Shown one piece after another: positions 1 through 35,504 of a DNA stretch of 35,504 nucleotides. The position numbers and the translations under genes were made by a program. The notes below the pieces were generated by a model that worked only from the letters and a program-made list of their open reading frames with translations, made no database searches and had not been told where the DNA came from. Each line of letters begins with the position of its first letter. Positions within the stretch are counted from its first letter, which is position 1. Source of the DNA: a virus; the IMG/VR virus record IMGVR_UViG_3300021387_000081, positions 1-35,504 of that record. The stretch is one strand, 5' to 3'.

Positions 1-107
1 TATCTTATCTCCAGTACGCTGTGCGACGGTATGTACTATGAGCTGACATACAACGGCGACAAGAAGGAATGGTATCTCGACGCTTACAAGAAGTTCGAGA
101 ATGTTGT
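1..107. repeat. Terminal overlap identical to 35398-35504 (circular or terminally redundant contig)
   Basis: Read base by base: tatcttatctccagtacgctgtgcgacgg...gagaatgttgt occurs at both ends with no mismatch. Confidence 0.95.
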
Positions 108-120
108 TATTACTGAATAA
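1..120 (+). CDS. C-terminal 39 codons of the small conserved phage ORF that starts at 35275 (wraps the contig junction)
   Basis: Base 1 equals base 35398, which is in phase with ATG 35275. Stop TAA is at 118-120. Confidence 0.8.
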   Translation, partial: YLISSTLCDGMYYELTYNGDKKEWYLDAYKKFENVVITE

Positions 121-128
121 TGTTTACA

Positions 129-175
129 AGCATTTGCGACCGACAACAATGTCGGCGGCAAGTGCTATTTTTATT
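129..175 (+). promoter_or_regulatory. Conserved extended hairpin plus U-tract, copy A (upstream of protease)
   Basis: agcatttgc (129-137) pairs with gcaagtgct (158-166). Inner stem is ccgaca/tgtcgg with loop acaa, followed by atttttatt. Paralogous to copies at 1494 and 32984. Confidence 0.65.
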
Positions 176-195
176 CCCTGAAAGGATGTGAAAGA

Positions 196-777
196 ATGAA
201 AATCGAAGTCAGAGCTGACGGACTGCATATAAGCGGCTACGTCAACGTCACCGGCAAGCTGAGCAGACCGGTGATAACACCCAGAGGCAAAGTCCTTGAA
301 ACTATCGAGGAGAGAGCTTTCAGCGAGGCTATCAAGAAGAACGGCGACATCACGGTGACACTCGATCACGATCAGGGGCACGCCTATGCAAATACCCGTG
401 ACGGTTCTCTCGTTCTCCGTGAGGACGCTATCGGACTTCACGCCGATGTGCTCATCACAGATGAAACAGTCATCGAAATGGCACGCAAGGGCAAACTGAG
501 AGGCTGGTCCTTCGGTATGTTCAACGTACAGGACGAAATCGAGAGCCGCGGTGAGGACGAGCTGCCGATCAGACACGTCAAGAGCCTGGAACTGGATCAT
601 GTGTCCCTCATCAAGGACAAGATACCGTGCTACGCTGCGACATCGGTGGAGTGCCGTGCAGGCGGTGACATCGACATGGAGCTGCGTTCCCTCGATATCG
701 AGCCTGTGCTTGTCATCGAGAACAAGCCGGACTACAGCGATTATGAGAACAGGCTGAAAATGCTGGAATTCGAGTGA
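196..777 (+). CDS. HK97-family prohead protease (S78/U35-like)
   Basis: 193-aa ORF lying after the portal-side cassette ORFs and before the capsid gene, separated from it by the 778-1563 cassette. N-terminal MKIEVRADGL..GYVNV and the LDHD..H pattern are typical of prohead proteases. SD aaagga lies 9 nt upstream of the ATG. Confidence 0.85.
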   Translation: MKIEVRADGLHISGYVNVTGKLSRPVITPRGKVLETIEERAFSEAIKKNGDITVTLDHDQGHAYANTRDGSLVLREDAIGLHADVLITDETVIEMARKGKLRGWSFGMFNVQDEIESRGEDELPIRHVKSLELDHVSLIKDKIPCYAATSVECRAGGDIDMELRSLDIEPVLVIENKPDYSDYENRLKMLEFE

Positions 778-828
778 AGGGCAATTGAGCTCCGGTATCG
801 CCAGTACATTCAGCTGCCGAATGGTAAA

Positions 829-1179
829 ATGAATGGCAGCAGGAGTATAGGCGGCGGAAGTCGAAAGCTCTATCATCACGATCCGGATACCGGAGGTGGC
901 GGGAGCACGAAGAAAAGTGTTGACAAATCATCAGATGATGGTGTACAATATGGTAAAGAAGAAATCAAGAATGATTTCGATGGAAAACCATATACCTATC
1001 CTGAATTACATTTACCTAAGAAAGAATATGGCACTGTTATAAGGCAAATCGATGATAACTATGAATCTAAGTATAAAGGCAAGAGTATAGGCTTTCACAG
1101 TACGTCAAAATATACCTATAAATTTGAAATACGTGGATATAACGATTATAACATTTTTTCAAAATGGAAAAATGATTAA
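829..1179 (+). CDS. Leader-linker-variable domain module (type-1 leader). The conserved coding signal already starts at 778, in frame after the protease TGA
   Basis: Same frame as the protease. Codons 787-858 encode ELRYRQYIQLPNGKMNGSRSIGGG, matching portal residues encoded at 34278-34349. The C-terminal 75 aa are AT-rich and unrelated to the other cassettes. Confidence 0.55.
   Translation: MNGSRSIGGGSRKLYHHDPDTGGGGSTKKSVDKSSDDGVQYGKEEIKNDFDGKPYTYPELHLPKKEYGTVIRQIDDNYESKYKGKSIGFHSTSKYTYKFEIRGYNDYNIFSKWKND
920..949 (+). promoter_or_regulatory. Sigma-70-like promoter inside the linker codons (TTGACA-18-TACAAT)
   Basis: ttgaca at 920-925 and tacaat at 944-949. Flank aaaagtgTTGACAaatc matches the four other junction promoters. 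This is the weakest of the set. Confidence 0.45.
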
Positions 1180-1190
1180 GGGGTGATTAT

Positions 1191-1388
1191 ATGAATGATG
1201 AGTTTAAAATGCTTATAAAATCTGTTCCTGATACATATGAAGACTTTGAACGTTGGGTATTTCGAGCAGCCGAAACATATGAGGGATATGCAGAATATAT
1301 AATCAACTACTTAAAAGATCATCCAGATGCAACTACAAGTGATATAGCTGCTTATGAAGAGCCTTTTTTAAGGGAAAGAGCAGAATAA
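1191..1388 (+). CDS. Small acidic protein, candidate cognate partner or immunity protein of the upstream variable domain
   Basis: 65-aa ORF with SD aagggg 8 nt upstream. AT-rich like the preceding variable domain and directly followed by terminator T1. Confidence 0.55.
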   Translation: MNDEFKMLIKSVPDTYEDFERWVFRAAETYEGYAEYIINYLKDHPDATTSDIAAYEEPFLRERAE

Positions 1389-1395
1389 TCGAGTT

Positions 1396-1425
1396 ACCGC
1401 CCTCATTGAGAGCGGTTTTCTTATG
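1396..1425 (+). terminator. Intrinsic terminator T1 (family GCGGTTTTCTTATG)
   Basis: accgccctca/tgagagcggt stem followed by ttttcttatg. The tail is shared with T2, T3 and T4. Confidence 0.7.
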
Positions 1426-1493
1426 CCTAAAATACGCAAAACGCTCATAAAATGCGTATCTCATGCTTATGATACGCTCATAAAACGCAAAAA

Positions 1494-1540
1494 AGCATTT
1501 GCTAAGGACACAAATGTCCCTCGCAGGTGCTATTTTTATA
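1494..1540 (+). promoter_or_regulatory. Conserved extended hairpin plus U-tract, copy B (upstream of major capsid gene)
   Basis: agcatttgc (1494-1502) pairs with gcaggtgct (1523-1531). Inner stem is ggaca/tgtcc, followed by atttttata. It carries a compensatory change relative to copies A and C. Confidence 0.65.
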
Positions 1541-1563
1541 CCCATTTAAAGGAGGAAAAATCC

Positions 1564-2718
1564 ATGAAGAAACTTATCGAAAGAAGAGCCGGACTTGTAG
1601 TCCTTCTCAATTCCATGCTGGAAGCTGTAAAGACCGAAAACAGAGCCTTTACAGAAGAGGAGGCAAAGAAGTTTGACGAGACAGAGGCTGAGATCAGGCA
1701 GCTTGATGCTACTATCAAGGCGGAGGAGAGAGCGAAGGGGATAGCTGATCTCCCTGCACCTCAGGCAGCTCCCAAGGCTGAACAGCTCACACAGGAGCAG
1801 ATCGAGGAGAGAGCTTTCGCTGACTTCATAGGCGGCAAGATCACCGAGATGAGAGCAGGCGAACAGAACATCGACTGGACTAACGGTGCATCAACAGTGC
1901 CTACGACTATCGCCAAGCGTATCATCGATGCAGCAGTTGATATGTGTCCCATTCTCGCAGGAGCTGAGGTGTACCACGAAAAAGGCACGCTCAAGATCCC
2001 CAAGTGGACAAAGGCGAACAGCACCCACGATGTGACTGTAGCCTATGCAACTGAGTTCACTCCGCTCACAGCTGACAGCGGCAAGTTCACATCGGTGGAT
2101 CTGGGCGGATACCTTGCAGGTGCTCTCGTTCTTATCGGAAAGAGCGTTATAAACAGTTCAGCGATCAATGTGACAAATTTCGTCATCAACAAGATCGCTG
2201 AGAAAGTGGCACAGTTCCTTGAACAGGAGCTGCTCAAGGGCTCAGGTTCTTCCGCAGCTCAGGGCGCTACCAAGACAAGCAATGTGGTGACTACCGGCAC
2301 TGCGCTTGCTATCGGTTTGGATGATCTTATCGCACTTCAGGCTGCTGTAAAGCAGAAGTATCAGAAAAACTCCTGCTGGACAATGACATCCAATACTTTC
2401 ACTGCACTCAAACAGCTCAAAGACGGCGACAACAGACCTCTTATCCAGCCTGATGTTACAGCGGAATTCCCCTTCAGACTTCTCGGAAAGCCTGTGCATC
2501 TCTCTGATAATATGGACGAGATCGGCGGCAACAAGCTTGCTGTCCTCTACGGTGACTACAGCGGACTCTCCGTGAACTTCCGTGAGGATATCGGTATCGA
2601 GGTACTCAGGGAAGCATACCACACTCAGCATGCTATCGGCATTGATGCGTGGTTCGAGTTCGATTCAAAGGTAACAGATGAGCAGAAGCTTGCTGTGCTC
2701 AAGATCAAGGCATCATAA
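1564..2718 (+). CDS. Major capsid protein, HK97 fold, with N-terminal coiled-coil delta/scaffold-like region
   Basis: ATG 1564 lies 8 nt after aaggagg. N-terminus MKKLIERRAGL..EEEAKKFDE..IRQLDA is delta-domain-like. The length and position after the protease fit. The upstream 47 codons of the tracked ORF overlap hairpin B. Confidence 0.9.
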   Translation: MKKLIERRAGLVVLLNSMLEAVKTENRAFTEEEAKKFDETEAEIRQLDATIKAEERAKGIADLPAPQAAPKAEQLTQEQIEERAFADFIGGKITEMRAGEQNIDWTNGASTVPTTIAKRIIDAAVDMCPILAGAEVYHEKGTLKIPKWTKANSTHDVTVAYATEFTPLTADSGKFTSVDLGGYLAGALVLIGKSVINSSAINVTNFVINKIAEKVAQFLEQELLKGSGSSAAQGATKTSNVVTTGTALAIGLDDLIALQAAVKQKYQKNSCWTMTSNTFTALKQLKDGDNRPLIQPDVTAEFPFRLLGKPVHLSDNMDEIGGNKLAVLYGDYSGLSVNFREDIGIEVLREAYHTQHAIGIDAWFEFDSKVTDEQKLAVLKIKAS

Positions 2719-2725
2719 ACAATGC

Positions 2726-2758
2726 AGCGGACAGGTGAGAGCTTGTCCGCTTAATTCA
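2726..2758 (+). terminator. Weak hairpin/attenuator after the capsid gene
   Basis: agcggacag/cttgtccgct stem followed by a weak T-tract (taattcat). Confidence 0.4.
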
Positions 2759-2778
2759 TAAAGAAAGGCGGTAGCGAT

Positions 2779-3069
2779 ATGAAGATGAGCGAGCTCACAC
2801 CGGAGATCGTAAAAGACTACTGCGGTATCTCAGACAGCGACAGTGATGATATCATCACAGCACTCATATCTGCCGCAAAGGCATATGTCAAAGGCTATAC
2901 CGGGCTTGATGATACTAAGTGCGATGAGCACGATGATATAACTATCGCCTGCATGGTGCTGGTAAATGATATGTTCACTCAGAGGGACTACACACTGAGC
3001 CTTCACAGGCAGGTATCTCCCACGGTAAAGACCATACTCAGCATGTATGCCGTGAATCATCTGGGGTGA
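2779..3069 (+). CDS. Head-tail connector (gp6-like DNA-packaging/connector protein)
   Basis: 96 aa. The pattern LT.E.VK.YCGI.D.D.D..I..LI.AAKAYV is typical of this family, and the gene sits directly after the capsid gene. Confidence 0.75.
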   Translation: MKMSELTPEIVKDYCGISDSDSDDIITALISAAKAYVKGYTGLDDTKCDEHDDITIACMVLVNDMFTQRDYTLSLHRQVSPTVKTILSMYAVNHLG

Positions 3070-3073
3070 TGCT

Positions 3074-3421
3074 ATGGCATACAACAAAAAGATCGAGATA
3101 CAGTATCTCACCGAAGAACAGGACGATATCGGCAATGACCTCTCCCATTGGACTGTACTTTTCCGTCCATGGGCGGAGATAATCGGCACAGGCGGAAGGG
3201 AATACTATGCAGCCGCACAGGTAAACTCCGAGAACGATATGCAGTTCAGGATACGCTATTCATCCTGCATGGAAGGGAAACTCTCATCTGAGCTGAGGAT
3301 AGTCTACAAAGGACTTATATACGATGTGAAGCACATTGACGACGTAAATGAGCAGCACCGGGAACTTGTAATAAGGGCTGAGCAGCATAACGGAGGTGTC
3401 AGGGATGAGCATAACACCTGA
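3074..3421 (+). CDS. Head closure / head-tail adaptor (SPP1 gp16-like)
   Basis: 115 aa containing W..LFRPWAEI..GGREYY.A.QVN.E....FRIRY, and in the syntenic position. Confidence 0.75.
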   Translation: MAYNKKIEIQYLTEEQDDIGNDLSHWTVLFRPWAEIIGTGGREYYAAAQVNSENDMQFRIRYSSCMEGKLSSELRIVYKGLIYDVKHIDDVNEQHRELVIRAEQHNGGVRDEHNT

Positions 3422-3773
3422 TGACTTTGTAAAGTCACTGACGGAGTGCTGCGCGGAGTTCACGGAGGAGATCACGGAGAAGGTAGAGGAAGGCATAAAG
3501 ACCATAGGTGAGGAAGCTGCCGGGGAAGTCAGGGCACTCTCACCGGTTGACAAGGGCGCTTACCGGCGCAGCTGGAAAACACGTTTCGAAAAGGTCCGCG
3601 GCAGCATGACCGTGACAGTCTATGCCGGAGGAAGACACTACCGCCTGACTCATCTGCTGGAAAAAGGTCACCTGAACCGTGACGGGACTACCCGTGCAAG
3701 GGCTATACCTCATATCAGCACAGCTCAGGAGCATGCGGAAAAGAAGACAGATAAACTTCTGGAGGGACTGTAA
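3405..3773 (+). CDS. HK97 gp10-like tail-completion/neck protein
   Basis: ATG 3405 lies 8 nt after GGAGG. Contains the RRSWK and HLLEKGH motifs and sits in the syntenic position. Confidence 0.7.
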   Translation: MSITPDDFVKSLTECCAEFTEEITEKVEEGIKTIGEEAAGEVRALSPVDKGAYRRSWKTRFEKVRGSMTVTVYAGGRHYRLTHLLEKGHLNRDGTTRARAIPHISTAQEHAEKKTDKLLEGL

Positions 3774-4123
3774 TGGAACTCAGTGAGATAAAATCAAAGC
3801 TTGACACGATAGGTGTTCCTGTAGCCTACATGATGTTCAGCAAACCACAGAAACTGCCGTTCATAGTGTACTATGAATCCGGTACGGACATCCGCGGAGC
3901 TGATACACTGGATCTCCTGCGCGAAACTGAGATAACAGTTGAAATGTACTCGGACAGAAAGCTGCCGGCTATTGAACGGCAGATAGAATCCCTTTTTGCG
4001 GACAGGGAGATAAAAAAGTCCGCAGATGTATATCTGAGCGAAGAGAAGATGCTGATGACTGCATTTTCTTTCGATACAATAATAAAAACAGGAGGAAATG
4101 AGAATGTCACATACACAGACTAA
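3773..4123 (+). CDS. Putative tail terminator/tail-completion protein
   Basis: 116 aa, start overlaps the preceding stop by 1 nt (TAATG, stop 3771-3773, ATG 3773-3775). Called from position between the neck genes and the major tail gene only. Confidence 0.5.
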   Translation: MELSEIKSKLDTIGVPVAYMMFSKPQKLPFIVYYESGTDIRGADTLDLLRETEITVEMYSDRKLPAIERQIESLFADREIKKSADVYLSEEKMLMTAFSFDTIIKTGGNENVTYTD

Positions 4124-4685
4124 AGAACTTAACCGCATACCTCTCGGCTCCATGGATTTCTACATCGTGGAATTCACCGGAGGAACTATCCCGGCGGACA
4201 ACGTCATTGAGACAGAAGCCAACATGATAGGACGTACAAAGAACGGTGCTACCGTCCGTTACAATGCCACATGGTATCTGGCTGAATCAGATGACGGAAA
4301 GGCCAAGAAGCGCAAGCTCACCGGTGAGAACGCTTCAATAGCCTACGGTAATATCACCTGGAACGGAAACACGCTGAAGAAGCTCATTGCCACAGCAAGA
4401 GTTACTGAGGCCGACGGCAAGCGCACCACTAAGATCGGCGGCATAACCAACGACGACGGAAAGCGCTATCTCATCCGCGGTGTACACAAGGACGCTGTTG
4501 ACGGAGATGTGAGGATAACCGGTGTCGGTGTCAACACTGGCGGCTGGGAGGCGGTATGGTCGCCCACACAGGAGACCGTGCTCAATCCTACTTTCGAGCT
4601 TGAACCCAAACTTGATGCTGACGGCACCCTTCTCATCCACGAAGAGGAGATAGTCGAAGCCGCTTCATCCGGAAATAATAATTAA
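4104..4685 (+). CDS. Major tail protein
   Basis: ATG 4104 lies 8 nt after GGAGG (an alternative ATG is at 4098). 193 aa, lies upstream of the chaperone pair and is followed by a terminator. Confidence 0.7.
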   Translation: MSHTQTKELNRIPLGSMDFYIVEFTGGTIPADNVIETEANMIGRTKNGATVRYNATWYLAESDDGKAKKRKLTGENASIAYGNITWNGNTLKKLIATARVTEADGKRTTKIGGITNDDGKRYLIRGVHKDAVDGDVRITGVGVNTGGWEAVWSPTQETVLNPTFELEPKLDADGTLLIHEEEIVEAASSGNNN

Positions 4686-4691
4686 GACTAA

Positions 4692-4720
4692 GGGACGCTG
4701 TCTGACGGCGTCCCGTTTTC
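4692..4720 (+). terminator. Intrinsic terminator after the major tail gene
   Basis: gggacgc/gcgtccc stem followed by gttttc. Confidence 0.7.
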
Positions 4721-4740
4721 TATAATCAAAGGAGCTTACT

Positions 4741-5010
4741 ATGAGAAGATACAGATTCACACTTGACAACGGAACGGTTCTGAATATCAAGCCGCCTACA
4801 CTGAGACAGTACTACAAGGGGCTGCTCACGGCAAAGAACGATGCACAGCTCTTCCGTGCAGTGGCAGAGATATGCACTGCCAATGATGAGGGTATTGCTG
4901 TGACTGAGGAATATGTCATCGACAATTTCACTGTTGATGACCTGAGCAGGTTCATGCGCGGACTGAATTCCTGGATAAATACCGAGCGGAGCGCTGACCC
5001 AAACTCATAA
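4741..5010 (+). CDS. Tail assembly chaperone (gpG-like)
   Basis: 89 aa, located immediately upstream of the tape measure gene and ending just after a slippery heptamer. Confidence 0.8.
   Translation: MRRYRFTLDNGTVLNIKPPTLRQYYKGLLTAKNDAQLFRAVAEICTANDEGIAVTEEYVIDNFTVDDLSRFMRGLNSWINTERSADPNS
4998..5004 (+). promoter_or_regulatory. -1 programmed frameshift slippery site C CCA AAC
   Basis: An X XXY YYZ heptamer in the zero frame, 2 codons before the gpG stop. The -1 frame is open from 4998 to 5279. Confidence 0.75.
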
Positions 5011-5279
5011 CGCCTTATTATCCCGGAGACGGAGAGGATAAGGCGTATTTCAAGAATCCCACCGGTGATGAGAAGCTTGTATCAGATTACACGAGACTCA
5101 GCTTCCGTGAGGTGGAGGAACTGGACCTGTTTGAATACTTCGGCTACCTTCATGACGCAGTGGTCTGGGGATGCAGCAGGAGCGAGGCGGGCAGGGAATA
5201 TCTGGAGAACGCATATTACTATCAGCAGACGGAGCCAGACCGTGAGGCACTGAGGAGGTTCGGAAAGAATGGCAGGTAA
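4998..5279 (+). CDS. gpGT-like -1 frame extension of the tail assembly chaperone
   Basis: The -1 frame reads PKLITPYYPGDGEDKAYFKNPTGDEKLVSDYTRLSFREVEELDLFEYFGYLHDAVVWG...RRFGKNGR and stops at TAA 5277-5279, overlapping the tape-measure ATG. Confidence 0.7.
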   Translation, partial: PKLITPYYPGDGEDKAYFKNPTGDEKLVSDYTRLSFREVEELDLFEYFGYLHDAVVWGCSRSEAGREYLENAYYYQQTEPDREALRRFGKNGR

Positions 5280-8200
5280 AGCGATCAAGGGCATCACCAT
5301 ACAGATCGGTGCGGATACAGTCGGACTTGACAAAGCGCTGAAAGGCGTCGAGACAGCCGGAAAGAAGACAGCATCAGAGCTGAGAGAGGTGGAGAATTCC
5401 CTGAAAAAAGCTCCTGATTCCGCTGTGCTGTGGTCACAGAAGCAGGAACTGCTCAATGACGCTCTGGAAAAAAGCCGTGAAAAGCTGAAACTGCTGGAGG
5501 ATGCACAGGCGCAGGTGAATGAGGAATTCAGCAAAGGTGCTGTCAACGAGGAACAGTACAGGGCATTCCAGAGAGAGATAGAAAACACACGTTCAGAAGT
5601 CGGGCGCTATGAGAACGGACTTAAAGATGCAGATGAAAAGGTCCGTGCCCTCGGCGATGATGCAGGCGATACTTCCGGTGATGTGAAGGAACTGGGAGAA
5701 GCAGCTGACTCCACAGCAAGCGGAGGCATATCTGCCATGACTGTCGCCCTCGGTGACCTTGTGGCAGACGGCATAAAAATGGCAGCAAGGGAACTGAAGG
5801 ACTTCACTGTGGATGTGGTGAAGACCGGAGCTGACTTTGAGGCTGGCATGTCTCAGGTGGCTGCCATATCCGGTGCGACCGGTGATGAACTGGAGCGCCT
5901 GACGGCTAAGGCTGAGGAAATGGGCGCTTCCACAAAATTCACTGCCTCAGAATCAGCAGAGGCTTTCAACTACATGGCTATGGCAGGCTGGAAGACTGAG
6001 GATATGCTGGGCGGTATAGACGGTATACTCTCACTTGCAGCTGCATCCGGTGAGGATCTGGCAACGACATCCGATATCGTGACAGACGCTATGACTGCTT
6101 TCGGACTCAGCGCCGATAATGCCGGACACTTTGCGGACGTTCTTGCAGCTGCATCCTCCAACGCGAACACCAATGTCAGCATGATGGGCGAAACGTTCAA
6201 GTATGTCGCTCCCGTTGCCGGCGCAATGAGCTATTCCATTGAGGATACTGCCGAGGCTATAGGTCTTATGGCTAATGCCGGCATCAAATCAACTCAGGCA
6301 GGAACTGCGCTGCGTTCTATCATAACAAGACTTTCCACAGATGCCGGAGCAAGTAAGAACAGTCTGGGTGCTCTTGGCACTCTGACTGAGGAACTCGGAG
6401 TGCAGTTCTACAATGCTGACGGCTCAGCCCGGGACTTCGGTGACGTTCTCAATGAGACAAGAGAAGCGTGGAAAGGGCTGACAGATGAGCAGCAGACATC
6501 CTACGGCAAGACTATCGCCGGCACGAATGCTCTGTCCGGCTGGCTTGCTCTTATGAATGCAGCGCCGGAGGATGTGGAAAAGCTTTCCGGTGCTATAAGA
6601 GACTGTGACGGCGCAGCAACTGATATGTCCACGACTATGATGGATAATCTGCAAGGTGATATGACAGTAATGCAGAGCGCTGTGGACGGTATGAAGATAT
6701 CGCTCTCCAAGGAACTGGAACCGGTGCTCCGCGAAGGAGTGCAGTACATAACAAAGCACATGCCGGAGATACAGAGTGCACTTTCAAAGGTCTTTCGTGC
6801 CGGAGCTGACGGTCTGAGCTTTGCTATACGGAATGTACCGAAGGTAATTAGTGCGGTGCAGGCACTGATGCCGCTGATAAAGACGGCTGCTGCTGCATAC
6901 CTTTCATACAAGCTCTACGATAAGACCGCAAAATTCGTCGGTCTGCTGACTTCCATGACAGGACCGCAGGGGGCTATCGTTGCGGCGGTCGGTGCTGTGG
7001 GACTTCTCACGACAGCTCTCCAGTGGCTGACGGACGCTCAGCACGACGAACTCACAGCCACCGAGAAAATGGAAGAGCAGTACAAAGAAGAACTGGATGC
7101 AGTGGACGGTCTGCGCGGAAGTCTCAATTCCATGAAGGACGATTTCTACAAACGAGCAGGGGATATCAACGCCGAAACAGAACGCACAAAGGATCTCTGG
7201 AAGGAACTTGACAAGCTGACAGATTCCACCGGAAAAGTGCGGGATGCTGACAAGAAAAGGGCGGAATACCTTCTCGGGGAACTGAATACCGCTCTTGGCA
7301 CTGAGTACACCATGACCGGCAACCAGATAGACCGGTACAAGGACATGGAAGCCGAGGTGGACAAGCTCATCGAGAAGAAAAAGGCTTCAATGTATCTGGA
7401 CGAGTTCATGTCTCAGGCTACAGAGCAGAGAAAAGTGCAGGCGGATGCACGGACTGCTTATCAGGAGGCGTATGCTAAAAGGAATGAACTGATGTCGGAT
7501 CCGGAATTTATGAAAGCTGATGAGCGGTTCAAAGAAATTACAGGCAGTTCAATGACAACACATGCTCCTGATGATTACTGGCTTTCTGTAACAAGGGGGC
7601 ATAATGCACAATTTGACCGGAAGTATGAAAACCTGAGCGATGAAGAGTACGATCAGATAGTTCAGGAACTGTATGACATATCCGAGCAGTGGAAAGACAC
7701 TTCCGCTGAGATCATAATGAATCAAAGGCTAATGACCGAGAATCAGGGTGTATATGAGGGATCACTTGGCTGGGAATCGCAGCTCAGAGAGGCTGAGACG
7801 GCGTTCGCAAGTGAAGACTACAGCAAAGTCAGCAGCATCCTCTACGATTCCGACTATGGTGACCGTTACGCGCTGGAGCATGAGTCAGATCTTCAGAAAC
7901 GGCAGGAAAAGTTCCGGGAAATGGTCACAAGATCTCTGGCGGATATGGAACTTGCAATAGACGCAGGCAGTCAGTATGCTGTGGATCAGGCGCTTTCATC
8001 CCTCGGCGAAACTGTTGAGGCAGGTGCTCTGGCAGTTGACGACCTGAGAGACGTATTCAGCCGCGAGTTCATGGACAGAGTGCAGGATATGCTGGACAAG
8101 GGATTCGATATCTCTGCACTGGCGAAATGGGGAAAGGATTCCGGTCTTGACGTGGGCGATATGTTCAGCACCGATTTCAAGACGCTTGTACAGACACAGA

Positions 8201-8799
8201 TAGACCGTGGTTTTGATATCCTCGACCTTCTTGAATGGGGCGCGGATTCAGGTCTTCTCACTGCCGGCAGCTATGATGAAGAGTTCGAAAAAAAGGTGCA
8301 GGAGGCACTGAGCAATTTCTATCCGGATACTTCCGGAATGGTGAAGTGGGCATTGGAAAACGGTGCTTCTCTTGGTGAACTGTTCGGCACCGAGTTCCAG
8401 AGCTGGTCAACAAGGTACATGTGGGCAACAAACAGCTTACAGACGCACAATATCAGCAGTGATTGGGATGCAAAACTATATAATGGCGGTCAAGGCGACT
8501 ATAAGATCGGGTATGTTTCAAAGACTGACTATAAAGCAGCCGGCGGCTGGATATCCGGAGCAGGCATAGTGGCTGAGGCAGGTCCTGAGCTCATCGAGCT
8601 CATCAACGGCGGAGTGAAGGTAACGCCTCTGAGCAGGACGGCAAAGAATACTCCCGTTGGCAGCGGAGACGGTGCAAAGAAGCTGATATACAACAACATC
8701 ACAGTGAATGCGGCAGTCTCATCGGACTATGATGTTACAAGACTGGCAGAAAGACTGGCTGCGGAACAGCGGCGTATCGAGGAGGGAAAAGGTATATGA
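5269..8799 (+). CDS. Tail tape measure protein
   Basis: 1176 aa. It has a coiled-coil N-terminus, a TP901-type core (GMSQVAAISGATGDELE...MGETFKYVAPVAG) and hydrophobic central segments. Confidence 0.9.
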   Translation: MAGKAIKGITIQIGADTVGLDKALKGVETAGKKTASELREVENSLKKAPDSAVLWSQKQELLNDALEKSREKLKLLEDAQAQVNEEFSKGAVNEEQYRAFQREIENTRSEVGRYENGLKDADEKVRALGDDAGDTSGDVKELGEAADSTASGGISAMTVALGDLVADGIKMAARELKDFTVDVVKTGADFEAGMSQVAAISGATGDELERLTAKAEEMGASTKFTASESAEAFNYMAMAGWKTEDMLGGIDGILSLAAASGEDLATTSDIVTDAMTAFGLSADNAGHFADVLAAASSNANTNVSMMGETFKYVAPVAGAMSYSIEDTAEAIGLMANAGIKSTQAGTALRSIITRLSTDAGASKNSLGALGTLTEELGVQFYNADGSARDFGDVLNETREAWKGLTDEQQTSYGKTIAGTNALSGWLALMNAAPEDVEKLSGAIRDCDGAATDMSTTMMDNLQGDMTVMQSAVDGMKISLSKELEPVLREGVQYITKHMPEIQSALSKVFRAGADGLSFAIRNVPKVISAVQALMPLIKTAAAAYLSYKLYDKTAKFVGLLTSMTGPQGAIVAAVGAVGLLTTALQWLTDAQHDELTATEKMEEQYKEELDAVDGLRGSLNSMKDDFYKRAGDINAETERTKDLWKELDKLTDSTGKVRDADKKRAEYLLGELNTALGTEYTMTGNQIDRYKDMEAEVDKLIEKKKASMYLDEFMSQATEQRKVQADARTAYQEAYAKRNELMSDPEFMKADERFKEITGSSMTTHAPDDYWLSVTRGHNAQFDRKYENLSDEEYDQIVQELYDISEQWKDTSAEIIMNQRLMTENQGVYEGSLGWESQLREAETAFASEDYSKVSSILYDSDYGDRYALEHESDLQKRQEKFREMVTRSLADMELAIDAGSQYAVDQALSSLGETVEAGALAVDDLRDVFSREFMDRVQDMLDKGFDISALAKWGKDSGLDVGDMFSTDFKTLVQTQIDRGFDILDLLEWGADSGLLTAGSYDEEFEKKVQEALSNFYPDTSGMVKWALENGASLGELFGTEFQSWSTRYMWATNSLQTHNISSDWDAKLYNGGQGDYKIGYVSKTDYKAAGGWISGAGIVAEAGPELIELINGGVKVTPLSRTAKNTPVGSGDGAKKLIYNNITVNAAVSSDYDVTRLAERLAAEQRRIEEGKGI

Positions 8800-9539
8800 G
8801 TGAATTCTTCTGGAACGGTATTTCCAGTGAAGAGCTTGGTCTGATTGTCACGAAGCCGGTAGTGCGTCCTTCATGGGCGGAGGAAGTTGGGGAGATATCA
8901 GTCCCCGGCAGGACATCGAAACTCATCCGGCGTACCGGCATCTACAGGAGTGCAGATCTGACGATCGAGACGGTCATAGAAAACGCTTCCCCTGAAAATC
9001 TCAGGAGCATATATTCGGTGCTGCATGGCAGAGGCAGGCTTGTTCTTCCCGGTGAGGAAGACGTTTATCTGAATGCCGAAGTCCAGCAGCTTGCACCGGA
9101 GGCGGTGGCGCTCTTCATGGGCGAACTTCCGGTGCATTTCAGTCTCAGTCCCTTTGCCTACGCGGTAGAGCCGACGATATCGGAGATATCAGCCGGGACA
9201 GGCTGGACAGAGATAATGAACAGCGGGTCCGTTTACTCCGAACCTGAGCTGCGATTTCATCCCGGTAGCGGTTCAGTTGTAATAGATGTGAACGGTTCGC
9301 AGCTTACTATTGATATTCCGGCAGAGGTAACAGCAGCCGGCACTGAGGCAGCGGACTGGTGGATAGTTGCGGACAGCGAAGTCCCGATCATCTACTATGA
9401 GGACAGCAACGGTGCAAAATACAGCATGACGCAGTATACCGCCGGTGATATGCCTCTGCTGCATACCGGCACCAACTACATCCGCTATACCGGAGACTGT
9501 ACCGCCATGCAGATAAATGTGAGAGAGAGGTGGTTGTGA
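8796..9539 (+). CDS. Distal tail protein (Dit, siphovirus tail component)
   Basis: 247 aa, overlaps the tape-measure stop. The N-terminus F.NG.SSEELGLIV is typical of this family. Confidence 0.8.
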   Translation: MSEFFWNGISSEELGLIVTKPVVRPSWAEEVGEISVPGRTSKLIRRTGIYRSADLTIETVIENASPENLRSIYSVLHGRGRLVLPGEEDVYLNAEVQQLAPEAVALFMGELPVHFSLSPFAYAVEPTISEISAGTGWTEIMNSGSVYSEPELRFHPGSGSVVIDVNGSQLTIDIPAEVTAAGTEAADWWIVADSEVPIIYYEDSNGAKYSMTQYTAGDMPLLHTGTNYIRYTGDCTAMQINVRERWL

Positions 9540-10333
9540 TGACAGGCACAGGAACGCAGAACGATCCGTATATCGTGGACACATGGCCTGATTTCGTGAC
9601 GGCGATAGGCACATCCGGTGCATACGTCAAGGTCGCTGATGATACGGTCTGGGATATGAACAGCATTGCACCGGAGGGAATCGGAAGAATATACTGTACT
9701 TGTACAGAACTTGATGGAAATGGTGCTGAAATACATAATTTGTATTTTAATGCGGCTGGTGAATATGGTGTATTCTATATGTACAATTCAGTGCATGATA
9801 TAAGCTTTTTGGATTTTCTGAGCAAGCAGGATTCGTCGCATTATTCACATGCTCTTATTAATCTATCAAGCGGCAGCAATATACAACGAGTTACATTTTC
9901 AGGGATAGTAAGCGGAACATATAATCATTACATTTTTGACGGTGTACAATACGAGAGGTTCAAAAACTGCTCTCTGAATCTGAAAATGCAGCTTGGCAGC
10001 GGCAAGGTATATATTTCAGATGATAATCGGTCTGCTTTAGGTTATTTTGAAAACAACCACATCGTAATTGATGCGACAAACGCTCAGCTCTACAATAGTG
10101 ACTATGGCATTCACAATGACAACTCTCTCGTTGAAATTGTCCGTGCAGAAGGCTACAGCGAGATACTGCCGAGGTCAAATGCCCGTTCAACTATCGTCAG
10201 GTACGACAAGGGTACGGAACGGGAGAAAAATTATGTTTTCGACGCAGCCGGCGCGTGGCACGAAGTCACCTCTGCCCAGCTACAGGACGCTGTATATCTC
10301 GCATCCATAGGCTTTCCCATAGGAGTTGACTGA
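9539..10333 (+). CDS. Beta-helix-like tail accessory/receptor-binding candidate inserted between Dit and Tal
   Basis: ATG 9539 follows gagaggtgg. The N-terminus GTGTQNDPYIV.TW.DF is typical of right-handed beta-helix tail proteins. The central part is visibly AT-richer. Confidence 0.55.
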   Translation: MTGTGTQNDPYIVDTWPDFVTAIGTSGAYVKVADDTVWDMNSIAPEGIGRIYCTCTELDGNGAEIHNLYFNAAGEYGVFYMYNSVHDISFLDFLSKQDSSHYSHALINLSSGSNIQRVTFSGIVSGTYNHYIFDGVQYERFKNCSLNLKMQLGSGKVYISDDNRSALGYFENNHIVIDATNAQLYNSDYGIHNDNSLVEIVRAEGYSEILPRSNARSTIVRYDKGTEREKNYVFDAAGAWHEVTSAQLQDAVYLASIGFPIGVD

Positions 10334-10334
10334 C

Positions 10335-11750
10335 ATGGCGTGGATAATGGGAGAAGACGGATTCCCGACCAATACTGACTTCATCGCGGTGCCGGAGAAG
10401 GCGATGCAGCGACCATTCCCTGACGCGCTCTGGCGGATCGATGCCGACGTGAACGACGGATTCCCCTACAACAAGCTTATCCCGGGGATGCTGCCGCGTC
10501 CTATAGTCCTTACACCTCTGATACGGGAGCACGTCATAAGAGTCTACGACATGAGCGAGCCGCAGGACGGCTTTCACGGTAACGGTCTTGCGATACTCAG
10601 TCCGACATACTGCGTCAGCGAAAAGGAACTCAACGGGCGCTGGGACGTGGAGCTGACACATCCGCTCGACGACTGGGGACGCTGGCGGCATCTCACTGCT
10701 CAGAACATCCTCAAAATAGACGGACAGCTCTTCCGCATCGACGATCAGAAGCCAGTGATAGATGAGAACAGTGCGGAGATCACAGTCCATGCAAAGCATA
10801 TCTGGTATGACCTTGCAGACCGTCTGGTGCTGAAATGCCGAGGACTCGCCGGAAACGGCAACGGATTCATCAGTCTTGTAGGACGGTATACTCTTGACCT
10901 TTCCGAAGGCTTCGATGAGTACAGATTCACCGGAACTTCGGATATCCGCCCGGAGCAGCCTGTAGAACTTGACCTTCACGGCATATCACAGGCGGCAGCT
11001 TTTCTCGGCGATGACAGCAGTCTTGTGAACCGTCTCGGCGGTGAACTCTATCGTGATAACTTCCGCTGGTCGGTGAATGAGCGCATGGAGGGGGCATCCG
11101 AAAGGGCATTCTACATCCGGTACGGCAGCGAAATGACGGCGTTTTCACCTCAGGTGAGCTACGAAGAACTATGCACCTTCCTGCGCTGTGAGGACAATTT
11201 CGGGAATATGTGGTCAGTGTCCTATGTGAGCGGCAGCTATCCGCTCCATCACCACAAGGCACGGTTTGCGTCTTTCTCGTACAGTGAGAAGGACATGCAG
11301 CGGCTTATGGATGACGGATTCGCACTCTGGATGCAGATAAGCACTCCGAAAGTCAGCTTTGAGATAGAGACAGCATCTCTCCGGGACGATCCTGTATACA
11401 GTGACTTCATCGGTCTGCAAGACTGTGATGTAGGCGACCGGGGAACGATATACTGCGAGCCTCTTGCGACGACTACGGAGCAGGAGATAGTGAGCGTTCG
11501 ACGGGATCATCTCACAGGCGACTGTCTGAAAATGACACTGGGCAGCTTTAATCCGTCCCTGATACGTCCGAAATACAAAGCTGGCACTATAACCTCGGGT
11601 ACATCAGCGGCTGAAAAGGAACTGCGTGCGGTCAGGGAAGCGCTATTTGCATCCGACACGCGGCAGATGTCCGTATCTATATCCGGCATGGAGACTTTTA
11701 GGGTGAGCGACCTCGAAGAGCGTGAAATCAATGAACTGGAGGGAAAATAA
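10335..11750 (+). CDS. Tail-associated lysin-like baseplate hub (Tal; phage minor structural protein N-terminal region)
   Basis: ATG 10335 lies 9 nt after aggag. Contains GNGLAILSPTYCVSEKELNGRWDVELTHPLDD...LKIDGQLFRI, typical of the prophage tail endopeptidase family. Confidence 0.8.
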   Translation: MAWIMGEDGFPTNTDFIAVPEKAMQRPFPDALWRIDADVNDGFPYNKLIPGMLPRPIVLTPLIREHVIRVYDMSEPQDGFHGNGLAILSPTYCVSEKELNGRWDVELTHPLDDWGRWRHLTAQNILKIDGQLFRIDDQKPVIDENSAEITVHAKHIWYDLADRLVLKCRGLAGNGNGFISLVGRYTLDLSEGFDEYRFTGTSDIRPEQPVELDLHGISQAAAFLGDDSSLVNRLGGELYRDNFRWSVNERMEGASERAFYIRYGSEMTAFSPQVSYEELCTFLRCEDNFGNMWSVSYVSGSYPLHHHKARFASFSYSEKDMQRLMDDGFALWMQISTPKVSFEIETASLRDDPVYSDFIGLQDCDVGDRGTIYCEPLATTTEQEIVSVRRDHLTGDCLKMTLGSFNPSLIRPKYKAGTITSGTSAAEKELRAVREALFASDTRQMSVSISGMETFRVSDLEEREINELEGK

Positions 11751-12439
11751 TGGGAGTTACATATACACCGAACTATGATCTCGGGAAGCAGGAAGATCAC
11801 ACTGACAAGTTCGACATGTCGGTGATAACTGAGAATATGGACAAGCTGGACACGGCTCTTGCGGATACGGATTCAGCGGTCTCATCACTTGACACGAAAA
11901 CAGATTCCATATCTGCCAAACTGAAAAGCGTGATCGACACCGGACCGAAGAACCGGATCATCTTAGGCTTCCCGGCGACGACCAAAAGCGGAGTGACGGC
12001 GACGCCGAACGATGACGGAACTATCACTATCAGCGGAACCAACAGCAGCTCATCTAATACCGTGCTCGTGTTTGACCTCTGGGGAAGTGCTGCGTCAACG
12101 ACGGACAATAAACAGAATCCCTTCACTCAGGACGGCGTGTACATCATGAAAGGCTCGGGCAGTGATAATGTCCGCATACAGTTCTATGGCTATAATGATG
12201 ACTTGCAGCTGAATCTGCTCGCAAATTCCGCAAGCGATGTGGAGGTAACTATCAACGGTGCATACAAGTATTATGTTTTCCGCATCTGGATAAAGGGTTC
12301 AGCTGTATTCGATGATCTGACGCTCTATCCCATGTGCTGCCTGAAAGACCTGTATGATATATCGCCGGACTTCAAGCCATACGTCCCGACAAATGCGGAA
12401 CTGTACGCTATGATAAAGGAACTTGGAGGCGGAGCATGA
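11750..12439 (+). CDS. Tail fibre/receptor-binding candidate
   Basis: 229 aa. The N-terminus YTPNYDLGKQ...F..SVITENMDKLD is the conserved fibre N-terminal motif. It is the last structural gene before the lysis genes. Confidence 0.55.
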   Translation: MGVTYTPNYDLGKQEDHTDKFDMSVITENMDKLDTALADTDSAVSSLDTKTDSISAKLKSVIDTGPKNRIILGFPATTKSGVTATPNDDGTITISGTNSSSSNTVLVFDLWGSAASTTDNKQNPFTQDGVYIMKGSGSDNVRIQFYGYNDDLQLNLLANSASDVEVTINGAYKYYVFRIWIKGSAVFDDLTLYPMCCLKDLYDISPDFKPYVPTNAELYAMIKELGGGA

Positions 12440-12672
12440 GCGACTGGACGGACATAGTCATTGCGGTCATAGCGGCAGCCGGCGGATTCCTCGGCTCAGT
12501 AGTCAGCAACAACAAGCAGGTGGCAGTTCTGAGCACGAAGCTGGACGGTGTCAAAGAGGAACTGAAACGGCAGGGCGAGCGCATCGACGCGCACAATCAC
12601 CTGAACGAACGTCTGACAGCGGTGGAGATAACTCTGAAGGAGCGTGAACGGCATGAAAGAGCGAATTGCTAA
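12436..12672 (+). CDS. Holin-like membrane protein (N-terminal TM plus coiled coil; BhlA/XhlA-type architecture)
   Basis: 78 aa with one hydrophobic segment (IVIAVIAAAGGFLGSVV) followed by a charged helix. It lies adjacent to the holin and lysin genes. Confidence 0.5.
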   Translation: MSDWTDIVIAVIAAAGGFLGSVVSNNKQVAVLSTKLDGVKEELKRQGERIDAHNHLNERLTAVEITLKERERHERANC

Positions 12673-12847
12673 GCTCATCGACGTAAAAACACTGGTTACC
12701 TTCACGCTTACCGGTGCATTTACATATCTTGCAGTATGCGGTGAAATAGATCCGCAGATATTCATGTCGGTATACGCAATGGTTATCGGCTTTTATTTCG
12801 GAACACAGCGTGAAAAATCAAAAAAGGAGGGAAATGACAATGACTAA
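12653..12847 (+). CDS. Holin (two TM segments, charged C-terminus)
   Basis: ATG 12653 lies 10 nt after aaggag. Contains LVTFTLTGAFTYLAV and IFMSVYAMVIGFYFG, then the tail REKSKKEGNDND. Confidence 0.7.
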   Translation: MKERIAKLIDVKTLVTFTLTGAFTYLAVCGEIDPQIFMSVYAMVIGFYFGTQREKSKKEGNDND

Positions 12848-13538
12848 AAACGGCATTGATGTGTCTGAGTGGCAGGGCGACATAGACTGGAGCAAGGTCA
12901 GGACTGACTTTGTTGTGATCCGTGCAGGATACGGCAGGGAGATCACTCAGAAGGACAAGAAATTCGAGAGGAACTATTCCGGTGCCAAGAAAGCCGGGAT
13001 ACCCTGCGGCGCTTACTGGTACAGCTACGCAATGAACGAGGATGAGGCACGGAAAGAGGCTGCTGTCTGCATTCAGGTGCTCAAAGGCAGGCAGTTTGAA
13101 TACCCGATATATATCGACGTGGAAGAGCAGAAGGTCATTGCTCTCGGACGCGATAAGGTCAGCGCGATCATCAGCGCTTTCCTGCTCGAACTCGAAAAAG
13201 CCGGCTACTATGCCGGACTCTATATGTCGGCATACAGCCTTGAGCATTGCACCACTGACTATATCAGGCAGCGTTTCACGGTCTGGGTGGCGAATTACGG
13301 CGTTCAGAAACCCACATATTCCGGCGCTTATGGCATGTGGCAGAAGTCCAACACCGGCAGCATCGCCGGAATCACCGGGAATACAGACCTCGATGAGTGC
13401 TATCTGGATTACCCGAAGATCATCAGGGATTCCGGCAAGAATGGTCTCGCCAAGCCGTCTGAACCGCAGAAGAAGTCCCTCAAGGTCACCGTGGAGCTGG
13501 ATGACCATTTGTATTCGGGACTGCTGGAGGAACAGTAA
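12834..13538 (+). CDS. Endolysin, GH25 muramidase
   Basis: Contains NGIDVSEWQGDIDWSKV...FVVIRAGYG, the GH25 signature. ATG 12834 follows aggagg. Confidence 0.9.
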   Translation: MTMTKNGIDVSEWQGDIDWSKVRTDFVVIRAGYGREITQKDKKFERNYSGAKKAGIPCGAYWYSYAMNEDEARKEAAVCIQVLKGRQFEYPIYIDVEEQKVIALGRDKVSAIISAFLLELEKAGYYAGLYMSAYSLEHCTTDYIRQRFTVWVANYGVQKPTYSGAYGMWQKSNTGSIAGITGNTDLDECYLDYPKIIRDSGKNGLAKPSEPQKKSLKVTVELDDHLYSGLLEEQ

Positions 13539-13541
13539 TGC

Positions 13542-13571
13542 TTGACTTTATCCGGACCGCTGTGCTATAAT
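13542..13571 (+). promoter_or_regulatory. Extended -10 sigma-70 promoter of the moron
   Basis: TTGACT at 13542-13547, an 18-nt spacer ending in tgc, and TATAAT at 13566-13571. Confidence 0.6.
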
Positions 13572-13599
13572 GTAAGCAGAAAGTGAAAGGGGTGCGGAA

Positions 13600-14004
13600 A
13601 TGAACATCATAAAATACCCGACTGCTGAAGCCGTGGACAGGGCTATAAACGAGGATGAGCCGCTGCTGGCACTCATCTCCTTCGACGGGAAAGAGGCTAT
13701 AATCAGCCAGATAGACGAGGCAATGGAACACCATATCCTGCTCTCTAAGGTCGGACGCAAAGACACGGATATCGACAGCTTTTTCCGCATTGTTCTGGAC
13801 AGGAGCGGCGCTGACTGGACCTTTGTGTGTCCGCCGGACTATAAGAACATCCCCTTCAAAGACAAGCGGATAGAGGCTTTCTATAAGGACGGATTTGCGG
13901 TAATTTCCGGCTTTCTCCACTCTATCGGATATCTTGTGGGCATCAACATCCCCAAGCGCTACAGCCGGCATCTGAACGTGCTCGGCAGCGATAACTATAA
14001 CTGA
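13600..14004 (+). CDS. Hypothetical protein (self-contained moron between the lysis genes and attP)
   Basis: 134-aa ORF with SD aaagggg, its own promoter and a strong terminator. No family recognised. Confidence 0.65.
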   Translation: MNIIKYPTAEAVDRAINEDEPLLALISFDGKEAIISQIDEAMEHHILLSKVGRKDTDIDSFFRIVLDRSGADWTFVCPPDYKNIPFKDKRIEAFYKDGFAVISGFLHSIGYLVGINIPKRYSRHLNVLGSDNYN

Positions 14005-14006
14005 GC

Positions 14007-14045
14007 ATCCCCCTCTGAGGAATTTGCCTCGGAGGGGGATTTTGT
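14007..14045 (+). terminator. Strong intrinsic terminator (14-bp stem)
   Basis: atccccctctgagg/cctcggagggggat stem followed by tttt. Confidence 0.8.
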
Positions 14046-14055
14046 GTTTATTGAA

Positions 14056-14601
14056 TCATTTTTCAGTAAATCCTACAAGAACGAGTTGACCATTCCAACG
14101 CTTTGGCTCAACAAATCTCTCTGGAAGCTTAATACCAAACTGATCGCAAACGCCTTTTGCCATGAGCGCGATCCTTTCGGGCTCACTTTTCTGATCTTTC
14201 ATGATCCCTCTAAGGGTTTTGATAAGGCTTGCAACTTCACCGACTGAGGTAGCTTTTCCACTGTAGAGTGTTGGAGACTGCTGTAATTTCTGCTCCATAT
14301 TGTGAAAGGCGTTCACATATAGGGCAGTAAACACTACACCTTTTTGACCTGTCAGTTTATTTGCTATCATTTCGCAGCCCTTTCGGGTGCAGAGATAGCA
14401 GGGGAGCGTTCTTCCTGTTGAATCTGTATAGTCGCTTTTGATAAAAAAATCGCAGAGCGCAATTTTGCTCTCAGCAAGATATGTGCTGTAATGGCGAATA
14501 TCTCTGAGAAGTTCCTTATGCTTCTTTCCAATAGCTTCTGCAACCTGTCTGCTGTCAACGACTTCAATTCCTCCGAGGTTTGTCAGTATGAGTTCAGTCA
14601 T
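14056..14601 (-). CDS. Rha-family phage regulatory protein
   Basis: 181 aa. The N-terminus VVDSRQVAEAIGKKHKELLRDI matches the pRha domain pattern. Confidence 0.8.
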   Translation of the reverse strand: MTELILTNLGGIEVVDSRQVAEAIGKKHKELLRDIRHYSTYLAESKIALCDFFIKSDYTDSTGRTLPCYLCTRKGCEMIANKLTGQKGVVFTALYVNAFHNMEQKLQQSPTLYSGKATSVGEVASLIKTLRGIMKDQKSEPERIALMAKGVCDQFGIKLPERFVEPKRWNGQLVLVGFTEK

Positions 14602-14858
14602 CTTTTAGCCCCCTTGCTGATAGCGTAAAGGCTTTCAGTGAGCTGTCCCAACTTCTTCATTTCTTCAAAGATTCTGTCGGTAGAAAGTCTAATAGAACTT
14701 GCACAAAAAGAGATGTGAGAGGTTACAGGTGTTTCTTTTGCGAGCTCGATTATATCGTTATCGAGCCTTTCTAAGCTAAGGTCTGCTGCGGCTCTTGCCC
14801 TTTCGATGCCAATAAGGACATCTTCGATTTCCGTGGCTACATCAAATAAGTCTGACAT
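14598..14858 (-). CDS. Hypothetical helical protein, translationally coupled to the Rha-like gene
   Basis: Starts at MSDLFD (ATG complement at 14856-14858). An ATGA overlap couples it to the Rha start. Confidence 0.55.
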   Translation of the reverse strand: MSDLFDVATEIEDVLIGIERARAAADLSLERLDNDIIELAKETPVTSHISFCASSIRLSTDRIFEEMKKLGQLTESLYAISKGAKR

Positions 14859-14880
14859 ATTATTTTCCTTTCTGTTAGTC

Positions 14881-14909
14881 TTGACAGAAAGCAAAATCTG
14901 GTATATAAT
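14881..14909 (+). promoter_or_regulatory. Perfect consensus sigma-70 promoter on the plus strand
   Basis: TTGACA, a 17-nt spacer and TATAAT with no mismatch. It points against the minus-strand operon. Confidence 0.6.
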
Positions 14910-14915
14910 AGATTT

Positions 14916-14990
14916 CAGATAGAGCAATCTGTCTGCGGAATAACGGTAACGCTTTGCTTCCTACGGTGCGGCGTTGCCGTTGTTTTTATT
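14916..14990 (+). ncRNA. Candidate cis-antisense small RNA 1 (about 75 nt)
   Basis: Bounded by the perfect promoter and by hairpin aacggtaacgc/gcgttgccgtt plus gtttttatt. There is no plus-strand ORF. Confidence 0.4.
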
Positions 14991-15186
14991 GTTTAGTGAC
15001 CTTATGATATAGAGTATCTACCATTTCTTCAAGTATGTCTGTTTTTGACTTTCCAAGAATCTGAGAACACCTATCGAATTTTTCCACAGTTGTTTTAGTA
15101 GCTCTCAATGATACCCTCATATCTTTAGGTTCATTGCCAACAAATGGTCTGCCCATTTTTTTTCTGCCGTTATCAGAAATTTTCAT
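14986..15186 (-). CDS. Ribbon-helix-helix (CopG/MobC-like) small DNA-binding protein
   Basis: MKISDNGRKKMGRPFVGNEPKDMRVSLRATKTTVEKFDRCSQILGKSKTDILEEMV. The GRP..K...V.L pattern fits an RHH strand-helix-helix fold. Confidence 0.55.
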   Translation of the reverse strand: MKISDNGRKKMGRPFVGNEPKDMRVSLRATKTTVEKFDRCSQILGKSKTDILEEMVDTLYHKVTKQ

Positions 15187-15197
15187 CACGTCCCTTC

Positions 15198-15226
15198 TTG
15201 ACAAACGGGGCAAAACGTGATATATT
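15198..15226 (+). promoter_or_regulatory. Extended -10 promoter on the plus strand, divergent from the RHH gene
   Basis: TTGACA at 15198-15203, a 17-nt spacer ending in tga, and TATATT at 15221-15226. Confidence 0.55.
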
Positions 15227-15232
15227 TGAATT

Positions 15233-15313
15233 AAAGAGAGGGCGGCGGCAGATTCCGCCCAATCTTTAGTTTTGTGGGAAGCTCTGTTATTTAAGCAGAG
15301 CTTCTATTTTTTT
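15233..15313 (+). ncRNA. Candidate small RNA 2 (about 80 nt), convergent with and overlapping the 3' end of a 37-codon ORF
   Basis: 5' hairpin gggcgg/ccgccc, then a canonical terminator gaagctctg/cagagcttc plus tattttttt. There is no convincing plus-strand ORF. Confidence 0.4.
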
Positions 15314-15400
15314 GAGTGCTTCGTCTTTGTCATTGCTGTCCTTGATTATCTGAATGATTGCTTTTATCATCATTCTCATGGTATCGTTCATCTCGTCCAT
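15287..15400 (-). CDS. 37-aa amphipathic helical peptide (below the ORF-track cutoff)
   Basis: gaaaggaggaacaa precedes the ATG. Translation is MDEMNDTMRMMIKAIIQIIKDSNDKDEALKKIEALLK. Confidence 0.4.
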   Translation of the reverse strand: MDEMNDTMRMMIKAIIQIIKDSNDKDEALKKIEALLK

Positions 15401-15516
15401 TTGTTCCTCCTTTCCCGTTCTGCCCCGTTACTTGTAAGGTGTTTCCTTACTGTGATTATATTATAACATATGGGTAGCCAAAAGTCAAGGGTTTGGATAT
15501 ATTTTTATTATTTAAT

Positions 15517-15873
15517 TTAAAATGCCTTTTCTTCTTCATCGTTCAGCCACTCTGCTACTGCGGCTATGTACAGTGAGTTTGATGGGATATCATCTGATCC
15601 TTGCAGGCTGTTGCTGAATATTTCCTTTGACAGCTCACGGTCACGGCGATGCCAGCTTTCCTTTATTGCCGATCTGGCTGCCCGCTCGACTGCTGCTGAG
15701 GTCGTGCCAAATTCTTCCGCAAGCTTCGGATAGAGCAGCTGCGACAGGTTAGTCACTGACCTCGGATCGCGCATGCAATATGCGATCCCTTTTTTTATGT
15801 ACTGGTACCCCTTGACACTCGGCTGGTTCCCCAGTAACATCAGTATTCTTGAAATTCTGCGCCCGATATTCAT
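15517..15873 (-). CDS. Spo0A C-terminal (DNA-binding) domain protein lacking a receiver domain
   Basis: VKGYQYIKKGIAYCM...LYPKLAEEFGTTSAAVERAARSAIKESWHR aligns with the B. subtilis Spo0A segment IKGYLYLREAI...[30 protein letters not shown]. The start is MNIGRR after aaggag. Confidence 0.8.
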   Translation of the reverse strand: MNIGRRISRILMLLGNQPSVKGYQYIKKGIAYCMRDPRSVTNLSQLLYPKLAEEFGTTSAAVERAARSAIKESWHRRDRELSKEIFSNSLQGSDDIPSNSLYIAAVAEWLNDEEEKAF

Positions 15874-15918
15874 AATTGCTCCTTTCAAAATATCGAGTAA
15901 CGTAATGACATCTGATGC

Positions 15919-15942
15919 CGTGTCCATTTTCGTGTCCATTTT
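15919..15942. repeat. Tandem 12-nt repeat cgtgtccatttt x2, candidate integrase arm-type sites
   Basis: Same core GTGTCC(A/G)TTTT and same orientation as the pair at 16137-16160 on the other side of the attP core. Confidence 0.5.
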
Positions 15943-16001
15943 ATTGCAGAAAACATTAATATCCACTTTGTTTTCTTAAATCTCACAAAGAATATGGAAA
16001 T

Positions 16002-16056
16002 AAAAAAATCTGCTATAAATCGCGAGAATTTGTGCATCGCCGAATTATAGCAGATT
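16002..16056 (-). terminator. Minus-strand terminator immediately downstream of the tRNA-like attP core
   Basis: Perfect 12-bp stem aatctgctataa/ttatagcagatt, followed on the minus strand by ttttttt. Confidence 0.6.
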
Positions 16057-16063
16057 CCTTGTT

Positions 16064-16091
16064 TGGTGGAGGCGAGGGGAATTGAACCCGC
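16064..16091 (-). other. attP core: 3' fragment of an Ala-type tRNA or tmRNA (T-arm, acceptor 3' strand, ACCA)
   Basis: The minus strand reads gcgggttcaattcccctcgcctccacca. It has the TTCAATT T-loop and an acceptor 3' strand with U at position 70 (G3:U70 alanine identity type). It lies next to the integrase. Confidence 0.6.
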
Positions 16092-16121
16092 AGAATCCAC
16101 TTGAAATTCGGCTATTTTACG

Positions 16122-17156
16122 TTACTCATTCGAGTTTGTGTCCGTTTTTGTGTCCGTTTTATCAATGATATTCATAAAAAACTCATCAACAGCATTATCG
16201 ACGAGCTTTCTTTCCGAGGAAAAAGTGTGCTGATAGACAGACTTCATGATATGAGGACTGCTCCAGCCGCCGCGCTCCATGGCGTACTTGTCGGGAATGC
16301 CGAGCATCAGCATAGTTGAAGCGTTCATGTGTCTGAGATCATGGAAGGTCATGTGAGCGATACCGTTGGACTGAAGCAGCCTTGAGAATCGCTTGTAGAT
16401 AGCCTGACCGCTGAGAACAGTGAAGTGTTCCTGTTCCTCCGGGAGACGGCTTATTAGTTCCATGATATAAGGCGAGAGACTGATCTGACGTGTGCTGTCG
16501 AAGGTCTTGGTAGAATCCTTGGTGATGTTCTGTCCTTCGACGGTCACGACAGTCTCATGGATAGTGAGGATATTGCCGTTCAGATCTGATCGCTTAGCAC
16601 CTCTGATCTCGGACATACGCATACCTTCCCACAGGGCAAGCATGCAGGGAAGTTCGATCTCAGATCCGATAACAGCAGCAACTACCTGTTCGGCAGGCGG
16701 GAGCTGCTTTATTTTTTTCTGCATCTTCGGGAGAGTCGTGTGCAGGACTGTTCCCGGAGAATAAGTGTTGAGTACGGAGACCAGGAGTCCGTGAGCATTT
16801 CTGACCGTCTTAGGCGAATAGGTCAGCGCCAGCATGTTCATGTGCTTCTGGACGTCGAGCTGAGTGAGCTTGCTGACCGGCAGCGGACACAGTTCACTGA
16901 GACAGTTCCTCCGGCATTTCCTGTATCCGTCGATAGTGGTCGGACTCAGGATGTTGACCTTGCTGTTGATGTAATCATCAATGCACTCACCGACTGTCCT
17001 GCTGTCGGCGTTTACTTTTTTGCCTCCGAGCCATTCCAGAGCGGCAAGCTCGGCTTCTCTTTTTGTAGGAGCCGTGAAGGACTGCCTTTTCCCTGTCTCG
17101 GGATCGGTCACTCTCACGCGGTAATTGCCGGACGGCAGCTTCTGTGCCTTTGCCAT
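16122..17156 (-). CDS. int: Tyrosine site-specific integrase
   Basis: The start MAKAQKLPSGNYRVRV follows aaaggag. The C-terminal HDLRH...GGWSS...Y catalytic pattern is present. The upstream 104 codons of the tracked ORF overlap the ImmA gene. Confidence 0.9.
   Translation of the reverse strand: MAKAQKLPSGNYRVRVTDPETGKRQSFTAPTKREAELAALEWLGGKKVNADSRTVGECIDDYINSKVNILSPTTIDGYRKCRRNCLSELCPLPVSKLTQLDVQKHMNMLALTYSPKTVRNAHGLLVSVLNTYSPGTVLHTTLPKMQKKIKQLPPAEQVVAAVIGSEIELPCMLALWEGMRMSEIRGAKRSDLNGNILTIHETVVTVEGQNITKDSTKTFDSTRQISLSPYIMELISRLPEEQEHFTVLSGQAIYKRFSRLLQSNGIAHMTFHDLRHMNASTMLMLGIPDKYAMERGGWSSPHIMKSVYQHTFSSERKLVDNAVDEFFMNIIDKTDTKTDTNSNE
16137..16160. repeat. Tandem 12-nt repeat tgtgtccgtttt x2, candidate arm-type sites inside the int 3' end
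   Basis: Encodes TDTKTDT at the int C-terminus. Same core as the pair at 15919-15942. Confidence 0.5.
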
Positions 17157-17172
17157 GGTATCACGCTCCTTT

Positions 17173-17748
17173 CTATTTCCTATGCTCGGAAATATAGTTT
17201 TCAAACTGCTCAAACACACGCTTTTCGAGTTCGGATGCGAGAAAGGCATCTCTTTTGTAAAGCACCCGCATACGCTCTGCGCGAATACGGGCATCTTCAA
17301 GCGAGATGCTGCAAACTCTTGCAATATCGTCGGTGGAATGCAGTCCAAGTCCCCAGAGTACGCAGGCAGGTGCAAGAATACCCATTGCGAAGCGTTCGGC
17401 TTGATACTCTTCAGGAGCTTTCGGATCCGCTCTTGTACCTGTGAGCCGTGTGTGAAGTCCGCTGTCAATCAGATGCCCGAAGAAGATATGCCCCAGCTCA
17501 TGACCGATAGTGAATCGCTGGACTTCAAGAGGATCCGCGCCGTTCAGAAAGATGTTGTACCTCCCGTCACGGAGAAATACGACTCCACGCTCATCGGCAG
17601 AGAAGTAACCCGAACCGCAGTCCTTGTAAAGACCGATACCGTTCGTCCGACAGATATCGTGAAAGCTGACAGGGAGTCGGTCAACGCCGTTGTCAAGGAG
17701 GAACTGCCAAGCTGCATCGCGGGTGTTGGTGTAGAGATGATAGTTCAT
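17173..17748 (-). CDS. ImmA/IrrE-family metalloprotease (anti-repressor protease)
   Basis: 191 aa containing HELGHIFFGH (HEXXH). It overlaps the upstream HTH repressor gene by 4 nt. Confidence 0.85.
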   Translation of the reverse strand: MNYHLYTNTRDAAWQFLLDNGVDRLPVSFHDICRTNGIGLYKDCGSGYFSADERGVVFLRDGRYNIFLNGADPLEVQRFTIGHELGHIFFGHLIDSGLHTRLTGTRADPKAPEEYQAERFAMGILAPACVLWGLGLHSTDDIARVCSISLEDARIRAERMRVLYKRDAFLASELEKRVFEQFENYISEHRK

Positions 17749-18683
17749 AAGCCATCACCCTCGGTGACCTCGATGAGAATGTCGGCGGACGGCGGTTCTT
17801 TAGCGCTGTTGTCAGAGCTTGTGCGCCTTGCAGCTGCTTTGCTGCTTCCCTGTTCACTTGTTATAGCCAATGAAGTGGGAGCGATAGCTGATTTTTTCTT
17901 ATCTTCTTCTTTTCTTCTGCTAACATATTCTGAGCGTTCCATATTGGTGGTCAAGTCGTTCAGAACTTCGCGATCTTCAAGTATGGTGTCTTTTACACTA
18001 TTAACCAGTTCTTCAAAACAAATACCGCATTCTTGTTTTCTTTCTGATATTGCATTTCTTCCTTTAGCCTTTATCATGTCCTCTACGGATCTGATGAATT
18101 TATAACAGGCTTCAAAGAATGAATCGGTTTCAGATCTCATTAAATCATCATCGTTTTTATAAAAACCATGTGCTTCGTCAATTATTGCAGAATCAATATT
18201 TATAAAATACTTTAATTTATCTATATCATGGCGTTCATAAAAAACTTCGTTATAAGTCTCATCGACTGACTTGAGGATTTTTGAAGCGTAATTTCGCATT
18301 TCATCATCTTTCTCTTGGATAGCATTGTATCTATCATTTTTATTCATTCTTGAAAGACTCCTTTCAGATAAACAGCGTTTTTGTTCATGTGAAGCCGTGT
18401 TTTTAATAGCTTCCCTGCCAAAATCATCAACACTTCTGAATAATTCAATCAAATTGTTTTCGTCAGATGATAATGTATTTTTTTCGTCAACGGATGCATT
18501 ATCTGTGCCGAGAAGATAGTTGACGATTATTTCGGTTTCCGATTCTGTTAAAGATGTCTTGCCGTTTTTCCAATCGGTAAGCCTTCCGCGGTATCCGCCG
18601 ATAAGACTGTTCAGAAAGGATAGCTTAATTCCTTTTTTCTTAGCTAATTTTAGTATTTCTTCTTTTGATAGTTCTTTCTTCAT
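17745..18683 (-). CDS. XRE-family HTH repressor (ImmR/CI-like) with a long AT-rich C-terminal domain
   Basis: N-terminal HTH is LAKKKGIKLSFLNSLIGGYRGRLTDWKNGK. It is paired with ImmA and divergent from an early promoter. Confidence 0.75.
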   Translation of the reverse strand: MKKELSKEEILKLAKKKGIKLSFLNSLIGGYRGRLTDWKNGKTSLTESETEIIVNYLLGTDNASVDEKNTLSSDENNLIELFRSVDDFGREAIKNTASHEQKRCLSERSLSRMNKNDRYNAIQEKDDEMRNYASKILKSVDETYNEVFYERHDIDKLKYFINIDSAIIDEAHGFYKNDDDLMRSETDSFFEACYKFIRSVEDMIKAKGRNAISERKQECGICFEELVNSVKDTILEDREVLNDLTTNMERSEYVSRRKEEDKKKSAIAPTSLAITSEQGSSKAAARRTSSDNSAKEPPSADILIEVTEGDGL

Positions 18684-18701
18684 AAAGTCACGTCCTTTCT
18701 A

Positions 18702-18730
18702 TTGACTTCTGATAAAAATCGGAATATAAT
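18702..18730 (+). promoter_or_regulatory. Early promoter P1 with an operator in the spacer
   Basis: TTGACT, a 17-nt spacer and TATAAT. The spacer tctgataaaaatcgga is a near-palindrome that recurs at 19887 and 19916. Confidence 0.65.
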
Positions 18731-18753
18731 ATAGCTGGAGGGAGGTGAAGCGA

Positions 18754-18960
18754 ATGAGGATAACTGAAAAAGGCAAGGGACATTTTATGACTATTCTTGG
18801 TGATATTCTTGATGAAACAGATAACGAACAGACAAAGTGCCTTGCAATTATAGGTCTATGTATGCTGCGCGATTTAAACAACGTCAATCTGAAAATCTTA
18901 ACAACGCAGGAAGACAGATGTGAAAGCATGGCTGATACAGCGGATCGAGAGTGCGAATAG
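18754..18960 (+). CDS. Hypothetical early protein
   Basis: ATG 18754 lies after ggaggg/aggtg. 68 aa. Confidence 0.5.
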   Translation: MRITEKGKGHFMTILGDILDETDNEQTKCLAIIGLCMLRDLNNVNLKILTTQEDRCESMADTADRECE

Positions 18961-19143
18961 TGCTATCGTGCTTTCGTGAAGAGGGGCGTGGATCAAAAAA
19001 ATAAGCTGTCAACATAAGATAATCCGCAATAATTACAGATTACATTTTCAATATCATATTCGGATATTGAATCAGTTTCAAAAATATAATCATCTTTTTT
19101 CATACTTACAGACTTACAGACTTTCTTAGAAGGAGGTGAATAA

Positions 19144-19371
19144 ATGGAACACGAATATAAGAAAAAGATAAACCGCGCTGTACGAGTAGAAAATATAATA
19201 AGAGTTGTATATATGGAAAAGTATATAGACGAAAATAACGAGTTTAAGGTGGAAAAAACTGTCATCAGTGAGCGCCAGACCGACTGTGTAGTTACAGAAC
19301 TTGGTTCTCCGAGGCAGTCTTATGAGGCTGAAAAGATAGACAAACTGATCCCGGATGAATCTACAGACTGA
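19144..19371 (+). CDS. Hypothetical early protein
   Basis: SD gaaggagg lies 7 nt upstream. 75 aa. Confidence 0.55.
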   Translation: MEHEYKKKINRAVRVENIIRVVYMEKYIDENNEFKVEKTVISERQTDCVVTELGSPRQSYEAEKIDKLIPDESTD

Positions 19372-19375
19372 CGGC

Positions 19376-19777
19376 TCATAGCTTGATCTTCTTCATGATC
19401 AGTTTTTCTGCAATATTAGTAATGATTCTGAATGTAAGTGATGGGGATAGAGACTTGACTGAAGACCATATGCTTTCATCCCTGATCGAATCAAGATACT
19501 GGTGCCCCTGATATGTGATATCGATAACGTTTTTTACCTTCGTAAAATCGTCTTCAATTATTTCTATTGTCGTTATGAAGCCACCCTCATCTAATTTGAG
19601 GATAGTATAGTATATATCCTTCACTTCATGATGCGGCGCGCCAGAAATACTGAGCATGCTTTTTTGAATATCAGCTGCTGTAACTTCCTTGTATCCTGAA
19701 GAAGAATCCGGATCAAAGCTGCACAATTCTTCAAGTACTAATAAAACATGCCGCACGCAATCATATTCTAACTTCAT
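19376..19777 (-). CDS. Winged-helix-like protein (DUF2513/YjcQ-like pattern)
   Basis: 133 aa with SD aaaggag. The pattern L.VLEE...I.YTILKL.EGGFI...ITYQGHQYLDSIR fits this family. Confidence 0.6.
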   Translation of the reverse strand: MKLEYDCVRHVLLVLEELCSFDPDSSSGYKEVTAADIQKSMLSISGAPHHEVKDIYYTILKLDEGGFITTIEIIEDDFTKVKNVIDITYQGHQYLDSIRDESIWSSVKSLSPSLTFRIITNIAEKLIMKKIKL

Positions 19778-19789
19778 TTTATCTCCTTT

Positions 19790-19821
19790 CCGCTCAGATC
19801 ACTGAGCGGCTTTTATTTTTT
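19790..19821 (+). terminator. Canonical plus-strand terminator
   Basis: ccgctcag/ctgagcgg stem with loop atca, followed by cttttatttttt. Confidence 0.75.
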
Positions 19822-19886
19822 ATCCTCCTAAAATTTTGTGAAAAACTATTAGTTTTGTATGTATAAAATAGTGCAAACAGCCGAAA

Positions 19887-19902
19887 TCTGATAAAAATCG
19901 GA
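19887..19902. promoter_or_regulatory. Operator copy O2 (tctgataaaaatcgga)
   Basis: Identical 16-mer to the P1 spacer. It lies 29 bp upstream of operator O3 inside P2. Confidence 0.5.
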
Positions 19903-19909
19903 AATAGTG

Positions 19910-19938
19910 TTGACTTCTGACAAAAATCAGACTATAAT
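19910..19938 (+). promoter_or_regulatory. Early promoter P2 with operator O3 in the spacer
   Basis: TTGACT, tctgacaaaaatcagac and TATAAT. Near-duplicate of P1, sharing ttgacttctga.aaaaatc and tataatata. Confidence 0.65.
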
Positions 19939-20082
19939 ATAATCAAGCTATTGAACAGGGTACAGTTATCCTATAGTTTGAGAGCAGTGTGATTCTATAG
20001 GGTAATATAAATATTCTTAGTCTTATTATACGACTTTTTATACATTATGTCAATAGCTGAGTTTTAAAAAGGAGGTGATAAA

Positions 20083-20295
20083 ATGTCATTCGCAGAAAAC
20101 GTAAAGTGCCTCAGAAAGGCAAAGGGCATCACACAGGCTGAGCTCGCCGCAATGGTCGATATCTCACAGGCCATGGTTGCCCAGTACGAAAAAGGACTGA
20201 AACTGCCGACGATCGTAACAGGCGTGGAGCTTGCGAAGCGTCTCGGCACAACATGCGAAGAGCTGGTCTTCGGTCAGAAAGGAGCAAGCACATGA
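20083..20295 (+). CDS. Cro-like XRE-family HTH regulator
   Basis: 70 aa containing LRKAKGITQAELAAMVDISQAMVAQYEKG. SD aaaggagg. Confidence 0.8.
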   Translation: MSFAENVKCLRKAKGITQAELAAMVDISQAMVAQYEKGLKLPTIVTGVELAKRLGTTCEELVFGQKGAST

Positions 20296-20393
20296 AACAG
20301 ATCATAGACATCATACTGGACGTGATCCAGATCATACTCAGCCTTGAGATCATAGGAATACTGACAACCGAAAACGACGACAGAGGGAGGTGA
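20292..20393 (+). CDS. 33-aa hydrophobic peptide (speculative)
   Basis: ATGA overlap with the cro-like stop. Translation is MKQIIDIILDVIQIILSLEIIGILTTENDDRGR. Confidence 0.25.
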   Translation: MKQIIDIILDVIQIILSLEIIGILTTENDDRGR

Positions 20394-20397
20394 GTTT

Positions 20398-20640
20398 ATG
20401 CCGAAGGTAGTATTGACTGAGCATCAGAGGGAAGTCGAGCGTCTGCGGAGCAATCTGGAAAAGGTGCAGGGGAAGCGGACTAACGATGAAATGGGAAAGC
20501 TTATCGGACGCAGCGGAGTTACATATGCAGCCCGTCTGCGCGATCCTGAAATGCTGACGCTGAGGGAAGTGAGGATGATATGCGACTACTTCCGGATTGA
20601 CCGGGCGAAGTTCATGACCTCACTTATGGAGCTGACGTGA
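20398..20640 (+). CDS. Hypothetical early protein (HTH-like)
   Basis: 80 aa with SD gggagg. Confidence 0.6.
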   Translation: MPKVVLTEHQREVERLRSNLEKVQGKRTNDEMGKLIGRSGVTYAARLRDPEMLTLREVRMICDYFRIDRAKFMTSLMELT

Positions 20641-20900
20641 TGTACGAACTCGGAATTATCCTCATAGTCGCCCCACTGACCTTCATAGTCCTGCCGAACA
20701 TTTTGGTGCCGTTCATGCACTGGTGTGACGGGACGGGAGAATTCAGCCCGGAGGCTAAGTGCAGACGTAAGCTGCTGCGGAGGCTTGGACAGTGGGAAAT
20801 GGAACTCGAATGGCTCCGCGGCAGCGAGGACTCAGCAGATTACATTCACGCTGAGAAAATGATATCAATGCTCCGGAGGGAGCTGGAGGAGGTGAATTGA
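20637..20900 (+). CDS. Hypothetical membrane protein
   Basis: 87 aa with an N-terminal hydrophobic segment LGIILIVAPLTFIVLPNILVPF. It overlaps its neighbours by 4 nt. Confidence 0.5.
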   Translation: MMYELGIILIVAPLTFIVLPNILVPFMHWCDGTGEFSPEAKCRRKLLRRLGQWEMELEWLRGSEDSADYIHAEKMISMLRRELEEVN

Positions 20901-21341
20901 ATGGGACTGGCAATGACCAATGAAGAGATAGTAATGAGATACCGTCAGGCGAAGGATAAGGGCGGACAGGTCCAGATCCTTGCAGAACTCAACGCCTGTC
21001 CGGTCGAGCGGATCATAGGCATACTTACCTCGAACGGAATAGACAACAGGTGCTTCAATCATCTGAGGGGACAGCTGAAGAAAAAGGAGACTGTCGATGC
21101 GGCTGTCGAAGCTGTCAAGGATTTTGATGCGGCTCTGAGCAAAGGGCAGCAGATAGAGAAGCCGAAGAAAGTCTATAAGAAGCCGGAGATCATACCGGCA
21201 CCGCAGAAGAGAATAACAGTATCAGACGCAGTTGCGGTTATCAGGGCTGAACTCGACGACATCAGCCGTCAGCAGTATCAGCTGGATATGAGAAAAACTG
21301 ACCTGTATCAGCAGCTCTGGGATATGTTAGGAGGAATATAA
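20901..21341 (+). CDS. Hypothetical protein
   Basis: 146 aa with SD ggagg and tight coupling to the neighbouring genes. Confidence 0.6.
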   Translation: MGLAMTNEEIVMRYRQAKDKGGQVQILAELNACPVERIIGILTSNGIDNRCFNHLRGQLKKKETVDAAVEAVKDFDAALSKGQQIEKPKKVYKKPEIIPAPQKRITVSDAVAVIRAELDDISRQQYQLDMRKTDLYQQLWDMLGGI

Positions 21342-21637
21342 TGAAAGCACTTAAACTTGAAGGACACAGCGTCAGCGAGATCGAGATAGATAACACTCTG
21401 GAAGCCTTGCAGAAAGCTGTTGACGGACACATCGAGACGATCGGTATCGTCCCCGGCGAAGCAGTGATGATCGTCAACGAAGAAGGCAGGCTCCGCGGAA
21501 TGGCACCGAACCCGATAGCATCAGCTTTCGCAGGTATCGACATCGTAGGTCCTGCTCTGATCGTGGGCGTGGATGAAGATGACTTCACCGATGTGCCGGA
21601 AGATGCAGCTGACGCATTGAAGAGAATGTTCGCATAA
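21341..21637 (+). CDS. DUF3846-like protein
   Basis: Contains LQKAVDGHIETIGIVPGEAVMIVNEEGRLRGMAPN...IVGPALIVG, which fits the DUF3846 pattern as I recall it. Confidence 0.6.
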   Translation: MKALKLEGHSVSEIEIDNTLEALQKAVDGHIETIGIVPGEAVMIVNEEGRLRGMAPNPIASAFAGIDIVGPALIVGVDEDDFTDVPEDAADALKRMFA

Positions 21638-21725
21638 AGAAAAAAGCTCCCCGAAGGGAGCGAGCGGGAAGTCCCGCAAACTATATACCACCAATATAAT
21701 ATCACAGAAAGGAAGAAAAGTCAAG

Positions 21726-22385
21726 ATGTGTGAAAACAAAGAGACCGCGCTGACAGTGCAGCCGGAGCAGCTGAATGAAGTAATGGCAAAGCCGAGCGGA
21801 GGCTTCATCGAGAGCTTCCGTGAAAGCTACAAACTGGCAAGCGTGTTTGCCAAGTCGTCCCTGGTACCTCAGCAATACCAGGGCAAGACAGAGGACTGCG
21901 CGATAGCTGTCGATATGGCAGAGCGCATGGGCGTCACACCGCTCATGGTAATGCAGAACCTTTACGTTGTGAAGGGGAAGCCCTCCTGGAGCGGACAGGC
22001 TTGCATGAGTTTTATAAAGGCTAAATATGGCGATGCCGAACCGATCTATACCGGACAGCGTGGGACCGATACAAGAGGCTGTTTTGTGCGTGTGACGAAG
22101 CCTGACGGTGAAGTCATCGAGGGAGCTGAGGTCACTATCGGAATGGCTAAGGCTGAGGGCTGGTATAGCAAGAAAGATAAGTACGGAAAGGAAACAAGTA
22201 AATGGCAGACAATGCCGGAGCTGATGCTCGCTTACCGCGCAGCAGCGTTCTTTGCGAGAGTTTACTGTCCGGAGATACTCATGGGAGTTCAGGTCGAGGG
22301 CGAAGTTGAGGACATGGAACGTCCGCAGCCGCAGAAAGCACCGGATCCGTTTAATGTAACAAATGTAGAGGAGTATAAAGTATGA
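21726..22385 (+). CDS. recT: RecT-family single-strand annealing recombinase
   Basis: Contains LVPQQYQGK..DCAIAVDMAERMGV.PLMVMQNLYVVKGKPSWS, a RecT-like core. Confidence 0.75.
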   Translation: MCENKETALTVQPEQLNEVMAKPSGGFIESFRESYKLASVFAKSSLVPQQYQGKTEDCAIAVDMAERMGVTPLMVMQNLYVVKGKPSWSGQACMSFIKAKYGDAEPIYTGQRGTDTRGCFVRVTKPDGEVIEGAEVTIGMAKAEGWYSKKDKYGKETSKWQTMPELMLAYRAAAFFARVYCPEILMGVQVEGEVEDMERPQPQKAPDPFNVTNVEEYKV

Positions 22386-23815
22386 GAACCACAAAAATCA
22401 AGATAAAGAACCTTTTCGGTATAAGAGAGACAGAGCTTGACGGCCGCAGTGTCGAAATAACCGGGGCGAACGGTGTCGGCAAGACCTCGGTTATCGACGC
22501 TTTCAGGTATGCACTGACTAATCAGTCTGACCGCAGCATCATCGTTCATGAAGGCGAAAAAGAGGGCGAGATCATCATAGAGACCGACACCGGTCTGAGC
22601 ATTGACCGCCGCAAGCGCACCGAACAGGCTGACTACAAGTCTATCAAGGAAAACGGTAGAGAGGTAATGTCTCCGGAAAGCTTCCTGAAACAGCTTTTCT
22701 CACCCCTCCAGCTTGATCCAGTGGCATTCACCCTTATGACAACAAAGGAGAAGAACAGGGCTATTCTCGACCTTGTTGAGTTCGACTGGGATCTGAACTT
22801 TATCAACGAGAATTTCGGTGAGATCCCCTCCTGGGTGAACTACGAACAGAACATTCTTGAAGTTCTGAGTGATATGCAGTCCGAAAGTGGAGAGTGGTTC
22901 AAAGAACGTCAGAACGTGAACCGCGACATCAGAAACGAGACTGCATTCATCGAGGACATTGCTAAAGACATTCCCGAGCATTACCAGGCTGATACCTGGG
23001 AAAAATACGATCTCGGGGCAGCATATAAGAAACTTGAACAGATAAAGGAGTTCAACAGCCGCATCGAGCGTGCGAAGCTCTTCCGCAGCAGCTATGATGC
23101 AAAGCTCAGAAAAATTGAAGCTGATAAAATGATAGAGATATCAGCAGAAGAAAAGGCTATAGCAGCTGAACGTGAAAGTCTTCTATCAGGCATCGAGCGT
23201 ATGAAAGCAGAGATCAAAGCTAATGAGGAAAAGCTTGCCGGACTTGCTGGTAAGCTTGAAGATAAGAAAGCACTTGCAGAGAGCCGTTTCAACGAAGCAA
23301 AAACCAAACTTGATTCAGATATGAGTGTTGCTGATGAATACCTCGATAAGCAGCCGCTCGACTGTGCGGAGCTTCAGGCAGAGATCGGCAACGCCGAAAA
23401 TATGAAGCGTCACCTTAACGAATACAACCGTATGAAGTCGATGCAGGAAAAGCTCGAAAGACTTCAGGAAGTATCCGCGGAGTTTACCAGAAAGATAGAA
23501 CTTGCGAGAGCACTCCCCGGCACTATTCTCGAAAATGCTCATATTCCAATCGAGGGCCTTACAGTCAAGGACGGAATACCGCTTATCAACGGGCTTCCTG
23601 TGTCGAATCTTTCTGAGGGAGAGCAGCTCAGCCTCTGCGTAGATGTTGCCCTCTCTAAGCCGAACGGATTGCAGATCATACTTATTGACGGCACTGAGAA
23701 ACTCACGTCTGAGAACCGTGAAAAGCTGTACAGCAAGTGCAGGGAGAAAGGAGTACAGTTCATAGCCACCAGAACAACTGATGATACGGAAATGAAGGTG
23801 ACTTATCTTGAATAA
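22382..23815 (+). CDS. SMC/SbcC-like AAA ATPase
   Basis: Has a Walker A motif (GANGVGKTS), a long coiled-coil centre, and a C-terminal LSEGEQ signature plus a Walker B-like LILIDG. Confidence 0.8.
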   Translation: MRTTKIKIKNLFGIRETELDGRSVEITGANGVGKTSVIDAFRYALTNQSDRSIIVHEGEKEGEIIIETDTGLSIDRRKRTEQADYKSIKENGREVMSPESFLKQLFSPLQLDPVAFTLMTTKEKNRAILDLVEFDWDLNFINENFGEIPSWVNYEQNILEVLSDMQSESGEWFKERQNVNRDIRNETAFIEDIAKDIPEHYQADTWEKYDLGAAYKKLEQIKEFNSRIERAKLFRSSYDAKLRKIEADKMIEISAEEKAIAAERESLLSGIERMKAEIKANEEKLAGLAGKLEDKKALAESRFNEAKTKLDSDMSVADEYLDKQPLDCAELQAEIGNAENMKRHLNEYNRMKSMQEKLERLQEVSAEFTRKIELARALPGTILENAHIPIEGLTVKDGIPLINGLPVSNLSEGEQLSLCVDVALSKPNGLQIILIDGTEKLTSENREKLYSKCREKGVQFIATRTTDDTEMKVTYLE

Positions 23816-24605
23816 GCATACTCTCATATCAGAAAACTACTTCTCCCCGGAGAACGAGCTGCTCTACATGGGCAGCTCACAGTTCAAGAATTTTATGAGA
23901 TGCGAGGCTGCTGCTCTGGCGGAGATACGCGGCGAATATCAGAGAGAGGTCACGGATGCGCTGCTGGTCGGCTCATATATCGATGCTCACTTTGAGGGGA
24001 CGCTTGACGTTTTCAATGCGCAGCACAAGGAGATATTCAAGAAGGACGGAGAGCTGAAAGTCCAGTACAGGCAGGCTGAAAAGATGATACAAAGAGCAGA
24101 GCGTTCAGAGTTGTTCATGCAGTTTATGTCCGGAGACAAGCAGGTCATTATGACCGGAGGGATAGCAGGAGTGCCCTTCAAGATCAAGATAGACAGCTAC
24201 TGTGCAGACAAGTGCATAGTTGACCTGAAATGCGTGAGGGACTTCCAGCTCATCTGGAATTCGGAGAAGCAGCAGCGTCAGCACTTCATCAACTACTGGG
24301 GATATGATATCCAGGGGGCGATATATCGTGAAATAGTCCGGCAGAATACCGGGAAGACGCTGCCGTTCTACATAGCAGCTGTCACCAAAGAAGCTGAGCC
24401 GGATCTTGATGTGCTTTGGGTGCCGGACGATGATCTTGACAGTTCGCTTGAAACGGTCATGAACCTTGTCCCGCGTTTCCAGCAGATAAAGGAAGGAAAG
24501 CTCACACCTCAGCGCTGCGAACACTGCGGCTATTGCCGGTTCACGAAAGTGCTGACAGCACCCAGAAATTATCACGAGGACTGCGAGGTGTATGAGGTTG
24601 AGTAA
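23808..24605 (+). CDS. PD-(D/E)XK (Cas4/RecB-like) exonuclease
   Basis: TTG start follows gaaggtg. Contains the D...DLK motif region and a C-terminal cysteine cluster CEHCGYC. Confidence 0.7.
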   Translation: MNKHTLISENYFSPENELLYMGSSQFKNFMRCEAAALAEIRGEYQREVTDALLVGSYIDAHFEGTLDVFNAQHKEIFKKDGELKVQYRQAEKMIQRAERSELFMQFMSGDKQVIMTGGIAGVPFKIKIDSYCADKCIVDLKCVRDFQLIWNSEKQQRQHFINYWGYDIQGAIYREIVRQNTGKTLPFYIAAVTKEAEPDLDVLWVPDDDLDSSLETVMNLVPRFQQIKEGKLTPQRCEHCGYCRFTKVLTAPRNYHEDCEVYEVE

Positions 24606-25149
24606 TGACGAGAAGAAGGAATTCCTGAAAAAAGTCACTGTCATTGCTGACAGCCGGGAGCAGAAGAACCGGCATATCATTGATGCTTTCAAGGCTCTTG
24701 GGATCATGTCCGAGAGCCGGAAGCTTGATTACGGTGACTACAGTTTTACCGTTGACGGAAAGGATTTTTCACGTTCCTGTGTGATCGAGCGCAAGGCTGA
24801 CATCGACGAACTTTACGGCAACCTCACAGCTGATCGTGAGCGTATCGAAAAGGAATTTGACACGATCTCGAAAAACGCCCGGCAATTCACGCTGCTGCTT
24901 GAAAACTGCTCAGGCTGGGAATATCTCAAAGGCTATCAGATATCTGATGCAGCAGCCGAAAAGCAGAACCGGAAAGTGAAGAATATCGGAGCAACGGTCT
25001 ACTCGACGATACAGGCATGGCAGTGCGGGAACAGGTACAACTTCAACGTGGTCTTCACTCCTGACCGGGAACGTTCGGCCCTGAAGATCCTGGAAGTATT
25101 CTATTACTACTACCACAACTACAGAAAAATGACAGCTCCGAGAAGGTGA
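24592..25149 (+). CDS. ERCC4-type (XPF/Mus81-like) nuclease
   Basis: Contains VIADSREQ...LDYGDYSF...VIERKADIDEL, the ERCC4 signature. Confidence 0.75.
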   Translation: MRLSNDEKKEFLKKVTVIADSREQKNRHIIDAFKALGIMSESRKLDYGDYSFTVDGKDFSRSCVIERKADIDELYGNLTADRERIEKEFDTISKNARQFTLLLENCSGWEYLKGYQISDAAAEKQNRKVKNIGATVYSTIQAWQCGNRYNFNVVFTPDRERSALKILEVFYYYYHNYRKMTAPRR

Positions 25150-25153
25150 ACCT

Positions 25154-25426
25154 ATGGGAAAGAAACTGTCATGGGAGACCGCTGAGCAGCTCGGAGCACT
25201 GAATAATCATAACGGCTCGATTTATGCTCCGCACAACAAATATGGCTACAAGCTGAACGTGAATCATCCGGATATTCGTCCGCTGTACGAGCATTACAAG
25301 CGAAAGATAGGTGCAGTGATACTTTCGGATAATGAGCGTTTCAGATTCGAGGCAGCAGTGATGAAAATGATAGGAAGGAGGAAAACGAGTGAACAAAGTG
25401 ATACTGACGGGCAGGCTGACAGCTGA
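25154..25426 (+). CDS. Hypothetical protein
   Basis: 90-aa ORF in the operon context. Confidence 0.55.
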   Translation: MGKKLSWETAEQLGALNNHNGSIYAPHNKYGYKLNVNHPDIRPLYEHYKRKIGAVILSDNERFRFEAAVMKMIGRRKTSEQSDTDGQADS

Positions 25427-25850
25427 TCCGGTACTGAGGCAGACTCAGAGTGGAGTTTCATCATGCAGATTCACAGTCGCTGTAGACAGGAGATTCGCGG
25501 ACAAGAACACCGGCGAGCGGCAGGCGGATTTCATCACCTGTGTTGCCTGGAGACAGACTGCGGAATTCGTTTCGCGCTACTTCAATAAGGGCAAGATGAT
25601 CGCTCTGGAAGGCAATCTGCGTTCCGGAAGCTACACCGACAAGAACCATTCAGATGTAACTCATTACACTACAGAAGTATACGTTGACAATGTGGAATTC
25701 TGCGGCGGAAAGAATGACAGCAGCAGTAATACTCAGAATACGCAGACCGCACAGCCTGCGGCTCAGCCGGCAGGTGATGATTCCGGTCTTTCATACGGCA
25801 ATCTCAGCGAGTTCGATGAGATCCTCTCGGACGGGGATGTGCCGTTCTGA
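25389..25850 (+). CDS. ssb: Single-stranded DNA-binding protein
   Basis: Has the OB-fold N-terminus NKVILTGRLTADPVLR and the acidic tail DGDVPF. GTG start follows GGAGG. Confidence 0.9.
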   Translation: MNKVILTGRLTADPVLRQTQSGVSSCRFTVAVDRRFADKNTGERQADFITCVAWRQTAEFVSRYFNKGKMIALEGNLRSGSYTDKNHSDVTHYTTEVYVDNVEFCGGKNDSSSNTQNTQTAQPAAQPAGDDSGLSYGNLSEFDEILSDGDVPF

Positions 25851-25964
25851 AAAATGCACTTACTGATCTTGTAGAAGCTGGCGAAGTGATCATAGTAGAA
25901 TGATAACGTTTTCTGTAAAGGGCGGCATAGTCCGTCCTTTTGCAGAATTGATCGAGGTGATAAT

Positions 25965-26729
25965 GTGGCTAATCCGCAGTTAAAGAACGGATATACCAAG
26001 ATAGCAAACGAGTTGCTCGAAGCAATATGCAGGCTTAATATCTCAGGCAATGAAATGCGGATATTGCTGTACATTATCCGCAGGACTTATGGGTTCAACA
26101 GAAGTTATGCAGAGATATCACTTTCAGAGATTGCAAGTGCTGTAGGGACAAGATCTGTGCATATTTCAAGGGCATTAAAAAAGCTTTCAGCACTGAATCT
26201 GATAGAACTGAGATCAAGTGAAGGTGTTAAACCTCAGACTATTTCCATTGTGAAAGATTATGAAGAATGGGCTGTTGAAAGTTGTACAGAATTACTATTA
26301 CCAAAAATGGTAACCGTTACCAAAAATGGTAACCTTACTATTACCAAAAATGGTAACTCTACTATTACCAAAAATGGTAACCCTACTATTACCAAAAATG
26401 GTAACCCTACATATAAAGACAATATTAAAGAAAATATTAAAGACAGTTTTAAATACAACAAAACAACCTACGGCAGAAATGGAAAAGTATTGTTGAAAAC
26501 CGAGGAGTACGACAAATTAATTAACGATTACGGGAAGAAAACAGCTGAGAGGTACATTGATCGTATGGATAATTATTTGGCATCCCAAAGCCGAGAGTAC
26601 AAGGACTGCTATGCTGAGCTTCTTGTCTGGCTCGATAAGGACGGAGTTCAAAAAAATGATCCAGATGCTTTCGATGTTGATAAGTACAAGTTCGTTATCA
26701 ACAGATTCGGGAAGGAGAAAGCGCGGTGA
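25965..26729 (+). CDS. Replication initiator/replisome organizer (phage O-like N-terminal domain) with internal iterons
   Basis: Contains NGYTKIANELLEAI....SGNEMRILLYIIRRTYGF, a winged-helix replication-protein N-terminus. GTG start follows gaggtg. Confidence 0.8.
   Translation: MANPQLKNGYTKIANELLEAICRLNISGNEMRILLYIIRRTYGFNRSYAEISLSEIASAVGTRSVHISRALKKLSALNLIELRSSEGVKPQTISIVKDYEEWAVESCTELLLPKMVTVTKNGNLTITKNGNSTITKNGNPTITKNGNPTYKDNIKENIKDSFKYNKTTYGRNGKVLLKTEEYDKLINDYGKKTAERYIDRMDNYLASQSREYKDCYAELLVWLDKDGVQKNDPDAFDVDKYKFVINRFGKEKAR
26298..26405. repeat. Five iterons TTACCAAAAATGGTAAC (candidate ori) inside the replication gene
   Basis: Copies start at 26298, 26317, 26341, 26365 and 26389. Each is an inverted repeat TTACCA/TGGTAA. 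They are translated as the (I)TKNGN repeats. Confidence 0.8.
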
Positions 26730-26905
26730 AAGAACTGCTGTGCCGTGAAAACATCTGCTCTCAGCAAATACATTGCCTGAGCTGTCCGCTGTCTGTGATG
26801 AGGACAGGCACGGACTGCCGGGAGCTGAGTGCGGAGGAGATACGGGAGATCATGAAGGAGGTAAAAGAAAGTGACACGCTTGCAGGAAGTAGAAAAGCTG
26901 ATTGA
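26726..26905 (+). CDS. Small Cys-rich protein (59 aa, below the track cutoff)
   Basis: GTG overlaps the preceding stop. Translation is VKELLCRENICSQQIHCLSCPLSVMRTGTDCRELSAEEIREIMKEV... Confidence 0.35.
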   Translation: MKELLCRENICSQQIHCLSCPLSVMRTGTDCRELSAEEIREIMKEVKESDTLAGSRKAD

Positions 26906-27170
26906 TGAGAATCTTGCACTGATTACACAGTACACAAAGAGAGCCGCCGAGTTAATAGGATCTGTTAGGCAGCTCGAAAAAGAAAGGGACAGACTGATGA
27001 AGAAAAACAAGGGCATCGAGATTGTGCGATGCAAAGATTGTGTAAAGCTCAACCGTTACGACTGTCCTATGTGTTACATAGAAAATAAGACATTGCAGTT
27101 TGCTGAGGTCAAGCCGAATTTTTATTGCGGTAAAGGCAGTCTTAGTGAGGAGGTAAGAGATAATGAGTGA
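26871..27170 (+). CDS. Hypothetical coiled-coil plus zinc-ribbon-like protein
   Basis: 99 aa with CKDC...CPMC. Confidence 0.55.
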   Translation: MTRLQEVEKLIDENLALITQYTKRAAELIGSVRQLEKERDRLMKKNKGIEIVRCKDCVKLNRYDCPMCYIENKTLQFAEVKPNFYCGKGSLSEEVRDNE

Positions 27171-27363
27171 CACTGACATGCTCTACATGGCGAGCCTGCA
27201 AAAGAGGCTCGATGCATCAGAAGAGGAGAACCGGAAGCTGAAGGAGCTGCTGCGTGACATTCAGCCGCTCATAACCGGGGCGCTGTATGTGAACTACAAG
27301 CAGACCAAGGCTGCGGATGAGGTCTACGACAGGATAGTGAAGGCGCTGGGAGAGAAGCGATGA
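27163..27363 (+). CDS. Hypothetical protein
   Basis: 66 aa, overlapping its neighbours. Confidence 0.5.
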   Translation: MSDTDMLYMASLQKRLDASEEENRKLKELLRDIQPLITGALYVNYKQTKAADEVYDRIVKALGEKR

Positions 27364-27788
27364 CGGAGACTGAACTGACCACAAGGCACTGGCTGAACCG
27401 TGCCTTCTACGCGGACAAGAAAGCAAAGGCACTGGAAATGCTCGTCAGGCAGTGCAGAGAACGCGCTGAGGGGCTTTCACGATGCTCGGAGGGCAATGAC
27501 AAGGGCAGGAGCGACGGCGCCGAAAACGGCACGGAAAACGCTCTCATGAAGCTTGCGGAAATGGAGAGAAAAGCGGATGCCCAGAGAGTTGAGGCAGTGA
27601 ACGTCTTGGCAGAGATACAGACGATCATCTCCGGACTTCACGACGATGACCTTGAAGCTGTTCTGATACACAGATATATTCTGTTTCACACTATCGAGCA
27701 GACCGCGGAGATAATGAACTATCATCCGAACACTGTGAAGAGCAAGGTCAAGAAAGCAATACAGAAACTATGTACCGAAATGTCTTGA
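27360..27788 (+). CDS. Putative late-gene transcriptional regulator (sigma-70 region-4-like HTH; RinA/ArpU/DUF1492-type position)
   Basis: The C-terminus LIHRYILFHTIEQTAEIMNYHPNTVKSKVKKAIQKL resembles sigma region 4. It is the last gene before the packaging module. Confidence 0.55.
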   Translation: MTETELTTRHWLNRAFYADKKAKALEMLVRQCRERAEGLSRCSEGNDKGRSDGAENGTENALMKLAEMERKADAQRVEAVNVLAEIQTIISGLHDDDLEAVLIHRYILFHTIEQTAEIMNYHPNTVKSKVKKAIQKLCTEMS

Positions 27789-27941
27789 AATGTCCTTTCC
27801 TTATGTGATATGCTGTATACATAGAGATCAGGCAAGAGCCGGGAGCTTAGGAATTTCCTTCCGCTCAGCCTGCTCTCTGTCTCCTTTCTTTTGTTCTACA
27901 CATCATGATCTTATTTTATCTGCCGGTGACGGCAGACTTCT

Positions 27942-28016
27942 GGCAGGTTGGAACAGCGGCAGTTCGCAAGGCTCATAACCTTGAGGTCGTGGGTTCGAGT
28001 CCCACACCTGCAACCA
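27942..28016 (+). tRNA. tRNA with CAT anticodon (Met, or Ile2 if lysidine-modified)
   Basis: Manual cloverleaf: acceptor ggcaggt/acctgca, D stem gaac/gttc, anticodon stem caagg/ccttg with loop ctCATaa, T arm gtggg-ttcgagt-cccac, and an encoded ACCA. Positions 1 and 72 are G and A (unpaired). Confidence 0.8.
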
Positions 28017-28100
28017 GCAGCAGACATAGAAACTATATCTTCCTAACAGAGTACCGTTCCATTTGGGGCGGTATTTCTGTTATACACATGGAGGGATCAT

Positions 28101-28304
28101 ATGGACATAAACAAATGCACCTGCGGAGGACTTGCAGAGCTGAAACGAGAGTACGCGAAAAATAGCGTGAGCATGAAAATAGAGTGCATTTCCTGCGGAC
28201 GAAGTGGGAGAACAGTCACTCTCACTGCCTCAGGTCCGATACCCGAAGCAATGCTCGACAGATTCGCTGAGCAGCTGACAGCAGACTGGAACGCCGGCAG
28301 ATGA
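28101..28304 (+). CDS. Lar-family restriction-alleviation-like protein
   Basis: 67 aa with C.CGG...C.SCG and a C-terminal A.DWN..R, the Lar-family pattern as I recall it. SD ggaggg. Confidence 0.55.
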   Translation: MDINKCTCGGLAELKREYAKNSVSMKIECISCGRSGRTVTLTASGPIPEAMLDRFAEQLTADWNAGR

Positions 28305-28660
28305 AGAAGGCATGTCCGTACTGCGGAGGCATCCACAGCAGCGGCGAAGTCTGCGCGAAAAAGCCGGCAGAGAAGAACGCTTCATCCGGCGCAGATGTGT
28401 TCCGCGGCAGCTATGAGTGGAAGGAAAAGCGTGGATACATCATGCGCCGTGACAAGTATCTCTGTCAGGCGTGTCTTCACGGTATAGGCGGAAAGATCCG
28501 GCTCTGCAACGAGGAACTATCAGTGCATCATATACGGCCGCTGAAAACTAACTTTGAGTTGCGTTTAGATGAAAAAAACCTGATAACACTATGCCGTTTT
28601 CATCACGAAAAGGCAGAAAGCGGAGAAATTTCTGCGGAAAAATTGTTAAAAATCTTGTAA
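28301..28660 (+). CDS. HNH endonuclease (terminase-associated)
   Basis: Contains C.YCGG, YLCQAC, VHHI.PL and LCRFHH, and lies immediately upstream of terS. Confidence 0.85.
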   Translation: MKKACPYCGGIHSSGEVCAKKPAEKNASSGADVFRGSYEWKEKRGYIMRRDKYLCQACLHGIGGKIRLCNEELSVHHIRPLKTNFELRLDEKNLITLCRFHHEKAESGEISAEKLLKIL

Positions 28661-28743
28661 AATATCCCCCCGGAGGTCAGATTTTTTTTGAAATGCTCCG
28701 GACATCCACCGACGCCCCCCTCTGAAAATAAAATATTCCCTAA

Positions 28744-29214
28744 ATGAAAGGACGTGATACTGTGGCGAGACCGGCAATGAGTGCGAAAACTACGTCAAAG
28801 CACCTTACGAAGGCGGAGGCTGAGGCAAAGTCCTCGACCGAAGAACTGCTCAGAGGCAGGGCAGACAGGCTGCGTCCGCCTAAGTATCTGACGACTGCGC
28901 AGAAGAAGATCTTCAAGTTCATCGTCCGGGAACTGGAGGGCAGCGGCATCCTTGGCAATCTGGACATCTATGTGCTGACCGAGTGCTGCATCGCGCTTGA
29001 CAGGATGCAGGAGATAGAGAGCAGGATCAATCAGGATCCGGTGCAGCTCAGCAATGACAAGCTGCTGCAATCGAAGGACAGATATACGAAGTCCTTCTTC
29101 CGCTGCTGCAATGAGCTGTGCCTGAGTCCTCAGAGCAGGGCGAAAATGGGCAACCTCAACTTGCAGGCGAAGGAAGAGAATCCGCTGCTGAAGGTGCTGA
29201 GCGATGATGAATAA
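28744..29214 (+). CDS. terS: Terminase small subunit (P27 family)
   Basis: Contains P.YLT..QKKIFKFIV.EL...GILGNLD...L...C.ALDR, typical of P27-family small subunits. Confidence 0.8.
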   Translation: MKGRDTVARPAMSAKTTSKHLTKAEAEAKSSTEELLRGRADRLRPPKYLTTAQKKIFKFIVRELEGSGILGNLDIYVLTECCIALDRMQEIESRINQDPVQLSNDKLLQSKDRYTKSFFRCCNELCLSPQSRAKMGNLNLQAKEENPLLKVLSDDE

Positions 29215-29839
29215 AGACTGGTTCATAGATTACGCGGAACATGCGGTCAGAGTGATAGACATCGAGACACGCTGGTATGAGCTCAGAGGCTGGATAACAA
29301 AAAACGGAAGGCATATCCTGATTGGCGATGATGAGGGTGGCAGCTCCACCAGCGGAGCAGGCAGAAAAGCTGCCAAAAAGGTTGACAAAGCCGGGGAAAG
29401 TGGTATAATTGAAGAAAAGACAGGAGAAACGGCGGGAACTGATGTGCATAAAGTTGGAAAGATAGATGTTGAAAAGTTTGAAACTATTGCAAATGGAAGA
29501 ATTCTCACCGACGAGGTGATCATAACAGATAATCGGATCGAACACATTATTGAGCGAAGAGGTCAGAAGTTTTATGACGATTTTAAAGGCTATTTTCCTG
29601 AAATAATAGAAGCACCCGACTATATATTCAAAGATGATATGGACAATACAGCTATTGTGTCTAAATCATATAGCCATAAGGGAAAAACAGTAAACTTAGT
29701 TCTTAGGCTCGTAGTTGAAGGGGAAAACCCAAGCTATAAGAATTCTATACTAACTGCAATTGGTGAGAACGAGAAAAGATTTGCTCAACGTTTACGCAAT
29801 AACGTTCCTGTGTATAAAAAAGTTGACAAATCAGAATAA
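29204..29839 (+). CDS. Type-2 leader, Gly/Ser linker and PBECR-like (barnase-EndoU-colicin E5/D-RelE fold) nuclease domain
   Basis: 211 aa. The leader is WFIDYAEHAVRVIDIETRWYELRGWITKNGRHILIG. The C-terminus ITDNRIEHIIERRG...PEIIEAPDYIFKD..NTAIVSK...VNLVLRL resembles phage PBECR domains. The gene sits between terS and terL. Confidence 0.7.
   Translation: MMNKDWFIDYAEHAVRVIDIETRWYELRGWITKNGRHILIGDDEGGSSTSGAGRKAAKKVDKAGESGIIEEKTGETAGTDVHKVGKIDVEKFETIANGRILTDEVIITDNRIEHIIERRGQKFYDDFKGYFPEIIEAPDYIFKDDMDNTAIVSKSYSHKGKTVNLVLRLVVEGENPSYKNSILTAIGENEKRFAQRLRNNVPVYKKVDKSE
29219..29325 (+). repeat. 107-nt direct repeat (leader coding), partner at 31762-31868
   Basis: 9 mismatches by eye. Five fall in the codons for ELRG and all five are synonymous. 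Confidence 0.9.
29382..29409 (+). promoter_or_regulatory. Extended -10 consensus promoter inside the linker codons (KKVDKAGESGII)
   Basis: TTGACA at 29382-29387, a 16-nt spacer ending in tgg, and TATAAT at 29404-29409. Confidence 0.55.
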
Positions 29840-29851
29840 ATGTGATATAAT
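29823..29851 (+). promoter_or_regulatory. Extended -10 consensus promoter at the 3' end of the PBECR-like ORF (KKVDKSE-stop)
   Basis: TTGACA at 29823-29828, a 17-nt spacer ending in tga, and TATAAT at 29846-29851. Confidence 0.6.
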
Positions 29852-29857
29852 GAAGGT

Positions 29858-29980
29858 AAGATAAGAGTAGGTTATCAGAGGTGGTAAATTTCGTAGCGAC
29901 CACACGCCGCTGGTAACGACAGGGAGTAATCCCGAGAGATGCAGGAGAATGCTACGCCTGCCTGATAACCACTCTTTCCA
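29858..29980 (+). ncRNA. Candidate structured RNA between terS-side cassette and terL
   Basis: A 15-bp long-range helix (29863-29878 with 29962-29976, one bulged A) encloses hairpins 29881-29903, 29922-29933 (GUAA loop) and 29941-29961. Two hairpin loops carry complementary hexamers cgtagc and gctacg. Confidence 0.45.
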
Positions 29981-29981
29981 G

Positions 29982-30014
29982 ACCGCTTCGAGAAATCGGA
30001 GCGGTTTTCTTATA
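29982..30014 (+). terminator. Intrinsic terminator T4 (family GCGGTTTTCTTAT)
   Basis: accgcttcga/tcggagcggt stem with GAAA loop, followed by ttttcttata. Confidence 0.7.
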
Positions 30015-30041
30015 CCCGGACGCAGAAAGGAGCTGACAGCA

Positions 30042-31742
30042 ATTGACATAGTGAAGAACAGCAGAGCTTATAAATATGCTCTGTGGTGTACCGAGCCGGA
30101 CAATCACTATGTCGGGCGGTACATAAAGAAGCAGGCGGTGATCTGGCTGGAGATAGCGGACGGTCAGAGCGATGAAGCATATGTCTGTGAGAAGCGCTGG
30201 AAGAAGATAACGAAGCTGCTGAAGATCATCATGCACCCTGACCTCGGACATTCGATGTATGAGGGACTTGAGGACTACGCAGTTTTATTCATATATGCCT
30301 TGTTCTGTACAAAGCGCCGGAGCGACAGTCTCCGGTACTACGAGACCGGGCTTTTAGAGATCGCGAGGAAGAACTTCAAGACGTTCACCTCAGCGGTCAT
30401 TTTTATTATCGGACTGCTGACAGAGCCGAAGTTCAGCCGCTTTTTCAGTGTGGCACCGGATCTGAAACTCTCCAGTGAATTGCAGGTGGCTATCAAGAAG
30501 ATAATCAAGTCGAGCCCCTGTCTGGCGGACGAGAAGGTGTTCAAGCTGCTGCGGAAGGAGATACGCTGCAAGCTGACTGACTCTGAGTATACTCCTCTTG
30601 CTTACTTACAGGACAAGATGGACGGAAAGCTTGCAAATATGTTTCTTGCTGACGAGTGCGGAGCAATGGACAACTATCCCATAGAAGCCATGCGATCCTC
30701 ACAGATCGTGCTGAGGGAGAAGCTTGGCATCATCATCTCTACCCAGTACCCCAATGACAACAATGCTATGCTGGAAGAGGTTGACAACGCCAAAAAGATC
30801 CTTGACGGACTACGGCATGGAAGGGTGTTCGCACTGCTCTATGAGCCGGATGATGAGTTCAAGACCGGCGATGCGTGGATGACATCGGACACAGCGCTGT
30901 ATCAGGCTAATCCGGTGGCGTACGCCCATGAATACGTCATGGATGACCTGAGGGCGAAGCGTCAGGCTGCCATAGATTATGAGAACAAGCGGGAGAACTT
31001 CCTGTGCAAGCACATGAACATCCTCTACAAAGGACTCGGAGTTGAGGGATTTGTCGAGATAACGAAGGTAAGACTGTGTAAAGTTCCGGCGGATGCTGAG
31101 TTCTGGAGGGGCAGACAGGTATATATCGGGCTTGACCTCTCTCAGACCGATGACAATACCTCGGTCGCAATGGTGACATATGATGCGGATGAGGATATGA
31201 TATACGTCAAGGTCTGGGGATTCATCCCGGCTGACCGCATCGACGAGAAATCCCAGCGCGAAAAGGTGGATTACAAGAAGCTCATAGCCGCAGGAGAATG
31301 CTTTGCCTGCGGTGATGAGGTCATTGACTACGGCTTTGTGGAGCGGTTCATACAGTCGCTGCCGGAGCAGTACGGCGTTGAGATAGTTCAGCTGGGCTTT
31401 GACCGGTACAATGCTATCTCCACAGTACAGAAGCTGGAAAGCGGAGAGGATCCGATCGAGTGCGTTGAGATTAGACAGCACAGCAGCGTCTTACACAGAC
31501 CAACGAAGCTGCTGAAAGAACGTATCCTGAGCCGTAAGCTGCGGTATGAGGAGAATCATATGCTGGAGATCAACTTCCAGAACGCCAGATGCACCGAGGA
31601 CACGAATCTGAACAAGTATGTCAACAAGAGAAAGTCCGCCGGCAAGGTGGATATGGTGGTATCTGTCATAAACGCGCTGTATCTCTTGCAGGTGAATGTG
31701 CTTGACAGCATGGAGCAGGGGTTCGGGTGCCAGATCATATGA
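30042..31742 (+). CDS. terL: Terminase large subunit (start uncertain: ATT 30042 or GTG 30051)
   Basis: A Terminase_1-like sequence over about 560 aa. The tracked 5' extension contains terminator T4. SD aaaggag lies 9 nt before ATT and 18 nt before GTG. Confidence 0.85.
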   Translation: MDIVKNSRAYKYALWCTEPDNHYVGRYIKKQAVIWLEIADGQSDEAYVCEKRWKKITKLLKIIMHPDLGHSMYEGLEDYAVLFIYALFCTKRRSDSLRYYETGLLEIARKNFKTFTSAVIFIIGLLTEPKFSRFFSVAPDLKLSSELQVAIKKIIKSSPCLADEKVFKLLRKEIRCKLTDSEYTPLAYLQDKMDGKLANMFLADECGAMDNYPIEAMRSSQIVLREKLGIIISTQYPNDNNAMLEEVDNAKKILDGLRHGRVFALLYEPDDEFKTGDAWMTSDTALYQANPVAYAHEYVMDDLRAKRQAAIDYENKRENFLCKHMNILYKGLGVEGFVEITKVRLCKVPADAEFWRGRQVYIGLDLSQTDDNTSVAMVTYDADEDMIYVKVWGFIPADRIDEKSQREKVDYKKLIAAGECFACGDEVIDYGFVERFIQSLPEQYGVEIVQLGFDRYNAISTVQKLESGEDPIECVEIRQHSSVLHRPTKLLKERILSRKLRYEENHMLEINFQNARCTEDTNLNKYVNKRKSAGKVDMVVSVINALYLLQVNVLDSMEQGFGCQII

Positions 31743-31749
31743 GGTGGAT

Positions 31750-32385
31750 ATGGATAATAATTGGTTCATGGACTACGCGGAACATGCGGTCAGAGTGATA
31801 GACATCGAGACACACTGGTATGAATTACGCGGCTGGATAACAAAAAACGGAAGGCATATACTGATTGGTGAAGAAGGCAGTTCTTCCGGCGGAGCAGGCA
31901 AGAGTATTGACAAATCTGCGAAAAGTGGTATAATAAAATCAGGAGCGGTGAGTGGTGCATTATCTCCTGCCAGCAAAGAAGCACAGGCTCATGCTGAGCA
32001 ATACTATGAGTCTGTTCGTAAAATGAAAACAGATGTAAAAAACATCTCAAATAATACCGGCTTTAGTGAAAGCGACATTTTGCAAATAAAGAATCATGTA
32101 TTCATAGAAGAACATGATTTGGGCGGAGACGTCCCAGAGCGTTTTTATCCCAATTATGCTATGGCTCAATCATGGCAAAGGCTTATTGAGGGTAAAAACA
32201 TCCAGAAGCACGATATTACACTGCTTCATCACGAAAAAATGGAAAGCGATTTGATGAAGAAGGGCTTATCTCAGATAAAAGCTCATAGTATATCTGAGAA
32301 AAAGTTTAATTATGCTAAAGAAAGTAGGGAGTATTATGCTGAGATTAATAAACATAGCGATAGGACTAAAAACAATCGAAGCTGA
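31750..32385 (+). CDS. Type-2 leader, Gly/Ser linker and an unrecognised C-terminal domain
   Basis: 211 aa. The leader is WFMDYAEHAVRVIDIETHWYELRGWITKNGRHILIG. The C-terminal region ...IKNHVFIEEHDLGG..PERFYPNYAMAQSWQRLIEGKNIQKHDITLLHHEKMESDL has no homology to the other cassettes. ATG 31750 follows gaggtgg. Confidence 0.7.
   Translation: MDNNWFMDYAEHAVRVIDIETHWYELRGWITKNGRHILIGEEGSSSGGAGKSIDKSAKSGIIKSGAVSGALSPASKEAQAHAEQYYESVRKMKTDVKNISNNTGFSESDILQIKNHVFIEEHDLGGDVPERFYPNYAMAQSWQRLIEGKNIQKHDITLLHHEKMESDLMKKGLSQIKAHSISEKKFNYAKESREYYAEINKHSDRTKNNRS
31762..31868 (+). repeat. 107-nt direct repeat (leader coding), partner at 29219-29325
   Basis: See the partner repeat. A 40-nt block tacgcggaacatgcggtcagagtgatagacatcgagacac is identical in both. 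Confidence 0.9.
31907..31934 (+). promoter_or_regulatory. Extended -10 consensus promoter inside the linker codons (KSIDKSAKSGII)
   Basis: TTGACA at 31907-31912, a 16-nt spacer ending in tgg, and TATAAT at 31929-31934. Confidence 0.55.
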
Positions 32386-32584
32386 TTATATCCCTGAAAA
32401 TAGTGATAAGTCAGCACATATAACGCTTGATATAAAAACAAGGGATTATACTGCCGAGAGTATCAAAGAATTCGGTTCAATGTATGGCAGAATGGCTGCA
32501 AACGGGCTTATAAGGACCCTTGATGAGCTAAAAAGCGGCAAGAGGAAAGAAATTCCCGAAGAAAGACTTGTTATGTGGTATTAA
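32336..32584 (+). CDS. 82-aa protein overlapping the 3' end of the upstream variable domain, candidate cognate partner
   Basis: ATG 32336 lies 5 nt after agggag and overlaps the upstream gene by 50 nt. AT-rich. Confidence 0.5.
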   Translation: MLRLINIAIGLKTIEADYIPENSDKSAHITLDIKTRDYTAESIKEFGSMYGRMAANGLIRTLDELKSGKRKEIPEERLVMWY

Positions 32585-32604
32585 TACCTAAGGTGGGAGG
32601 ATTA

Positions 32605-32721
32605 ATGAAAGTTAAGTACACTGGTAAAACAAGTTTTCTTGTTCTGACAAACGGAAAGATATATGATGTCATTTCTGTCGAAAAAGGTTGGTACAGAATC
32701 AAAGACGACAAAGGTGCTTAA
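32605..32721 (+). CDS. 38-aa short paralogue of the ORF at 34721-34882
   Basis: MKVKYTGKTSFLVLTNGKIYDVISVEKGWYRIKDDKGA compared with MKVKYIGKQYLDTAFEKDKIYEVISVEKGWYRIMTELDEDYLFPPECFEIVEE. SD ggtgggagg. Confidence 0.45.
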   Translation: MKVKYTGKTSFLVLTNGKIYDVISVEKGWYRIKDDKGA

Positions 32722-32811
32722 AGCAACTAAAAAAGGTGAATATCGTGATAACGAATACCGAACGGTAGTAAATAAATTCCTTGATAATCAGCAGAAAGGT
32801 GGGCTTTTTGA

Positions 32812-32922
32812 ATGGAAGAAATGAATGTAGTTCTTGACGGATCAAATAAGGAAGGCTCTGAGAGACTTGCTGAAATGATCAAAAGACTTGAGGAAGAAAA
32901 GAAAAAAGATAAGACCGTCTGA
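32812..32922 (+). CDS. 36-aa charged peptide (speculative)
   Basis: SD aaaggtggg lies 8 nt upstream. The stop lies inside the T3 stem. Confidence 0.3.
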   Translation: MEEMNVVLDGSNKEGSERLAEMIKRLEEEKKKDKTV

Positions 32923-32944
32923 GAGATCAGGCGGTTTTCTTATG
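32914..32944 (+). terminator. Intrinsic terminator T3 (family GCGGTTTTCTTATG)
   Basis: accgtctga/tcaggcggt stem with loop gaga, followed by tttcttatg. Confidence 0.7.
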
Positions 32945-32983
32945 CCTATATTAAAACGCGAAGTGAAGTAAACAACGCTTGAA

Positions 32984-33030
32984 AGCATTTGTGACCGGCA
33001 CCAATGTCGGCTGCAAGTGCTGTTTTTATA
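32984..33030 (+). promoter_or_regulatory. Conserved extended hairpin plus U-tract, copy C (upstream of portal)
   Basis: agcatttgt (32984-32992) pairs with gcaagtgct (33013-33021). Inner stem is ccggca/tgtcgg, followed by gtttttata. Confidence 0.65.
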
Positions 33031-33047
33031 TCCAAACCACGAAAGGA

Positions 33048-34724
33048 GTGGTCAAAATAGGACTTTTCAGACGAAAAAAGCGGCAGGAAATAAGGGCGGA
33101 TACAGCTCAGAACGGCGAAAACACCATACTGACGTTCTTCGGACTGACCGGAGAACTTACGCGGGAGGCTGCGCTGAGCATACCGACGGTATCAGCCTGC
33201 ATCGGCAAGATAGGGGAGACCATATCGCGGCTGCCGGTGAAGCTTTACAGGAAGGATGAAGAGCAGGTCACGGAGATATCCGACGATGACCGGCTGAAGC
33301 TGCTCAACGGCAGCACCGGCGACACTCTCAGCACTGTTGACATGTGGAAAGCAGCGGTGGAGGACTACTACCTCGGGCGCGGAGCATGGATATACGTCAA
33401 CAGCGACGGTCTGAGTGTCCGGAGCCTGCACTATGTGGACAGCCGGAACGTGAGCATCATGTGCAACAATGATCCGATATTCAAGGCATTCAGAGTGCAG
33501 ATAAACGCGCAGAACTATTATGATTTCCAGTTTATCAAGCTGCTGAGGAAGACGCGGGACGGCTACACGAACATCCCGTTGCAGGAGGAGGCATCCTCGG
33601 TACTTTCGGCAGCGTGGAACGCTCTGAAGCTGGAGAACATGATGAACTCCAACGGCGGCTGCAAGCCGGGCTTCCTGAAAGCGAAGAACAGGCTCTCGGA
33701 TGCGGCGATAGCAGCGATCAGGGAAGGTTACCAGAAGGTCTATGACAACGAGCAGAAGCGTGACAAGATAATCGTGCTGAATGACGGTGTTGACTTCGAG
33801 GCGATATCCTCAACGGCTGCGGAGCTCCAGATGAACGAGAATAAGAAGACCAACAGCATCGAGATCTGCAAGCTGTTCGGCTTCCCTCATACGGTCATTG
33901 ACGGCGGAGCATCCGATGACGACAACAAGAAGTTCATTTCGGCGGTCATATCGCTCCTGAATCAGATCGAGACAGAGCTGGACAACGTTCTCCTGCTTGA
34001 ATCCGAGAAGGAGCAGGGGTATTACTGGGCGTTTGATACCAAGGAACTGACACGCGGCAGTCTTCTTGAACGTATGCAGGCTTATGAGATAGCCAAGCGG
34101 AACAACATCCTGCAGGTGGATGAGATCCGCCGGGAAGAGGACTATGAGCCTCTCGGCTTCAACTATATCACCCTCGGTCTTGCTGATGTTCTCCTTGATC
34201 CTGTTACTATGGAGGTCTATACCCCCAATACCGGACAGACAAAGAACCTTGTTACCGGTGAGGAACGGGCACTTACAGAGCTGAGGTACCGCCAATATAT
34301 CCAAGGTCCTGACGGAAAGATGCAGGGGAGCAGAAGCGTAGGCGGAGGAAGAGCGACGAAAAAGGTTGACAAATCCAAAAAAACTGATATAATAAAATTA
34401 GAGGATATTGAGGTCGGAAAGTCACTTGGAGCAAAGGCTAAAAACTATGACATTATGGATTTGGAAACGGGTGAACATTTTAACCTTGTTGAAAGGACCA
34501 GTTTGCAAGATGTTGAGGTCTTTGCTGGAAAGGGCGTTAAATCTGAGTTCCGAAAAGCTGATAAATATGCTAAAAAATACGGCGGTAAAGCCAAAGATTG
34601 GCAACACGCTAAAGGCACAGGAACTGTAGATTATTACGGTGAAGGGCGAAAAGCTGAATTACACTGGGCACAGTGTGAAGGTATAGGAAAACACGATTTT
34701 TTCATAAAGAGGTGGTTGGAATGA
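33048..34724 (+). CDS. Portal protein (HK97 family) with a roughly 130-aa C-terminal leader-linker-toxin-like extension (start uncertain: GTG 33048 or ATA 33057)
   Basis: The portal core includes ALSIPTVSACIGKIGETISRLPVKLY. After ELRYRQYIQGPDGKMQGSRSVGGG comes an AT-rich domain VGKSLGAKAKNYDIMDLETGEHF...WQHAKGTGTVDYYGEGRKAELHWAQ...FFIKRWLE, which resembles C-terminal toxin domains seen on MuF/gp7 head proteins. Confidence 0.85.
   Translation: MVKIGLFRRKKRQEIRADTAQNGENTILTFFGLTGELTREAALSIPTVSACIGKIGETISRLPVKLYRKDEEQVTEISDDDRLKLLNGSTGDTLSTVDMWKAAVEDYYLGRGAWIYVNSDGLSVRSLHYVDSRNVSIMCNNDPIFKAFRVQINAQNYYDFQFIKLLRKTRDGYTNIPLQEEASSVLSAAWNALKLENMMNSNGGCKPGFLKAKNRLSDAAIAAIREGYQKVYDNEQKRDKIIVLNDGVDFEAISSTAAELQMNENKKTNSIEICKLFGFPHTVIDGGASDDDNKKFISAVISLLNQIETELDNVLLLESEKEQGYYWAFDTKELTRGSLLERMQAYEIAKRNNILQVDEIRREEDYEPLGFNYITLGLADVLLDPVTMEVYTPNTGQTKNLVTGEERALTELRYRQYIQGPDGKMQGSRSVGGGRATKKVDKSKKTDIIKLEDIEVGKSLGAKAKNYDIMDLETGEHFNLVERTSLQDVEVFAGKGVKSEFRKADKYAKKYGGKAKDWQHAKGTGTVDYYGEGRKAELHWAQCEGIGKHDFFIKRWLE
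34366..34393 (+). promoter_or_regulatory. Extended -10 consensus promoter inside the portal linker codons (KKVDKSKKTDII)
   Basis: TTGACA at 34366-34371, a 16-nt spacer ending in tga, and TATAAT at 34388-34393. Confidence 0.55.
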
Positions 34725-34882
34725 AAGTCAAATATATAGGTAAACAGTATTTAGATACAGCTTTTGAAAAAGACAAAATATATGAAGTTATTTCGGTTGA
34801 AAAAGGCTGGTATAGGATAATGACTGAGCTTGACGAAGATTATCTTTTTCCACCTGAATGCTTTGAAATCGTAGAAGAATAA
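34721..34882 (+). CDS. 53-aa small protein, candidate cognate partner, paralogue of 32605-32721
   Basis: ATGA overlap with the portal stop. SD agaggtgg. Confidence 0.55.
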   Translation: MKVKYIGKQYLDTAFEKDKIYEVISVEKGWYRIMTELDEDYLFPPECFEIVEE

Positions 34883-34945
34883 AGAAAACAAGCGTAATCT
34901 ATAATTCTAAGGGCAACTTCCTCACGTTTGAAAGGGAGTGAGCAT

Positions 34946-35212
34946 ATGTGTAAACTTTTTGATGAATGGGCATCAGAGATTGAGATGTTTTGTCAGAAAA
35001 ATGATCTCAGCTTTGACAAGGCAAAGACACTTTCGCAGTGTTGGGGAAAAGACGATCTTATCTTGCAGTACTACGATAAAGAAAAGGGGAAAAACGGACT
35101 GCTCGATGAAACACCTATGCCTGTTGTTCTCTGGATAAAACGTGATAAGAATGGAAATCTTTCATTTGAAAAAACTGAGCATACTGAAAAATACCTTGGA
35201 AAAGTTTCCTAA
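34946..35212 (+). CDS. 88-aa hypothetical protein (cassette cargo)
   Basis: ATG 34946 lies 7 nt after agggag. It is followed directly by terminator T2. Confidence 0.6.
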   Translation: MCKLFDEWASEIEMFCQKNDLSFDKAKTLSQCWGKDDLILQYYDKEKGKNGLLDETPMPVVLWIKRDKNGNLSFEKTEHTEKYLGKVS

Positions 35213-35221
35213 TACTTCAAA

Positions 35222-35251
35222 ACCGCCCTCACTGAGAGCGGTTTTCTTATG
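35222..35251 (+). terminator. Intrinsic terminator T2 (family GCGGTTTTCTTATG)
   Basis: accgccctca/tgagagcggt followed by ttttcttatg. It differs from T1 at one loop base. Confidence 0.7.
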
Positions 35252-35274
35252 TCCATTTGAAGGAGGTGAGGAGA

Positions 35275-35504
35275 ATGGACGAGAAAGCCTTACAGATAGT
35301 CAGAGATTATATATTTGCACATCTCGACAAGACGGATACTGTTCCGCCTTTTGATGTCTATATGGTCTGGAAGTGCAAAGCCTTGCAGAACTGGAAGTAT
35401 CTTATCTCCAGTACGCTGTGCGACGGTATGTACTATGAGCTGACATACAACGGCGACAAGAAGGAATGGTATCTCGACGCTTACAAGAAGTTCGAGAATG
35501 TTGT
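35275..35504 (+). CDS. Small conserved phage protein (79 aa in total; continues at 1-120)
   Basis: ATG 35275 follows aggaggtgag. Translation MDEKALQIVRDYIFAHLDKTDTVPPFDVYMVWKCKALQNWKYLISSTLCDGMYYELTYNGDKKEWYLDAYKK resembles a widespread head-module hypothetical family. Confidence 0.75.
   Translation, partial: MDEKALQIVRDYIFAHLDKTDTVPPFDVYMVWKCKALQNWKYLISSTLCDGMYYELTYNGDKKEWYLDAYKKFENV
35398..35504. repeat. Terminal overlap identical to 1-107
   Basis: See feature 1-107. Confidence 0.95.

Follow-up and report, generated by a model that had tools for sequence, protein, structure and literature searches.

The gene that follows terL (large terminase) in the window, i.e., the whole 35,504-nt stretch of viral DNA analysed here, opens with almost the same leader as a gene further upstream, continues into a different domain and is overlapped at its 3' end by a small ORF; the question raised by this locus is what kind of unit these two genes form and how it was put together. 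ORF2 is modular, with a leader and a Gly/Ser linker common to a small protein family, followed by an exchangeable C-terminal domain (CTD). From the comparisons reported below, ORF2 and ORF3 are fairly likely to constitute a cassette of toxin-immunity type within a polymorphic effector system of the phage head. The coordinates of all features are shown in Table 1.

Table 1. Features of the ORF2-ORF3 cassette and its surroundings (coordinates in the window).
Feature	Coordinates	Strand	Remarks
ORF1	29204-29839		leader and PBECR2 nuclease domain (Pfam PBECR2, E 1.2e-8)
Leader copy A	29207..29331	+	start of ORF1; paralogue for comparison; repeat family D1
Shine-Dalgarno GAGGTGG of ORF2	31741..31747	+	read from sequence; overlaps terL stop codon
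ORF2	31750..32385	+	211 aa; leader, promoter-bearing linker, variable CTD; gene after terL
Leader of ORF2, residues 1-40	31750..31869	+	low-confidence predicted N-terminal helix (MDNNWFMDYAEHAVRVIDIETHWYEL) and junction motif RGWITKNGRHILIG
Gly/Ser linker and junction peptide	31870..31935	+	KSIDKSAKSGII; from alignments
Consensus promoter TTGACA-N16-TATAAT	31907..31934	+	extended -10 (TGG directly 5' of TATAAT); 12/12 match; in frame with ORF2
Variable CTD, residues ~63-211	31936..32382	+	all-alpha, seven helices
Shine-Dalgarno AGGGAG of ORF3	32326..32331	+	read from sequence; 4 nt 5' of ATG
ORF3	32336..32584	+	82 aa; CTD partner, candidate immunity protein; 50-nt overlap with ORF2 end
Fossil 1	32590..32710	+	5' fragment of phrog_34144-type small gene; gives 38-aa ORF 32605-32721
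Fossil 2	32711..32946	+	3' tail of displaced 'HNHPRNSSYS'-type CTD (32711-32824), 36-aa follower ORF (32812-32922), terminator
Terminator-like hairpin T3	32912..32946	+	11-bp stem, then UUUUCUUAU; dG -18.1 kcal/mol, z -3.7; closes cassette

Regarding the repeated leader, 29207-29331 and 31750-31874 share 88% identity across their 125 nt, and the ORF1 and ORF2 proteins have 45 of 78 residues in common (E 8e-26). A preliminary description of this DNA had counted nine mismatches between 31762-31868 and 29219-29325, five of them, all silent, in the ELRG codons; both counts are exact, the five silent changes lying in E-L-R (gag ctc aga versus gaa tta cgc). Its term 'purely synonymous drift' is too strong, because two of the nine mismatches in these 107 nt replace a residue (I7M and R22H, the other seven being silent) and codons 2-4 of the two leaders hold four further replacement differences; over codons 1-40, dN is 0.076 and dS 0.40. 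The first ~70 nt of ORF2 are homogenised with the ORF1 leader (3 mismatches in 60 nt), and the leader from the ELR codons on, linker included, is the allele of other phages (L091 and L007); mosaic breakpoints are sharp in the leader as in the downstream fossils. By these alignments the ORF2 leader is chimeric, with one crossover inside it, and the silent cluster therefore marks where, by recombination or gene conversion, one allele under purifying selection passes into another, and is not drift. The equal lengths of ORF1 and ORF2, both indeed 211 codons, are a coincidence, since homologues range from 201 to 214 aa. The tails beyond the linker are unrelated, as had been noticed, with PBECR2 detected by Pfam in ORF1 and not in ORF2. 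Disruption of the ORF in relatives, which would have spoken against a genuine gene, was looked for; relatives keep intact ORFs, with full-length homologues of 86-88% identity on many contigs, and ORF2 is confirmed as a second, free-standing leader ORF.

The search with the leader returned 45 leader-bearing proteins with many unrelated CTD types, and a search of 1.84e9 proteins gave 30 representatives; the CTDs include Ntox50 (P0192), PBECR2/3, DUF4258 and SprT-like domains. Leader ORFs were always located within HK97-type packaging and head modules, and a fossil leader start was found in L103 at 7767-7868. The AlphaFold model of the leader had a pLDDT below 50.

The CTD has more than 200 homologues, with residues Y86, W142, R144, L145, D155, H161, E162 and E165 invariant in the alignment (A2), and its AlphaFold model reached a pLDDT above 90 over most of positions 80-200. 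Compared with L007, the CTD is under purifying selection (dN 0.023, dN/dS 0.044). No informative family was found in Pfam, PHROGs or NCBIfam and no match in PADLOC (the latter being neutral on a toxin-antitoxin reading), a sequence-profile search of the PDB gave no match, and Foldseek of the ORF2 model against PDB and BFVD yielded nothing below E 0.1. The conserved His/Asp/Glu set suggests a metal-dependent hydrolase; more specific readings of that set as an HD domain or an HExxH peptidase, and of the domain as a Lipocone toxin (PMC12419801), were considered and are not claimed. Among 41 viral-contig proteins with this CTD, the carrier domain was Phage_min_cap2 in 16, Phage_Mu_F in 16 and Phage_portal in two. 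Cultured carriers include Streptococcus Javan phages and Clostridium phage CDMH1, the named C. difficile phage in which the CTD is found in gp4, with an overlapping gp5. Pairs of CTD and partner also occur on non-phage chromosomes without any phage context, with a 4-nt overlap, and the pair therefore does not depend on virion delivery for its function.

The 82-aa ORF with a Shine-Dalgarno site and a 50-nt overlap onto the end of ORF2, as first described, was confirmed. Its homologues form 17 clusters, every one exactly 82 aa long. Of 53 distinct loci, about 50 have an ORF3-type gene that adjoins and overlaps the CTD gene: a partner detectable by BLAST lies directly downstream in 30 of the 53, usually with an overlap of 32 nt, and a divergent member ending in (V/I)MW(Y/C) in 19 of the remaining 21. 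The CTD and ORF3 move together between carriers of the leader, portal and MuF types. Divergence is faster in ORF3, which is 30-57% identical where the CTD is 52-69% identical, and towards L007 it shows a dN of 0.11 against 0.023 for the CTD, with a dN/dS of 0.15 that still indicates purifying selection. Its AlphaFold model has a pLDDT of 92. No informative family was found in Pfam, PHROGs, NCBIfam or PADLOC, and no DNA-binding domain was detectable; Foldseek against the PDB gave nothing below E 0.4, the best hits being a CdiI immunity protein and a papain-toxin immunity pair (E 0.4-1, not significant). Some gut bacteria keep an ORF3-type gene alone in the chromosome, at non-phage sites. The orphan P0162 was found on at least 24 chromosomal contigs, accompanied by a promoter of its own, the cassette terminator and what remains of another cassette gene, and in five family genomes with ORF3 there were two intact pairs, one decayed CTD and three orphan copies. 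The 'toxin-immunity style' overlap noted earlier is thus one trait of a conserved partner that, by comparison among loci, bears the marks of an immunity gene, namely an obligate adjacency with overlap, a faster divergence and orphans; the immunity role itself is read from these traits, and ORF3 is probably the antidote (immunity protein) of the CTD. A programmed +1 frameshift fusing ORF2 and ORF3, prompted by the fused protein P0012, was unsupported, P0012 resting on a single short contig; the closest full-length relatives end as ORF2 does in the window, so the difference in P0012 is probably an indel in an A-run.

The in-frame promoter in the linker is one of four sites with a 12/12 match, all on the + strand and within 5 kb, where 0.03 would be expected per window; transcription is predicted to start near 31941. 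A promoter score of at least 10/12 was obtained in 44 of 53 related loci as compared with 2.3% of control windows. Codon usage at the promoter was uniform: ATA in 35 of 35 cases (background 33%), GGT in 25 of 25 (21%) and GTT in 26 of 26 (30%). The residues of the linker vary while the bases T-T-G..A and T-G-n-T-A-T-A-A-T stay, and the synonymous divergence from L007 is 0.068 in the linker versus 0.54 in the CTD. Judged by these base patterns, the promoter (-35, spacer and extended -10) is conserved as DNA and not as peptide. The only in-frame start between promoter and CTD is a GTG 2 nt past an AGGAG, a poor initiation site; the internal promoter is for this reason unlikely to give rise to a separately translated CTD, and it probably yields ORF3 alone. 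A role besides driving ORF3 is possible, because the promoter is located 395 nt upstream of that gene. The third genomic match to the linker, on contig C108, is a consensus-type promoter of the same form; it stands ahead of an ordinary host ORF and no cassette adjoins it.

Downstream of ORF3, the small ORFs 32605-32721, 32812-32922 and the overlapping 32663-32824 are followed by a terminator hairpin, in agreement with the placement of mini-ORFs before T3 in the preliminary description. The two mini-ORFs listed there are, however, not independent new genes; they are fragments of two displaced cassettes. Fossil 1 is 96% identical to L007 3226-3346 over 121 nt, matches phrog_34144 (E 1e-13) and is truncated relative to 34712-34882; the usual place of phrog_34144-type genes is behind a portal-type CTD. 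Fossil 2 is 99.2% identical to L093 4640-4875 over 236 nt, and the C-termini of P0129 and P0131 match its peptide. The tail of T3, GCGGTTTTCTTAT, is common to the sites at 30001 and 35238 and to the orphan island of L001. As these near-identical stretches indicate, the cassette is assembled by recombination, and remnants of two displaced cassettes persist behind it.

For the toxin-immunity-type cassette the following course is proposed. The leader would carry the free-standing ORF2 protein into the procapsid, replacing the covalent portal or MuF fusion used elsewhere, and the CTD would ride in the virion to take effect in the cell entered next, while ORF3 would bind and neutralise the CTD in the producing cell. 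Transcription from the linker promoter would run through the CTD to ORF3 and end at T3, and lysogens would therefore make the antidote constitutively without the toxin.

The CTD could also be a non-toxic virion-borne effector, such as an anti-defence or host-takeover enzyme comparable to T4 internal proteins or Alt, with ORF3 serving it as a regulator, chaperone or assembly factor. In favour of this, the CTD falls outside the known toxin families and has no fold match, many head-packaged polyvalent-protein domains have been argued to counter host defences (Iyer et al. 2017, PMC5512222), and the tight overlap would suit a co-translated chaperone equally well. This reading is nevertheless rather unlikely, since a chaperone without a client is hard to reconcile with orphan ORF3 genes that have their own promoter at non-phage chromosomal sites, since sibling cassettes in the same slot hold bona fide toxin domains (Ntox50, PBECR2, DUF4258) and since CTD-partner pairs stand on their own outside phages. 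Those same standalone pairs, with their 4-nt overlap and an arrangement like that of type II toxin-antitoxin pairs, together with the promoter and terminator that bound the unit, are what would be expected of a prophage 'moron', a toxin-antitoxin or abortive-infection module that works in the lysogen and is never packaged, its leader being a recombination handle or translation-start module. Gene order is likewise compatible with a type II module. The poor GTG behind the internal promoter, from which probably only ORF3 is made, the overwhelming fusion of phage-borne CTDs to MuF, minor capsid or portal proteins, and the restriction of leader ORFs to packaging and head modules make this reading quite improbable.

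The near identity of the two leaders over their first ~70 nt and the fossil fragments just downstream would fit a functionless ORF2 in decay, left over when the start of ORF1 was recently duplicated nearby. This reading is already contradicted by the conservation data, namely the intact full-length homologues on many contigs and the strong purifying selection on both CTD and ORF3, and the confident AlphaFold models of both proteins and the good Shine-Dalgarno sites of both genes further leave it hardly any credit.

The toxin-immunity-type cassette can be compared with polymorphic toxin systems (Zhang et al. 2012, PMC3482391) and with the MuF toxins of temperate Firmicutes phages, whose genes are in 89% of cases followed by a small ORF, presumed to confer immunity (Jamet et al. 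2017, PMC5576092). A conserved N-terminal module joined to unrelated CTDs, one criterion of Zhang et al. 2012, is what the 45 leader-bearing proteins and the 30 representatives among 1.84e9 proteins present. Recognised toxin families are found among the sibling CTDs; the CTD of ORF2 itself matches none. A co-varying cognate gene downstream, here a candidate immunity gene, is evident from its adjacency and overlap in nearly all of the loci and from the shared carriers, and cassette replacement has left fossils, a chimeric leader and the fossil leader start of L103. MuF toxins, like ORF2, lie in the packaging and head module and have a conserved N-terminal part, a variable C-terminal domain and a small following ORF, whereas the 'trunk' of ORF2 is a 40-aa leader. 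Pfam detected no MuF domain (PF04233, PF06152, MuF3, MuF4) in ORF2, which is therefore no MuF toxin, though it shares its CTD with MuF toxins. The word 'promoter' is absent from the main text of Jamet et al. 2017 (PMC5576092), where a promoter lying in frame within a linker is accordingly not described. Phage polymorphic toxins have so far been defined by the MuF trunk; the single phage studied here shows that the exchangeable modules can also be carried by a leader of 40 residues or by the portal protein, or follow the prohead protease. A widespread effector domain and its partner family, neither described before, are added by the CTD and ORF3.

CDI (CdiA-CT/CdiI) and colicin operons have a constitutive immunity promoter inside the toxin gene, and orphan immunity genes occur in non-producers. 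ORF2-ORF3 resembles them in the pre-toxin junction as recombination point, the gene directly downstream, displaced remnants and orphans and, as proposed here, in an immunity expression uncoupled from toxin expression; it differs in its presumed delivery by the phage capsid instead of secretion, and in that the promoter is written in frame into a flexible linker, where the toxin domain begins on its 5' side. Phage morons (HK97, HK022) are promoter-gene-terminator units inserted between late genes. The ORF2-ORF3 unit is similarly autonomous, bounded by promoter and terminator and located between the terL and portal genes, but its promoter is inside the coding sequence of a late-expressed protein, and one DNA stretch would therefore serve two expression programmes, which are proposed to be late toxin synthesis and constitutive antidote synthesis. 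Acquired immunity islands are known for type VI secretion effectors; the orphan ORF3 genes on the chromosomes of gut bacteria would be a parallel, suggesting that antidotes against toxins carried by phages are accumulated by bacteria.

Regarding the leader, the capsid-targeting sequence (CTS) of T4 internal proteins is a short terminal peptide that suffices to load cargo into the procapsid, and the C-terminal tail of the HK97 gp4 protease is reportedly sufficient for cargo loading as well (a finding attributed to Duda, Oh & Hendrix 2013). The N-terminal signal of P1 DarB is likewise a terminal peptide sufficient for procapsid loading (PMC9024508). A putative loading by the ORF2 leader is indicated indirectly, by the fusion of the same CTDs to internal head proteins elsewhere and by the confinement of leader ORFs to head modules. 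The HK97 protease tag is C-terminal and the leader N-terminal. The phage of the window is HK97-like, with a Peptidase_S78 protease that has a ~39-aa tail past the matched catalytic domain and a capsid protein with a long N-terminal region outside the Pfam match. When the P0154-type leader half was compared by BLAST-short with a six-frame set of 136,008 residues, the protease tail of the window was the best non-leader match (E 0.013); homology was unsupported by local hmmsearch of the N-terminal leader half (E about 5) and by hhalign (probability 2.3%). In P0192, a stretch resembling the protease tail is joined straight to the junction motif. The leader may, at a stretch, be related to the prohead-protease tail. 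As a tentative reading, the 40-aa leader would serve as a portable tag for loading proteins into HK97-type heads, and would have arisen by joining a duplicate of the S78 prohead protease's C-terminal tail to the widespread junction motif (HW[IV]TxxG[RH]x[IV]xI); a leader of this kind would be a simple 40-residue handle to package any protein into HK97-type capsids. In the same phage group, cassettes are also attached to the protease itself, past an in-frame TGA (775-777 in the window) that would need read-through; a suppressor tRNA for it was rejected, the only tRNA in the window being tRNA-Met (anticodon CAT). The junction motif is further seen behind the protease and at the C-termini of portals, and in giant MuF polyvalent proteins it recurs, with 3-7 matched stretches in each; it may be a mark for effector release by the maturation protease.

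The open reading frame ORF2 was divided cleanly by two database searches, one using residues 1-48 (the 40-residue leader and the start of the Gly/Ser linker) and one using residues ~62-205 (the C-terminal domain, CTD). The leader search yielded only 45 proteins; in a set of 1.84 billion proteins it yielded 30 representatives. In all matches the leader is followed by a Gly/Ser linker and a (V/I)DKSxxSGII junction, after which come many unrelated C-terminal domains, among them Ntox50, PBECR2/3, DUF4258 and SprT-like; in P0137 and P0175 the leader is joined to the domain which the window phage fuses to its own portal. Judged by sequence, the architecture of ORF2 is that of a polymorphic toxin family whose trunk is the 40-residue leader instead of a MuF domain. 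Among known systems, the MuF polymorphic toxins (PMC3482391, PMC5576092) come closest; ORF2 shares its CTD with MuF proteins and would work like a member of that family, but lacks the MuF domain that defines it. New here are the minimal leader trunk, the families of the CTD and of its 82-aa partner ORF3, the orphan partner islands and the promoter lying in frame in the linker; the main text of Jamet et al. (PMC5576092) never uses the word 'promoter'.

The window is equivalent to contig C30 in a 70%-complete genome assembly of 1.99 Mb. The phage is of HK97 type, and ORF2 is one of the genes of its packaging and head module, listed in the table. In related HK97-type phages the leader ORFs always occupy the terS-terL or the terL-portal slot, sometimes two in tandem. 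A tRNA-Met gene (anticodon CAT, 27942-28016) shortly precedes HNH and terS.

Features of the packaging and head module in the window
Feature	Position (nt)	Remark
HNH endonuclease	28301-28660	
terS	28744-29214	
ORF1	29204-29839	other leader ORF of the window; tail is a PBECR2 domain
Skipping-rope RNA	29871-29969	Rfam RF02924, 51 bits
terL	end at 31742	
ORF2	31750-32385	
ORF3	32336-32584	
Small ORFs and terminator	between ORF3 and portal	
Portal	32979-34724	
Peptidase_S78 protease	196-777	module resumes at the opposite end of the window
Capsid gene		same window end as the protease

The CTD has more than 200 homologues. Among 41 proteins from viral contigs it forms the C-terminus of Phage_min_cap2 (16), Phage_Mu_F (16) and Phage_portal (2) proteins, the rest having short leaders. 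Named phages with the domain include Streptococcus Javan330 and Javan583, S. suis prophages and Clostridium phage CDMH1. In the latter (NC_024144.1, 3341-5042) the CTD is the C-terminus of gp4, which is overlapped by 44 nt by gp5 (83 aa). RefSeq labels gp4 'head maturation protease' versus 'putative minor head protein' in GenBank; the GenBank label names the usual kind of carrier for an ORF2-type CTD. The CTD is predicted to be all-alpha with seven helices (AlphaFold, pLDDT >90 across most of residues 80-200). Invariant residues are Y86, W142, R144, L145, D155, H161, E162 and E165, and H81, H122 and H179 are nearly invariant. No match was found in Pfam, NCBIfam, PADLOC, PDB sequences, PDB folds or BFVD folds; the His/Asp/Glu set makes a metal-dependent hydrolase a reasonable guess, though no more than that.

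ORF3 is preceded by the Shine-Dalgarno sequence AGGGAG. Its overlap with ORF2 is 50 nt, as stated in the preliminary description. All of its 17 clusters of close homologues are exactly 82 aa long. BLAST placed an ORF3 homologue directly downstream in 30 of 53 distinct viral CTD loci, typically with a 32-nt overlap; 19 of 21 other loci examined hold a more divergent family member of the same length, starting with M(I/V)KLKNI and ending with (V/I)MW(Y/C), and the remaining two a second partner family, which also accompanies standalone CTDs in non-phage chromosomes and includes CDMH1 gp5. CTD and ORF3 travel together across leader, portal and MuF carriers. Compared with the phage locus L007, ORF3 diverges faster (dN 0.11 versus 0.023 for the CTD), with purifying selection on both (omega 0.15 and 0.044, respectively). 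The confident ORF3 model (pLDDT 92) shows one helix with a small sheet packed against it; its top fold matches, a CdiI immunity protein and a papain-toxin immunity pair, were not significant (E 0.4-1). In P0012, from a Logan contig, CTD and ORF3 form a single in-frame fusion, with an A-run one base shorter than the window's aaaaacaatc (~32358-32367); this is probably an indel or assembly error. Structural work could use the fusion as a naturally occurring single chain.

P0162, an ORF3 homologue with 71% identity, was found in 24 or more metagenomic contigs. It is flanked there by an EamA transporter gene on one side and a GH43 gene on the other, and no CTD lies near it. The island, about 600 bp of bacterial chromosome (L001, 3900-4470; also L002-L006), holds an intact 82-aa ORF3-type gene with its own promoter (TTGACA-N17-TATACT), a truncated copy of the 94-aa gene type following the portal cassette (window 34928-35212) and the same GCGGTTTTCTTATGTC terminator as the phage cassette; it looks like a host-captured piece of a phage cassette array. 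ORF3 was present in 6 of 300 genomes of the host's family; the five checked contained two intact pairs, one decayed CTD (two stop codons) and three orphan ORF3 copies. Partners persist where the CTD is missing, but a CTD in a phage hardly ever lacks its partner; immunity genes are expected to show this pattern.

Four perfect TTGACA-N16/17-TGnTATAAT sites were found on the plus strand (29382, 29823, 31907 and 34366), against a chance expectation of 0.03 per whole window. Three lie in linker codons; the fourth (29823-30014 region) starts in the last ORF1 codons (KKVDKSE*) and straddles the ORF1 end; the skipping-rope RNA and a terminator come after it, shortly before terL. At the junction before ORF2-type CTDs, 44 of 53 distinct loci reached a promoter score of at least 10/12, versus 2.3% of control windows. 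Junction codons were uniform for Ile (ATA, in the -10 element; 35/35, background 33%), Gly (GGT; 25/25, background 21%) and Val (GTT; 26/26, background 30%), and the T-T-G..A of the -35 element is retained while the encoded residues vary. Synonymous divergence from L007 was 0.068 in the linker versus 0.54 in the CTD. The constraint on the putative promoter, as read from these codons, is on the DNA and not on the peptide. Transcription would begin near 31941. Between that point and the CTD, the first in-frame initiation codon is a GTG that follows AGGAG by only 2 nt, so the predicted transcript probably yields ORF3 alone, ending at the terminator hairpin T3 (~32912-32946, dG -18.1 kcal/mol). 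Lysogens would thereby make the antidote constitutively; the flexible linker, as the nearest site that can accept promoter hexamers without damage to a folded domain, offers a plausible reason for the position. A sequence nearly identical to the linker promoter is located at the start of an ordinary 212-aa host ORF on contig C108 (7552-7584), with no cassette beside it; the promoters of the cassettes are thus similar to an apparently normal promoter of the host.

The leader repeat of ORF1 and ORF2 (211 aa each) extends over 125 nt with 88% identity. Its 107-nt stretch has exactly nine mismatches, five of them silent in the E-L-R codons, in agreement with the preliminary description; the differences are not purely synonymous as was claimed there, seven being silent and two replacing (I7M, R22H). 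In the 108-nt leader core the window's two copies are mutual closest relatives (10 differences; other pairs 13-33). Within leader columns 13-72 of the alignment ORF2 differs from ORF1 at three positions only; from GAATTACGC on, the entire linker included, it carries the allele of the phages L091 and L007, while ORF1 deviates and carries insertions. Since the ORF2 leader is chimeric, the five silent changes, formerly regarded as drift, mark the boundary of a gene conversion or crossover. Behind ORF3, 32590-32710 matches, with 96% identity, the beginning of a small gene following the portal-type CTD in L007, and 32711-32946 is 99.2% identical to the L093 3' tail of a different CTD, its 36-aa follower and the terminator; what had been taken for two further mini-ORFs are thus remnants of displaced cassettes. 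The 36 aa (MEEMNVVLDGSNKEGSERLAEMIKRLEEEKKKDKTV) encoded at 32812-32922, within the L093-like stretch, follow a different CTD type in L093 and may be the orphaned partner of a displaced toxin. In another relative, L103, the terL-portal slot has no cassette but retains a fossil leader start (7767-7868, MNNDWFIDYAEHR…), which is evidence for cassette loss.

The N-terminal half of the leader aligns in register with the protease tail NKPDYSDYENRLKMLEFE. With a P0154-type leader half as query against a six-frame set of 136,008 residues, the window's protease tail was the top non-leader match (E 0.013); homology received no support from an HMM search (E about 5) or hhalign (probability 2.3%), and a derivation of the leader from the protease tail is a hypothesis, less likely than not. 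Duda, Oh and Hendrix (2013) reportedly found that the C-terminal tail of HK97 gp4 directs the protease to the procapsid. This makes a capsid-loading role of the leader attractive by analogy, at somewhat less than an even chance.

The second half of the leader, RGWITKNGRHILIG, recurs, followed by the linker, C-terminally in portal proteins (L101, L105) and behind the protease, past an in-frame TGA, in L099; the window variant past the protease TGA (775-777) is ELRYRQYIQLPNGKMNGS. There (window 700-1179) the frame runs on for 17 codons without a start codon into the junction motif, the linker and another cassette. The independent phage L099 has the same layout (3947-4600, …EYE*RAAELRGWITKNGRHILIG…), and in P0192 the leader second half is joined to a protease-tail-like stretch without a stop. 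The layout suggests either stop-codon read-through or a recently interrupted fusion. A suppressor tRNA was ruled out because the sole tRNA in the window is tRNA-Met. Related motifs, e.g. HWITKNGRRICI and HWVTINGAHVFIG, form 3-7 matched stretches inside each of the giant MuF polyvalent proteins P0180, P0184 and P0188-P0191 (with Zeta toxin, PARP-like, kinase and other domains). These stretches, of the pattern HW(I/V)TxxG(R/H)x(I/V)xI, apparently lie between domains, and the junction motif may serve generally as punctuation between domains or as a signal for processing.

Follow-up and report, generated by a model that had tools for sequence, protein, structure and literature searches.

E, a family of terminator-type hairpins next to promoter-bearing accessory cassettes in the head-gene region of temperate Ruminococcus siphoviruses: a candidate transcriptional insulator and recombination joint

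Intrinsic terminators rely on two critical parts, the base of the stem and the U-tract. In temperate phages of the HK97/HK022 type, terminators of this kind close the so-called morons, units consisting of a promoter, a gene and a terminator which are situated between late genes. Other repeated hairpins are found in different settings: the RNase III sites of phage T7 (R0.3, R1.1 and others) comprise a helix of about 20 bp without an obligatory U-tract, and the REP/BIME and Correia-type repeats are chromosomal, occur in both orientations and reach hundreds of copies. In T4-like phages, the PeSL elements combine a sigma-70 early promoter and a stem-loop in a unit of ~50-70 bp, located in early hyperplastic regions (PMC2839356, PMC4122927). 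Here we describe a widespread and previously undescribed family of terminator-type hairpins, which we will refer to as E, starting from three copies in the late region of an uncultured phage.

The window, i.e., the whole stretch of 35,504 nucleotides analyzed here, is a circular contig with an exact terminal overlap of 107 nt. It represents a temperate siphovirus of the HK97-like kind, which encodes a tyrosine integrase, Rha, a GH25 lysin and a tape measure protein, together with the packaging and head proteins TerS, TerL, portal, S78 protease and capsid. A megablast search against 50,697 deposited phage genomes gave no phage relative of the head region. The following genes are central to this work:

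33048..34724, + strand: portal protein with a C-terminal extension (PF04860 at residues 46-365)
196..777, + strand: prohead serine protease (Peptidase_S78)
1564..2718, + strand: HK97-type major capsid protein (PF05065)
27360..27788, + strand: late-gene regulator candidate (Sigma70_r4_2 / DUF1492, LtrA/LtrB type; PMC3753634)

The start of the portal gene is non-canonical and uncertain (GTG at 33048 or ATA at 33057). E is defined as a 38-nt two-tier hairpin followed by the tail ATTTTTAT(A/T)(C/T)CC, and its three copies, at 32984-33033, 129-178 and 1494-1543 with the tail included, lie where the original prediction had placed them, as confirmed by pattern, shuffles and covariance model. The pattern AGCATTTG-N21-GCARGTGCT has three exact matches in the window, all of them on the + strand, and none in 100 dinucleotide-preserving shuffles; with a covariance model built from 50 family members the three copies reach 75-80 bits, and the window yields no fourth one when the filters are off. 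With their flanks, the copies are:

32976..33036, + strand: E copy 1 (hairpin 32984-33021, U-tract and tail 33022-33033; 75.3 bits)
121..181, + strand: E copy 2 (hairpin 129-166, tail 167-178; 80.4 bits)
1486..1546, + strand: E copy 3 (hairpin 1494-1531, tail 1532-1543; 76 bits)

Copy 1 has the 5' flank CGCTTGAA and is followed by the Shine-Dalgarno sequence (SD) of the portal gene (33042-33048). Copy 2 begins 8 nt past the stop codon (118-120) of a DUF6275 accessory ORF and has the protease SD downstream, and copy 3, whose inner stem is of a different type (type B, GGACA/TGTCC), has the capsid SD downstream. The conserved unit includes a 5' flank, (A)ACGCTT(A/G)(C/A)A, as well as the ATTTTTAT(A/T)(C/T)CC tail; the U-tract first noticed after the hairpin is indeed there, and the tail, originally delimited too short, extends further. 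The spacing proposed for the SD also has to be corrected, since in the window copies it lies 2-11 nt past the end of the conserved tail, which is 14-20 nt past the end of the hairpin, with the start codons ~27-33 nt past the hairpin.

As RNA of the + strand, the three copies fold at -19 to -24 kcal/mol (z -2.9 to -5.1) into the two-tier shape that had been claimed, consisting of an outer stem of 9-10 bp, an internal loop, an inner stem of 5-6 bp and a 4-nt loop. The - strand folds worse (z +0.2 to -3.5), because an outer-stem U.G pair turns into A.C there. In an alignment of 32 sequences, fitted to the model and to that extent favouring the structure, although the variants can also be read from the raw sequences, 93.6% of the cells are paired (at most 51% with slid partners), and both sides change at 8 of the 15 stem pairs. 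Outer pair 4 is AU in 27 sequences and GC in 5; outer pair 5 is UG (18), CG (9) or UA (2), and outer pair 6 is UA (15), CG (9) or UG (8). The C:G to G:C swap noted in the inner stem of the capsid copy recurs in the family (CG 30, GC 12), and the argument that compensatory and G-U changes speak against plain duplication is borne out across this large family. The wobbles of the stem are compatible with the + strand only. Because the stem pairs covary and the wobbles fit this strand alone, we conclude that E is a sense-strand RNA hairpin; being stable and followed by a U-tract, it keeps the terminator-like appearance first attributed to it.

The hairpin is far from uniform, ranging in length from 18 to 38 nt within the family. 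Its inner part occurs in at least four versions: type A (CCGACA/TGTCGG), type B, type C, in which the outer stem is lengthened by AAC/GTT and the centre is AGTTTGAAACT, and type D, which has the type C centre inverted. Model- and position-based searches that did not force the outer stem additionally yielded outer-stem variants in which the changes are compensatory, such as AGCGTTTGC/GCAGGCGCT, in which A-U becomes G-C, GCAAATGCT, in which U.G becomes U-A, and further AGCACC/GGTGCT, AGCGTATGCCG/CGGTATGCGCT and AGCACTATG/CATAGTGCT. The long E has 15 bp and a 2x2 internal loop; the short E (AGCACC-loop-GGTGCT) is an 18-nt hairpin with a 6-bp stem, in which the stem base and the tail alone are retained. 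The U.G wobble at outer pair 5 is retained in most copies, partly through ascertainment by the search pattern. What stays constant is the stem base AGC(A/G)..(U/C)GCU together with the U-tract, and the general plan of E can be written as AGC(A/G)...(U/C)GCU, then AUUUUUAU, then ACCC. In all copies and variants (A/G/U/C)UUUUU(A/C)U is found 3' of the stem, with one non-U base before the five U; the stem base of E is no more than moderately GC-rich, and an A stands between the stem and the five U.

Pattern scans detected E in ~45 uncultured viral contigs of IMG/VR and in ~35 genome contigs, almost all of them from Ruminococcus (R. flavefaciens, R. albus and rumen MAGs), which points to a rumen Ruminococcus as the host. 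Among the strains with E are R. flavefaciens SAb67 (two copies, in L166) and FD-1, and R. albus AR67 and KH2T6. The family amounts to ~100 copies. A first loose pattern for viral contigs gave only 5 real elements out of 120, the rest being mostly chance matches within coding regions, and the pattern was therefore tightened with the T-tract; a broad regular expression (AGC..GCT+TTTT), which matched minus-strand reads and chance hairpins, was left out of the counts. No copy of E was found in deposited phages by blastn against the 50,697 genomes. Rfam 15, a check already named in the original prediction, returned no family at E at gathering and permissive thresholds, with a best match of 22.6 bits versus a gathering threshold of 59; tRNA and skipping-rope are the only families at threshold in the window. 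The literature searched contained no description of E.

The orientation of E is always that of the sense strand of the flanking genes. In ~70 distinct contexts it begins 0-12 nt past the stop codon of a same-strand gene, with an SD and a start codon 5-25 nt past its tail; the distance from tail to SD goes down to 0 nt (in L145/L149). The genes 5' of E are mostly small accessory genes, crAss001_48-related or DUF6275, and those 3' of it encode HNH endonuclease, TerL, S78 protease, acidic scaffold-like or capsid-region proteins, among others, or are small accessory genes. The idea that E is linked to exactly the three most essential head genes does not survive this comparison, since in relatives it also precedes HNH, TerL, scaffold-like and accessory genes. 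As with the REP/BIME and Correia-type repeats, E is a short, co-transcribed intergenic palindrome that could be a terminator, a stability element or a recombination site; unlike them, it is carried by phages, each with 1-3 copies, and is strictly co-oriented.

A late promoter, or a DNA site for the late regulator, upstream of each head gene was among the roles initially suggested. Such a site would agree with the location of E immediately 5' of late genes, with its inverted repeat, which is like some activator sites, and with the sigma-region-4-like regulator that the phage encodes. We nevertheless regard it as extremely unlikely, because of the variable hairpin length (18 to 38 nt) and of SDs that follow the tail at a distance of zero, leaving no room for a leader. 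Across the variants the spacing between the arms goes from ~6 to 21 nt, four unrelated versions of the inner part are all self-complementary, something that a protein site would not need, and the tail is devoid of a -10-like hexamer with T at its last position; furthermore, in the window E is missing from the stretch that separates the regulator gene from the first late ORFs, and E is optional at orthologous junctions, as detailed below.

Several other candidates were tried and rejected. The sole match to a sigma-70 promoter in or across E (TTTACA-16-AACAAT at 123) has no conserved counterpart in types B, C and D, and an ECF-type or bipartite promoter across the hairpin was ruled out by the variable hairpin length. 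An integron attC-like site, with its conserved stem base and variable centre, was discarded on account of the RNA-type wobbles and of finding neither a GTTRRRY core nor an integron integrase. A tRNA-like or RNase P substrate was ruled out by the position of the CCC, 9 nt from the stem, and sequestration of the SD by the ACCC tail by the lack of stable pairing.

A second hairpin family shares this part of the genome. It is named T1 here, and is defined as a GC-rich hairpin CCGCC..GGCGG followed by TTTTCTTAT(A/G)(C/T)C, with four copies in the window plus a degenerate one:

29983..30017, + strand: T1 hairpin (CCGCTTCG..CGGAGCGG) and TTTTCTTATACCC (-18.6 kcal/mol, z -4.2)
32914..32946, + strand: T1 hairpin and TTTTCTTATGCC, 38 nt 5' of E copy 1, with which it forms a tandem pair (-17.8 kcal/mol)
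35222..35254, + strand: T1 hairpin and TTTTCTTATGTCC, after ORF 34946-35212
1396..1427, + strand: T1 hairpin and TTTTCTTATGCC, after ORF 1191-1388 and 66 nt 5' of E copy 3
28052..28087, + strand: degenerate T1-like hairpin and TTTCTGTTATACAC (-23.6 kcal/mol)

The T1 at 29983 is the terminator of a skipping-rope RNA (29871-29969; Rfam, 51 bits), a motif reported to have Rho-independent terminators after it (PMC5737381), and lies directly 5' of the TerL SD (30026-30032). The one at 35222 lies directly 5' of the SD of the DUF6275 ORF (starting at 35277), one small gene before the protease E, and the degenerate one is found between tRNA-Met and the first late ORF (28101). The stems of E and T1 are unrelated and their tails are nearly alike, with TTAT(A/G)(C/T)CC in common. 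Both families are limited to the cassette-rich late region, from 28050 through the wrap to 1543, and neither E nor T1 occurs in the tail and lysis genes of the window. A search for a motif common to the presumed late-promoter region (27789-28100) and to the regions 5' of E and T1 recovered only T1-derived words.

The same region contains sigma-70 promoters of high quality on the late strand:

34366..34393, + strand: perfect extended sigma-70 promoter (TTGACA-16-TGaTATAAT), in the C-terminal extension of the portal ORF
31907..31934, + strand: perfect sigma-70 promoter, inside ORF 31696-32385
920..949, + strand: 11/12 sigma-70 promoter, inside ORF 829-1179
29823..29851, + strand: perfect sigma-70 promoter, driving the skipping-rope RNA that is closed by T1 (29983)

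With another one at 29382, those at 31907, 34366 and 920 make up the in-ORF promoters, which are perfect or 11/12 extended sigma-70 sequences, the fifth promoter being that of the skipping-rope RNA. The promoter at 31907 heads a unit closed by T1 (32914) and E copy 1, the one at 34366 a unit closed by T1 (35222) and E copy 2, and the one at 920 a unit closed by T1 (1396) and E copy 3. Including the unit that starts at 29823, promoter units are closed by T1 and/or E before TerL (29823), portal (31907), protease (34366) and capsid (920). All four in-ORF promoters share one reading frame, in which they encode a (V/I)DK...G(I/V)(I/Q) linker, which precedes C-terminal domains, one of them PBECR2 nuclease-like. 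These toxin-like ORFs, inserted between the head genes, resemble the phage-borne polymorphic toxins of MuF proteins (PMC5576092).

This arrangement extends to the family. In 40 distinct E contexts, surveyed for promoters with at least 11/12 consensus positions within 1.7 kb, a same-strand promoter is found upstream of E in 33 and downstream in 3, and an opposite-strand promoter in a single context on each side. The family promoters are located 0.3-1.6 kb upstream of E, the usual order being promoter, 0.5-1 kb, T1, small gene, E and core gene. In many relatives the cassette runs T1, tail, SD, small gene, stop, E, tail, SD, core gene; a gene between T1 and E is common, and the cassette promoter could express such a gene only via read-through of T1. 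The contents of the cassettes are C-terminal toxin-like domains, small immunity-like ORFs and genes of crAss001_48 or DUF6275 type. The position of E tracks a strong upstream sigma-70 promoter unit and not the head genes as such; the apparent tie to three head genes arises because accessory cassettes were inserted there, and E is probably not a dedicated head-gene switch.

The reading that we favour, with moderate confidence, takes E for an intrinsic terminator that would insulate the head genes from the cassette promoters and would at the same time act as a recombination joint. E and T1 would be two lineages punctuating the packaging and head part of the late operon in temperate Ruminococcus siphoviruses, in which accessory cassettes with their own near-consensus sigma-70 promoters would have been inserted between TerL, portal, protease and capsid. 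In the prophage, host RNA polymerase starting at the embedded promoters would meet first T1 and then E and be halted there, short of the next head gene, which, as we propose, keeps the head genes silent in this state. During lytic growth the late transcript would have to read through the hairpins, whether by leakiness, by an antiterminator, or by coupled translation across the stops that abut or overlap the 5' arm of E; there are ~8 E/T1-type hairpins between the presumed late promoter and the capsid gene. E has the features of an intrinsic terminator, namely a stable sense-strand stem-loop, a U-tract 3' of the stem and a co-oriented position at the 3' end of a unit. The constant U-tract, the conservation of the stem base alone, the interchange with the terminator of a small RNA, the one-sided promoters and the confinement to the cassette region all support this reading, as does a T1-spacer-E unit that follows an ordinary terminator in R. 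flavefaciens FD-1. Against it stand the modest GC content of the stem base, the A before the five U, the gene commonly found between T1 and E, the tail common to both families, the U.G wobble kept at outer pair 5, a short E with no adjacent cassette in the closest relative, and the ~8 hairpins to be passed with no antiterminator found among the annotated genes.

Morons, together with the PeSL elements discussed below, are the closest described parallels to E. As in morons, autonomous sigma-70 units are found between head genes on the late strand, a U-tract hairpin closes each of them, and read-through would be needed. The inserts also have the diagnostic composition of morons, i.e., their own promoter, non-structural genes and a terminator-type hairpin between late genes, all of it missing in relatives, in which the protease abuts the portal or the capsid gene. 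Unlike in morons, the promoters are embedded here in the coding sequence of toxin-like fusion proteins, two sequence-conserved terminator families are reused across junctions and phages, and the hairpins are often in tandem with an extra promoter-less gene between them. Furthermore, and unlike the HK97/HK022-type phages, the host belongs to the Clostridia class and the regulator is of the Ltr type, not a Q-type antiterminator.

Orthologous protease and capsid junctions, gathered without reference to E, reveal which part of this punctuation is conserved. Among 28 protease junctions, 12 have E or an E variant, 7 have T1, either by itself or with another hairpin after it, and one (L239) has a weak 4-bp AT-rich hairpin with a T-tract; the remaining 8 have no hairpin, with the portal gene abutting. 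The hairpins at this junction comprise canonical E, AGCGTTTAC.., AGCACCATGT.., AGCGTATGCCG.., AGCACTATG.. with TTTTTTGTTGCC, T1, and an unrelated GC hairpin with TTTTTT; in the relatives L226/7 and L246-8 unrelated hairpins without the tail occupy the protease site. Among 24 capsid junctions, 10 carry E (mostly the short form, after a second small hairpin, GTGCAGTCAACTGCAC), one carries T1 and 10 carry nothing, and the most distant ones have other terminator-like hairpins. No hairpin precedes the capsid genes whose products share 74-82% identity with the query, and there the protease gene overlaps the capsid start. The closest relative (L227/L271; capsid 100% and protease 99% identical) is devoid of the DUF6275 gene and the E before the protease, as well as of the whole pre-capsid cassette; a short E is kept between its protease and capsid genes, with no cassette or promoter between them. 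At both the protease and the capsid junction the T-tract stays while the hairpin is swapped.

From these surveys, the conserved item is a hairpin plus a U-tract and not the sequence of E, and the hairpin itself can be dispensed with; at orthologous junctions E and T1 can stand in for each other. The presence of T1, of unrelated T-tract hairpins or of nothing at orthologous protease and capsid junctions is a second point on which the link to head genes fails.

The junctions also bear on a role of E as a processing or stability determinant of one long late transcript, which would be cut by an enzyme of the RNase Y or RNase III type; E would then cap the upstream 3' end or the 5' end of the downstream head-gene mRNA, setting the amounts of portal, protease and capsid messages. 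In phages with Ltr-type regulators, the late cluster is reported to be expressed from one promoter and rapidly processed into RNAs of 2-4 kb (PMC3152322, PMC3753634), and for this reason we keep such a role, albeit an unlikely one, as the main rival; the phage studied here encodes a regulator of the LtrA/LtrB type. Purely intra-operon copies would fit it well, as in the protease-E-capsid arrangement of L227/L271, where the short E without a cassette implies that insulation from an adjacent cassette is not its whole role. Cleavage of single-stranded RNA could plausibly take place at the conserved AU-rich 5' flank and at the AUUUUUAUA tail, and the two-tier shape is reminiscent of the RNase III sites of T7, with which E shares the intercistronic position, the internal loop between upper and lower stem, and the repetition before several genes. 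Unlike those sites, E has at most 15 bp, and its U-tract is its most constant part; the 6-bp stem of the short forms would hardly suffice for RNase III, whose sites comprise about two helical turns, usually with an internal loop at the scissile position. The T-tract, which a stabiliser could do without, outlasts the replacement of the hairpin here, and E swaps with T1, a canonical GC-rich terminator. In addition, the hairpin is not needed for capsid expression, given the relatives with 74-82% identical capsids that have none, and a processing model does not predict the association with promoters.

Returning to E and T1 as terminators, their shared tail is left unexplained by this model. That an ATACCC tail is a general terminator feature was rejected, since among other terminators of the same loci only 2 of 27 (a small sample, perfect stems only) have a tail of the E/T1 type. 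A specific tail common to unrelated stems, and missing from other terminators, would be accounted for if E and T1 were conditional terminators, in which a phage-specific protein or RNA binds the stem base or the UAUACCC tail, as RNA or DNA, for late antitermination. The passage of ~8 hairpins is logically required for the expression of TerL, portal, protease and capsid, and the conserved U.G wobble and 5' flank suggest a sequence-specific constraint. We consider this very unlikely, given that no candidate antiterminator was found among the annotated genes of the window, that tail-less unrelated hairpins occupy the same sites in L226/7 and L246-8, and that the conservation of the outer stem is largely a collection artefact, as variation in the junction surveys indicates. 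In lambda tR'/Q and other processive antitermination systems, such as conAn of Gram-positive conjugative plasmids (PMC8191782), terminators likewise separate a strong promoter from late or transfer genes that are essential, which implies that read-through has to be licensed; the parallel is a logical one only, and unlike in those systems neither an antiterminator (protein or RNA) nor a QBE, nut or put-like site was found here.

A related proposal, to which we attach equally little credence, goes further and makes E and T1 the operators of an antitermination late-gene switch, with TerL, portal, protease and capsid each expressed from the nearest embedded promoter. The embedded promoters would fire constitutively, and in the lysogen their transcripts would stop at T1/E; after induction, a phage factor would recognise the module of hairpin, U-tract and UAUACCC and thereby cause read-through. 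The factor might be the Sigma70_r4/DUF1492 protein or the product of an unannotated small ORF. If true, this switch would amount to lambda-Q-like logic in a siphovirus of a Clostridia-class host, with distributed promoter-terminator pairs replacing one late promoter.

The favoured reading, of E as terminator, insulator and joint, gives it a second function in exchange. Starting from 59 context pairs that are at least 85% identical over the 125 nt 5' of E, similarity goes on further upstream in 36 and across E in 9; in the downstream mirror test, the corresponding numbers are 40 and 9 out of 58. Similarity between phages breaks ~4x more often at E than beside it. The same gene junction carries inner-stem type A, B or C depending on the phage, and truncated E copies are found in tandem with full ones. 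E marks module-swap points between phages, and we propose that it is a preferred site of homologous or illegitimate exchange, by which modules are shuffled, since many copies have stem base, tail and 5' flank in common.

In this respect E is comparable to the PeSL elements, which are also small conserved repeats with a terminator stem-loop among accessory genes, whose recombination shuffles modules (PMC2839356, PMC4122927), and as in PeSL the mosaic breakpoints coincide with the repeat. Unlike PeSL, E has no promoter hexamers at fixed spacing in or beside it, and it is situated in the late head module of temperate siphoviruses, PeSL belonging to lytic myoviruses; there is no sequence similarity between them. 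Lacking a promoter within the unit, E does not qualify as a PeSL.

If the favoured reading is true, the locus shows a temperate phage tolerating strong, constitutively promoted cassettes of toxin- and immunity-like genes within its head-gene operon, where reusable terminator modules fence each insert and double as cassette-exchange joints; the concepts of PeSL and moron would thus be extended to uncultured rumen Ruminococcus siphoviruses. It also raises the question of how the late transcript of an Ltr-type phage passes ~8 terminator-like hairpins on its way to the capsid gene. For annotation, AGCATTTGC..GCAAGTGCT-ATTTTTATACCC and CCGCC..GGCGG-TTTTCTTATACCC provide a signature of module boundaries.

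The mosaic joints can also be approached from the DNA level. E would then be mainly a palindromic repeat promoting recombination or template switching, akin to a cassette boundary or a miniature mobile element, and any effect on transcription would be a by-product. We hold this to be distinctly unlikely: the wobbles are consistently G-U on the sense strand and A-C on the other, the orientation is always that of transcription, neither target-site duplications nor a dedicated recombinase were found, and the conservation of the T-tract in all variants argues for selection on an RNA-level function. In its favour are the clustering of mosaic breakpoints at E, the exchange of types A, B and C at one junction together with the inverted C segment of type D, and the tandem truncated copies and short forms. 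The borders of the cassettes, T1 at the left and E at the right, with the TTATRCC tail common to both, point in the same direction, as does the presence or absence of E between near-identical phages (the window and L227). Finally, R. flavefaciens FD-1 has a T1-spacer-E unit after an ordinary terminator, between convergent genes, in a chromosomal context that is not phage-like.

Extended sigma-70 promoters that match the consensus fully or almost fully (TTGACAA...GTGGTATAAT) are predicted within coding sequences of the window, and intra-ORF promoters of the same kind are present in more than 60 related loci besides it. The reading frame in which they are embedded is constant, without exception, and the promoter sequence is translated as a (V/I)DK...G(I/V)(I/Q) linker, after which variable C-terminal domains follow; among these are the C-terminal extension carried by the portal ORF and the PBECR2 nuclease-like ORF (29204-29839). 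The codons differ between hexamers that are themselves invariant, so it is the promoter that seems to be under selection. The embedded promoters probably drive small downstream ORFs, perhaps immunity-like, in lysogens. These promoters and the other transcription elements of the window are as follows:

29382-29409, predicted extended sigma-70 promoter
31907-31934, predicted extended sigma-70 promoter
34366-34393, predicted extended sigma-70 promoter
920-949, predicted extended sigma-70 promoter
29823-29851, own consensus promoter of the skipping-rope RNA
29871-29969, skipping-rope RNA (RF02924, 51 bits)
29983-30017, T1 hairpin, terminator of the skipping-rope RNA
32914-32946, T1 hairpin
35222-35254, T1 hairpin
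1396-1427, T1 hairpin
about 28052-28087, degenerate T1-like hairpin

The skipping-rope RNA is situated between the PBECR2-like ORF and TerL, and the TerL ORF as seemingly annotated, from ATG 29949, would traverse both this RNA and its terminator. TerL translation probably begins instead at ATT 30042 or GTG 30051, downstream of a Shine-Dalgarno sequence (SD) at 30026-30032. The portal start is likely to be non-canonical: within 33042-33060 no ATG lies close to its SD (AAAGGAG, 33042-33048), and two other in-frame codons are candidates, GTG 33048 overlapping the SD and ATA 33057 ideally spaced from it.

T1, a second, GC-rich family of conserved hairpins (CCGCC..GGCGG followed by TTTTCTTATRCC), has in common with E, the two-tier hairpin preceding the portal, protease and capsid genes, a TTATRCC tail that is rare among the other terminators of the same loci (2/27); the stems of the two are unrelated. 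A tRNA-Met (CAT) gene (27942-28016) separates the late-regulator gene from the first late ORFs, with a degenerate T1-like hairpin on its 3' side.

In front of the capsid gene, the spacer that separates T1 from E (1428-1493) contains a direct repeat, ACGCTCATAAAA (1441-1452 and 1473-1484), and an ATACGCA..TGCGTAT inverted repeat; it is nearly identical in the related locus L074, and other phages carry a different small hairpin (GTGCAGTCAACTGCAC) at this site. An apparently unstructured CA-rich spacer (CCAAATAACAGCAAATATCAACAAATAACATCAAAAC) recurs in L124, L128, L189, L127, L137, L163 and L204, with T1 or a 3'-truncated E on one side and a full E on the other. The truncated copies stop where this spacer starts, suggesting that they arose by illegitimate recombination at CTTA/CCTTA microhomology. 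In Ruminococcus flavefaciens FD-1 (Contig50; L189 4760-4910), an ordinary terminator, T1, the CA spacer and E stand in tandem, with a host-like gene of 951 aa on one side and a convergent gene on the other, outside any obvious prophage; this array is perhaps a remnant, or else a T1-E unit that is mobile.

The window has an exact 107-nt terminal overlap (1-107 = 35398-35504) and is therefore a circularly closed contig, whose junction is spanned by a DUF6275 ORF running from 35277 to 118-120. In some relatives (L155 7355-11925) portal is followed in turn by a MuF-type toxin fusion, T1, E, HNH and TerL, an unusual packaging-module arrangement in which the terminase genes come after portal.

Follow-up and report, generated by a model that had tools for sequence, protein, structure and literature searches.

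A phage portal protein with an exchangeable toxin-like C-terminal domain, a candidate immunity partner and a predicted promoter in its linker

The portal protein of a rumen Ruminococcus phage continues, beyond its HK97-type core, into a toxin-like domain that forms part of a mobile cassette. The best reading of this arrangement, and in our judgment a probable one, is that of a polymorphic toxin and immunity gene pair carried on the portal and built in the manner of a moron. The DNA analyzed (the window; 35,504 nt) is a complete, circular genome of roughly 35.4 kb from a temperate-type siphophage. The fused ORF occupies 32979..34724 (581 aa counted from the TTG at 32979; the portal and cassette features described here are all on the + strand). 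Cassettes are mosaic among related phages, and the domain is fused to the portal core through a disordered tether. A larger claim can be made more tentatively, and we regard it as falling a little short of evenly balanced: that phages of Ruminococcus and Oscillospiraceae possess a portal-carried toxin system, present in up to 12 copies per virion, that combines a dual-coding promoter junction with a new toxin fold and a new family of 53-aa immunity proteins. Such a system would extend to stand-alone leader proteins encoded after TerS, TerL and the protease, and its junction would serve both for constitutive immunity of lysogens and as the point at which cassettes are swapped.

The core itself is conventional. 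Residues 69–388 match Pfam Phage_portal (PF04860; E 9e-44, 150.3 bits against a cut-off of 39.1), residues 61–392 match TIGR01537 portal_HK97 (144.6 bits, cut-off 112), and the AF2 model of the core resembles the HK97 portal structures 8fql_A and 8cez_A (E~1e-13, probability 1.00), so that curated profiles and fold alike place the protein in the HK97 family. A Pfam scan returns PF04860 only, and by the MuF1-4 domain definition (Jamet 2017) the protein does not belong among the MuF proteins. The matched core spans 33048..34271 and ends ...TPNTGQTKNLVTGEERA; when 50,697 phage records are searched by tblastn, the portals of isolate phages align with residues 4–404 only of the 558-aa form. Where translation begins is ambiguous: GTG 32991 and GTG 33048 are candidates besides TTG 32979, and the ATG used by relatives (MKGVV...) is ACG in the window (33039–33041). 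A preliminary description of this DNA had put the end of portal homology near LTELRYRQYIQ, and this is right to within about 10 residues, the last shared core residue being encoded at 34271. The peptides it quoted are all found in the ORF, and the drop in GC that it reported, from 31/60 at 34261–34320 to 21/60 at 34381–34440, is exactly as claimed; by segment, GC is 53% in the core, 40% in the toxin-like domain and 30% in the partner gene that follows.

The C-terminal extension is accessory, as the preliminary description supposed. Among the 120 closest portals (62–100% identity), 108 bear tails, and these fall into 18 unrelated BLAST clusters on cores that are 62–92% identical. The tails include Ntox50 (PF15542; at the same portal position in 23 sister portals), DUF4258, ADP-ribosyltransferase, PF15644, and HExxH-motif and HNHP-motif domains. 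Universal conservation of the extension with the core, the pattern that was to count against a toxin-like module, is not what is seen: 10 of the 120 have fewer than 45 residues after PNTGQ, and a related phage, L011, has a 410-aa portal with no tail and the protease gene directly after it. The window's own fusion recurs in independent assemblies. The fused ORF is 100% identical on three contigs (NCBI, ENA and Logan) in cluster P0093, a member of which is NCBI HBB71830.1, ‘phage portal protein [Ruminococcus sp.]’, and the same fusion is present in seven further clusters (P0094, P0095, P0096, P0100, P0131, P0140 and P0175). At the DNA level, identity to L009 is about 82% in the core, 47–55% in the leader, and 90–100% in the toxin and partner. 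In L010, the array behind the portal contains a partner of subtype B, an orphaned one of subtype A, and a C-terminal fragment of the portal (MDVFTPNTGQTKNL...) fused to another toxin with a small ORF of its own. Three comparative hallmarks of polymorphic toxins are represented: a conserved carrier with unrelated C-terminal domains, a small downstream gene that travels with the toxin domain, and displaced or orphan tails and immunity genes (the L010 array, and 829..1179, 32605–32721 and 32663–32922 in the window).

The toxin-like domain, of subtype A (DIIKLEDIEVGKS...KRWLE), comprises the last 112 residues of the portal ORF (34386..34721). Profile searches and structure prediction—checks proposed in the preliminary description—gave a confidently folded, separate unit (pLDDT 87.5), but neither a known family nor a known PDB fold. 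Its conserved residues include FAGKG, GG, WQHxKG, AExHW, GK and KxW. At 34494–34496 the window has Arg in place of a Gly conserved in 96% of members, all other conserved residues being intact; this copy may be attenuated by the change. The domain is not basic (pI 7.1). Its family encompasses 1,634 clusters, in which it is C-terminal without exception. Seventy-four members are long, 21 carrying Phage_min_cap2 (MuF2) and 18 Phage_Mu_F (MuF1); seven carry VG15, and three representatives are portals, belonging to two Pfam portal families. The same domain also occurs on proteins of about 115 aa. Judged by these carriers, it is chiefly a C-terminal module of MuF and minor-capsid proteins that is sometimes placed on portals. 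The assignment of its motif pattern to MuF C-termini in the preliminary description therefore stands, but the name tentatively attached to it, Ntox50, does not. Neither the window's domain nor any of 49 family members matches PF15542 at E<=1, hhalign against the Ntox50 tails of the sister portals gives a probability of 0.1%, and the domain lacks the conserved motifs (H, S, K, T, H, K and HxVP) of Ntox50, a BECR-fold RNase (PMC3482391).

The domain family is previously undescribed. Pfam, PHROGs and NCBIfam contain no match to it, nor do PDB sequences when searched with the single sequence or with a profile; a Foldseek search of the PDB reaches no better than E 0.7 and reveals no known toxin fold, BECR included, and the matches in BFVD are uncharacterised homologs only. 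The domain is absent by tblastn from 50,697 deposited phage genomes, and there is therefore no cultured model phage; a single-protein scan of genome contigs found 12 loci, nearly all in MAGs of Ruminococcus, Oscillospiraceae or Clostridia. Conserved His, Glu, His and Lys on an alpha+beta sheet hint that metal-independent nuclease might be the most likely activity, which is only a guess because the fold has no PDB match.

Between core and domain lies a junction that appears to do two things at once. The leader, LTELRYRQYIQGPDGKMQGS (34272..34331), is one of several interchangeable types, others being ELRYNHNHDxxGRFxSG, ELRGWITKNGRHILIG and WxKGxHGYFxGS. It is followed by a Gly-rich tether, RSVGGGRAT (34332..34358), which is modeled as disordered (pLDDT <50, residues 428–442 of the 558-aa model). 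Then, within the codons for KKVDKSKKTDII (34366..34393), a sequence scan predicts a perfect extended −10 promoter: TTGACA at −35 (34366–34371), a spacer of 16 nt, TG at 34385–34386 and TATAAT at −10 (34388–34393), with transcription predicted to start at ~34400. The junction peptide conserved among cassettes, KKVDKSxKxDII, is specified by codons that spell TTGACA-N16-TGnTATAAT. The linker thus conserves, in its DNA, what reads as a consensus promoter, a feature that the preliminary description overlooked; the junction reads as linker peptide and consensus sigma-A promoter together.

Several observations bear on this promoter. The window contains six perfect sites where 0.03 are expected; four of these 12/12 sites are in cassette junctions, all with the TG extension, and the other two (14881 and 20025) are in the early/lysogeny region. 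When 50 distinct sequences upstream of the toxin-like domain are compared, 18 score 12/12, 8 score 11/12 and 13 score 10/12 (against 12/12 in 0.75% of random windows); TG is present in 42, and most sites keep to a small number of fixed distances from the domain. In all 26 distinct junctions the codon for Asp is GAC (background 37%) and that for the first Ile ATA (background 34%), related junctions being counted as independent in both cases, and the spacer varies. In L001, the −35 hexamer is retained though the reading frame differs, and in a remnant junction elsewhere in the window (29823..29851; ‘KKVDKSE*’) neither hexamer has been lost even though the spacer contains a stop codon. That the hexamers outlast both a change of frame and a stop codon points to conservation of the DNA.

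Immediately downstream is the candidate cognate immunity gene (34721..34882), encoding an acidic protein of 53 aa (pI 4.5; PHROG 34144). As the preliminary description had seen, portal stop and partner start overlap as ATGA (34721–34724); a ribosome-binding site, GAGGTGG, lies 5 nt upstream of the ATG. Its suggestion of a coupled immunity gene has gained weight: the partner directly follows the domain in 69 of 80 IMG/VR loci (for 43 of 54 distinct toxins) and is missing from 11, and subtype A and B toxins pair with subtype A and B partners, respectively. The partner is 100% identical in L009 and L010. It behaves like a cognate immunity gene, and its product is likely an immunity protein. An 88-aa ORF (34946..35212) belongs to the same promoter-to-terminator unit; its homolog in L012 is not adjacent to this toxin, and it may be an orphan immunity gene. 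The unit closes with a hairpin and U-run (35219..35245; −12.9 kcal/mol, z −3.8), and similar terminator-like hairpins close each cassette array. These hairpins were recognized by folding; a consensus terminator scan of 28500–35504 found none. The cassette has, in silico, the structure of a moron—a 12/12 promoter with TG at 34366–34393 and a hairpin at 35219–35245—and also the composition, its GC being 30–40% versus 53% in the portal core.

The same leader and linker, as had been noted, recur elsewhere in the window. Sequence comparison identifies a sister cassette after TerS (29204..29839; promoter at 29382–29409), in which a stand-alone leader (WFIDYAEHAVRVIDIETRWYELRGWITKNGRHILIG) and Gly-rich linker precede a PBECR2 nuclease domain with no obvious partner; the remnant junction at 29823..29851, whose predicted promoter is perfect and has TG, lies about 100 nt upstream of TerL. 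A second sister cassette, identified in the same way, follows TerL (31750..32385; promoter at 31907–31934), its stand-alone leader WFIDYAEHAVRVIDIETRWYELRGWITKNGRHILIG joined to an unclassified toxin-like domain that forms the portal tail in P0174, P0178 and P0188. The end of this gene is overlapped by a small ORF (32336..32584; 82–90 aa), a candidate partner that is kept together with the toxin in L009. Beyond it are an orphan remnant of a subtype-B partner, truncated to 38 aa (32605..32721; PHROG 34144, E 1e-13), of which L007, L009 and L010 have full-length copies, and, at 32663..32940, an HNHP-motif toxin reduced to its 3′ end (32663–32824) with its 36-aa partner (32812–32922) and a hairpin (cf. 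L009:2204-3033). This terminator-like hairpin (32912–32940; −18.1 kcal/mol, z −4.05) is just 5′ of the portal gene. Finally, between protease and capsid, an orphan toxin tail of the P0097 type (829..1179) begins within a leader (MNGSRSIGGG); its junction promoter (920–949) has degraded to 11/12 with a spacer of 18 nt.

Unless we misread these features, an HK97-type portal gene captured a mobile cassette consisting of promoter-linker junction, 112-aa toxin-like domain, coupled 53-aa partner and, after one further small ORF, a terminator. Late in infection, the domain would be made as the C-terminal end of every portal subunit. The orientation of HK97-type portals is known, and because of it the domain, on its flexible Gly-rich tether, would project from the crown and be enclosed in the procapsid with no need for separate targeting. 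Upon infection the domain might then leave with the DNA, for which T4 Alt is a known precedent, and act in the recipient cell's cytoplasm; injection of this kind has been proposed for MuF toxins (PMC5576092). A portal-fused domain can exit the capsid only if it is cleaved. Release could possibly come from cleavage by the S78 prohead protease in the Lys-rich linker; the capsid and protease sequences contain no motif that resembles the linker. In the producing cell, the partner would neutralize the domain. The embedded promoter, if it fires independently of the late operon, probably keeps the partner gene on in lysogens, and would render them immune to the toxin of sibling virions. No usable in-frame start codon occurs between the predicted transcription start and ATG 34455, and the predicted junction transcript should therefore yield partner rather than toxin. 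The conserved junction could also supply the homology by which a portal, a MuF protein or a short stand-alone leader carrier exchanges its cassette for another.

Other explanations have to be weighed against this one. Some portals do have long structural C-terminal extensions, the barrel of the P22 portal among them, and the tail here might be a crown, barrel or DNA-retention plug that co-evolves with the core. This is already contradicted, and we consider it very improbable: unrelated tails, or none, occupy near-identical cores, L011 is complete without one, MuF proteins and proteins of about 115 aa bear the same domain, the tether is modeled as disordered, and GC content changes abruptly at the junction, as does DNA identity. 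Equally hard to credit is that the fusion is an artefact of assembly or annotation, or a functionless and recent read-through of a lost stop codon. The sequence does come from a metagenome, the portal start is ambiguous and a conserved Gly has become Arg, but the identical fusion exists on three contigs from NCBI, ENA and Logan, homologous fusions exist in seven further clusters, a tail of one kind or another is present on 108 of the 120 relatives, and the remaining conserved residues are all intact.

Less easily dismissed, though still unlikely, is the proposal that the domain is packaged as an effector of host takeover or anti-defence, a ‘polyvalent protein’, and not as a toxin that inhibits growth, with the partner acting as chaperone, packaging adaptor or regulator. 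Fusions of portal and MuF proteins to PBECR, 2H, InPase, Nudix and ART domains have been read as packaged and injected in just this way (Iyer et al. 2017, PMC5512222; Iyer et al. 2022, PMC9503650), the same phage's leader-PBECR2 protein lacks an obvious partner, and so do 11 of the 80 loci. Tight pairing with ATGA coupling and matching subtypes, orphan partners that outlive the displaced toxin (L010, L009 and 32605–32721 in the window), and a separate, constitutive-type predicted promoter are, however, traits of immunity genes that would not be expected of a chaperone, and hence argue against it. Rather more doubtful is the idea that the 28-bp element is mainly a site of recombination or cassette capture, comparable with the VENN-encoding region of cdiA, its likeness to a promoter being superficial and the partner being made from late transcripts alone. 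The element does mark the exact breakpoint in the DNA mosaics, and it is common to all carriers and all toxin types; yet exchange by homology needs no 12/12 consensus, TG and fixed 16–17 nt spacing with a spacer free in sequence, and the perfect sites at 14881 and 20025 suggest real control regions. The roles of promoter and recombination site are compatible.

If the system is a portal-borne toxin and immunity cassette, its closest relatives are the polymorphic toxins that temperate phages of Firmicutes carry on MuF proteins (Jamet et al. 2017, PMC5576092; Zhang et al. 2012, PMC3482391). Shared are a head-associated carrier, a variable C-terminal toxin, a small downstream ORF and residence in gut Firmicutes prophages, as well as Ntox50 and ART tails and the window's own toxin-like domain, which is also found on MuF1 and MuF2 proteins. 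Here, by contrast, the carrier is a portal (PF04860) with no MuF domain, copies would number 12 per virion versus 1–2 for SPP1 gp7, additional stand-alone leader carriers follow TerS, TerL and the protease, a promoter is predicted in the junction, and the window's toxin domain lies outside the catalogued set. The surveys of polyvalent proteins also contain portal-effector fusions, but as single architectures, whereas here a single portal lineage has many tails that can replace one another, along with their cognate partners, orphan arrays and a junction in common.

Orphan immunity arrays are familiar from CdiA-CT/CdiI, Rhs-CT and T6SS effector/immunity cassettes (e.g. PMC5361080). There too a conserved junction marks the swap point, displaced tails keep a piece of the carrier, and orphan immunity genes pile up downstream; in this phage, the carrier is instead a virion protein and the junction motif a predicted promoter rather than a VENN-type peptide motif. 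Immunity genes with a second promoter of their own, constitutive or internal, are known from the operons of nuclease colicins (PMC9742991) and from the V. cholerae T6SS (PMC3857813). In those systems, as proposed here, a promoter located inside the toxin gene or ahead of its end allows immunity to be made with the toxin operon off. The difference is that this one is predicted upstream of the toxin domain, in the linker-coding segment, and is part of the mobile cassette.

Morons are low-GC inserts of promoter, gene and terminator in the late operon; this cassette differs in that it begins within an essential structural gene. Proteins encapsidated by T4 are processed by the prohead protease and then injected; unlike Alt and the other internal proteins, the portal fusion has neither a cleavage site nor a signal for capsid targeting that could be identified. 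Until now, polymorphic toxins delivered by phages have been linked to MuF proteins, and how they are loaded and how lysogens are made immune are standing questions. With the portal as carrier, stoichiometry and location would be defined, and loading and release directly testable; a promoter in the linker, if true, would offer a concrete, mutable explanation for immunity in the prophage state. The pair itself, which spans about 1,600 clusters and matches no known fold, constitutes a large, uncharacterised candidate toxin and partner family, and the signature TTGACA-N16-TGnTATAAT, in frame with [VIL]D[KN]x4[DG]II, offers a means of detecting further toxin cassettes in viromes of the gut and rumen.

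Two further points concern the cassette. An A7 run at 34377–34383 is common only to L009 among the junctions examined, and a programmed frameshift there was rejected, both alternative frames reaching a stop within 3 codons. Against the proposed reading, a strong promoter and a terminator within the late operon would make antitermination or read-through necessary.

ORF 32979..34724 (plus strand) encodes a protein of 581 aa, the first part of which is an HK97-type portal. Pfam Phage_portal matches residues 69–388 (E 9e-44) and TIGR01537 portal_HK97 residues 61–392, both over the curated cut-off, and modeling the 558-aa form with AlphaFold2 gives a structure that matches the HK97 portals 8fql and 8cez (E~1e-13). 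The portals of deposited phages align to residues 4–404 of this form only, and none of the 219 matching records reaches 80% coverage of the 558-aa query. The portal core ends at 34271 (...TPNTGQTKNLVTGEERA), and four pieces follow it: a 20-aa leader, LTELRYRQYIQGPDGKMQGS; a Gly-rich stretch; a junction peptide, KKVDKSKKTDII; and a toxin-like domain of 112 aa (34386-34721). GC content falls from 53% in the core to 40% over the final 112 codons and 30% in the ORF after them. The preliminary description had proposed a portal–toxin fusion here, and the peptides it quoted, its GC counts at the junction (31/60, then 21/60) and the ATGA overlap between the portal stop and the next ORF (34721-34724) are all present as described. 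In the full-length model, residues 404–416 and 428–442 have pLDDT below 50 and the domain above 90, consistent with a flexibly tethered domain. The start of the gene varies among public calls—TTG 32979, GTG 32991 or GTG 33048—and the ATG used by relatives (MKGVV...) is ACG in the window (33039-33041).

Portals closely related to this one carry a variety of other tails, or none. Among the 120 best homologs, whose cores are 62–100% identical to the window's, 108 have tails, and these form 18 BLAST clusters: Ntox50 (23), three unnamed families (14, 13 and 10), a DUF4258 group (10), the window's domain (8), an HNHP-motif group (6) and, rarely, ADP-ribosyltransferase (2), an HExxH-motif group (2) and PF15644 (1), among others. 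Ten of the 120 end no more than 45 residues after PNTGQ, and one related phage (L011) has a 410-aa portal with the protease and capsid genes directly behind it. A second relative, L007, joins a near-identical core to an Ntox50 tail and then a different 62-aa ORF, and carries the window's domain as a stand-alone gene, instead, between TerS and TerL. Compared with a third, L009, the window is a mosaic: DNA identity is ~82% in the core, 47–55% in the leader and 90–100% in the toxin and its partner. From this variety of tails on similar cores, and from the mosaic, the tail is an exchangeable accessory rather than part of the crown; that it is a structural crown extension is very improbable, and we give as little credence to the fusion being an artefact.

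The domain itself has no match in profile searches of Pfam, PHROGs and NCBIfam, none among PDB sequences by single-sequence or profile search, and no PDB fold by Foldseek (best E 0.7). Ntox50, the name tentatively offered for it in the preliminary description, is rejected: in hhalign comparisons with the Ntox50 tails that sister portals carry, the probability is 0.1%. Searched by profile, 1.84 billion cluster representatives yield 1,634 clusters with the domain (E<=1e-3), C-terminal in the protein. The carriers among 74 long representatives include Phage_min_cap2 (21), Phage_Mu_F (18), VG15 (7), Phage_portal (2) and Phage_portal_3 (1), so the preliminary description was correct in placing this pattern on MuF-type proteins; other members are short proteins comprising leader and domain only. 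Genomic copies occur in Ruminococcus, Oscillospiraceae and Clostridia MAGs, and the domain is absent from the deposited phage genomes searched. NCBI HBB71830.1 is the window's own protein, annotated solely as phage portal protein, Ruminococcus sp.

Modeled with 49 homologs (mean pLDDT 87.5), the domain has a strand-helix-strand-strand-strand core beginning at residue 55 of the 128-aa construct. Conserved among 288 distinct members are D25, G29, E36, G37, FAGKG 46-50, GG 66-67, WQH 72-74 and K76 and, in the C-terminal part, AE 90-91, HW 93-94, Q96, GK 101-102, K108 and W110. Two His, a Glu and Lys residues on the sheet suggest, we infer, metal-independent nuclease activity. G37 is Gly in 96% of members and Arg in the window (AGG, 34494-34496), a change that may attenuate the window's toxin. 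P0094, a portal homolog nearly identical to the window's protein, keeps the Gly.

The ORF that overlaps the portal stop (34721..34882; 53 aa, pI 4.5, PHROG 34144) is 100% identical in L009 and in another relative, L010. A member of its family begins no more than 30 nt from the toxin stop in 69 of the 80 IMG/VR loci that hold the domain (43/54 by distinct toxin). Toxins and partners come in two matching subtypes: A toxins (...AELHWAQCEG...WLE) pair with partners that read ...IMTELDEDYLFPPECFEIVEE, and B toxins (...AEVHWFQEK...WED) with partners that read ...IKDDSGEDYLYPPESFEVVEK. L010 retains an orphan A partner behind its B pair, and past it lie a displaced portal C-terminal fragment joined to another toxin, then that toxin's own small ORF.

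The junction peptide is encoded by a predicted promoter. Its codons, GTTGACAAATCCAAAAAAACTGATATAAT, read TTGACA, 16 nt ending in TGA, and TATAAT. Perfect TTGACA-N16-18-TATAAT sites number six in the window, where 0.03 would be expected; four, all plus-strand and with the TG extension, are at cassette junctions (29382, 29823, 31907 and 34366). The others, with N17 spacers, lie among minus-strand and early genes in the early/lysogeny region (14881-14909, plus strand; 20025-20053, minus strand), and are probably real lysogeny or early promoters. Upstream of the domain, across 50 distinct sequences, the hexamers score 12/12 in 18, 11/12 in 8 and 10/12 in 13, where 12/12 occurs in 0.75% of random 115-nt windows; the TG extension is present in 42, and the -35 hexamer is at one common offset from the domain in 27, a few other offsets covering most others. 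All 26 distinct junctions use GAC for Asp and ATA for the first Ile, the spacer being free to vary; in the same cassettes the background is 37% GAC for Asp and 34% ATA for Ile. At L001, a chromosomal locus, the -35 hexamer is in another reading frame (V-L-T-K) with a spacer of 17 nt, and the copy at 29823-29851 keeps its two hexamers and its TG despite a TAA stop within the spacer. Fixed codons, changed frame and stop together show conservation acting on the DNA.

The first in-frame ATG past the predicted start (~34400) is at 34455 and lacks a ribosome-binding site; in front of the partner gene there is one, GAGGTGG. Hairpins followed by U-runs close both the array before the portal gene (32912-32940; -18.1 kcal/mol, z -4.05) and the portal-tail array (35219-35245; -12.9 kcal/mol, z -3.8). 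Promoter sequences at one end and hairpins at the other give the cassettes a moron architecture. The most economical reading, and a prediction, is that transcription of the partner gene starts at the embedded promoter and does not depend on the late operon. The immunity genes of nuclease colicins (PMC9742991) and of the V. cholerae T6SS (PMC3857813) show such independent transcription. An A7 run (34377-34383) lies within the promoter spacer and linker codons, and is common only to the window and L009 among the junctions examined. Its -1 frame reads AAC TGA and its +1 frame CTG ATA TAA, so slippage would yield a portal without the toxin.

These features are best explained as a portal-borne polymorphic toxin/immunity cassette. 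As part of the portal, the domain would be enclosed in the capsid and, perhaps after cleavage, would probably be set free and injected along the lines suggested for MuF toxins (PMC5576092); the partner would neutralise it, kept expressed in lysogens by the junction promoter. Partner linkage, subtype pairing and orphans are signatures of toxin/immunity cassettes. The sequences establish the fusion, the polymorphism of the tails, the mosaic cassettes, the linkage of the partner and the presence of promoter and terminator sequences; toxicity, immunity, promoter activity, cleavage, delivery and nuclease chemistry are inferred. That the domain is an anti-defence effector, and the partner its chaperone, we consider unlikely, if deserving of some weight; selection of the junction mainly for recombination, which is compatible with the promoter reading, seems to us a little less likely again. 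MuF toxins are an established concept (PMC5576092), and surveys mention portal–effector fusions (PMC5512222, PMC9503650). Our literature search found no account of a portal lineage that carries polymorphic tails together with cognate partners and orphan arrays, no description of the window's toxin/partner family, and none of a cassette junction serving also as a consensus promoter.

Sister cassettes lie elsewhere in the window. With an exact 107-bp direct repeat at its ends (1-107 = 35398-35504), the window is an assembly that closes into a circle of about 35,397 bp; an ORF starting at 35277 crosses the circular junction. Leader-type modules number four: after TerS, after TerL, at the portal tail and after the protease. 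The first (29204..29839) is a stand-alone leader with a PBECR2 nuclease domain (35.6 bits; cut-off 27.1), ends 'KKVDKSE*' and has no evident partner ORF; the promoter copy at 29823-29851 lies ~100 nt ahead of TerL. The second (31750..32385; promoter 31907-31934) encodes a toxin without a Pfam match, of the type found as portal tail in P0174, P0178 and P0188, and is overlapped by an 82-90-aa ORF (32336..32584), a pair kept in L009. Downstream, displaced modules have accumulated in 32605-32940: a subtype-B partner cut short (32605-32721), what is left of the 3' end of an HNHP-motif toxin (32663-32824; compare L009:2204-2935) and that toxin's 36-aa partner (32812-32922). The module between protease and capsid genes (829..1179) is a P0097-type toxin tail left as an orphan; it begins within a leader (MNGSRSIGGG...), its junction promoter degraded (920-949; 11/12, spacer 18). 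Stand-alone carriers have in common a ~40-aa N-terminus (WFMxYAEHAVRVIDIETHWY) and the leader ELRGWITKNGRHILIG; the leader, found on portals too, is possibly a portal or capsid docking element, or possibly a protease site. On a cellulolytic bacterium's contig, the L001 chromosomal orphan (7851-8737), beside GH9/CBM3 genes, consists of a minor-capsid-2 C-terminal fragment, a window-type toxin domain and a 53-aa partner, then an HNH gene, with the promoter intact and its -35 hexamer in the different frame.
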